Shown one piece after another: positions 1 to 32,000 of a stretch of 32,000 nt of DNA. This stretch comes from an uncultured archaeon (GTDB lineage: Archaea; Asgardarchaeota; Thorarchaeia; Thorarchaeales; CAZPUN01), in NCBI GenBank assembly GCA_964589775.1, contig CAZPUN010000035.1, positions 7,987 through 39,986 of the forward strand. The letters run 5' to 3'. The notes beneath the pieces were generated by a model. It had not been told where the DNA came from. It did no database searches and saw nothing but the letters and a program-made list of their open reading frames with translations. Both the position numbers and the translations under genes were made by a program. How positions within the stretch are numbered: the first letter of the stretch is position 1; every line of letters begins with the position of its first letter.

Positions 1-657
1 TGCATGACCATAAACAGGAATTAACTTCGAATTTGATGATACATCCGGAAAAACTTGGTGAATTGCAAACGGTACATTATTTAAATCAGGAACATATAGA
101 CGCCGAACCGGATATTTTCCAAAAGCAGGAATCCAGATACCTTCAAGAGATGCAAGTTCATTTAAACATTCATTACGACTGCTACAACTTAAAACAACAT
201 CAACGATTTTTCTAAGTACATCTTCGGCTTCGCCAATAATAAATGCATCAAAAAATTCGGAAATAGGCATAGGATTTGACCAAGAAATCGGGCCCCCTGC
301 AATAATTAAAGGATGCTGATCGGTACGATCTGAAGACTTAACGGGTATATTAGCCTCTCTAAAATATTTAACAACATATGGAAAATCTTGCTCAAATTGC
401 AAAGATACACCAACAATATCATTATCAATAAGTTTTCTTTGTGATTCTACAGAAAAAGTTGGTTTAGGAACATCCACAAGATAGTATCGTTCACATGAAA
501 CATAGTCAATACTGTTTAATATTGAGTATAAAATTTGGATTCCTAAATTAGCCATTCCAACCCGATAAGTACTCGGGTAGACCAATCCAAATTTTAAATC
601 CACATAACGATTGTCTTTGACTATAGCATTGAATTCATTAATTTGTGGATGTCCCAT
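1..657 (-). CDS. Radical SAM family protein, N-terminal part (runs off the window; not in ORF track)
   Basis: ATG at 657; reads MGHPQINEFNAIVKDNRYVDLKFGLVYPSTYRVGMANLGIQILY...SLQFEQD...IIAGGP...NPMPISEFFDAFIIGEAE. The YPxxYxxGMxNLG and GGP...NPxP...D...GEAE motifs match B12-binding-like radical SAM proteins. The CxxxCxxC motif would lie outside the window. Confidence 0.8.
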   Translation of the reverse strand, partial: MGHPQINEFNAIVKDNRYVDLKFGLVYPSTYRVGMANLGIQILYSILNSIDYVSCERYYLVDVPKPTFSVESQRKLIDNDIVGVSLQFEQDFPYVVKYFREANIPVKSSDRTDQHPLIIAGGPISWSNPMPISEFFDAFIIGEAEDVLRKIVDVVLSCSSRNECLNELASLEGIWIPAFGKYPVRRLYVPDLNNVPFAIHQVFPDVSSNSKLIPVYGHA

Positions 658-672
658 GATAAATACCCAACT

Positions 673-1935
673 TTATTTCCAATCGCGAATATCATATTCC
701 TGTTTTAAGAGGATTAATTTATTTGCGGGTACATCACGATATACTACAACACCTGCACCAATAGCACTATTAGGATATAACATAACTCCAGGCATCATTA
801 GAGTTCCGATTCCAGTACTTACATTGTCACCAATAATAGCGCCTAATTTTCTTCGTCCGGTATCAATAACCTTTCCTTTTACCACGGCTTTAATGTTTTT
901 GCGGTCCAACCTAAGATTTCCAGTTATAGTACCTGCACCAAAATTTACATTTTCACCAATAACACTATCTCCAACATAGGATAAATGCCCGACATGTGTG
1001 CCATCCATAATAATACTATTCTTTATTTCAACTGCATTACCAATTCGCACATTATTTCCTAAACTCGTATATGGACGAATAAAACAATTAGGACCGATAT
1101 CAGAATTAGAACCAATTATAACAGGACCTATTATGTATGCACCAGATCTGATAATGGTTCCGGGGCCTATAATCACAGGATCTTTTATAGTAGCGCCATC
1201 TTCAACCGTACCTTCAATCTTTGTTTCAATACTTGAAAGAATTGCTTTGTTCGCTTCAAGCAAATCCCAAGGTCGCCCAACATCAATCCAGAACCCGTCA
1301 ATTTCAAAATATCCAACATTACCATTCTTTGCTTGAATATTGATCGCATCAGTGAGCTCAAGCTCGCCCCGTGGTGAATAGCCTATTTCATGAAGCGTTT
1401 CAAAAATGTCAGGACTAAATATATAGATCCCTGCATTGATTAAGACATTTTGAGCATTTTCAGGTTTCTCAATAATTCGGGCAAGCCTATCATCTTTAAT
1501 ATCTAAAACGCCATATGCTCGACCATCAGGAACGCGCTTGGCTGCAACAATAGTAGAAAACTTAGAATTGTGAAACATGTTATATAACCGTTGATAGAAC
1601 CCATGAGGCACAAGAATATCACCATATATAGCAAAGAAAGGTTCATCAAGGTGTAAGTCTTCAGCAGTCATTACTGCATGACCCGTACCTTTTCTTTCAT
1701 TTTGTGTGATAAATTTGAATGAAATATCGCGGTATCGTAAAGTAAGAGCTTCTTTTAGAATGTTATCCAAATATCCAGTTACAATGTATATATCAGAGAT
1801 ACCGGCATCGATTAAATTATCGATCGTATGAAAAATCAAGGGCTTATTAGCTACTGGTATTAAATGCTTAGGTCGTGTAGAGGATAATGGTCTCATTCGG
1901 GTAGATTCACCAGCTGCGAGAATTAGCGCCTTCAT
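673..1935 (-). CDS. glmU: Archaeal bifunctional sugar-1-phosphate nucleotidyltransferase/acetyltransferase (GlmU-type)
   Basis: LAAGESTRMRPL...PK nucleotidyltransferase motif, EKP, C-terminal hexapeptide beta-helix (HLSYVGDSVIGENVNFGAGT); SD GAGGTG upstream. Confidence 0.9.
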   Translation of the reverse strand: MKALILAAGESTRMRPLSSTRPKHLIPVANKPLIFHTIDNLIDAGISDIYIVTGYLDNILKEALTLRYRDISFKFITQNERKGTGHAVMTAEDLHLDEPFFAIYGDILVPHGFYQRLYNMFHNSKFSTIVAAKRVPDGRAYGVLDIKDDRLARIIEKPENAQNVLINAGIYIFSPDIFETLHEIGYSPRGELELTDAINIQAKNGNVGYFEIDGFWIDVGRPWDLLEANKAILSSIETKIEGTVEDGATIKDPVIIGPGTIIRSGAYIIGPVIIGSNSDIGPNCFIRPYTSLGNNVRIGNAVEIKNSIIMDGTHVGHLSYVGDSVIGENVNFGAGTITGNLRLDRKNIKAVVKGKVIDTGRRKLGAIIGDNVSTGIGTLMMPGVMLYPNSAIGAGVVVYRDVPANKLILLKQEYDIRDWK

Positions 1936-2148
1936 ATATACACCTCAATTTTATATTTATATTCATAACAATGATATTCAAAGTATATAGCATTTTTAAA
2001 CCAATTTATGATAAAATATTTTCCACATGAACGCCTATAAATTGCGTTTTTCACAGAGGATTAGTTGATATTGCGCCATATCGCGAAAAATTTTCATCGA
2101 GATATAAAAGTATGAGAAAATCTTATAAGTAAAAAAACATATATATAC

Positions 2149-2174
2149 ATCACACAAATAACCATTTGTGTGAT
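2149..2174. promoter_or_regulatory. Perfect 11-bp inverted repeat, candidate operator
   Basis: ATCACACAAAT-AACC-ATTTGTGTGAT, between a TATA-like TTATAAG (~2123) and the start of the small wHTH gene. Confidence 0.55.
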
Positions 2175-2184
2175 AAAAAAATAG

Positions 2185-2412
2185 ATGGATGTGGTAAAAA
2201 TGGAAGATGAAATTAAACTTACCAAAAGCCAGAAAATTGTACTTGAAGTTCTTCGCAAAGAAGGCGCAATGACTCCCAAATTACTCTTGGACAAAGTAGA
2301 TTTTGCACCCAGAACTGTAAGATATGCACTCAGAAAACTTTTGAAAAAGAAATTGATCAAGAGAATTCCAAACCTACAAGATATGAGACAGTGGGTATAT
2401 GTTGCAGGATAA
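2185..2412 (+). CDS. Small basic winged-helix DNA-binding protein (archaeal MarR-like family)
   Basis: LTKSQKIVLEVL...RTVRYALRKL...DMRQWVY, typical of the archaeal RTVRYAL/DxRQ wHTH family. A slightly downstream ATG (MEDEIK) is an alternative start. Confidence 0.8.
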   Translation: MDVVKMEDEIKLTKSQKIVLEVLRKEGAMTPKLLLDKVDFAPRTVRYALRKLLKKKLIKRIPNLQDMRQWVYVAG

Positions 2413-2474
2413 GAGATTTTTTCTTTTATCTTGCAACATTTAGTTTTTGATTATTTTAGATTTGAGGGATAATT

Positions 2475-3122
2475 ATGCAAAAATTCAAAGTAATTACAGG
2501 GGACAGAGCAATTGAAGCGATGCGATTACTAAGCGATAAAACAAGAAGACAAATTTTACATCTTTTAAGAGATAAATCTATGACTACCACCGATATTGCA
2601 GAGGCATTAGGAATCACTGAACAAAATGTAAGATACCATTTATCAAAAATGGAAAGTATAGATTTAGTTGAAATTACTGGACAGCGCCCTTCTGAACGCC
2701 CTCATGTTCTTGAAAACTATTGGAGAGCAACGTCTGAGACTATATATATTAGTATTGGCGAAAATTCAGACATAATAGATCCTACAAAACAGGATCCAAT
2801 ACGTATAATTAAAAAAGTTTTATCAGAATTACCAAATCAAAAGAATAGTAGTATAGATATAGTAAAAATTTTTGAGAAATATGGTATTATTCAAAAGATC
2901 CTTGAGAAAGGCTCTAAAATTGCAGAACGAATAATAAACAATCATATTAAGGATATTGATCCCATAACTAAAAATACGATAATATCATTGATGAATAAAG
3001 TCTTTTTGGATGAAGAAGATTTCCAACTGATTAAAGATTTAGAAGAAGAAATAATCGAGGAACTCAGAAGTTTTTTTAAGCCAAAAATAATATTATCACA
3101 AACTCAGCAAATCAAAAAATAA
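2475..3122 (+). CDS. ArsR-family helix-turn-helix regulator with helical C-terminal domain
   Basis: LSDKTRRQILHLL...MTTTDIAEALGITEQNVRYHLSKME...ENYWRAT. Confidence 0.8.
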   Translation: MQKFKVITGDRAIEAMRLLSDKTRRQILHLLRDKSMTTTDIAEALGITEQNVRYHLSKMESIDLVEITGQRPSERPHVLENYWRATSETIYISIGENSDIIDPTKQDPIRIIKKVLSELPNQKNSSIDIVKIFEKYGIIQKILEKGSKIAERIINNHIKDIDPITKNTIISLMNKVFLDEEDFQLIKDLEEEIIEELRSFFKPKIILSQTQQIKK

Positions 3123-4038
3123 TAAATTTTGATTTATTTATTTTTACTTTCATAAGATCATATGCAACAATGGTATTTTCAAAAATTTCTTTTGCCTCGT
3201 TCAGTAAGATTTGAGGATCTTCATATCGTGGACTAATATGTGTAAGAATTAATAGATTCGCGTTCGATTTCTTAGCAAGTTGTGCAGCATCACTTGCAGT
3301 CATATGATAACGTTCAATAGCTAAAGATCTGTGTGCCTCTGAATACATAGATTCCGAAATAAGAATGTCTGAATTTTGCGCGTAAGATACAAGCTCATCA
3401 AAATATGCGGTATCTCCAGTATACGTAATTTTAAGTGGAGGTGGTGCAGGATCACATATTTGCTCAGGTCGTATTTCATTTCCATTTATAAAAACAGACT
3501 CACCTTTTTTGATTTTGCCCCAAAGATGTCCTTTAGGAATACCATATTCAATTGCCAATTCGGGATGAAATTTACCCATCGGCTTTTTATAGATTAGAGA
3601 ATAACCAAATCCAGTAACACTATGCCTAATAGGAAATGCCGTGATAGTGATTTCATCATCTATAAATTTCCAATCTTGATTTATCTCATGAACATAAACA
3701 TCAAAATTTGGCATTAATCCTATGTTTTCACTTTGCGAACGAACATAATTAATTATATTTGGAGGCCCATAAATAGAGATTTTCTGTTTTCGCCCCAATA
3801 AAGACATCATGAATAAAAGTCCGGGTAGTCCTATGATATGATCCCCATGCATATGTGAAATAAAAATATTCAAATGACGATTTAGTCCAAGCCTTGCCAG
3901 TTTATATCTTCGTTGAACATCTTCGCCAGTATCAAAAAGATATACTTTATTTTTGTAGCGTATTGCAATCGATGGTAAATTACGTGTACGTGTTGGGATA
4001 CCACCAGAAGTACCAAGAAATATAATTTCAAATATAAT
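3112..4038 (-). CDS. rnz: Ribonuclease Z (tRNA 3' endonuclease); start extended to a probable non-canonical ATT/ATA
   Basis: SHMHGDH metal motif, exosite GIPKGHLWGKIKKG, YTGDT, LTHISPRY. The frame upstream of the ORF-track start (3873) is open and encodes the conserved EIIFLGTSGGIPT...LFDTGE. Confidence 0.9.
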   Translation of the reverse strand: MIFEIIFLGTSGGIPTRTRNLPSIAIRYKNKVYLFDTGEDVQRRYKLARLGLNRHLNIFISHMHGDHIIGLPGLLFMMSLLGRKQKISIYGPPNIINYVRSQSENIGLMPNFDVYVHEINQDWKFIDDEITITAFPIRHSVTGFGYSLIYKKPMGKFHPELAIEYGIPKGHLWGKIKKGESVFINGNEIRPEQICDPAPPPLKITYTGDTAYFDELVSYAQNSDILISESMYSEAHRSLAIERYHMTASDAAQLAKKSNANLLILTHISPRYEDPQILLNEAKEIFENTIVAYDLMKVKINKSKFIIF

Positions 4039-4049
4039 AAGATACCCCC

Positions 4050-4799
4050 TTAGACAGATCTACTAACATTCCATAGAGAATCAAAGTAATTAGCAGCAAT
4101 TGCAGCAAACAAAATATGGTCACTATATATTGCGAGATAACTATCTGCAGATTCAGATAATATAATCATAGTATATTTGTTATCAATAACAAGACCCCCA
4201 CCAAAAATTTTACCCCACAATCGAACTTCCGTATTGGGGGGTAGAACTTTTCGTATTTTATCAGATAGCTCGGTAGTAAGAATCTGCATTTTTATATTCT
4301 TTTTACGTGATATTTTCGAAATTACATCTGAAATTAATTCTTCAGAAATATCAATATTTGGAATCGAAAATTTTATGCTTTCTTCAGCATTTGAAATCAT
4401 CTCAAATAACTTTACAGCTATTGCAGCTTTACCATGCAATATCCAAACATTACGAGTTATTGCTTCACCACTATTTTCGTACAGAGGCTGTAATTCATCA
4501 ATTATAATTTTACTACAGCGATTTAATGTTTCTTCCCAATTATATTTTACAATTTTTACAACTTCAATTGGTGATTTTGCAAGATATCCTGTTGGACGCC
4601 CACGATTTATTTGTATCCAACCCTTATTTTCTAATCTTCCAAGAACATCATAAATTCTAGAATAGGGAATACCACTTTTAGAGCTAATTTGTGAAGCATT
4701 CATTTCACCATATGTAATTAAGGTAACATATGCAGCAACTTCATAATCTGTAAGACCAAGTGTTTTTAGTGCTTCCAGTGCATCTTTTGAAATAGACAT
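4050..4799 (-). CDS. TrmB-family transcriptional regulator/chromatin protein
   Basis: LGLTDYEVAAYVTL...SGIPYSRIYDVLGRLENKGWI...RP; C-terminal PLD-like effector domain (VIDNK...FDSLW). Confidence 0.9.
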   Translation of the reverse strand: MSISKDALEALKTLGLTDYEVAAYVTLITYGEMNASQISSKSGIPYSRIYDVLGRLENKGWIQINRGRPTGYLAKSPIEVVKIVKYNWEETLNRCSKIIIDELQPLYENSGEAITRNVWILHGKAAIAVKLFEMISNAEESIKFSIPNIDISEELISDVISKISRKKNIKMQILTTELSDKIRKVLPPNTEVRLWGKIFGGGLVIDNKYTMIILSESADSYLAIYSDHILFAAIAANYFDSLWNVSRSV

Positions 4800-4802
4800 A
4801 AT

Positions 4803-5372
4803 TCAAGTCACATCCACATCTTTTAACCATTTTATTAATTTAGTAAATGCTTTTGTCCTATGTGAAATTTCGACTTTCTGTAATAAATCTAATTCAGCCA
4901 AAGTGTATTTCATACCCTGTGGAATAAAAATGCTATCATAACCAAAGCCATAAGAACCTCGTTCATCTTCAGCAATTGTACCCTCTAAAACACCCAAAAA
5001 GGTTTTACAAATAGACTCAGAAATACAAATAGATGCAGATGTAATGAATTTTGCGGACCTATTGGAAATTCCGTTCATCAATTTAAGAATTCCATGACGC
5101 CCAATCGTATCTAAAACGAAATGCGCATAGGGACCTGGAAATCCGTTTAATTCATCAATATATAATCCAGTATCATCAACAATTATTGGTTTTCTTATTT
5201 TATCATATGCCTTTCTTACTGCAAATTCAGAAATTAGTTGTAGTTCAGAATTTTGAATTTCTAATTTTTCGACCTTAGCTTGTTTTAAAACAATCCCAAA
5301 TCTACTAAATAGAGGCGATAATTCTTCGATCTTATGTTCATTTGAAGTTGCTAAATATATTTCAGCAATCAT
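4803..5372 (-). CDS. rdgB: Non-canonical purine NTP pyrophosphatase (RdgB/HAM1)
   Basis: ATSNEHK, DDTGLYIDELNGFPGPY, GFGYDSIF and SHR motifs. Confidence 0.93.
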   Translation of the reverse strand: MIAEIYLATSNEHKIEELSPLFSRFGIVLKQAKVEKLEIQNSELQLISEFAVRKAYDKIRKPIIVDDTGLYIDELNGFPGPYAHFVLDTIGRHGILKLMNGISNRSAKFITSASICISESICKTFLGVLEGTIAEDERGSYGFGYDSIFIPQGMKYTLAELDLLQKVEISHRTKAFTKLIKWLKDVDVT

Positions 5373-5419
5373 AATAAATCCCAGAAAAATAATTAATTTT
5401 TAACATATAAGAAAATCTA

Positions 5420-5463
5420 AACATACAAAAAAATCAAAAATATAGGGAAGGGGAATACCCCTT
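5420..5463 (-). terminator. Probable terminator after actin
   Basis: Hairpin AAGGGG-AATA-CCCCTT (5448-5463) followed on the minus strand by TATTTTTGATTTTTTTG. Confidence 0.55.
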
Positions 5464-5476
5464 TTATTACTAATCT

Positions 5477-6622
5477 TTAGATACATCTGTGAATGACTTC
5501 TGGGCCTTGTTCTTCGAATTCCTTCTTTGAGACCCACATCTTCTGGAATGTCTTCAGAGAAGCGATAATTGAACCACCAATCCATACAGAGTACTGTCGT
5601 TCAGGTGGAGCAATAATTCGAACTTCGACATTTTCAGGTACTAATTCGGAAATTTCCTTGTGAAGTCGCTCCTTAAGACCTGGGAACATTGTTGAACCGC
5701 CAGACAAGACAATGTTTGCATAGAGATCTCTTCGTAAGTCGACATCAGTTGCCTTAATCGCATCGACGATTTGTTCATCTAATGGAGCTGTATCAAGACC
5801 GATTGCACTTGGGTTGAAGAACAATTCGGGTGCAAGGAATCGCTCAGCACCAATTGTAATAACTTCACCGTCTGGTAACATGTATGGCTTGTCTACACCA
5901 GCTTTGTCTGCAACTGTCTTTTCACGGTCTGGATCTAATGCGACATAACACAGTTTTTCCTTAATATCACGTACAATTTCTTTCTCAGCACCACTGACGA
6001 AGTTGTAACCTCTCTGACGGAGTAATCTTCGGAGATATTCGGTAATGTCACGACCTGCAAGATCAATTCTTCGGATTGCGTGTGAAATTGCGAATCCTTC
6101 GAAGATAGGGACAATGTGAGTTACACCATCACCACTGTCTACAACAAGACCAGTAGTTCGTCCAGATGCGTATAGAGATAGAATTGCCTGAGTTGAGATA
6201 TATACTGCGGGTACATTGAATTTCTCAAACATCATTGAAGCCATTCTTTCACGATTCTCACGTGGGTTAAATGAAGCTTCAGTTAATAGAACTGGACTTT
6301 CACTTGGATCCACTTTCAAGTCATTGTAGAATGTATATGACCAGATTTTTTCAATGGCTTCCCAATCTTCAATAACACCATGTTCAATTGGATAGATTAG
6401 TCTCAACACACCTCGAAGATTGCTTGCCTCTTCACCAATGTAGTAATCACGAGTATAGTGATCTACATCGGACATAATATGTTCATATCTTGGATATCCA
6501 ATCAAAGTGGGCCAAACAGATCTGGGTTGGTCTTCACCAGCAAATCCGTTCTTAGATAAACCAGTTCCATTGTCTAGTACTATTGGCTTTGCGCCTAGAT
6601 ATTCATCCGGGATGTCTGCCAT
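5477..6622 (-). CDS. Asgard (Lokiactin-type) eukaryote-like actin
   Basis: DNGTGLSKNGFAG, YPIEHG, VLLTEA, LSLYASGRTTGLVVDSGDGVTH, LAGRDIT, LPDG, GGSTMFPG, APPERQYSVWIGGSI and C-terminal HRCI; colinear with actin over 381 aa; SD GGAGGA. Confidence 0.97.
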   Translation of the reverse strand: MADIPDEYLGAKPIVLDNGTGLSKNGFAGEDQPRSVWPTLIGYPRYEHIMSDVDHYTRDYYIGEEASNLRGVLRLIYPIEHGVIEDWEAIEKIWSYTFYNDLKVDPSESPVLLTEASFNPRENRERMASMMFEKFNVPAVYISTQAILSLYASGRTTGLVVDSGDGVTHIVPIFEGFAISHAIRRIDLAGRDITEYLRRLLRQRGYNFVSGAEKEIVRDIKEKLCYVALDPDREKTVADKAGVDKPYMLPDGEVITIGAERFLAPELFFNPSAIGLDTAPLDEQIVDAIKATDVDLRRDLYANIVLSGGSTMFPGLKERLHKEISELVPENVEVRIIAPPERQYSVWIGGSIIASLKTFQKMWVSKKEFEEQGPEVIHRCI

Positions 6623-6656
6623 CTTTTTATTCCTCCATAATTAACAAGTTTACTGG

Positions 6657-6783
6657 ATCTCAATCATAAGATTGAGCAGAATTCCAATCTCAATATAATG
6701 AGAAGTTCTATTTAAGCGTTACCTACATTTTAGGTATTTTTTCTCATAAACTATATAAACAATATAGATTATATAGTTTATGA
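6657..6783. promoter_or_regulatory. Divergent promoter region with several inverted repeats
   Basis: CTCAATC-ATAA-GATTGAG (6659-6676); TCTCA-N6-TGAGA (6688-6703); TACCTA-N5-TAGGTA (6720-6736); TCATAAACTATATAA-N10-TTATATAGTTTATGA (6744-6783); TATA-like CTTAAATA on the minus strand at 6709-6716. Confidence 0.6.
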
Positions 6784-7454
6784 TTATGATGACAATTATT
6801 AATGGAACCAAAATAATAACTGAGGAAATTGGTGAAACACCTGCAAGAATGTATATACTAGAGGCGCTTGTTGAAGGTAACAAGAATGGTTCGGAATTAA
6901 GGAGGATATTACAGGAAAAATTGAATAAGACAAAGATAACAGATCCACAATTATATTATAATTTGAATAAATTAGAAAAACATGGAATAATAAAGAGTAC
7001 GAAAATTTGGAGAGAGAAAAAATATTCATTAAATCCGATATATATACAACCTGTAAGAGACGTATTGAACATCACAAAACCAAAAATAATTTTCTTTAGC
7101 GTTTCAGACCCATCAGAAGTGCGAAATCGATTAAACAACATACTTAGAAAATACAGCATAAAACCACAGAAGATCTTTTTGATAGCAAAAAAGAGTACAT
7201 TTAGAGGGGCAAGACCAATAAGCAATGTATCACTTATTTTTTTCGATGAATCAACATATGATAAATCATTAAATTTTGCAAGACATGAGATTGAGGACTT
7301 AATACTTGCATATATAAGCAATTACGAAATAATTTTTGACATCACATATTTTGGAATAGCGACCATAATAGCAATTACAGAATTATGCCTAAAGTATTCA
7401 ATAAAGTGTTTGAGATTCGAAACTGAATTAATCTGGATACAAAATATTAAATAA
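6780..7454 (+). CDS. Winged-helix transcriptional regulator with C-terminal CARF-like Rossmann domain
   Basis: N-terminal RMYILEAL...SEL...QLYYNLNKLEKHGII...KYSL wHTH (confident). The C-terminal beta/alpha pattern IIFFSVS...PQKIFLIA...IIFDIT resembles Csa3-type CARF (less certain). Confidence 0.65.
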   Translation: MIMMTIINGTKIITEEIGETPARMYILEALVEGNKNGSELRRILQEKLNKTKITDPQLYYNLNKLEKHGIIKSTKIWREKKYSLNPIYIQPVRDVLNITKPKIIFFSVSDPSEVRNRLNNILRKYSIKPQKIFLIAKKSTFRGARPISNVSLIFFDESTYDKSLNFARHEIEDLILAYISNYEIIFDITYFGIATIIAITELCLKYSIKCLRFETELIWIQNIK

Positions 7455-7535
7455 AAAAGTATCGAAAACTAAATTAATGTGTAAACAGAAAGAATATGGT
7501 GCACGTCCAAACCTCATATATGGGGGAATAATTAA

Positions 7536-8513
7536 TTGAAAGTAGAATTAATAAATACACAAAAATTCGACAGTAAAATTACATCAATAGATATCATAAA
7601 ATCAAAGGAAAATAAAAGTCATTGTATCATAATTGGGTTTGAAAATGGAACAATTGAGATATTTAAGTGGAATATAAAACAATTTGAACCAATTTATAAA
7701 AAGCAAACCCATGACTTGGTTTTTTCAGTTAATGCTACGGACATTGATATGGACGATAACGAAGAAGCGATAATCACATACATTTCAGGTGATATTAAAG
7801 TATTCATGAAAGATAAAGCAAATTTAATGGAAATCAGTTCAATTTCTCTTGGATGTACGCCAACCGCCATATGCTTAGCAAATGTTTCAAATGATAAAAC
7901 AAATGAATTAATAGTTTCTACACAAGACGGCGCTCTTAGAGCCTATGGCTGGTTTTCAGGATATTTAGATAAATTAGCTCATAAAGTATTAGATAAGCCT
8001 ATTGATATAATGAAACCAATTAAATCTTACACACAGAGATATTCGCGCATTTTAACTAGCCAAGAAAATATAATTAAAGCATATGTTTATGCAGATGATA
8101 GACTACATGAGATATATTCAATTAGTTTAGATGATGCTATAAAAGAAATGGAGATCGGCGATTTAGATCATGACCGAACAACAGAAGTAATTATATTAGA
8201 TACAAAAAATAATTTGAAAATATATAAGCAAATTCAGAAAGGCTTGGATTTAGTGTCTACTCTAAAATTGGATAAAAATTTTGAACGCATGAATATAATT
8301 AATTATAAAGGCCAGGACTATCTTTTATTATCAAAAGAAGATAACGCATCGATTTGTAAAATAAATAATAACAAAATTGAGCCTATATTAAAATTTAAAA
8401 TAAAAAACCATTATGAGCGAACGTTATTTACAACAATGGATGTGGATGATAATACAAAAATTCTAATACATACGATAGACAACATTATGGAGATATTTAA
8501 AATAAAGGATTAA
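7536..8513 (+). CDS. Cytosolic beta-propeller protein with FG-GAP-like repeats
   Basis: Repeated DIDMDDNEEAII / NVSNDKTNELIVS / GDLDHDRTTEVII loops with ~45-aa beta-strand periodicity; no signal peptide; TTG start after GGGGG. Confidence 0.7.
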   Translation: MKVELINTQKFDSKITSIDIIKSKENKSHCIIIGFENGTIEIFKWNIKQFEPIYKKQTHDLVFSVNATDIDMDDNEEAIITYISGDIKVFMKDKANLMEISSISLGCTPTAICLANVSNDKTNELIVSTQDGALRAYGWFSGYLDKLAHKVLDKPIDIMKPIKSYTQRYSRILTSQENIIKAYVYADDRLHEIYSISLDDAIKEMEIGDLDHDRTTEVIILDTKNNLKIYKQIQKGLDLVSTLKLDKNFERMNIINYKGQDYLLLSKEDNASICKINNNKIEPILKFKIKNHYERTLFTTMDVDDNTKILIHTIDNIMEIFKIKD

Positions 8514-9382
8514 GAGGGAAATTCAGAATCCTCTTCTGAAATAGATCTAAATACACTATTTTCATTATGATTTATTACAGATTTAACCTCAGATAATACG
8601 AGTGGAGTATTATTTAAGAACAGCTCAAATTCCACATAAGGTTTAAGACCTGAAGTCTCCAATTTTTTACCCAAAACTTGCTCAACTTGGAATACACCAG
8701 CAGGGTTTTCCATTTCGATATGAATACAGACAGGACTGTTCTTACCTTCAACAATTTCGACTGTTTTTATAGCTAATGCGCTTATACTATGAATATCGAT
8801 CTTACCCTTTGATGCGGGCAACCTACTACGTCCTTCAGTTAAGTCGCAGCCGTCCCCGACTTTGACTGCCCCGGCTTCAATTGTTAGACAGGGAATCTCG
8901 TCATCATGCGACATAATTCCATGTAATATTAGACTGAAAATATCAGTGCGCTTTTGAAGATCATCAGGATACAAGTCATTGACAACTTTCTCTATGAAAT
9001 CTTTTCCGAAAATTGCAGAATATGAGGGATGCCAAATTCTATGAACAATATGGCCAATATCATGCAAAAATGCAGAAGTGACAACAACAACGAGGGAATC
9101 ATCTAAAGACCCAATTCCTTCAGATACTACATTTGGCGAAATATGTTTAGATAGCGTTTTAAGAACCTTTATCGCATTTAAGGTTGCAATATGGGCATGT
9201 ACAATACCATGATCATTATAAGATAGACGATCTACTGCCATACGATTTCCAGATATGTAATAAGCATTTAATTTTTCATCAGATGATAACAGATTAAATG
9301 CGCGAATAGCCTTTGGAAAATCCTTAAGTTCATCTAGTATTTTTTTTCTATATTTTAATACGAATTTTGATGACACAATCAA
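8510..9382 (-). CDS. HD-domain metal-dependent phosphohydrolase (COG3294-like)
   Basis: YNDHGIVH, LHDIGH, MSHD, DGCDLTEGRSR, DIHSISA, NPAGVFQVE. Confidence 0.85.
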   Translation of the reverse strand: MIVSSKFVLKYRKKILDELKDFPKAIRAFNLLSSDEKLNAYYISGNRMAVDRLSYNDHGIVHAHIATLNAIKVLKTLSKHISPNVVSEGIGSLDDSLVVVVTSAFLHDIGHIVHRIWHPSYSAIFGKDFIEKVVNDLYPDDLQKRTDIFSLILHGIMSHDDEIPCLTIEAGAVKVGDGCDLTEGRSRLPASKGKIDIHSISALAIKTVEIVEGKNSPVCIHIEMENPAGVFQVEQVLGKKLETSGLKPYVEFELFLNNTPLVLSEVKSVINHNENSVFRSISEEDSEFPS

Positions 9383-9472
9383 TAGCCTCCCTATAAGGAC
9401 AAAAATCTATGTAAAAAAATATTATAAATTTTCCTAATTAATAAATAAAAAATAAAAAGAAGTAAAGAAGGA

Positions 9473-12400
9473 CTAATCACTAATTTCTTCCTTAAGTAGT
9501 AGTAGCAATGAATCAATCGCTGCGGAAGACTTGCGAATCTTCTTTTCATAATCTGCTTTCATCTTGTCATACACAGCACGAGTGATTGTACCGCGTTTCT
9601 TGTTTTTAATGAGTGTTTCAAGTCCAGCTTTAGCACCACTGATTTGTTGTTCATGAGTTTCAATATCTCTTGCAATATCCTTGTACTTCTGACCATATGA
9701 TTCAAGTTCCTTACGAACAACTGGTAGTTCCTTAGATATTTCTTTCAATCGAGTATTTATGTCAGATTTTCTTGCACGATATTCAGCACGAGTTATCTTT
9801 CTTCGTCTCAAGTTCTCATTCATCTTATCAAGCTCAAGGTTAAGCGCCATTTTATCGGCATATAATTCAATGAACTTCTGAATGAGTTCTGGAGGAGCAC
9901 TAGTAGTTCGTGCAGTTGTTTCATGTGATTCTTCTGAAGTCGTTGGAATGATCTCGGTATGTCGCATTACAACATAGATTAATGCTACAAATCCGACAAG
10001 TAAGCTGAATAATAGTGGTCGAGCCCACACACCAGGGATAGTGACAACATATGTAATATATGGTGCATAATCGCCATAGCCTGTAGTATTAAAGTAATCG
10101 AAATAATATCCTTTTTCAAAAGGATAATAGTATATTCCTGAAACTTTTGGTGAATCAATGACAGATACATAATCAGGAAAGATATAGTTAATTCTGTGGA
10201 ATCGGATAAGTGTATTCATTAATTGTGGCACTTTGACATTAAGAGTGTAGCCGGTACCATTTGGCTTGGCGTAAACACTAAGAGGTGTTTTGAAGAATAG
10301 ATGGAAAGTATAATTCCAACCAGGTTTTAGACCATCTAATAGAAGGTCTCTATTGAAGTCTAAATCAAATGTTGCAGAAGCATTCTTGGGGAGACTGTCT
10401 TCGGGCTTTGAATTAGGTAGAATTCCGAGCTCATCATACACCTTAAAATCATACCAATATGCAGGGACAAGAATTGTATATCTGTTTAATGTTGCAGTGC
10501 CTACATTTCTTAGGGTTATGACATTATCATATACAACCCATCCCCATGGATCAACACGAATATTTGTGGTAATCTCAGCAATAACTTTTGTATGCGATGA
10601 TGTGGTGTAAAATGCTGAAAATTCTACGAAACTAAGTGGATATATATTAAGACCTGCCATATTTCTAACGGCAATAGGTACATAATCGCCTTCAGGTGCA
10701 GTAACTTTACATGTTGCATTCTTAATGACGTATGGAATTGTGGGCCACTTATAGAAACTAAACTCATAGCGTGGATTTTGTGGATCCTCGACATAATATT
10801 GTACATCACTGTACACGGCAATAAATTTGAATTGGTATTTCTTTAGTGGATACAATGGTTCAGGAAACATAACTAAGTATCGCGAATAATTAGATGTGGG
10901 AGTTAATTTCTTTACAACTATGTTTTCCATTGAGATTGTTGTAGCCCATACAGTTCTTAGGTATTTAGAATAATTCAAAGGAATAAAGACATAAAATGAA
11001 TAAACTGGCTCTGAGCCATTATTTTCAATAACAAATAGATCGGATACTTGGAATAATTGATAAACTTCAATATGAATTTCACGAAATGCATCGATTGATA
11101 AGCCAGGTTCTGCTTCAAATGGATGTTCAATTGTAATGTTGAGCAATAATGGAGTTGTTGTTTCATTTGATGCATCTGTAGCTCGAATATAAATATGATG
11201 AACACCCAACTCATATTCACGCGGATCAAAATCAAAATGGAAGACATCATGTTCTGGGCCATAGAACATAGTAGTCCAATTTCCATCATCAATTTTGATT
11301 TCAGCTATCGAAACATAGTCATTATCTGTTGCATTTATTTTAATGGTTGTAAGTGTATTTATCATGGTGTTATTTGCCGGACTGATAATAGAGACTTCGG
11401 GTAATGTATTTACTAAGAATGACACATGATAGGGATTATCGAACGAACTATGAGCACTTGGGGCATCATTAAGATCATCCGATGGGGAATATGCAAATAC
11501 AAATGTATAATTTAACGTGTTATTTAGCAGATCGATTCCATTTGAATTATGACTCTTTAAGTCGATAACATATTCTAATACAGTGTATGCACCATTATCA
11601 GTACCATTAGCAGAGATAATTCGTGTCTGATTTTCGAATGGAACACGAGTATAATAGCCAACACCATATTGTTCAGAATAAACAATTTGACTTAATCGAG
11701 CTGGATTAATGCTAAATACAATATCTTGAATTTTAATTGATAAGCAATAGATAGTGAATATTAAAGGAAGCCCATAAAATTTAGACTCTGTAGATACATA
11801 ACCTTTCTCAGGTGGAATAAATACATTACGTACTTCACCGACGCGCATGCCCAATAATCCTTCATAAAATCCTTCGATAACATTCGGATTCGAAAGATTA
11901 ACAGTTAGTGGAGAATAAGAATATTTGTCCAATCCGGCGGCCATTCCAATAGATTGAATTGAAGTATCAAATATAGTACCATTTGGAAATCGGCCTACAT
12001 AATCAACGGTTATTTCATAAGGGGCTTTTGCGCGCAATACTGTACTATAAGTGTCATTTGGAGAATATCCAGTTATGAGGTCTAAACCCTCAAAGCCAGT
12101 ATTACTTAGAGATGTAGTTCCGTTTGTCCAACCAAAGGTAATAGACCCTGAAGTCGGAGCACGCAATGCAAGATAAAGATATGTGCCATTTTGCTCAGCC
12201 CAGACTTTAATACCGGATACATTATCTGTAAATGACGCCTTATATTCATATGGATCTACAATTCCATCAGCATAACCATAATGTTTGTATACATATGGAA
12301 TGCTCATGTTTATTGTCCCAAAAGAATCAGATGGTATGGGAGTTTTATTATTTATTGCACTATTGGGTAATGAGGCATTCATTTGTGCCCCAGAGTAACC

Positions 12401-12478
12401 CAAGGTATTTAGGAAGAGCGCTACGAATATAATTGTTATAATTAAACGCTGCTTTGAGTGGTTCAATTTCCTCGGCAT
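9473..12478 (-). CDS. Ribophorin I (Ost1/RPN1)-like type I membrane protein with N-terminal DOMON, FKBP and Ig-like domains
   Basis: Signal-peptide-like MPRKLNHSKQRLIITIIFVALFL favours the ATG at 12478. RPN1-like motifs IRVDPWGWV, VYDELG, LKPGWNYTF, YIFP; one TM (RPLLFSLLVGFVALIYVVMR); charged helical tail. Confidence 0.75.
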   Translation of the reverse strand: MPRKLNHSKQRLIITIIFVALFLNTLGYSGAQMNASLPNSAINNKTPIPSDSFGTINMSIPYVYKHYGYADGIVDPYEYKASFTDNVSGIKVWAEQNGTYLYLALRAPTSGSITFGWTNGTTSLSNTGFEGLDLITGYSPNDTYSTVLRAKAPYEITVDYVGRFPNGTIFDTSIQSIGMAAGLDKYSYSPLTVNLSNPNVIEGFYEGLLGMRVGEVRNVFIPPEKGYVSTESKFYGLPLIFTIYCLSIKIQDIVFSINPARLSQIVYSEQYGVGYYTRVPFENQTRIISANGTDNGAYTVLEYVIDLKSHNSNGIDLLNNTLNYTFVFAYSPSDDLNDAPSAHSSFDNPYHVSFLVNTLPEVSIISPANNTMINTLTTIKINATDNDYVSIAEIKIDDGNWTTMFYGPEHDVFHFDFDPREYELGVHHIYIRATDASNETTTPLLLNITIEHPFEAEPGLSIDAFREIHIEVYQLFQVSDLFVIENNGSEPVYSFYVFIPLNYSKYLRTVWATTISMENIVVKKLTPTSNYSRYLVMFPEPLYPLKKYQFKFIAVYSDVQYYVEDPQNPRYEFSFYKWPTIPYVIKNATCKVTAPEGDYVPIAVRNMAGLNIYPLSFVEFSAFYTTSSHTKVIAEITTNIRVDPWGWVVYDNVITLRNVGTATLNRYTILVPAYWYDFKVYDELGILPNSKPEDSLPKNASATFDLDFNRDLLLDGLKPGWNYTFHLFFKTPLSVYAKPNGTGYTLNVKVPQLMNTLIRFHRINYIFPDYVSVIDSPKVSGIYYYPFEKGYYFDYFNTTGYGDYAPYITYVVTIPGVWARPLLFSLLVGFVALIYVVMRHTEIIPTTSEESHETTARTTSAPPELIQKFIELYADKMALNLELDKMNENLRRRKITRAEYRARKSDINTRLKEISKELPVVRKELESYGQKYKDIARDIETHEQQISGAKAGLETLIKNKKRGTITRAVYDKMKADYEKKIRKSSAAIDSLLLLLKEEISD

Positions 12479-12702
12479 CCCGTGTATTTTTTTGTGATAT
12501 ATATGATAAATATGAATTTTAATAATCATACAAATTTGATTTTTAATAATCGAATCAAACTTAGAAGTTTTGAGGTGTTACGAAATTAAAAGGTTTTCGT
12601 TGCTAAATCTGATTCACACACATTTAAATTAATCTATGACAAACATCATGGAAAATATTTTTAGATGTTTCTTCACTTGCAGTAATGAGGAGTGCATGAA
12701 AG

Positions 12703-13680
12703 ATGATAATGATATTACTTGCAGGCATATTTTCAGTGATAATTGCATTGGGACTTATTCCATTTACATTTGGAAAACTGAAAGAACGTAAAATGTATAC
12801 CAAAGACATGCATAAACCGGGACAACCAGAAGTTCTAAAAGAAGGCGGCGTAGTGATCTTATTTGGCATAATTGTAGCGCTATTGCTAATAATAGGTATT
12901 AAGACATTTTCAGGAGAAATAATTAACAGTGCATTATTAGCATCTGTAATTTCTATTCTGATTGCGGGACAAATGGGGATTTTAGATGACATACTTGATT
13001 TTAGCCGATTAGTAAAGGTGTTCATACCATTTACAGCTGCCATACCATTAATGGCACTAAAAGCAGGAAATACAACAATGCAGCTCCCAATCATTGGGGT
13101 AATAGATCTTGGAATAATATATCCATTGTTAGTTGTACCCTTAATTATAACATTTGTAATAGATTCAACAAACATGCTTGCAGGCATGAATGGTCTAGAA
13201 TCAGGACTTGCAATAATTAATGGCGTTGGAATCTTAATATTGTCAATAATAAAAGGGTTTAATGACGCTGCAATCGTATCGGCCACCTTAATTGGTGCTA
13301 CACTTGTATTTTTCAAATATAACAAATATCCCGCAAAAATTTTACCGGGAGATGTTGGAAGACTGCCCCTTGGCGCAACTATGGCAACTGCAATTATTTT
13401 AGGAAATATGGAAAGATTTGCGATTTTTATGTTTTTATTATATTTCATTAACTTTATTCTCTTCATAGTACTTACAATTAAGGTAAAACGAACTGGAATG
13501 GAATGGCCAAAATTCGCAAAAGTAAACGATGATGGAACTTTGACTGCACCGGGTCCATATACAGTATACTGGATATTACCATACTTTAAGAAGGGGATCA
13601 CCGAAAAACAAAACGTATACGCAATCATGACATTACAAGCTATCATTGTATCTATTGGATTAATAATATCATGCATTTAA
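12703..13680 (+). CDS. UDP-GlcNAc:dolichol-phosphate GlcNAc-1-phosphotransferase (AglH/Alg7/DPAGT1-like, GT4 family)
   Basis: Polytopic membrane protein with KDMHKP, GILDD, NMLAGMNGLESG (DPAGT1-type NxxAGxNGLE rather than bacterial DGLDGL) and YNKYPAKILPGD. Confidence 0.87.
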   Translation: MIMILLAGIFSVIIALGLIPFTFGKLKERKMYTKDMHKPGQPEVLKEGGVVILFGIIVALLLIIGIKTFSGEIINSALLASVISILIAGQMGILDDILDFSRLVKVFIPFTAAIPLMALKAGNTTMQLPIIGVIDLGIIYPLLVVPLIITFVIDSTNMLAGMNGLESGLAIINGVGILILSIIKGFNDAAIVSATLIGATLVFFKYNKYPAKILPGDVGRLPLGATMATAIILGNMERFAIFMFLLYFINFILFIVLTIKVKRTGMEWPKFAKVNDDGTLTAPGPYTVYWILPYFKKGITEKQNVYAIMTLQAIIVSIGLIISCI

Positions 13681-14705
13681 AATTCATTTTCTATTTTTTC
13701 TTTAAGATATTTAGATACAAAAGATAACCCCCAACGGCTCAATGCTTGTTGCTCTGCTCTTTTTCTGATTTTTTTAAATTCAAGCAATTGTGATTTCCAA
13801 GGTTCTTCTTTATAACGCGGGTCCAATAAAAGTTCATCAATCTTTTTCAAATCAGCATCTGTTAAATTCATAGCTGGAAGTTGGTAATCCTCAATATCAG
13901 ATGCATATACACCGATCCATTTTGCATCAGGAGTTACTAAATCAGGAATATGTGCAGAATTGCGACTGCCATAAACAATTACGTTTGCGATATGCATCCC
14001 CCAAGGATCTGCATCGGTAAATATGAAACATTTTAGTCCTAGTTCCTCATTTAATCGCTTGATAATCCGCCGAGCTGAACGAGGAGCTTGACCGCCAAGA
14101 TGAATTAGTATTGCGTTCATACTCTTCCAAATACTCTCTTCAATTAATCTAGAGAACATACCACCGGATTCGATAGCTATGACAATTTGCGCATTTGTTT
14201 TAATAAATTTAGAATTTGTAATAGAGGGCCCAATAGAAAACCCATCTGGATTAGATGAAAGATTTACAGATTTTCCTTCAAACCCATGAACTGTGTATTC
14301 AATAGTTAAATCACCAAAAATAGCAGAACGCTCTTCAGGGAAAATACCAAAAGATTCACGAGGTACACCTAAATACGCCTCAAGATCAGTAACAATACGG
14401 TCTGATTCATCTTGATCTTTAAAATTTACACCATACCCTTTACTCGAATAATATAAATCACGCAGAGAACTCGTTCTATTATTTTTTAATAATCGGTATA
14501 CATAATATGCGGTCCACATAAATTGATGGAAATTCTTTGCATGCCGAATGTTTCTTGAATCTTTAGTTGATTTAAGATCCCCAACTTTGAATTTTCCTTC
14601 ATCAGGTAAAAATAATACATTCTTAGAGCTTCTATCAGGTAAAACTATTTTTGGGTATTGCCCATTGTTTATATCATTAAGTATTGAATTTGCAAGTTCC
14701 TTCAA
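13677..14705 (-). CDS. top6A: DNA topoisomerase VI subunit A
   Basis: LRDLYY catalytic Tyr motif, TOPRIM IAIESGG and FTDADPWG, AEQQAL; start uncertain. Confidence 0.95.
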   Translation of the reverse strand: MKELANSILNDINNGQYPKIVLPDRSSKNVLFLPDEGKFKVGDLKSTKDSRNIRHAKNFHQFMWTAYYVYRLLKNNRTSSLRDLYYSSKGYGVNFKDQDESDRIVTDLEAYLGVPRESFGIFPEERSAIFGDLTIEYTVHGFEGKSVNLSSNPDGFSIGPSITNSKFIKTNAQIVIAIESGGMFSRLIEESIWKSMNAILIHLGGQAPRSARRIIKRLNEELGLKCFIFTDADPWGMHIANVIVYGSRNSAHIPDLVTPDAKWIGVYASDIEDYQLPAMNLTDADLKKIDELLLDPRYKEEPWKSQLLEFKKIRKRAEQQALSRWGLSFVSKYLKEKIENEF

Positions 14706-14718
14706 TTTTAATAAAATA

Positions 14719-16218
14719 TTAATGATTATCCGCCTCCAAACGAGTTAATAATTTATTGAGCTCATGTTCTGTGGGTTCGTGGTCATAAAGAATATAGTAA
14801 GCATATTTCAAGGATTTTCTCAAGTGCTGCCGTAATATCTTCTGTTGTTTCAAAGAATGCTGTACAGTTGATTCACCAACTATCATTTTTTCCAATTTTG
14901 AAAGACATTTAGAAGATATTTTGATTCCAGAATCATAGATCTCAGGAATAGTAGCTATTGCAGTTTTCTCAATATCTCTAAAAGGTACATGTGTAGAACA
15001 TATATGAAATAAAAATATTGGATATTTTTCTTTAAAAATGCGTTTATTAAATTTTAATCCTTTTATAATATTATAAAATACATCATCAGATTGAGAATAG
15101 ATAAGTGGAACTCTATTTGCAAATCTAATTAATTTAGGTTCATTATTAGAAGAAAATTTTTCACTGATAAATGCTATACATTCAATAATAAATGGATGCC
15201 CATGATGCGAACTAGGTTGAGAAATTTCATAAACAAACTGTTGTGATGAATACCTATTTTTAATAGATTCGGCAAGAAGTTTTTTTCCTAAAGGACTAAG
15301 ACATTTTGCATCTGGCTTTGGAAAGTCGAATTTGGAAAGCTCTTTAAAGATAGAGTAAAGAGTGTTTTGTGAAAGATCATGAACCTTTATATTAGGGGAT
15401 ATATTTACAAATTTGAGAAATTTTTTTGCAGTAGAAACACCCACGCGCTGGAAAGTAGATGTGAAAAATTTGAGAATTGTCGCATCATTATCTTCTTGTG
15501 CATATCGCATAAATGATTCAAAATCAATTCCATGAGGATGCGGCTTGCATTCTGGCGGACAATAAGGCATAAGTTTAGTAACACGTTCATATTTTAGAAT
15601 TAATTTGTCATTCTCAATAAATTTTAGAGAAAGGTAGGGGGCAATTAGTGCTGTTAAATTGAGATATTCGAGAATTTTTTGCCTAGCACGAACATAATCG
15701 CCTTTCGCATAAACTCTTACAGATGTACCAATCCAATTCTCTGTATTTTTGACCTTTTTCATTTCTTCAATAATCGGCTCATTATTTTTAATATCGATCT
15801 TAATTTTGTAATAGTATCGAAATATGCCATCAACAGACGTTTCTATTTCAGCAGGCATATTTGTAGAAATTTGTGAGTATAAGATAGCCATTGTGACACC
15901 CATACCTAAAGCGCCACGAGACTGACGATAACCGAATTTACTACCATAAAAAACTTTTCCAAACACATAAGGTACATTTTCAACAGGAATTCCACTACCA
16001 TTATCAATAACAGAAATTACAATAAAATCAGTATTTTTAGAATCAATCGTTAACAAAATATTGGGTAATCGCCCAATAGATTCGCAAGAGTCTAAAGAAT
16101 TATCAATAAGTTCTTTTACAATAGTGAATAAAGACCTAGACGGATTACTATAACCAGCCATTTGTCTATTTTTGTAAAAAAACTCTGAAGGACTCATTGA
16201 TTTATAGTTGGATTCCAT
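14719..16218 (-). CDS. top6B: DNA topoisomerase VI subunit B
   Basis: SPSEFF, KELIDNSLD, DNGSGIP, QSRGALGMG (GHKL), KPHPHG, RFANRVPL; ATG at 16218 follows GGTGG (GTG at 16230 is an alternative). Confidence 0.95.
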   Translation of the reverse strand: MESNYKSMSPSEFFYKNRQMAGYSNPSRSLFTIVKELIDNSLDSCESIGRLPNILLTIDSKNTDFIVISVIDNGSGIPVENVPYVFGKVFYGSKFGYRQSRGALGMGVTMAILYSQISTNMPAEIETSVDGIFRYYYKIKIDIKNNEPIIEEMKKVKNTENWIGTSVRVYAKGDYVRARQKILEYLNLTALIAPYLSLKFIENDKLILKYERVTKLMPYCPPECKPHPHGIDFESFMRYAQEDNDATILKFFTSTFQRVGVSTAKKFLKFVNISPNIKVHDLSQNTLYSIFKELSKFDFPKPDAKCLSPLGKKLLAESIKNRYSSQQFVYEISQPSSHHGHPFIIECIAFISEKFSSNNEPKLIRFANRVPLIYSQSDDVFYNIIKGLKFNKRIFKEKYPIFLFHICSTHVPFRDIEKTAIATIPEIYDSGIKISSKCLSKLEKMIVGESTVQHSLKQQKILRQHLRKSLKYAYYILYDHEPTEHELNKLLTRLEADNH

Positions 16219-16267
16219 AAAATCCACCACATAAAAATTAAAAAGATTTAAAATAAAAAAATGGGTA

Positions 16268-16855
16268 TTATTTAGGTTCGGGAGGTCGTTCCCAAATTTC
16301 TAAATCTTCAATTTTCATCTGACGCCGTTGATCTTCCAGATAACGATATACTGTTTTATGTGGAGCACCTTGAATAAGCATCTCGATTGCATGTTTTGCA
16401 ATACGGAGCTCACGATAGGTTCCAATAATTGCGGTTGTATATCCATAAACTGATACAAAAGTTCCGGTAGTTTCTTCGATTATTCGTTTTGTCTTTCCGC
16501 GCTCGCCAATTATACGTCCTCTAATTCTGTGGATTCGAGCTTTTGAATTTCCGAGAATATCACGAAGAGAAATTATTTCAAGATAATAATCATCATCCAG
16601 TAGTTTAAATGCGCGCTCAGGACTGAAACCGCGACCTATCGCCTTTATAATGTCTCGAGCTTTCCAAACTTTTATTGGATCTTCATTGTTTGGTTTTGGA
16701 TGGATAATAACTAGACCAGTTCTACTATCAACTCTAATGATTGTTTCACTATATGATTCAATTTGTTTTTTTACGGTGCCATCTTTACCTAAAATAACAC
16801 CAATTCTGTCTTCAGGTATCCTTACCTGCATTTCAGCTTGCATAATAAATCCCAT
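16268..16855 (-). CDS. KH-domain pre-rRNA processing protein Dim2/Pno1
   Basis: RIGVILGKDG, KAIGRGFSPE, GRIIGERGKT, GAPHKTVY; ATG at 16855 or 16843. Confidence 0.92.
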   Translation of the reverse strand: MGFIMQAEMQVRIPEDRIGVILGKDGTVKKQIESYSETIIRVDSRTGLVIIHPKPNNEDPIKVWKARDIIKAIGRGFSPERAFKLLDDDYYLEIISLRDILGNSKARIHRIRGRIIGERGKTKRIIEETTGTFVSVYGYTTAIIGTYRELRIAKHAIEMLIQGAPHKTVYRYLEDQRRQMKIEDLEIWERPPEPK

Positions 16856-16856
16856 C

Positions 16857-17633
16857 TTAATCGCTTTTTCCAATCACATAATCGTATACTTCTTCATATG
16901 AAGGAATTCCAATACCTAATTTATCGAAAAATCGCAATATATTTTTTATATCGCGTGCAAGGTAGCGCTCGGAATATGGATGACGGATAGAGACAGCTTG
17001 TGAAACATCAATGATTACTGGCTCATTATTTCTCATCAAGATATTATATTCACTAAGGTCTCCATGAACAAGTCTTGCTTTTGTATATGCTAGTCTAATT
17101 TGATCAATGATTTCAGACATCAGTGATTCTGGATCATTAATCTCAGAGTCCTTTAATTGACGTGCAGGCGACCCATCAACATGAATATATTCCATTACAA
17201 GAACATTTTTCTCCACAGCAATAGGTTTTGGAACTCTTACACCAGCAGAATAAAACTCTTTGAGGTTACGATACTCTTTACTAGCCCACAATGGAATTAA
17301 TACTCGAGGTGTTCGCTTTGACGCTTTAAATCTAGGATCACCCGCAATATAATCCCACATCCAATCAGGTTCCGCAGTAGTCATTCTATAAATTTTAACA
17401 ACAACCGGTGAGCCATCAGCCTGTCTTGCTAAGTAAACACCAGATTCTTTACCAGAGCTAATAACACCAACCATTTCATCAAACACATTATGATTGAGTA
17501 ATTTATACAAAACTTTTAAGGTATAAGAATCTAAGACTGCTTCAATTACCTTAAATTGAGATTTGTCTTTACGACGCTTGAGATTGTCTTCAAATTTTAA
17601 ATCAGCAAACTCGTCAAAAATATCGTCAGACAA
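16857..17633 (-). CDS. rio1: RIO1 serine kinase/ATPase
   Basis: ISSGKESGVY, VKIYR, KEYRNL, LVMEY, LVHGDLSEYNIL, IIDVSQAV. Confidence 0.95.
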   Translation of the reverse strand: MSDDIFDEFADLKFEDNLKRRKDKSQFKVIEAVLDSYTLKVLYKLLNHNVFDEMVGVISSGKESGVYLARQADGSPVVVKIYRMTTAEPDWMWDYIAGDPRFKASKRTPRVLIPLWASKEYRNLKEFYSAGVRVPKPIAVEKNVLVMEYIHVDGSPARQLKDSEINDPESLMSEIIDQIRLAYTKARLVHGDLSEYNILMRNNEPVIIDVSQAVSIRHPYSERYLARDIKNILRFFDKLGIGIPSYEEVYDYVIGKSD

Positions 17634-17648
17634 TTAAACATCACCAAA

Positions 17649-17969
17649 TTATAGGTCAGATAAATATCCTTTTCTCTTCAACCAATTAATATCGGTTTTT
17701 AAATATCGCCAGACAACATCGCCCTTATCAGTGCTTTGAAAGTCCCAAGGCACTATGATGACAATGTCACCAACTCTAAGCCATACACGCTTTTTCATTC
17801 TACCAGGTATACGTCCAACTCTTATATGACCATCAGCACATTTTACTTTTACACGGTCATGACCCAACATTTGTATAACAACACCTAATATTTCACCTTC
17901 TTCAGGGTTCGGAACCCTAACACGACCAGTCGTTTGTGATGCCGCGTCATTTTGTTTTTTCTTAGTCAA
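17649..17969 (-). CDS. eif1a: Translation initiation factor aIF-1A
   Basis: MLGHDRVKVKCADG...RIPGRMKKRVW...GD...PWDFQ...KGDVVWRY. Confidence 0.96.
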   Translation of the reverse strand: MTKKKQNDAASQTTGRVRVPNPEEGEILGVVIQMLGHDRVKVKCADGHIRVGRIPGRMKKRVWLRVGDIVIIVPWDFQSTDKGDVVWRYLKTDINWLKRKGYLSDL

Positions 17970-18032
17970 ATTGAGATATAGCCTCCAAAATATTTTAGGA
18001 AATAATATGAAAAGGATTGTGAATTATATAAA

Positions 18033-19118
18033 TTATAATTCCCGTTCTTCATCTTTTATAAAGAAAAGCCTGCCTTTTAAGTTTACGCTATGTACAGATT
18101 CACCTGGAGAAAGAATTAATGGAACTTGTTTGCGATCAATATCAATGATTTCATAATTTCCGTTATCCATTAATTGGATACTGGTAGGGGTCACCGAAAG
18201 AACCATTAATGTTCGCGTTTCAGAGCCATCCTTGAGAAAAACAATTTTTTGAAACTTGTTACTATCAATTGATACAGAAAACGTATTATGCTCGACAAGA
18301 TTTAGACAAACTAATCTTTTTCGTTCATTGCGTAAAACCATGGATGGAATTCGGTCAACTTCGATAAAATCACCCTTTCTGAAGCGAGGAAGCCGTACAA
18401 CAACAGTTCGTAAATATCTTCTTTCACCACTTTTAGGGTCGACTCCAACTAACTTGAAGGATTCTTTTATCGTCCCTAAGAACTGATCTCTTATTTCAAC
18501 AGCAATTGCTTTACAAAGATGCTCAGAGCCAACATCAAGAGTTAACCCGCCAAATCGCTCGTGAGTGATTTCAGAAATATATGCTTTTGAATCATGACCA
18601 TAAGCATTATTTAACATACTATATATTATAGAAGTGATCTCTCGTTCTTCACTCTCATCTAATTTACGTTCATCTGCACGAATTTGTAAAATAGATTCAT
18701 GATGCCCGCCATGTCTAAGAGAACAACTACGACATAAAGAGAATTCGATTTTTATAGGCACCACATGTTTTTCAGGATAAGGGGGTATTAATCGATGTGT
18801 GGTCCCATAAATAACAACTTCTGCCGTAGCATGAGTGTTATCGTGCTCCAAAATTTTTACGGTAATTGTATAATCCTTATTTTTGATATACTTGTCTCTT
18901 ATTATTTTTGAAACTGCCATTTCTAAGTGTTCAACATAATTAGTTGTCGTAGGAACAATCCACTTACCTCTATGCCAATAAGAATAACAATCCCTACAGA
19001 TTTTTAATGTGATATTAGGAATTGGATTAGACAAGGGGTGATCGTGTTTGTAACATTCAATACATTGCCCATCAATTAATGGGCCTTCACCCCCACAAAC
19101 ATAGCATACATTAGGCAT
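18033..19118 (-). CDS. nmd3: Nmd3 family large-subunit biogenesis protein
   Basis: Four CxxC pairs (CYVC, CIEC, CRDC, CRSC), GGHHESILQIR, KLVG, RLP plus OB tail; ATG at 19118 after GGGGTG (19133 is an alternative). Confidence 0.88.
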   Translation of the reverse strand: MPNVCYVCGGEGPLIDGQCIECYKHDHPLSNPIPNITLKICRDCYSYWHRGKWIVPTTTNYVEHLEMAVSKIIRDKYIKNKDYTITVKILEHDNTHATAEVVIYGTTHRLIPPYPEKHVVPIKIEFSLCRSCSLRHGGHHESILQIRADERKLDESEEREITSIIYSMLNNAYGHDSKAYISEITHERFGGLTLDVGSEHLCKAIAVEIRDQFLGTIKESFKLVGVDPKSGERRYLRTVVVRLPRFRKGDFIEVDRIPSMVLRNERKRLVCLNLVEHNTFSVSIDSNKFQKIVFLKDGSETRTLMVLSVTPTSIQLMDNGNYEIIDIDRKQVPLILSPGESVHSVNLKGRLFFIKDEEREL

Positions 19119-19143
19119 ATCAAAACACCCCATAATGGATCCT

Positions 19144-19443
19144 TTATAGTCTCATCCATTGAGCATGGGGAACATCACCAATCCAGAGAACCGCTTCTTC
19201 ATGAATGTATCCAGCTTTTATCGCACCTTGTACGGATTCCTTTCCGATAAGATTTGCAATTGTTGCTACACTTAATGCTTCAATTGCATTATCTAATGGA
19301 ATTACTTTTCCACCGTAAAATGATTCGCTAATATTAAATTCGATATCGCCATGTTTCAATGTTTTTCCAAGTAATTCGTAATCACATAGGGTGACAATGA
19401 CGTGACTTTCACGTCGTTTTATACTGAAATGAACATTCACCAT
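19144..19443 (-). CDS. DUF424 family protein
   Basis: CDYELLGK, FYGG, ATIANLIG, GYI, VPHAQ; conserved position between aIF2beta and Nmd3. Confidence 0.85.
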   Translation of the reverse strand: MVNVHFSIKRRESHVIVTLCDYELLGKTLKHGDIEFNISESFYGGKVIPLDNAIEALSVATIANLIGKESVQGAIKAGYIHEEAVLWIGDVPHAQWMRL

Positions 19444-19457
19444 CTAACGATCACCAA

Positions 19458-19874
19458 TTATATCAATTTTACAGATGTTCTAGCACCACATGCATGACAA
19501 ACAAGAAACAATGTTTTCCCTTCACGCCTAAGTTCAGTATCAGGCTTATGGCAAACTGGGCATATTACGTACATATTTGTATATTCACGTATTGATTCAT
19601 TAATTGAATCTGTTGAAAATTTACCTTGAAGAACCACACGATGGCCTTCAATAGTACCCGCAGTACCCAGTTGCCCAGATATGTACTTTAAAACTTCATG
19701 CACATCACGATTTAATATGTCTACAATATCAAAGAAATTTCGAACAATCGTACGATTTCCTTCAATAAATGACACGGCTTCTGGAATTTTAAATCGTTCT
19801 CCTTTATCAAATGCGCCTTCTGGAATTTGAGAACGGGCACGATCTAGTAATTCTTCATAATCTTTGAGTTCCAT
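19458..19874 (-). CDS. eif2b: Translation initiation factor aIF-2 beta
   Basis: YEELLDRA, ERFKIP, GNRTIVRNF, LNR, LGT, YVICPVCHKPDT, CHACGA zinc ribbon. Confidence 0.96.
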   Translation of the reverse strand: MELKDYEELLDRARSQIPEGAFDKGERFKIPEAVSFIEGNRTIVRNFFDIVDILNRDVHEVLKYISGQLGTAGTIEGHRVVLQGKFSTDSINESIREYTNMYVICPVCHKPDTELRREGKTLFLVCHACGARTSVKLI

Positions 19875-19885
19875 TTTATAATCAC

Positions 19886-20566
19886 CTATTCTAGAGATTT
19901 GAATTTTCCTTGAGTTGGCTCGTAGATTTCACCTTCAGATATTAAATTACGTAATGCATCTTTAATTTTATCTTCTGATACACCGGGGAGATTTTTGACG
20001 ATTTCCGCATACGCTACTCCTGCAGATTTTCCTTGCCTTATAATATTAAGGATGCGTATGTCTAAGGGCGAATCATCATCTACAACCATTTCTTGTACGA
20101 CATGCGCCTCAGGTGTAGTAGATTCAGTAGAAATATCAGAGATATTGCTTTTCTCACCCATTGTTAAGATAGCATATAATCGTTCCAGTCTGTGCAATGT
20201 TTCCCAATTCAAATCATCGAGTTTTGATACTATTTCAGGAGAGATAAATCGTTCATTTCCCGACTCTCGAACCTTCCCAATAACGCGTACTAAATCTCCA
20301 ACCTCAATATCTGCAAGAAGTGCCATTTCAGCTCTCCATGCTTTAATAGCGATCGTATCGGAACCATCATCCAATATTAGTGATCGAAATGAACGTTCAG
20401 GATTCCCAAACTCTGCAACAATCATCCCAACAATAGAAACTCTAAGTACACTTAATCCGGATGGTGTTTTAATTCGCTTACCTTCTTGTAAATCTAAAAA
20501 TTCACCTTGTTTTATATCACTGATGAGTACACGTATTGTGGGAATCCGCTTAAATCTACCAAACAT
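19886..20566 (-). CDS. RPA32/RPA2-like OB-fold + winged-helix ssDNA-binding protein
   Basis: RVSIVG, LDDGSDTI, GDLVRVIGKVR OB fold; linker; C-terminal wH (LISEGEIYEPTQGKFK); ATG at 20566 after GGAG. Confidence 0.82.
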   Translation of the reverse strand: MFGRFKRIPTIRVLISDIKQGEFLDLQEGKRIKTPSGLSVLRVSIVGMIVAEFGNPERSFRSLILDDGSDTIAIKAWRAEMALLADIEVGDLVRVIGKVRESGNERFISPEIVSKLDDLNWETLHRLERLYAILTMGEKSNISDISTESTTPEAHVVQEMVVDDDSPLDIRILNIIRQGKSAGVAYAEIVKNLPGVSEDKIKDALRNLISEGEIYEPTQGKFKSLE

Positions 20567-20684
20567 ATTCAAAATCTCCAATTTTGAGATTATTAAAATT
20601 CTCATATTTTTTACTCATAAATTTATTTGTTTGCTATTATATAATAACTACTATTATTATAAAAAATAAAAGAATAAAATTATT

Positions 20685-21719
20685 TCAAAAGAAATCCTCA
20701 AGGCTCGTTTGAATCCCAGATCCCTTTAACTTTTTGTAAGCATTGTTTAGACGAGAAATACCCTTTTCAACTCGTTCACGATTGAAATCATGCTCTTCAC
20801 AAAGGAATTCAACAAGCTTATCAGGATCTGGAACAGAAAGATCTGGAATTGGCAAATCAATAACTTCGGGATTTAGAAAAATATTCCGTACTGTCTCATA
20901 ATCAAAATCAATAGAGTAGTTCTTAGCTTTAACTATTTCATTAAATGAGCCATATTTCTTAATTAATTTCAAAGCTGTTTTGGGACCCACTCCAGGAATT
21001 TTATCATTAAAATCGGTTCCTATAAGAATACCAATATCAATTAACTGTTCATGTGAAATATCTAATTCAGAGAGAACCCGGTCTAATTCGATCAATGTAG
21101 GATAAACTTGAACATAGATGTTTTTTCCAGGTAATTTTCGGCGCTCAGAAAGTGTAAGATTTCGTATCAAACGAGGAGATCCAAACAATAGAGAATCAAA
21201 ATCTTGACTTGCAGATGACCAAGCTTTGTTTTTCTTGACTAGAAAGGCAGCTTGGGCTTCACCTTCGGATGGAGCCTGTATAATAGGAATCCCCATATAT
21301 GATAATAATTGCTTACTTGATTCTATGATATCTTCAGATAAGCGTGAAGAAGACCTAGCAGCCTTATATGCATCTTCAATTCGTCCTTCTTTTAGAGCAG
21401 TTTTCCACTTTACGTAAGATTCCTCACGTATCTTTCTACGATTTTCTATTTCTTTTGCTTTTAATAATGGTGGCTTCCCATCAAATACAAATGCAACAAT
21501 AACTTCAGATTCAATAAGACTAATTGTTCTATAAAACAGACCAGTCAGATGGCTTGTGATGCGACCTTTAGAATCAACTAATGGCATTCCATCCGGCTGC
21601 CTAATTGTAGATAAAAATTGATATAAAACATTAAATGCATCAATTACGATTTTTTTCCCAGATAACTCATTTAAGCGAATTTCTTTTGAAGGCACAAGTT
21701 TGCCCAAGTCAGTACCCAT
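20685..21719 (-). CDS. fen: Flap endonuclease 1
   Basis: MGTDLG start, IDAFNVLYQFL, FVFDG, APSEGEAQAA, SQDFDSLLFG, GTDFN, PIP box QTSLEDFF. Confidence 0.97.
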   Translation of the reverse strand: MGTDLGKLVPSKEIRLNELSGKKIVIDAFNVLYQFLSTIRQPDGMPLVDSKGRITSHLTGLFYRTISLIESEVIVAFVFDGKPPLLKAKEIENRRKIREESYVKWKTALKEGRIEDAYKAARSSSRLSEDIIESSKQLLSYMGIPIIQAPSEGEAQAAFLVKKNKAWSSASQDFDSLLFGSPRLIRNLTLSERRKLPGKNIYVQVYPTLIELDRVLSELDISHEQLIDIGILIGTDFNDKIPGVGPKTALKLIKKYGSFNEIVKAKNYSIDFDYETVRNIFLNPEVIDLPIPDLSVPDPDKLVEFLCEEHDFNRERVEKGISRLNNAYKKLKGSGIQTSLEDFF

Positions 21720-21833
21720 AAGAGTCAGCTCCATCAAGTATAAAACAAAATACTTTTATCTCATTTACAGAATTTGTTTTCTAATTATCAATTTATCTCT
21801 TATTGATTTAAAAATTTAAAGAAATGCAACTCT

Positions 21834-21847
21834 CGAAAGGTTTAAAA
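21834..21847 (+). promoter_or_regulatory. BRE/TATA promoter of the Zn-ribbon/aEF-1beta unit
   Basis: CGAAAGG-TTTAAAA about 60 nt upstream of the ATG at 21908. Confidence 0.5.
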
Positions 21848-21907
21848 CAAATTTAAAGTTTGAACACAATGCCGTGGGCGAAATTAAAAATTTCGGCGGG
21901 ATGATAA

Positions 21908-22081
21908 ATGTCAATAAAAATGCCAAAATGCAACTCATGTCATAATATAATTGCACCTGATGAATTATCAGTCAAATTCAAATGCCCAAATTGCGGTCAA
22001 GTTGAAATATGGCGATGCGAAAAGTGTAGAGTGTTCTCTAATAAGTATCGCTGTCCAAAATGTGGATTCGAAGGCCCGTAA
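21908..22081 (+). CDS. Small four-CxxC zinc-finger protein (DUF1610/COG2888, HVO_2753-like); not in ORF track
   Basis: MSIKMPKCNSCHNIIAPDELSVKFKCPNCGQVEIWRCEKCRVFSNKYRCPKCGFEGP (57 aa); canonical position upstream of aEF-1beta. Confidence 0.92.
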   Translation: MSIKMPKCNSCHNIIAPDELSVKFKCPNCGQVEIWRCEKCRVFSNKYRCPKCGFEGP

Positions 22082-22095
22082 AAGGAGGATAAAAA

Positions 22096-22359
22096 ATGGG
22101 TAGTGTTTTAATAACATATAAAGTAATGCCAGATGGTGTAGACACCGATTTGGAAGCAATAACAAAACAAATTAAAGACAAAGCACCAGAAGGTGTAGAA
22201 GTAGCTGGAGTAGATAAACAGCCAATCGCTTTTGGACTTAATGCGCTAATAATTAATGTTGTTATGGATGAAAACCGGGATTCCGAAGATTTTGAGAAAT
22301 TTATTAAACAGATACCCGGAGTAAGCCAAGTTGATGTAGCGGGTATGACTCGCCTATAG
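22096..22359 (+). CDS. ef1b: Elongation factor 1-beta
   Basis: KVMPDG, PIAFGLNAL; SD AGGAGG. Confidence 0.95.
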   Translation: MGSVLITYKVMPDGVDTDLEAITKQIKDKAPEGVEVAGVDKQPIAFGLNALIINVVMDENRDSEDFEKFIKQIPGVSQVDVAGMTRL

Positions 22360-22368
22360 ATTTTTACA

Positions 22369-22404
22369 AACAATTTTCCGGGGTAAATTTCCCCGGAAGT
22401 TGTT
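22369..22404. terminator. GC-rich stem-loop downstream of aEF-1beta
   Basis: TTCCGGGG-TAAATTT-CCCCGGAA (22376-22398), extendable by AACAA/TTGTT. Confidence 0.45.
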
Positions 22405-22467
22405 GTCATTAAGGAAATTGTTTTTAAATATAATAAAAGAAACTATTGATATGAGGTGGCGGCTTCT

Positions 22468-24669
22468 ATGAGTATCATTCTGAAAGTAGCTGAAGCAGAA
22501 CATAGAGATATTGGACGATTCATAGTTAGAATGTCTAGCGAAAATATGAGAAAATTAGGAATACGATCTGGTGAAGTAGTCTTAATAAAAGGAACAAGCA
22601 CAACTGCTGCAATCGCATGGCCTGTATTTCAGAGCACTAGAGAAGAAAATATAATAAAAATGGATGGGCGCATTAGGAAAAACGCAGGTGTAAGTATAGG
22701 AGATAAGGTCGAAGTATCAAAAGCAGAAACAAAGACCGCAAAGCAAGTATTTTTAGCGCCAACATATGTACCATTTCAACCAGATTCAAAATATGAGGAA
22801 TTTATTAAACGCCGCCTCCTCAATAATCCGATTACTGAAAACGATATTGTGGCGATACCGATATTAGGGCGTGCAATTCCATTTAAAGTTTTAAAAGTTA
22901 AACCTGAAGGCGTAGTAATTATTCGCGGAAATACAATTTTGAAAATATCAGACAGAGGCGTAGCTGATGCAATTAGTTCATCAGCGGTTTCGTATGAAGA
23001 TATTGGAGGGTTAAGTGAAGCAAAAGAAAAGATCAGAGAAATGGTAGAACTTCCGTTACGACATCCAGAAATATTTAAGCGATTAGGAATTGATCCCCCC
23101 CGAGGAGTTCTACTATATGGGCCACCAGGCTGTGGAAAAACTCTATTAGCACGAGCAGTAGCTTCCGAATCAGAAGCACATTTTATTCATATTAATGGCC
23201 CAGAAATTATGTCAAAGTTCTATGGCGAATCTGAGCAACGTTTAAGAAAGATCTTTGATGAAGCCGAGAAAAATGCACCAAGTATAATTTTTGTGGATGA
23301 AATCGATGCAATAGCGCCTAAGAGAGAAGATGTGCAAGGCGAAGTAGAAAGAAGAGTTGTAGCACAATTATTAGCAAATATGGATGGATTAAAAGAACGC
23401 GGACAAGTTATTGTAATTGGAGCTACAAATAGAGTAAATGCATTAGATCCTGCATTAAGAAGACCAGGACGATTCGATAGAGAAATTGAAATTGGTGTCC
23501 CAGATAACAAAGAGCGATTAGAAATCTTAGAAATTCATTCTCATGCAAAGGGTATGCCATTAGCTAAAGAAGGTCCCGATAAAGTAGATTTGGAAGCATT
23601 AGCAAATATGACACATGGATTTGTTGGTGCAGACCTTCAAGCATTATGTAAAGAAGCCGCAATGAAAGCATTAAGACGTTATCTACCAGAAATTGACTTA
23701 GATACAGAAATAATTCCAGAGGACCTATTACTTCGAATGAAAGTAAGACAATCAGACTTCCTAGCAGCACTTAAAGAGGTTCATCCATCCGCAATTAGAG
23801 AAGTTTTTGTAGAGATACCCAATGTTCATTGGTCAGATATTGGAGGCCTTAAAGAAACAAAACAAGAATTAATTGAAGTTGTAGAATGGCCAATAAAATA
23901 CCCAGAAGCATTCCAAAGAATAGGAATACACCCACCTAGAGGCGTATTACTCTATGGGCCGCCCGGATGCGGAAAAACCATGCTCGCAAAAGCAATAGCT
24001 ACCGAAAGTAAAGCGAATTTCATTAGTGTTAAAGGACCAGAATTACTTAGCAAATGGGTTGGTGAATCCGAGCGTGCAATTAGAGATGTCTTTAGGAAAG
24101 CACGTACTGCGGCCCCAGCGATTATTTTCTTTGATGAAATTGATGCTTTAGCACCAGCTCGAGGGAGCTCACAAGGCGATAATAGAGTTTCTGAAAGAGT
24201 ATTAAGTCAATTACTTACTGAGATGGACGGTTTAGAATCATTAAAAGATGTCGTTGTGATTGCAGCAACAAATCGCCCCACTTTGGTTGATCCTGCACTT
24301 ATGAGACCCGGCCGATTTGATAGATTTGTGTATGTACCACCACCGACTATTGAAGAAAGAAAAGAAATATTTGAACTGTATTTGAAGAAAATGCCATTAG
24401 ATGATGATGTCGATATTAATGAACTCGTACGATTAACAAATGGATATGTGGGTTCAGATATAGAAGCAGTATGTAGAGAAGCAGGAATGCTCGCATTAAG
24501 AGAAGACATCAATGCAGAAAAAGTTTCCATGAAACATTTCAGAAATGCAGTAAATAGAGTACATCCAACAATAACCAAAGAAATGCTTAACTATTATAAG
24601 AATGCAGAAAACCTTTTCAAACGTCATCCTGGAAAATATGGAAAGAACGAAACACCATATATACAATAA
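22468..24669 (+). CDS. cdc48: Cdc48/p97/VAT double AAA+ ATPase
   Basis: N-domain; two GPPGCGKT Walker A, DEID Walker B and RPGRFDR motifs; ATG at 22468 after GAGGTG (GTG at 22456 is an alternative). Confidence 0.97.
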
Positions 24670-24686
24670 AAAATTGAGGTGAAAAA

Positions 24687-24950
24687 ATGACAAACAACAT
24701 TTGGATTTCAATACCACTAAAGAATTTAATAATAAACATCTTAGAAAAAAGACAAGGTGTTATAATAGATGATGATCTAGAACGTATTTTAAGCAGAGAA
24801 TATGGAGAATTAAGCCCTGCAGAATTGAATAGAGCATTAATGAGCTTGGAAATCAATGGAATAATTCATGTAAGTCAAATAACAAAAACAAAACGACGAA
24901 TTGAAAAAATTCGTAGCGGACAGGAATTTCTATCCATTGATGAGGATTAA
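24687..24950 (+). CDS. Small winged-helix protein directly downstream of cdc48
   Basis: PLKNLIINILEK...ELNRALMSLEINGIIHV wH pattern; SD GAGGTG. Confidence 0.7.
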   Translation: MTNNIWISIPLKNLIINILEKRQGVIIDDDLERILSREYGELSPAELNRALMSLEINGIIHVSQITKTKRRIEKIRSGQEFLSIDED

Positions 24951-24965
24951 TCGATGTGACTCGAA

Positions 24966-25430
24966 ATGGGGCTATTCAGAAAAACAAGAATTATAGCAGC
25001 AGGAAAATTTGATGTACTCCATGCAGGACATATCAAGTATCTAGAAGATGCAAAACGACTTGGCGGGAGACGCTCGGAATTAATCGTAATTATTGCAAGG
25101 GATTCAACAATCGAGAAAAGCAGAGGAAGCCCCCCGGTATTTCCTGAAGACCAACGGTTAATAATTGTCCAAAGCTTAAAACCAGTGGATAAAGCGATCT
25201 TAGGTTATGAAAATACGGATAAATATCAAATAATTTTTGATTTAAAACCAGACATAATTGCACTAGGCTATGATCAACCAACAAACGAAAACGAATTAGA
25301 TAAGGCTCTAAAAGCACGCAAAATTAATGCTAAAATAATTAGATTAAAAAAGTGGGGCAATGATAATTATGCAAAATCATCACGCATAAGAGAACGCGTA
25401 ATAAATATAGAGAAAAAAAATCACAAATAA
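24966..25430 (+). CDS. ribL: Archaeal FAD synthase (cytidylyltransferase family)
   Basis: GKFDVLHAGH, VIIARD, VDKAILG, PDIIALGYDQ, SSRI. Confidence 0.85.
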   Translation: MGLFRKTRIIAAGKFDVLHAGHIKYLEDAKRLGGRRSELIVIIARDSTIEKSRGSPPVFPEDQRLIIVQSLKPVDKAILGYENTDKYQIIFDLKPDIIALGYDQPTNENELDKALKARKINAKIIRLKKWGNDNYAKSSRIRERVINIEKKNHK

Positions 25431-25511
25431 GTTATTTAGTAAAAGTTTTATGATTGTTTTTTCTTTAAATGAAAAAACAAGAGACATTCCCCAACAAAAA
25501 TATTTTGCGAG

Positions 25512-26657
25512 ATGAATCTGATGAAAACCATTGCAAAGCGATATTGGAAATTGCTCACAGTTATATTTATCATTGGACTGATTGTCATTCCAATTGCAGA
25601 CATGCACATCATCGAGAGGGATCGAAACAGAAATGAAATATACGGGGAGCTGTTTTGGCAAATTGGATTTAATGTTTACAAAATTAATGATAACATATTA
25701 AAAACACAATATAATGTATCAGAAGACCACTTACTAGCAAGCTATTTGAATGTAACTTATGAATATCCCGTTATTACATTATTATTTTTTGCATTCATTA
25801 CAGGGATTTTCCCTGGAATACATGGGCTTCAACATATATTCATTAATATAGTATTATTGATAATATATATCGCAAATCTTCTATTAATATTATATATCGG
25901 AAGAAAATATCTAGAAAAATCATGGTTTAAATTAGTGTTTTCAGCGTATGCAATATATGGATTTATTATGGCAGTTTTTGGAGGAAAAGTTGAACCATTA
26001 ACAGATTTCTTTTTCTTACTATCGATCTATTTTATGCAACGAAATAACACCAAAATGGGTCATTTTCTTTTGGGAATTTCAGTACAAACAAAAGTATATA
26101 CAGCAATAGCTTTTCCAATCTATTTCATAATAGCGCCAATTGATTCGATTTTCTTCTTCCTATCATTACTGATTACTGTTATTCCATTCATAAGTACAGG
26201 ATTATCATATGATACATTAGTTAGACACTTCCTAAATGATACGGGATATAGCCCATACGCTACAAACTCACTCTGGTTAGGCAGAGTATTCTTAAATCCA
26301 TGGTCGATAACTACATTCATTATATTCATAATATTGGAGATCTTTACAATATTTAAATTCGATAAAGAGCCCAATTCAAAGTTTGGAATAAAAGTAAGCT
26401 TCAGAATAAGAAGCCTACAGGATATTTATATGGTATTATTCCCGGGAACACTATTCCTTTACAGATGGGTAATGCCATGGTACTTCGGATGGTTCATTCC
26501 ACTAACATTGATACTCAAAAAAGAACAAAGCGTATACTACTATCTACGAGTAATTACAATAATTGGATTCCTTTATGTTTTAGGGATCTTGATTAACATC
26601 AACTATTATCTCACAAATGGACTATTACAAGAATTCGTGGGGCACTTCCAACCATAA
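25512..26657 (+). CDS. Polytopic GT-C-like glycosyltransferase (GT87/PIG-M-like)
   Basis: About 10 TM segments, first loop ending YEYP, LGISVQTKVY (GxxxxxKxY) and VMPWYFGWFIPL motifs. Confidence 0.6.
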   Translation: MNLMKTIAKRYWKLLTVIFIIGLIVIPIADMHIIERDRNRNEIYGELFWQIGFNVYKINDNILKTQYNVSEDHLLASYLNVTYEYPVITLLFFAFITGIFPGIHGLQHIFINIVLLIIYIANLLLILYIGRKYLEKSWFKLVFSAYAIYGFIMAVFGGKVEPLTDFFFLLSIYFMQRNNTKMGHFLLGISVQTKVYTAIAFPIYFIIAPIDSIFFFLSLLITVIPFISTGLSYDTLVRHFLNDTGYSPYATNSLWLGRVFLNPWSITTFIIFIILEIFTIFKFDKEPNSKFGIKVSFRIRSLQDIYMVLFPGTLFLYRWVMPWYFGWFIPLTLILKKEQSVYYYLRVITIIGFLYVLGILININYYLTNGLLQEFVGHFQP

Positions 26658-26690
26658 GTGACCCCTATTATACTCTTTTTACGTTATATT

Positions 26691-26703
26691 AGAAAAATTT
26701 ATA
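26691..26703 (+). promoter_or_regulatory. BRE/TATA for the tRNA gene
   Basis: AGAAAAA-TTTATA ending about 25 nt before the tRNA 5' end. Confidence 0.6.
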
Positions 26704-26727
26704 CGTATATCTTTGAGTATATTGTAC

Positions 26728-26818
26728 GGGTCCGTAGCTCAGTAAGGTAGAGCGACAGGCTCTTATCAATTCGGGAGAAACTTGTTGGTCGCGGGTTCAA
26801 ATCCCGCCGGGCCCGCCA
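26728..26818 (+). tRNA. tRNA-Lys(CTT) with a 14-nt intron at 37/38 (26766-26779), CCA encoded
   Basis: Acceptor GGGTCCG/CGGGCCC, D arm GCTC/GAGC, anticodon stem ACAGG/CTTGT, loop CT-CTT-A, T arm GCGGG-TTCAAAT-CCCGC, discriminator G, then CCA. Confidence 0.92.
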
Positions 26819-26903
26819 AATTTTAAATAGACAAATATAGCAAAAGTTTTATGCGAATTAATAAGATTAGAGTCTTAGTTCTAAATTTTAGAGGAAGCAG
26901 AAA

Positions 26904-27503
26904 ATGTCAGAAATGTCAATATTTGGTGCAACGGTTGTTGGTGTTACATGTAAAGATGGTGTGATTTTAGCATCAGAAAAGAGAATTGCATGGAATAATA
27001 TGATCATTACAAAGAATGCGAAAAAAATTTTTCTAATAAATGATAGAATAGCAATTGGATCCGCGGGACTAACAAGCGATTTCCAAGTTTTAATACGAAG
27101 CATCCAAGCTCAAATAAACATATATGAGTTACAAAATCGGCGAAAAATGTCTGTAAAAGCAGTTGCAAAATTAATTTCGAATATATTATATCAACGAAAA
27201 TTCATGCCACTATTTGTACAAACTATAATTGTAGGAATGGACGAAGATGGACCTAAATTATATACATTAGATCCTGCAGGATCTTTAATAGATGATAAAT
27301 ACGCAACCGCAGGAACAGGTTCTCCAGTATCAATTGGAGTTTTAGAACGAGAATACAAAGATACATTGACAGTAGCACAAGCAGAAAAAATGGTTGTTGC
27401 AGCAATTAAAGCGGGAATTTCTAGAGATGCAATGTCTGGAGATGGCATAGACTTAATTAAAATCACAAATAAAGGCGCAAAGGAAAAAACTGTAAAATTA
27501 TAA
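26904..27503 (+). CDS. psmB: 20S proteasome beta subunit, probably non-catalytic
   Basis: GATVVG...DGVILASEKR...KKI...AG...SD...DPAGS...GTGS...RDAMSG. Confidence 0.93.
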   Translation: MSEMSIFGATVVGVTCKDGVILASEKRIAWNNMIITKNAKKIFLINDRIAIGSAGLTSDFQVLIRSIQAQINIYELQNRRKMSVKAVAKLISNILYQRKFMPLFVQTIIVGMDEDGPKLYTLDPAGSLIDDKYATAGTGSPVSIGVLEREYKDTLTVAQAEKMVVAAIKAGISRDAMSGDGIDLIKITNKGAKEKTVKL

Positions 27504-27508
27504 AAAAG

Positions 27509-28765
27509 GTGGGGTACCATCTGCCATCTCTTCTGCTTTTTCGCTTTACAAAATTAAATCGATACTCCATAGCAGTTTTAGCAGGAGCATTAGAAAATAA
27601 CAAAGCACTAGAAAAAGTACTAGAAATTAAGTTATTAGATAAATTTGACTTAAATACAATTGAAAATTACTTGAAAAAATATAAGCCAATAATTTTGGCA
27701 TATTCAATGATGACTGCACAACGAAAAAAATTCTTCCGAGAATGGAAAATACTAAAAACAAAATTTAAACAGAATATAATCATAATAACAGGAGGACCAC
27801 ATCCTACAGCACGACCTGAGGAATGCTATAAAAATGGCGCAGATTGGGTTGTAATAGGAGAGGGCGAGAATACAATAAACACACTATTAGAGAATATAAT
27901 ATTACACAACGAAAGAGAAGAAACGATCTCCGGAACTTTTTCAAAATACGGCTACATTCCACGCTCAAAACATAGAGTTAATTTAGATGATTTCCCACCC
28001 TTCTCAATAAAATACCGGTTATTATCACCTATTGAAATTTCACGAGGATGTCCTTTTAATTGCTATTATTGTGCTACACCATTCATAATGGGTTTGAGAA
28101 TGAGACATCGCTCAGTTGATAAAGTAGTATATTGGTTAAAACAAGCCATTAAAATAAAAAACATTGATAAAACATGGTTTATTACGCCAAATAGTTTTGC
28201 ATATGGGGGCAATGGTGTAAGACCAAATTATGAAAAAGTACATGAATTACTCGATATGGTCTCAACAATAAATGAAATAAAAGGAATATACTTTGGATCA
28301 TTTCCGTCAGAAGTAAGACCCGAATTTGTAACTGAAGAAATGTTGAGAATCATAAAGCCATACGTTGCAAATAAAACATTACAAATTGGTGCTCAATCAG
28401 GAAGCGAACATATTTTAAAAATAGCACATAGACGGCATACTATCGAGGATGTATATAATGCAATTGAAATTTCGATAAAATATGGATTTACACCACATGT
28501 AGATATGATTTTTGGGTTACCAGGGGAAACAGATGAAGACCGAGAAATGAATATTAGAATGCTTTTAAAAATAATAGATATGGGAGGAATAGTACATGCA
28601 CATACGTTTATGCCCCTACCCGGTTCAGTTTTTGAAAATGAACCCCCAGGAACGCTCGATAAAAGAACTAAGAAAATCTTAGGACAACTTTCAAATGAGG
28701 GAAAGGTTACAGGGTCATGGGCATACCAAGAAAAATTAGCAAGAGACATGGTTAAGACGTATTAA
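27509..28765 (+). CDS. B12-binding domain radical SAM protein (TIGR04013-like)
   Basis: GGPHPT, GEGE, EISRGCPFNCYYC, FGSFPSEVRPE, GAQSGS, HTFMPLPG. Confidence 0.88.
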   Translation: MGYHLPSLLLFRFTKLNRYSIAVLAGALENNKALEKVLEIKLLDKFDLNTIENYLKKYKPIILAYSMMTAQRKKFFREWKILKTKFKQNIIIITGGPHPTARPEECYKNGADWVVIGEGENTINTLLENIILHNEREETISGTFSKYGYIPRSKHRVNLDDFPPFSIKYRLLSPIEISRGCPFNCYYCATPFIMGLRMRHRSVDKVVYWLKQAIKIKNIDKTWFITPNSFAYGGNGVRPNYEKVHELLDMVSTINEIKGIYFGSFPSEVRPEFVTEEMLRIIKPYVANKTLQIGAQSGSEHILKIAHRRHTIEDVYNAIEISIKYGFTPHVDMIFGLPGETDEDREMNIRMLLKIIDMGGIVHAHTFMPLPGSVFENEPPGTLDKRTKKILGQLSNEGKVTGSWAYQEKLARDMVKTY

Positions 28766-29411
28766 AAAAGTCACATAAATCATTAAGTTTACATTTGTCG
28801 CACAAGGGGGACCTAGCATGACAAATTTTACGACCATGCGAAATTAAATTAAGATGAATGGTGTAATAATCCTTAGTATCAAATAGGCTTTCTAAAATAA
28901 TATGAGCTTTTTCGCGAGTTGTTTTTGGAGGTATTAAACCTAATCGCGAGGAAACGCGAAATACGTGAGTGTCCACAGGAATTGCAGGAATTCCTAAAGA
29001 AAATTGCAAAACTATAGACGCTGTTTTAAACCCGATCCCTTTAATAGAAACAAGCCATTCACGAGCTTTTTCAGGAGGTAAATCCTTTAGAAAGTTAAGA
29101 TCTAATTTTCCGACTCGAGAGATTATTTCTGAGAGGACATATTTTATTCGTTTTGACTTAATTTTACCTAGACCACCAAATTTTATGATATTATATAATT
29201 CATCATCAGATAGATTAAGAACCTCATACCAAGTAGAACATTTTGCTTTTAAATTTCTAAACGCGCGAAATGCATTAACATCAGATGTATTTTGACTAAG
29301 TATTGTCAAAACAAGTTCATCAATAGGAGGAAACCGGGGTTTCCATTCACGATACGAATAGATTTCAACCAACCGATTAAAGATTAACATTGCCTTTTCG
29401 CGAGGATTCAA
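28752..29411 (-). CDS. nth: Endonuclease III family HhH-GPD DNA glycosylase
   Basis: ILSQNT, HhH IKGIGFKTA, PVDTHVFRV, C-X6-C-X2-C-X5-C Fe-S motif. Confidence 0.9.
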   Translation of the reverse strand: MNPREKAMLIFNRLVEIYSYREWKPRFPPIDELVLTILSQNTSDVNAFRAFRNLKAKCSTWYEVLNLSDDELYNIIKFGGLGKIKSKRIKYVLSEIISRVGKLDLNFLKDLPPEKAREWLVSIKGIGFKTASIVLQFSLGIPAIPVDTHVFRVSSRLGLIPPKTTREKAHIILESLFDTKDYYTIHLNLISHGRKICHARSPLCDKCKLNDLCDFFNTS

Positions 29412-29485
29412 TTTAAATTACCACAATAAATAAGTAAAAAACAAATTATTAAAAATTTATATTATCCACAAATTTGGTGATATTC

Positions 29486-30448
29486 ATGGACTCAATGCCT
29501 CCAGAATTAGTAGAAAGATTGAAAAAGGAGCATTATTATTTAGTGGGACGCCATTCCGCAGTAAAATTATGTAGATGGCTAATAAACAGCCTAATAAAGG
29601 GGCAAACATGTTATAAACAGAAGTTCTACGGAATAAAATCTCACAGATGCCTCCAAATGACACCTGCAGTCCATAAATGTACTCATGCATGTGTATTTTG
29701 TTGGAGAGTCCAACCAGCAGATTTAGGAGTCTATTGGGATCAACTTTCATTTAAAGAAAATGAATTTGATTCTCCGGAGTTTATTGCTGAAAAAACAATA
29801 GATGCGCAGAGAAAATTACTTGCAGGATACAATCCAAAGGCACATCCATATACTGATCCTATTAAATTTAAGGAGGCATTAGAGCCAAAACATGTAGCAA
29901 TTAGCTTAGCAGGAGAACCAACAATATATCCAAAGTTAGGAGAACTAATCGAAAATTATCATCAAAGGGGTATGACAACCTTTTTAGTAACGAATGGAAC
30001 ACTCCCAGAAGTTATAGAAAGTATTACACCGCCTTCACAATTATATGTAACAATTCCTGCACCGGATAAAGAAACATATGTACAGGCTGCAAGACCGCTT
30101 ATAAAGGATGGATGGGAACGGTTATTAAAAACGATATCATTAATTCCAGATTATAAAGCATACACAGTATTTAGATTAACACTAGTAAGAAATTTGAATT
30201 TTCATAATCCGCGAGGTTATGCAGAATTAATAAATAAGGGGCAACCAAGATACGTGGAATTAAAAAGTTATATGGCATTAGGATTTTCAAAAGACCGATT
30301 GGGAATTGGAAATATGCTATGGCATGAAGAAATTTATGAATTTGCCAAAAAGATCGAAATGCTCACAGATTATAAGATAATTGATGAATCACCACCCAGT
30401 AGAGTTGTCTTACTGAGCAAACAAAAACATGCTCATAAATTTACATAA
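29486..30448 (+). CDS. taw1: 4-demethylwyosine synthase Taw1/TYW1 (radical SAM)
   Basis: HSAVKLCRW, CYKQKFYGIKSHRCLQMTP, CTHACVFCWR, SLAGEPT, ELKSYM, SRVVLL; ATG at 29486 after GGTGA. Confidence 0.95.
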   Translation: MDSMPPELVERLKKEHYYLVGRHSAVKLCRWLINSLIKGQTCYKQKFYGIKSHRCLQMTPAVHKCTHACVFCWRVQPADLGVYWDQLSFKENEFDSPEFIAEKTIDAQRKLLAGYNPKAHPYTDPIKFKEALEPKHVAISLAGEPTIYPKLGELIENYHQRGMTTFLVTNGTLPEVIESITPPSQLYVTIPAPDKETYVQAARPLIKDGWERLLKTISLIPDYKAYTVFRLTLVRNLNFHNPRGYAELINKGQPRYVELKSYMALGFSKDRLGIGNMLWHEEIYEFAKKIEMLTDYKIIDESPPSRVVLLSKQKHAHKFT

Positions 30449-30460
30449 AAGGCGAAAAAA

Positions 30461-31105
30461 ATGAACATTACGAAGATTTTAGAGAACGCACGAGAAGTTA
30501 TTGAGAAAGATTATCAAATTCGAGAACAAATACTACCTATTGCGCGAGAAACTATTAGAAGATCGAGCTTAGCAATTAGAGCAATTCATGCAAAAAATTA
30601 TGAAAAAGCAGAGTCTGAAATAAAAACAGCACTGCAATTAATAAGAAATGCAGAAGAAATAATATCACAAAGTGAGTTTTTATTGGCATCAAGTATTTTA
30701 GATACACCATATCAAGAATTAACAGAAGCCATTAACTTAAGGAGTATTCTCCAAAAGCGAGAACTTGTAACAAATAAAGAACTAAAATTTCCACTAAGAC
30801 CATATCTTTTGGGATTAGCAGATGTTGTAGGAGAATTAAGACGCTATATTTTAGATTCAATGCGAAATGGAGATTTTTCGGATTGCGATGAAATATTGAA
30901 TATAATGGATACAATCTACGAGGAACTAAACTCATTAGATTATCCAAATGCATTGATTCCAAATTTAAGACGAAAATGTGACATGTGTAGAGGTGTAATT
31001 GAGAAAACTAGAGGTGAATTGGCAAATGCAATTCATCGTGAAAAACTTGCATATCAAATGAAAGAACTAATGAGTCATCTTGATAAAATAAATACTGACA
31101 AATAA
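30461..31105 (+). CDS. Translin/Trax (C3PO-like) family protein
   Basis: QELTEA, YLLGLADVVGELRR, LRRKCD; all-helical. Confidence 0.88.
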   Translation: MNITKILENAREVIEKDYQIREQILPIARETIRRSSLAIRAIHAKNYEKAESEIKTALQLIRNAEEIISQSEFLLASSILDTPYQELTEAINLRSILQKRELVTNKELKFPLRPYLLGLADVVGELRRYILDSMRNGDFSDCDEILNIMDTIYEELNSLDYPNALIPNLRRKCDMCRGVIEKTRGELANAIHREKLAYQMKELMSHLDKINTDK

Positions 31106-31746
31106 TGAAAAATAGGATTGATTGGCTAAAAAAAATACAAACAAAACTATCACCAAATTATGAAAAAGTAATAGAAATAAATACTATTGCAGGAGTAGAT
31201 GTTGCATACTCAAAAAAATTTGCAATATGTGTTTGTACAGTATTCAAATTTGAAAATATGGAATATATTGGCAAAACAGTAGGATATACAAGAATAAAAT
31301 CCCCTTACATATCATCCTATTTCTATTTACGAGAGGGAAAAGTACTCGAAAAATGTATTCGCCGATGCAAAAGACGATTTAATCCAGATGTTTATTTAAT
31401 CGATGGCGCAGGAATTTTACATCCAAGAAAATTAGGAATCGCATCACAAATAGGGATCAATTTAGACATATCCACAATAGGAATTACAAAAAATAGACTT
31501 GTAGGAATTATCAAAAAACAAGAGAATAATATAGCACCGGTTATATATGATAGCAAAATAATGGGTTATGCAATTTGGAAAAATTCTAAAAAACCGATTT
31601 TTGTATCAATAGGAAATAAAATAAGTAAAAAAGATATGATTAAAATTGTAATAAAAAGCCAAAAATATAAAGTCCCAGAGCCAATACGTAAAGCACATCA
31701 AATTGCAACAATGCTAAGAAATGAAATAAAAGATGATGCATGTTGA
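31105..31746 (+). CDS. nfi: Endonuclease V
   Basis: IAGVDVAY, PYIS...LRE, IDGAGILHPRKLGIAS, PIFVSIG, PEPIRKAH. Confidence 0.92.
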   Translation: MKNRIDWLKKIQTKLSPNYEKVIEINTIAGVDVAYSKKFAICVCTVFKFENMEYIGKTVGYTRIKSPYISSYFYLREGKVLEKCIRRCKRRFNPDVYLIDGAGILHPRKLGIASQIGINLDISTIGITKNRLVGIIKKQENNIAPVIYDSKIMGYAIWKNSKKPIFVSIGNKISKKDMIKIVIKSQKYKVPEPIRKAHQIATMLRNEIKDDAC

Positions 31747-32000
31747 TAGATCCAGATTTATTCTATACATTATTTACATTAGCAAAACTAGGTGCAATAA
31801 AAAGAACAATAAAATTATCAACTACTGCATTGGGAGAACTAATGGGAGTAAGTCAACAAACTGCATCAAGAAGACTTGCTGCTTGCGAAAAATCAAAACT
31901 ATTAACACGCGTACACACACCAAAAGGCCAGGACATAAGAATAACGGATATTGGAGCAAAAGAGCTTATGAGATATTATACAGGTCTAAAATATGTTTTC
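31740..32000 (+). CDS. HTH-fused CTP-dependent riboflavin kinase/regulator (RibK/RbkR), N-terminal part; not in ORF track
   Basis: MLIDPDLFYTLFTLAKLGA...LSTTALGELMGVSQQTASRRL...GQDIRITDIG. SQQTASR is typical of the HTH of archaeal riboflavin kinases; the kinase domain lies outside the window. Confidence 0.78.
   Translation, partial: MLIDPDLFYTLFTLAKLGAIKRTIKLSTTALGELMGVSQQTASRRLAACEKSKLLTRVHTPKGQDIRITDIGAKELMRYYTGLKYVF

Follow-up and report, generated by a model that had tools for sequence, protein, structure and literature searches.

The locus analysed here raises the question of what a small protein joining a winged helix-turn-helix (wHTH) to a CARF-like domain is doing head-to-head with an actin gene. 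The window, by which we mean the whole stretch of 32,000 nt that was analysed, comes from an uncultured archaeon (GTDB Asgardarchaeota; Thorarchaeia; Thorarchaeales; CAZPUN01) and corresponds to positions 7,987-39,986 of the forward strand of contig CAZPUN010000035.1 in assembly GCA_964589775.1. Its G+C content is about 34% and its gene content is that of housekeeping genes; homologues carry the source names Promethearchaeota and Hodarchaeota. CARF dimers bind cyclic oligonucleotides, and the original prediction, made by eye, was that a CARF-fold sensor repurposed outside immunity possibly links a small-molecule signal to actin transcription.

The answer that we favour, with a confidence only slightly better than even, is that this protein, P0001, would be a dimeric wHTH-CARF transcription factor at a promoter shared by actin and its own gene, with a sensor pocket remodelled in this archaeal order. 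Below, f1 denotes the window's own family and f2 the neighbouring family of the same order. The genes and domains concerned are as follows.

5477..6622, minus strand: actin gene of the Lokiactin type, 381 aa, the divergent partner (Pfam Actin, 441 bits)
6780..7454, plus strand: longest open reading frame (ORF) of the wHTH-CARF regulator P0001 in the ORF list, 224 aa
6804..7073, plus strand: PadR/ArsR-like winged helix-turn-helix, aa 9-98, with the recognition-helix motif LYYNLNKLEKHGII
7077..7445, plus strand: C-terminal CARF domain, aa 100-222, as placed by the AF2 model

Fold and family of the regulator

Folding P0001 alone by AF2, with no alignment, gave an unusable model (pLDDT 49). After refolding with an alignment of 29 sequences, the model reached a pLDDT of 88.3 and a pTM of 0.85 and comprised a wHTH followed by a CARF domain. 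The CARF elements are strand b1 (aa 102-107), helix a1 (111-124), strands b2 (131-137) and b3 (151-155), helix a3 (164-178), strand b4 (183-187), helix a4 (193-206) and a b5-b6 hairpin (209-221). The CARF domain has been defined by a six-stranded Rossmann-like core whose strands 5 and 6 form a beta-hairpin (PMC4012209), and the order of elements in P0001, the Rossmann-like core included, agrees with this definition; the strand and helix order first read by eye is reproduced by the model. The polar Ser or Thr that ends strand 1 in CARF domains is also present, as KIIFFS (aa 102-107) is followed by VSD (Ser107 and Ser109).

The closest fold matches of the CARF part are cOA-binding CARF domains. 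Independently of the model, the family profile matched the CARF nucleases 9jxw (E 0.006) and 8z4i (E 0.008) in the PDB, with DvtgGtK of the family opposite DITPGRK of 9jxw. The PADLOC profile PDLC01987 ('CARF_m5--CARF'), which like the other PADLOC profiles has no curated cut-off, matched P0001 with an E value of 1.5e-22 and 78.6 bits over aa 15-220 (profile positions 4-195 of 195). Its matches to relatives of P0001 went down to E 8e-60, and a CRISPR-linked member (L055) gave E 5.9e-44. By these profile comparisons P0001 is a member of the minor CARF family CARF_m5, which combines a PadR-like winged helix with a C-terminal CARF domain, and the likeness runs over the full length of the profile, wHTH included. 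On the fold matches, the PDB profile matches, the CARF_m5 match and the type III sister clade described below, the CARF call is right.

In Pfam and NCBIfam P0001 had no CARF match above threshold, and Pfam was blank in the C-terminal half. On aa 21-86, Pfam gave sub-threshold matches to the winged-helix families PadR, HTH_20, FUR and HTH_5; the PadR family (PF03551) scored 24.3 bits, below its gathering cut-off of 27, which leaves P0001 outside that family, and sub-threshold PadR matches recurred in 22 of the 29 family members. Typical PadR-family repressors act as dimers on palindromic operators and regulate their own genes. P0001 resembles such repressors (PadR, LmrR, Pex) in its winged helix and recognition-helix motif, in profile matches to Pex and 1xma and in fold matches; however, where they have a C-terminal dimerisation helix, P0001 has the CARF domain. 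CARF domains characteristically form homodimers whose interface takes up the ligand; the two-copy complex prediction for P0001 gave a score of 0.06, which speaks neither for nor against a dimer. An exhaustive HMMER search returned only 15 representatives, of similar length throughout and with 25-65% identity, and a profile search found about 15 further homologues, in Asgard MAGs only.

Csa3 (Csa3a and Csa3b; PDB 6wxq and 6w11), which comprises the CRISPR-associated CARF-wHTH transcription factors of Sulfolobales and binds cyclic tetra-adenylate, has the CARF domain first and the wHTH second, whereas in P0001 the wHTH comes first, a reversal that the original prediction had pointed out and that the model bears out. 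Csa3 lies in or beside a CRISPR-cas locus, while P0001 has a non-CRISPR locus with actin as its partner gene. Other differences are that the wHTH of P0001 is of PadR type, that its pocket signature is degenerate, and that only the HTH parts of Csa3 profiles match it, weakly (E about 1e-4). A separate, true Csa3-type protein is encoded in the same genome on contig C20 (L062:1483-2145, plus strand). This second CARF-wHTH protein, 221 aa in length, matches PADLOC CARF3 with E 3e-17 and has the CARF domain first and then an EarA-like wHTH. Its gene lies outside a CRISPR locus, with a LarA-like gene on one flank and DUF2299 and Ras-family small GTPase genes on the other.

Association with actin and with type III CRISPR across the phylum

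When 400 genomes of the phylum were searched in full, 187 of them gave regulator matches, and about 60 loci were sampled for adjacency. Among the 30 best loci, 27 had a readable upstream flank and actin was divergent in 23 of these; in f2 it was divergent in all 12 sampled loci. Metagenome homologues with 25-27% identity to P0001 still have a divergent actin gene, although their other neighbours differ, and the actins beside regulator homologues are 65-90% identical. Of the sampled GTDB families, 10 have members of the actin-linked clade in divergent orientation to actin, and one more, f17, has a co-directional pair with the regulator upstream of actin on the same strand. Altogether 38 of the 42 sampled actin-clade members with a readable flank adjoin a Lokiactin gene. 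Absence of an actin link in relatives had been named beforehand as an outcome that would speak against the prediction, and the link holds. Four actin-clade loci, in f15, f18 and f19, have CDC48, a hexapeptide transferase or a gene of unknown family in place of actin. Since adjacency is lost in these four members and many Asgard families gave no strong regulator match in the 400-genome search, control of actin by the regulator would not be universal.

A maximum-likelihood tree of 65 non-identical members, which was only midpoint-rooted and so gives no direction of transfer, showed a 99/97 split between an actin-linked clade of 46 rows and another clade of 19 rows. The 46 rows comprise 37 actin-divergent members, 1 co-directional member, 4 at contig ends and 4 unlinked. 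None of the 19 rows is near actin and 7 of them are at or near Cas10. Among the 19, one member is head-to-head with a Cas10(HD)-RAMP-RAMP operon beside a CRISPR array (37-nt repeat), one adjoins a Cas_NE0113 gene and Cas10, and one adjoins Csx1. According to the tree, the actin-linked proteins are a distinct, Asgard-specific branch of a family with genuine type III CRISPR-associated members. In two loci of the 19-row clade (L073:1796-4939 and L085:3-2912), a gene for a TPR-repeat protein of about 1000 aa directly follows the wHTH-CARF gene, and its product may be an uncharacterised CARF-associated effector.

The type III loci bear on a different explanation of P0001, namely that it is a Csa3-like defence regulator which answers the cyclic oligoadenylates of the genome's type III CRISPR system, its position beside actin being incidental. 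Cas10 genes are present elsewhere in the window's own genome, on contig C39, sister-clade members sit in type III loci, and the closest folds bind such ligands. However, the 32-kb window holds no CRISPR array and ten of its ORFs gave no cas match above threshold in PADLOC or Pfam, so that the locus lies outside CRISPR as had been claimed; the actin-linked clade occurs in many genomes and families without Cas10; and the Lys or Arg of the nucleotide pocket is missing here, as described below. Cas10 was found in 69 of the 400 genomes and is much rarer than the regulator, most of whose host genomes lack it: the respective counts are 12 and 81 of 86 genomes in f2, and 0 and 12 of 19 in f14, and the searched genomes of f4, f17, f18, f19 and f28 contain no Cas10. 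The incompleteness of MAGs blurs single genomes but not this contrast. We regard a defence role of this kind as highly improbable.

The pocket signature and selection on the CARF domain

7338..7358, plus strand: degenerate post-strand-4 motif DITYFGI, aa 187-193, in place of [DN]x[ST]xxx[RK]

In this motif P0001 keeps D187 and T189 and has Ile where the signature ends in Lys or Arg (K/R); the family consensus in an alignment with distant members is D[VL][TS]xGx[RK]. A K/R at position +6 is found in 0 of 3 members of f1 (D[IL]TYFG[IFY]) and 0 of 12 members of f2 (DLSxGPP-like), but in 49 of the 50 members outside the order (30 of 31 from the rest of the actin clade and 19 of 19 from the other clade). 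The complete signature is present in 27 of these 31 and 13 of these 19, respectively. In f1, moreover, the conserved Gly is displaced and a Tyr and a Phe stand within the motif. The degeneracy described in the original prediction is therefore real, and it sets this lineage apart within CARF_m5. Because f1 and f2 form one clade in the tree (support 95/93), a single loss of the K/R in this order would be the simplest reading.

The dN/dS of the CARF part was 0.055 between the window and L001, 0.065 between the window and L006, and 0.15 between L001 and L006. As these values are no higher than those of the wHTH, the CARF part is constrained no less than the wHTH. The CARF domain is not decaying and is under purifying selection.

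RtcR, a sigma-54 enhancer-binding protein, is a CARF-AAA+-HTH activator of the RNA-repair operon rtcBA. It provides a precedent for a CARF transcription regulator outside CRISPR immunity, and its CARF domain mostly lacks the post-strand-4 K/R, as does that of the RV2818 family; both have been suggested to bind other ligands (PMC4012209), and the K/R is thus a frequent but not an obligatory part of the CARF signature. RtcR differs from P0001 in its AAA+ module and its other HTH and has no sequence kinship with it beyond the CARF superfamily, so the comparison is an analogy only.

With the K/R lost, the Gly displaced and Tyr and Phe in the motif, the P0001 orthologue may bind no ligand whatever. 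In that case the CARF domain would be only a dimerisation scaffold, and the protein would act constitutively on the shared promoter, as an (auto)repressor or an activator. The absence of the K/R from all 15 members of the order and the altered motif of f1 agree with such a ligand-blind factor, and a structural role too would need purifying selection on the domain. On the other hand, P0001 keeps D187, T189 and the Ser residues that follow strand 1, the RtcR and RV2818 CARFs without K/R are thought to bind other ligands (PMC4012209), and the constraint on the CARF part at least equals that on the wHTH. We consider it unlikely that the factor is blind to ligands, though this is the strongest of the alternatives. 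As for the favoured reading of a remodelled sensor, the loss of the K/R and the moved Gly, set against the purifying selection, point to a different ligand or to a constitutive module. Since the whole order lacks the K/R of the nucleotide pocket, cyclic-oligonucleotide sensing is least safe for P0001 of this window, and the idea of a cyclic oligoadenylate in particular is weakest here.

The control region, the neighbouring genes and a possible mechanism

6623..6788, no strand assigned: intergenic region from actin to the likely regulator start, 166 nt (157 nt if counted up to the first ATG)
6744..6783, no strand assigned: near-perfect palindrome of 40 nt with TATA-like elements and perfect 14-nt outer arms, CATAAACTATATAA / TTATATAGTTTATG
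6789-7454, plus strand: probable true coding sequence of the regulator P0001, 221 aa, its start kept in relatives

The intergenic region is 95% identical to that of L001 and 86% identical to that of L006, while the regulator coding sequence has a nucleotide identity of only 75% and 67%, respectively, and the dS of actin against the relatives is 0.79-1.13. As the intergenic region is far more conserved than the regulator coding sequence and the synonymous sites of actin, it is under strong selective constraint. The palindrome is on the regulator's side of the region; 38 of its 40 positions are kept in L001 and likewise in L006, and its paired-arm arrangement is unique in the genome. We consider it a candidate twin promoter and/or operator. 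Against the preferred reading, its TATA-like make-up means that it could be just a symmetric bidirectional promoter to which no regulator binds.

The genome was searched for a regulon with the 14-nt arm, and sites with at most one mismatch were not enriched (7, against 14 for the reversed control). The sole other exact copy of the arm is on contig C64 (L086:2015-2066), where 640 nt free of ORFs separate an MBL-fold gene from a 112-aa ORF of unknown family. A degenerate partner lies 22 nt off in everted arrangement, and this copy may be a further binding site or have arisen by chance. In several f2 members a related element, ATATAG[GA]T, precedes the MFW start of the regulator by 25-35 nt. Other families have palindromes of TCATCTnTAT half-sites, a motif chosen post hoc, in the same intergenic region; the half-site TCATCTnTA occurs in 12 of 17 groups against a mean of 3, an enrichment that the post hoc choice overstates; the sequences being AT-rich as well, the motif is taken as a lead only. 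In the conserved actin-proximal part of the window's intergenic region (6657-6701), ATCTCAAT occurs twice as a direct repeat with a spacing of 30 nt, and an inverted repeat, CTCAATCAT/AAGATTGAG, can form a short hairpin; close relatives keep all these elements.

The first ATG of the regulator (6780) falls within the right arm of the palindrome, and in L006 it is out of frame. All three close relatives, in contrast, keep the ATG that aligns with 6789, the fourth in the window's gene. The regulator start is likely the ATG at 6789. The head-to-head arrangement of regulator and actin that was described at the outset, and the reading frame itself, stand; the start at 6780 probably does not. No Shine-Dalgarno sequence precedes 6789, and TATA-like elements lie 20-35 nt upstream of it, an arrangement that fits a leaderless mRNA, so the regulator mRNA may be leaderless. 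The actin gene has the Shine-Dalgarno sequence GGAGGAA at 6630-6636, read on the minus strand.

Two genes follow the regulator.

7536..8513, plus strand: BBS2/BBS7-like beta-propeller, signal-less, 81 nt downstream of the regulator and co-directional with it
8510-9382, minus strand: HD-domain protein, converging with the propeller gene (shared TTAA at 8510-8513)

The propeller gene may be co-transcribed with the regulator. In L001-L006 a propeller homologue likewise lies downstream, and 10 of the 12 sampled f2 loci have one about 3 kb further down; the HD protein of the window was found in f1 only. In L041, the sole f2 locus examined in this respect, a gene for a 230-aa RNase III-domain protein (4756-5445) comes 2 nt after the regulator and is followed by a convergent HD/HD_assoc_2 gene, the BBS-like propeller lying about 3 kb downstream; the window has no RNase III gene and its propeller comes directly after the regulator. 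A wider 'sensor / scaffold / eraser' module that would include the propeller and the HD protein had also been proposed; this had to be given up, as the link of regulator and propeller is conserved at order level only. In several distant lineages an Arf/Ras-family small GTPase gene, encoding a eukaryote-signature protein, lies just downstream of the regulator, co-directional in L009:6759-7319 and L010:3991-4551 and convergent in L058:3734-4267. Elsewhere in the window, an HTH protein (2475-3122) was considered as a paralogue of the regulator and rejected; only its HTH matches Csa3 profiles. A plus-strand ORF at 25512-26657 has the same length as actin (381 aa), lies between cytidylyltransferase-like and proteasome subunit genes, and has no Pfam or PADLOC family.

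The neighbouring genes and the palindrome bear on two further explanations. One is that the regulator controls only itself and the genes downstream of it, its adjacency to actin being an old, slowly decaying gene order. Autoregulation is the rule among PadR and ArsR regulators, a co-directional gene follows in both f1 (propeller) and f2 (RNase III), and the palindrome is at the regulator's end. However, the downstream genes vary by lineage (propeller, RNase III, Arf-like GTPase, ComB, a 726-aa protein of unknown family) and actin is the sole constant partner across 11 families; in addition, conservation extends through the entire region as far as the actin start and clearly exceeds that of synonymous sites. 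Control confined to the regulator and its downstream genes is thus, in our judgement, distinctly unlikely. The other is that the target of the winged helix is a protein or an RNA (actin or its mRNA, for instance), which would make P0001 a post-transcriptional or protein-level partner of actin. The family profile does match weakly the winged helix of eS10/plectin, which is no DNA binder, and the 5' region of actin, which would span about 120 nt with the mirror TATA in use, is highly conserved. But the recognition helix has the motif seen in PadR proteins, and DNA-binding repressors head the matches by both sequence and fold. Shuffled versions of the putative actin 5'UTR fold as well as the real one (z -1.2), and Rfam gave nothing credible on the intergenic region. 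We think a role of this sort very improbable.

Returning to the preferred reading, in which P0001 is a transcription factor of the shared promoter, we infer that the regulator would act as a dimer, like PadR and CARF proteins, and would bind the conserved palindrome, whose sequence coincides in part with the TATA elements of the 157-nt region that the two genes share. Binding at this putative operator would set the transcription of both actin and the regulator's own, perhaps leaderless, gene, and the CARF domain would modulate it. In most Asgard lineages, which have the canonical pocket signature, the domain probably responds to a signal that is derived from a nucleotide and has a source other than Cas10; in this order it would bind a different ligand or serve as a constitutive dimerisation or allosteric module. 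A bolder version, which we offer tentatively and hold to be possible though doubtful, is that a CARF domain of the type III CRISPR kind became a CRISPR-independent input to the actin promoter, that this input dates back as far as the major Asgard classes do, and that it was re-tuned here through loss of the K/R to a non-canonical ligand.

The family as a PADLOC profile name, wHTH/CARF regulators (Csa3) and non-CRISPR CARF regulators (RtcR) are already known. Our literature search found no paper on the link with actin or using the family name CARF_m5, and none naming a transcription factor for Lokiactin. The window contributes three things: the absence of the pocket K/R throughout the order, through loss, a strongly constrained palindromic control region and a corrected start codon.

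One small protein beside actin in 11 sampled GTDB families gives a concrete experimental handle, consisting of a defined protein, a DNA target of 157 nt that includes a conserved palindrome, and a sensor pocket. Natural variants can be compared directly, namely the canonical signature of most lineages and the K/R-less form of this order. As in RtcR, a sensor domain of the defence type appears to have been reused for a housekeeping or cell-biology gene. If the reading of a re-tuned sensor is true, small molecules would control the expression of actin, and the sensor would exist in at least two ligand specificities. The gene pair thus offers a candidate switch, open to experimental test, for the eukaryote-like actin of these archaea.

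Follow-up and report, generated by a model that had tools for sequence, protein, structure and literature searches.

Ribophorin I, or OST1, is a "eukaryotic signature" translocon protein of Asgard archaea, and the job that it performs is poorly understood even in eukaryotes. Human RPN1 (6S7O, 8B6L) and yeast Ost1 (6EZN, 6C26) reside in the ER membrane as part of a complex of 8 to 9 subunits and carry neither an FKBP nor a DOMON domain; yeast Ost1 is also without a cytosolic bundle. In the archaeon MK-D1 ("Candidatus Prometheoarchaeum syntrophicum"), OST1 is a 607-aa protein with a signal peptide, two outer β-sandwiches, one transmembrane helix, and a cytosolic four-helix bundle (8WHN), and tails of this type, known from MK-D1 and human OST1, bind ribosomes in vitro (PMC11417166). 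In human cells, FKBP11 is found at the Sec61/OST-A translocon, where it is proposed to serve as an adaptor whose pocket is buried (PMC12804085; 9N9J, 9YGY).

The locus described here lies in a 32,000-nucleotide stretch of DNA (the window) from an uncultured archaeon of the order Thorarchaeales. It encodes an OST1 that shares the whole layout of the MK-D1 protein and has, after the signal peptide and ahead of the OST1 body, a further ~430 residues, a head that MK-D1 OST1 lacks. In this head, a DOMON-fold domain encloses an FKBP domain, and an Ig domain comes next as a spacer. The preliminary description of this DNA knew of no account of such a fusion, and we likewise found no published description of an FKBP-ribophorin I fusion in the literature on Asgard and Thorarchaeota ribophorin, FKBP, and oligosaccharyltransferase (OST) that is readable without subscription; the sequences themselves are already in public databases. 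There, the fusion proteins appear only as "FKBP-type peptidyl-prolyl cis-trans isomerase" or "Ig-like domain-containing protein," so Thorarchaeota OST1 may escape surveys that go by name. The present analysis corrects this annotation, as the proteins so named are OST1.

Domain layout and the ribophorin I body

The fusion gene is a single unbroken frame of 1018 codons on the reverse strand (9473..12529) (Table 1). Translation likely starts at the ATG at 12478 (M18), which had also been taken as the start in the preliminary description, because the database gene call for the protein is 1001 aa long and a TATA-like run lies ~20 to 28 nt upstream of this ATG. The order of parts read at that time (signal peptide, DOMON interrupted by FKBP, Ig domain, ribophorin I-like domains, transmembrane helix, and helical tail) was upheld in all its structural claims.

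Table 1. Features of the OST1 fusion gene and its neighbor (positions in the window; residues numbered in the 1018-aa frame)
Feature	Position	Strand	Basis or remark
OST1 fusion CDS	9473..12478	(-)	1001 aa from M18; open frame reaches 12529
Signal peptide, residues 18-48	12386..12478	(-)	basic start, hydrophobic core, SGA-Q; read from translation
DOMON-fold beta-sandwich, first half, residues 74-166	12032..12310	(-)	structural alignment; weak Pfam DOMON in orthologs
FKBP domain in DOMON loop, residues 167-268	11726..12031	(-)	Pfam and structural alignment
DOMON-fold beta-sandwich, second half, residues 269-374	11408..11725	(-)	structural alignment
Ig-like domain, Big_7 type, residues 375-472	11114..11407	(-)	Pfam and structural alignment
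Two tandem extracellular beta-sandwich domains of OST1/ribophorin I, residues 477-829	10043..11101	(-)	profile and AF2 model
Single transmembrane helix, residues 831-859	9953..10039	(-)	AF2 model; sequon asymmetry
Cytosolic four-helix bundle of OST1, residues 880-1018	9476..9892	(-)	homologous to ribosome-binding domain 8WHN
GT4-family polyprenyl-phosphate GlcNAc-1-P transferase (AglH/ALG7/DPAGT1-like)	12703..13680	(+)	head-to-head neighbor of fusion gene

A complete ribophorin I/OST1 makes up the C-terminal ~560 residues. This part begins at about residue 477 (nt ~11100), next to the position (~11090) from which two ribophorin I-like lumenal domains had been proposed. A phmmer search with residues 455 to 870 returned 59 relatives, mostly 550 to 630 aa long, and the profile of the relatives matched human RPN1 over residues 24 to 605 of 607 (E = 6.6e-42), yeast Ost1 (E = 1.1e-22), and 8WHN (E = 3.2e-50); the fusion protein itself scored 563 bits on this profile. 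When the AF2 model of the OST1 part (pLDDT, 89.3) was searched with Foldseek, the best eight PDB matches were all RPN1/Ost1 chains (6.6e-30 to 8.9e-18), with the next match at 1e-7. By profile and by fold, homology to the human and yeast proteins is full length, at ~15% identity, and the earlier assignment of the C-terminal half to ribophorin I holds from end to end.

Scanned in full against Pfam and NCBIfam, the protein drew neither a Ribophorin_I nor a DOMON call. The direct match of the fusion protein to Pfam Ribophorin_I (PF04597), the sole one in the genome, reached 13 bits (E = 0.036), which is under the 25-bit cut-off, and the family was therefore called by profile and fold. The low score marks a sensitivity limit of the Pfam model and is no counterevidence on homology, since 26 of the 47 aligned relatives match the model at E values of up to 0.01 and the top matches among them, checked singly, score 27 to 62 bits.

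What had been called a helical tail is indeed helical but corresponds to the four-helix bundle of OST1, not to a generic coiled coil. Residues 880 to 1017 match the ribosome-binding domain of MK-D1 OST1 (8WHN; E = 7.6e-9), and the AF2 model agrees with the 8WHN structure (TM, 0.86; rmsd, 2.0). In fold and by homology, the tail is the same kind of bundle as the ribosome-binding one of human and MK-D1 OST1. Matches of the tail to coiled-coil families (IFT57, SMC, and similar) in the family scans were spurious and were disregarded.

The fusion protein is a type I membrane protein, as is evident from its signal peptide, the single transmembrane helix after the outer domains, and an asymmetry of N-x-S/T sequons. 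The signal peptide is also seen in orthologs, and the transmembrane segment, previously placed at ~9960-10025, coincides with the helix of the model. Between the signal peptide and this helix we counted 26 sequons, compared with 8.2 ± 2.5 in composition-matched shuffles, and in the tail 0 compared with 0.7 expected, in agreement with the manual count of ~26 before the helix and none after it.

Conservation, gene context, and proposed role

Of 86 genomes sampled from the sister family (Thorarchaeota), 82 encode the head, mostly in frames of ~990 aa (~985 to 1000); none of 313 other genomes sampled from the phylum does. Among the OST1 frames listed in other Asgard families, lengths are ~560 to 660 aa and none has the head, consistent with the statement that OST1 normally lacks an N-terminal extension of ~450 aa. 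The fusion is the sole full-length OST1 of the source genome. Across the order, each genome listed has one strong OST1 match, those with listed coordinates fall in the fused frame of ~990 aa, and the fusion is retained in the sole OST1 of nearly every sampled genome despite divergence to ~32% identity. Throughout an archaeal order, and despite such deep divergence, OST1 has kept a fused folding-enzyme domain and a putative ligand-binding sandwich, which is evidence from nature that OST1 is placed within reach of nascent chains that can be acted upon.

In nine of nine loci, the gene for the AglH/ALG7-type GlcNAc-1-P transferase lies head-to-head with the fusion gene; this enzyme initiates synthesis of the N-glycan lipid carrier. 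An ORF on the other strand (12624..13676, −), considered as the upstream neighbor, matches no family; it is the shadow frame of the actual gene on the (+) strand. STT3 is encoded in the source genome.

We think it fairly probable that the gene encodes an OST1/ribophorin I subunit whose head aids co-translocational folding at the glycosylation site. OST1 would be a neighbor of AglB/STT3 and SecYEG in the cell membrane and contact the ribosome through its tail; we infer its association with AglB from the eukaryotic case. From this position, a proline isomerase or chaperone would be held on the outer face, together with a sandwich that probably binds sugars, at the site where newly made chains come out and receive their glycans, and the head would help these chains to fold as they are translocated. 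One polypeptide would then do the work for which human cells use FKBP11, a membrane protein of its own, at the OST-A translocon. The FKBP head is predicted to be a folding helper, which we consider likely, and we infer that the head couples folding to N-glycosylation; the label of ER-like quality control in the preliminary description goes further than the evidence reaches. The fusion offers a tractable single-chain model for the link between a folding factor and OST recently seen in the human FKBP11-OST-A translocon, as well as concrete constructs with which to probe whether archaeal OST1 cooperates with the ribosome and AglB.

Two genomes that bear the fused gene also encode the head as stand-alone paralogs of 586 and 595 aa, each with a signal peptide and a C-terminal transmembrane anchor. 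As these copies are self-anchored, the head seems able to work without OST1, and membrane tethering alone appears enough for some function. The head might accordingly be a general membrane-tethered extracytoplasmic foldase, a counterpart of bacterial PrsA or PpiD, with OST1 as a mere anchor and nothing specific to N-glycosylation; that the genome has only three FKBP domains would also fit such a general task. We nevertheless regard this explanation as doubtful, given the retention of the fusion in the sole OST1 throughout the order and the pairing of its gene with an AglH-like gene. In addition, the stand-alone copies form long branches on the sister-family side of a quick tree, as later duplicates would, a call that is tentative because it draws on these long branches and on a root assumed to lie on the source family.

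Beyond the role in folding that we favor, the Thorarchaeales OST might form a glycan-aware, folding-coupled translocon, which we consider unlikely. In such a complex, DOMON/CBM9-like sandwiches at the C terminus of AglB/STT3 and in the OST1 head would bind lipid-linked or newly transferred glycan, and the nested FKBP would act on the same nascent chain. In hhalign, the STT3 C-terminal domain matched the head weakly (probability of 7% with the single sequence and 55% with the profile), too little to claim homology, and a complex prediction for the head and the extracellular domain of the genome's STT3 scored 0.01, which gives no answer either way. If true, this arrangement would be a one-complex prokaryotic forerunner, or a convergent analogue, of the lectin- and PPIase-assisted folding of glycoproteins in the ER, where its counterparts would be malectin with ribophorin I and FKBP11 with OST-A.

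Composition of the head

The FKBP domain had been located at ~11730-12040, and Pfam FKBP_C (PF00254) matches residues 168 to 250 (nt ~11780-12028) with 49.2 bits against a cut-off of 21.1 (E = 6.9e-13). The insert aligns structurally with SlyD (Z = 12.6), with the FKBP11 chain 9ygy_A (Z = 11.9), and with FKBP13 (Z = 11.7; 31% identity), and its closest sequence match is the archaeal MtFKBP17 (1ix5; E = 2e-12). With this protein it shares the archaeal-type bulge insertion and all pocket residues: Y177, F187, D188, V217, I218, F221, Y244, and F258 are as in MtFKBP17, and we take their counterparts in FKBP12 numbering to be Y26, F36, D37, V55, I56, W59, Y82, and F99. Whereas archaeal short FKBPs (MtFKBP17, SlyD family) reside in the cytosol and possess an insert-in-flap (IF) chaperone domain, this FKBP is exported, has no IF domain, and sits inside another domain.

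The arrangement resembles that of human FKBP11, in which an FKBP of similar fold is positioned beside OST, across the membrane from a cytosolic part that contacts the ribosome. However, FKBP11 is a separate small polypeptide that is recruited by substrate and has its own C-terminal transmembrane helix and a basic ribosome-binding helix, whereas the FKBP described here is an internal domain of the OST1 chain, covalently joined to it and enclosed by the DOMON domain. As the insert is closest by sequence to archaeal FKBP17, the likeness is probably convergent, and FKBP11 would be a functional analogue only.

FKBP11 has also been proposed to act with CCDC134 as a noncatalytic scaffold: the partner buries its pocket, and that study speaks against isomerase function (PMC12804085). 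The FKBP of the fusion could in the same way recruit another factor to OST or the translocon. Most sister-family orthologs have Glu or Gln at the position of D188 (the FKBP12 Asp37 equivalent), with Leu/Leu and Tyr at other pocket positions, and their 40s loop is shortened, so the conserved role may not be catalysis. Against this, the FKBP described here has all canonical pocket residues and an active archaeal FKBP as its nearest match, and a scaffold would have no known partner; we consider a purely recruiting function quite improbable.

The split DOMON domain was recovered by an exhaustive VIA structure search of the head (AF2 model; pLDDT, 84.5); Foldseek of the 411-residue head gave mainly Ig/FN3 and FKBP matches and missed it. 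Alignments to DOMON-superfamily chains cover residues 14 to 312 of the head model and run across the FKBP insert, which bears out the reading of a DOMON-like domain that resumes after the FKBP. The fold is shared with members of the superfamily over ~140 to 175 residues, namely, EbdC of the EB_dh type (2ivf_C; Z = 15.3; 167 residues aligned), NxrC (7b04_C; Z = 14.4), the DOMON domain of dopamine beta-hydroxylase (4zel_B; Z = 12.9), CBM9 (1i82_A; Z = 12.1), and the CDH cytochrome domain (1d7c_A; Z = 11.9). In Pfam, DOMON (PF03351) does not match the fusion protein and matches 8 of 23 orthologs weakly (best E = 7.5e-4). The Ig-like domain expected after the DOMON was identified as Big_7 (residues 377 to 446; E = 1.1e-6).

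EbdC and NxrC, the best structural matches, and the CDH cytochrome domain are heme-b DOMON proteins, and the DOMON segments of the head have an invariant His83 and, in 83% of sequences, a His360, which makes a metal or cofactor site possible. The domain might then carry heme or another redox cofactor, with the head serving electron transfer or sensing rather than folding or glycan handling. In reference DOMON proteins of the EB_dh and CDH cytochrome types, the axial heme ligands are Met with Lys or His. Unlike these, the domain studied here lacks conserved heme ligands (in the DOMON segments of the aligned sequences, Met, Lys, and Cys each stay below 60% in every column) and is interrupted by a complete second domain. 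Moreover, nonheme DOMON/CBM9 members match nearly as well (Z of 12 to 13), and the gene context is one of glycosylation, not respiration, which makes a redox function very improbable.

Continuity of the fused frame

A misassembly or a lost stop codon that joined two genes is an exceedingly improbable source of the fusion and is already refuted by comparative data: the frames of the sister family, mostly ~985 to 1000 aa, come from independently assembled genomes, and 13 public MAG contigs carry a relative of the fusion, most of which match over nearly the full length, with an alignment that crosses every junction unbroken.

Identity and topology of the fusion protein

The fusion protein is encoded by one uninterrupted frame of 1018 codons. 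The start at 12478 chosen in the preliminary description is the likelier one because the database gene call has 1001 aa and a TATA-like run lies ~20-28 nt upstream of this ATG. Between the signal peptide and the transmembrane helix we counted 26 N-x-S/T sequons (8.2 +/- 2.5 in shuffles), and the cytosolic tail had none, reproducing an earlier count of ~26 before the helix and none after it. This asymmetry is compatible with an ectodomain that is exported and heavily glycosylated.

The C-terminal 560 residues make up a full OST1/ribophorin I. A direct Pfam scan names just FKBP_C and Big_7, and the Ribophorin_I model scores 13 bits, below the cut-off, yet this is its sole match in the genome. 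Searched exhaustively with phmmer, residues 455-870 returned 59 relatives, mostly of 550-630 aa; Pfam Ribophorin_I was matched by 26 of the 47 aligned relatives and by the top phmmer relatives tested singly. The profile of these relatives matched residues 24-605 of the 607 in human RPN1 (E 6.6e-42), and it also matched yeast Ost1 (E 1.1e-22) and crystal structure 8WHN (E 3.2e-50), which is the OST1 cytosolic domain of 'Ca. Prometheoarchaeum syntrophicum' MK-D1 and pulls down ribosomes, like the human domain (PMC11417166). The tail alone also matched 8WHN (E 7.6e-9). Residues 455-1018 were modeled with AF2 (pLDDT 89.3). The best eight Foldseek matches of this model were all RPN1/Ost1 chains of solved OST complexes (6.6e-30 to 8.9e-18), the ninth dropping to 1e-7, and 8WHN superposed on it at an rmsd of 2.0 A (TM 0.86). 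The profile match to RPN1 and the top Foldseek matches uphold the initial ribophorin I assignment of the C-terminal half. By profile search, the fusion protein is the sole full-length OST1 in its own genome. A 334-aa protein encoded elsewhere in that genome, with a signal peptide, one transmembrane helix, and a winged-helix DUF7343 domain on the cytosolic side, has a domain that matches the first OST1 outer domain only (E 1.5e-11); it seems to be a candidate regulator anchored in the membrane, whose sensor domain is ribophorin-like.

The N-terminal head was modeled with AF2 from 23 orthologs (residues 62-472; pLDDT 84.5, pTM 0.80) and searched exhaustively against PDB representatives. DOMON-superfamily matches bridge the gap between model residues ~12-105 and ~207-312, which form one beta-sandwich. 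The highest is to ethylbenzene dehydrogenase gamma, at Z 15.3 over 167 residues; NxrC (Z 14.4), the DOMON of dopamine beta-hydroxylase (Z 12.9), CBM9 (Z 12.1), and the cytochrome domain of CDH (Z 11.9) follow. The ~100 residues between the halves are an FKBP by fold, matching SlyD (Z 12.6), FKBP11 in a human translocon structure (Z 11.9), and FKBP13 (Z 11.7, 31% identity), and model residues 313-410 are an Ig domain (Z 12-13). The predicted arrangement, an FKBP inside a DOMON-like domain followed by an Ig domain, is borne out by Pfam (FKBP_C, Big_7) and by the fold of the model; Pfam DOMON itself gave weak matches in 8 of the 23 orthologs. In the ortholog alignment, His83 of the DOMON never varies and His360 is kept in 83% of sequences; no Met, Lys, or Cys is conserved in the DOMON segments, which makes an EbdC- or CDH-type heme site unlikely. 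The closest sequence to the FKBP is archaeal MtFKBP17 (E 2e-12), with which it has a bulge insertion in common; unlike MtFKBP17, it lacks an insert-in-flap domain. Its pocket residues are all canonical. In the sister family (Thorarchaeota, within the window's order), the Asp37 equivalent is mostly Glu/Gln and the bulge is shortened. Among the versions of the fusion, the one in the window has the most canonical FKBP and the one most like archaeal FKBPs.

Features of the fusion protein and of the related or neighboring genes (residues follow the 1018-aa frame)
Feature	Location	Strand	Remark
Fusion protein frame	window 9473..12529	-	
FKBP_C	residues 168-250		Pfam E 6.9e-13
Big_7	residues 377-446		Pfam E 1.1e-6
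OST1 body (AF2 model)	helix 831-859; four-helix bundle 880-1017		two beta-sandwich domains
AglH/ALG7-like GlcNAc-1-P transferase, GT4 family	window 12703..13680	+	Glycos_transf_4 E 4.1e-29
Actin, eukaryote type	window 5477-6622	-	Pfam Actin 441 bits
Candidate beta-propeller protein	window 7536-8513	+	BBS2/BBS7/DDB1-like matches
STT3/AglB	L020:115-2841 (G000:C13)	-	908 aa
OST3/OST6-family match	G000:C13:8527-8844 (L031)	-	E 1.4e-4, below cut-off; 184-aa frame
334-aa protein	L003:1201-2205 (G000:C21)	-	
Stand-alone head	L021:930-2690 (G336)	+	same sequence as L017:5830-7590
Stand-alone head	L022:934-2721 (G317)	+	

Distribution of the fusion

Relatives of the fusion protein occur on 13 public MAG contigs, most matching nearly full length, and the classified contigs are mostly labeled Thorarchaeota. 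An alignment of 17 sequences is continuous across all domain junctions, which answers an earlier concern about misassembly. Among 400 genomes of the phylum, the head was found in 82 of 86 sister-family genomes, where most of the frames that contain it have about 985-1000 aa. In the remaining ~30 families it was found in 0 of 313 genomes, and just FKBP-only or Ig-only matches below 70 bits appeared. OST1 was found in 374 of the 400. Among the matches listed, OST1 frames outside the order have ~560-660 aa; inside it, the listed genomes show a single strong OST1 match apiece, and the listed matches fall in the fused frame. In two genomes (G330 and G389), head and OST1 matches abut in a single frame of 988 or 984 aa. 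On these comparisons, the fusion is real and a clade trait. The window represents a family of its own, whose fusion protein is only ~32% identical to those of the sister family; it extends the fusion to a divergent second family of the order, and the architecture has thus persisted through deep divergence. A literature search found no paper describing it, and NCBI names such proteins "FKBP-type peptidyl-prolyl cis-trans isomerase" or "Ig-like domain-containing protein."

Glycosylation context

The window is Asgard archaeal and belongs to a 2.16-Mb genome that is ~97% complete. It encodes topoisomerase VI A and B, RIO1, a Pno1-like KH protein, NMD3, and eIF1A; the actin gene and, near it, the gene for the candidate beta-propeller protein also lie here. 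From NMD3 to an HD-domain protein (window 8510-19133), gene order is shared with eight Thorarchaeota loci, except for NMD3 (in 3/9 loci) and the topo VI genes (in 8/9); eIF1A-RIO1-KH-TopoVIB-TopoVIA-AglH-OST1-HD is kept in nearly all of the nine loci compared. The transferase and OST1 genes stand head-to-head across a ~220-bp divergent promoter region, a pairing likewise kept in nearly all nine loci. The best solved relative of the transferase is human DPAGT1/GPT (E 1.5e-14), which catalyzes the opening step in the synthesis of the N-glycan lipid carrier. A long ORF at 12624-13676 (-), between the topo VI A and OST1 genes, was rejected as the upstream neighbor: it is a shadow frame with no family match, and the true gene is on the plus strand.

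STT3/AglB, the catalytic OST subunit, is encoded elsewhere in the genome and has an extra C-terminal domain of ~170 residues (735-908), present at full coverage in the homologs found, which number in the hundreds and have ~880-925 aa. Solved eukaryotic STT3 chains cover just the first ~146 positions of the Thor STT3 ectodomain profile. In its ESM Atlas model the extra domain resembles EB_dh (TM 0.82), DOMON (0.71), and CBM9 (0.67-0.72) folds, and at the profile level it shows weak similarity to the OST1 head (hhalign probability 55%). On this model, Thor STT3 terminates in a DOMON/EB_dh/CBM9-like domain, so that STT3 and OST1 of this lineage both carry DOMON-like sandwiches. The contig with the STT3 gene also has, ~5 kb from it, a weak OST3/OST6-family match.

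Possible role of the head

OST1 probably lies with AglB and SecYEG, its tail bound to the ribosome, and there the head would offer a prolyl isomerase or chaperone, and probably also a sugar-binding sandwich, to emerging chains. The nearest functional parallel to the head is human FKBP11, a membrane FKBP that is a protein of its own and associates with Sec61/OST-A translocons on ribosomes; its authors prefer an adaptor over a catalytic role (PMC12804085), and the FKBP of the head might similarly be an adaptor rather than a catalyst. Alternatively, the head could be a general tethered foldase, as stand-alone DOMON-FKBP-Ig heads with their own anchor also occur in two genomes. These proteins (586 and 595 aa) have an extra beta-rich segment and a C-terminal transmembrane anchor, are very divergent (best identity, 41-43%), and come from genomes that also have a fused OST1. 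In a quick tree with the window's family as the assumed root, they sit on long branches on the side of the sister family and so look like later duplicates.
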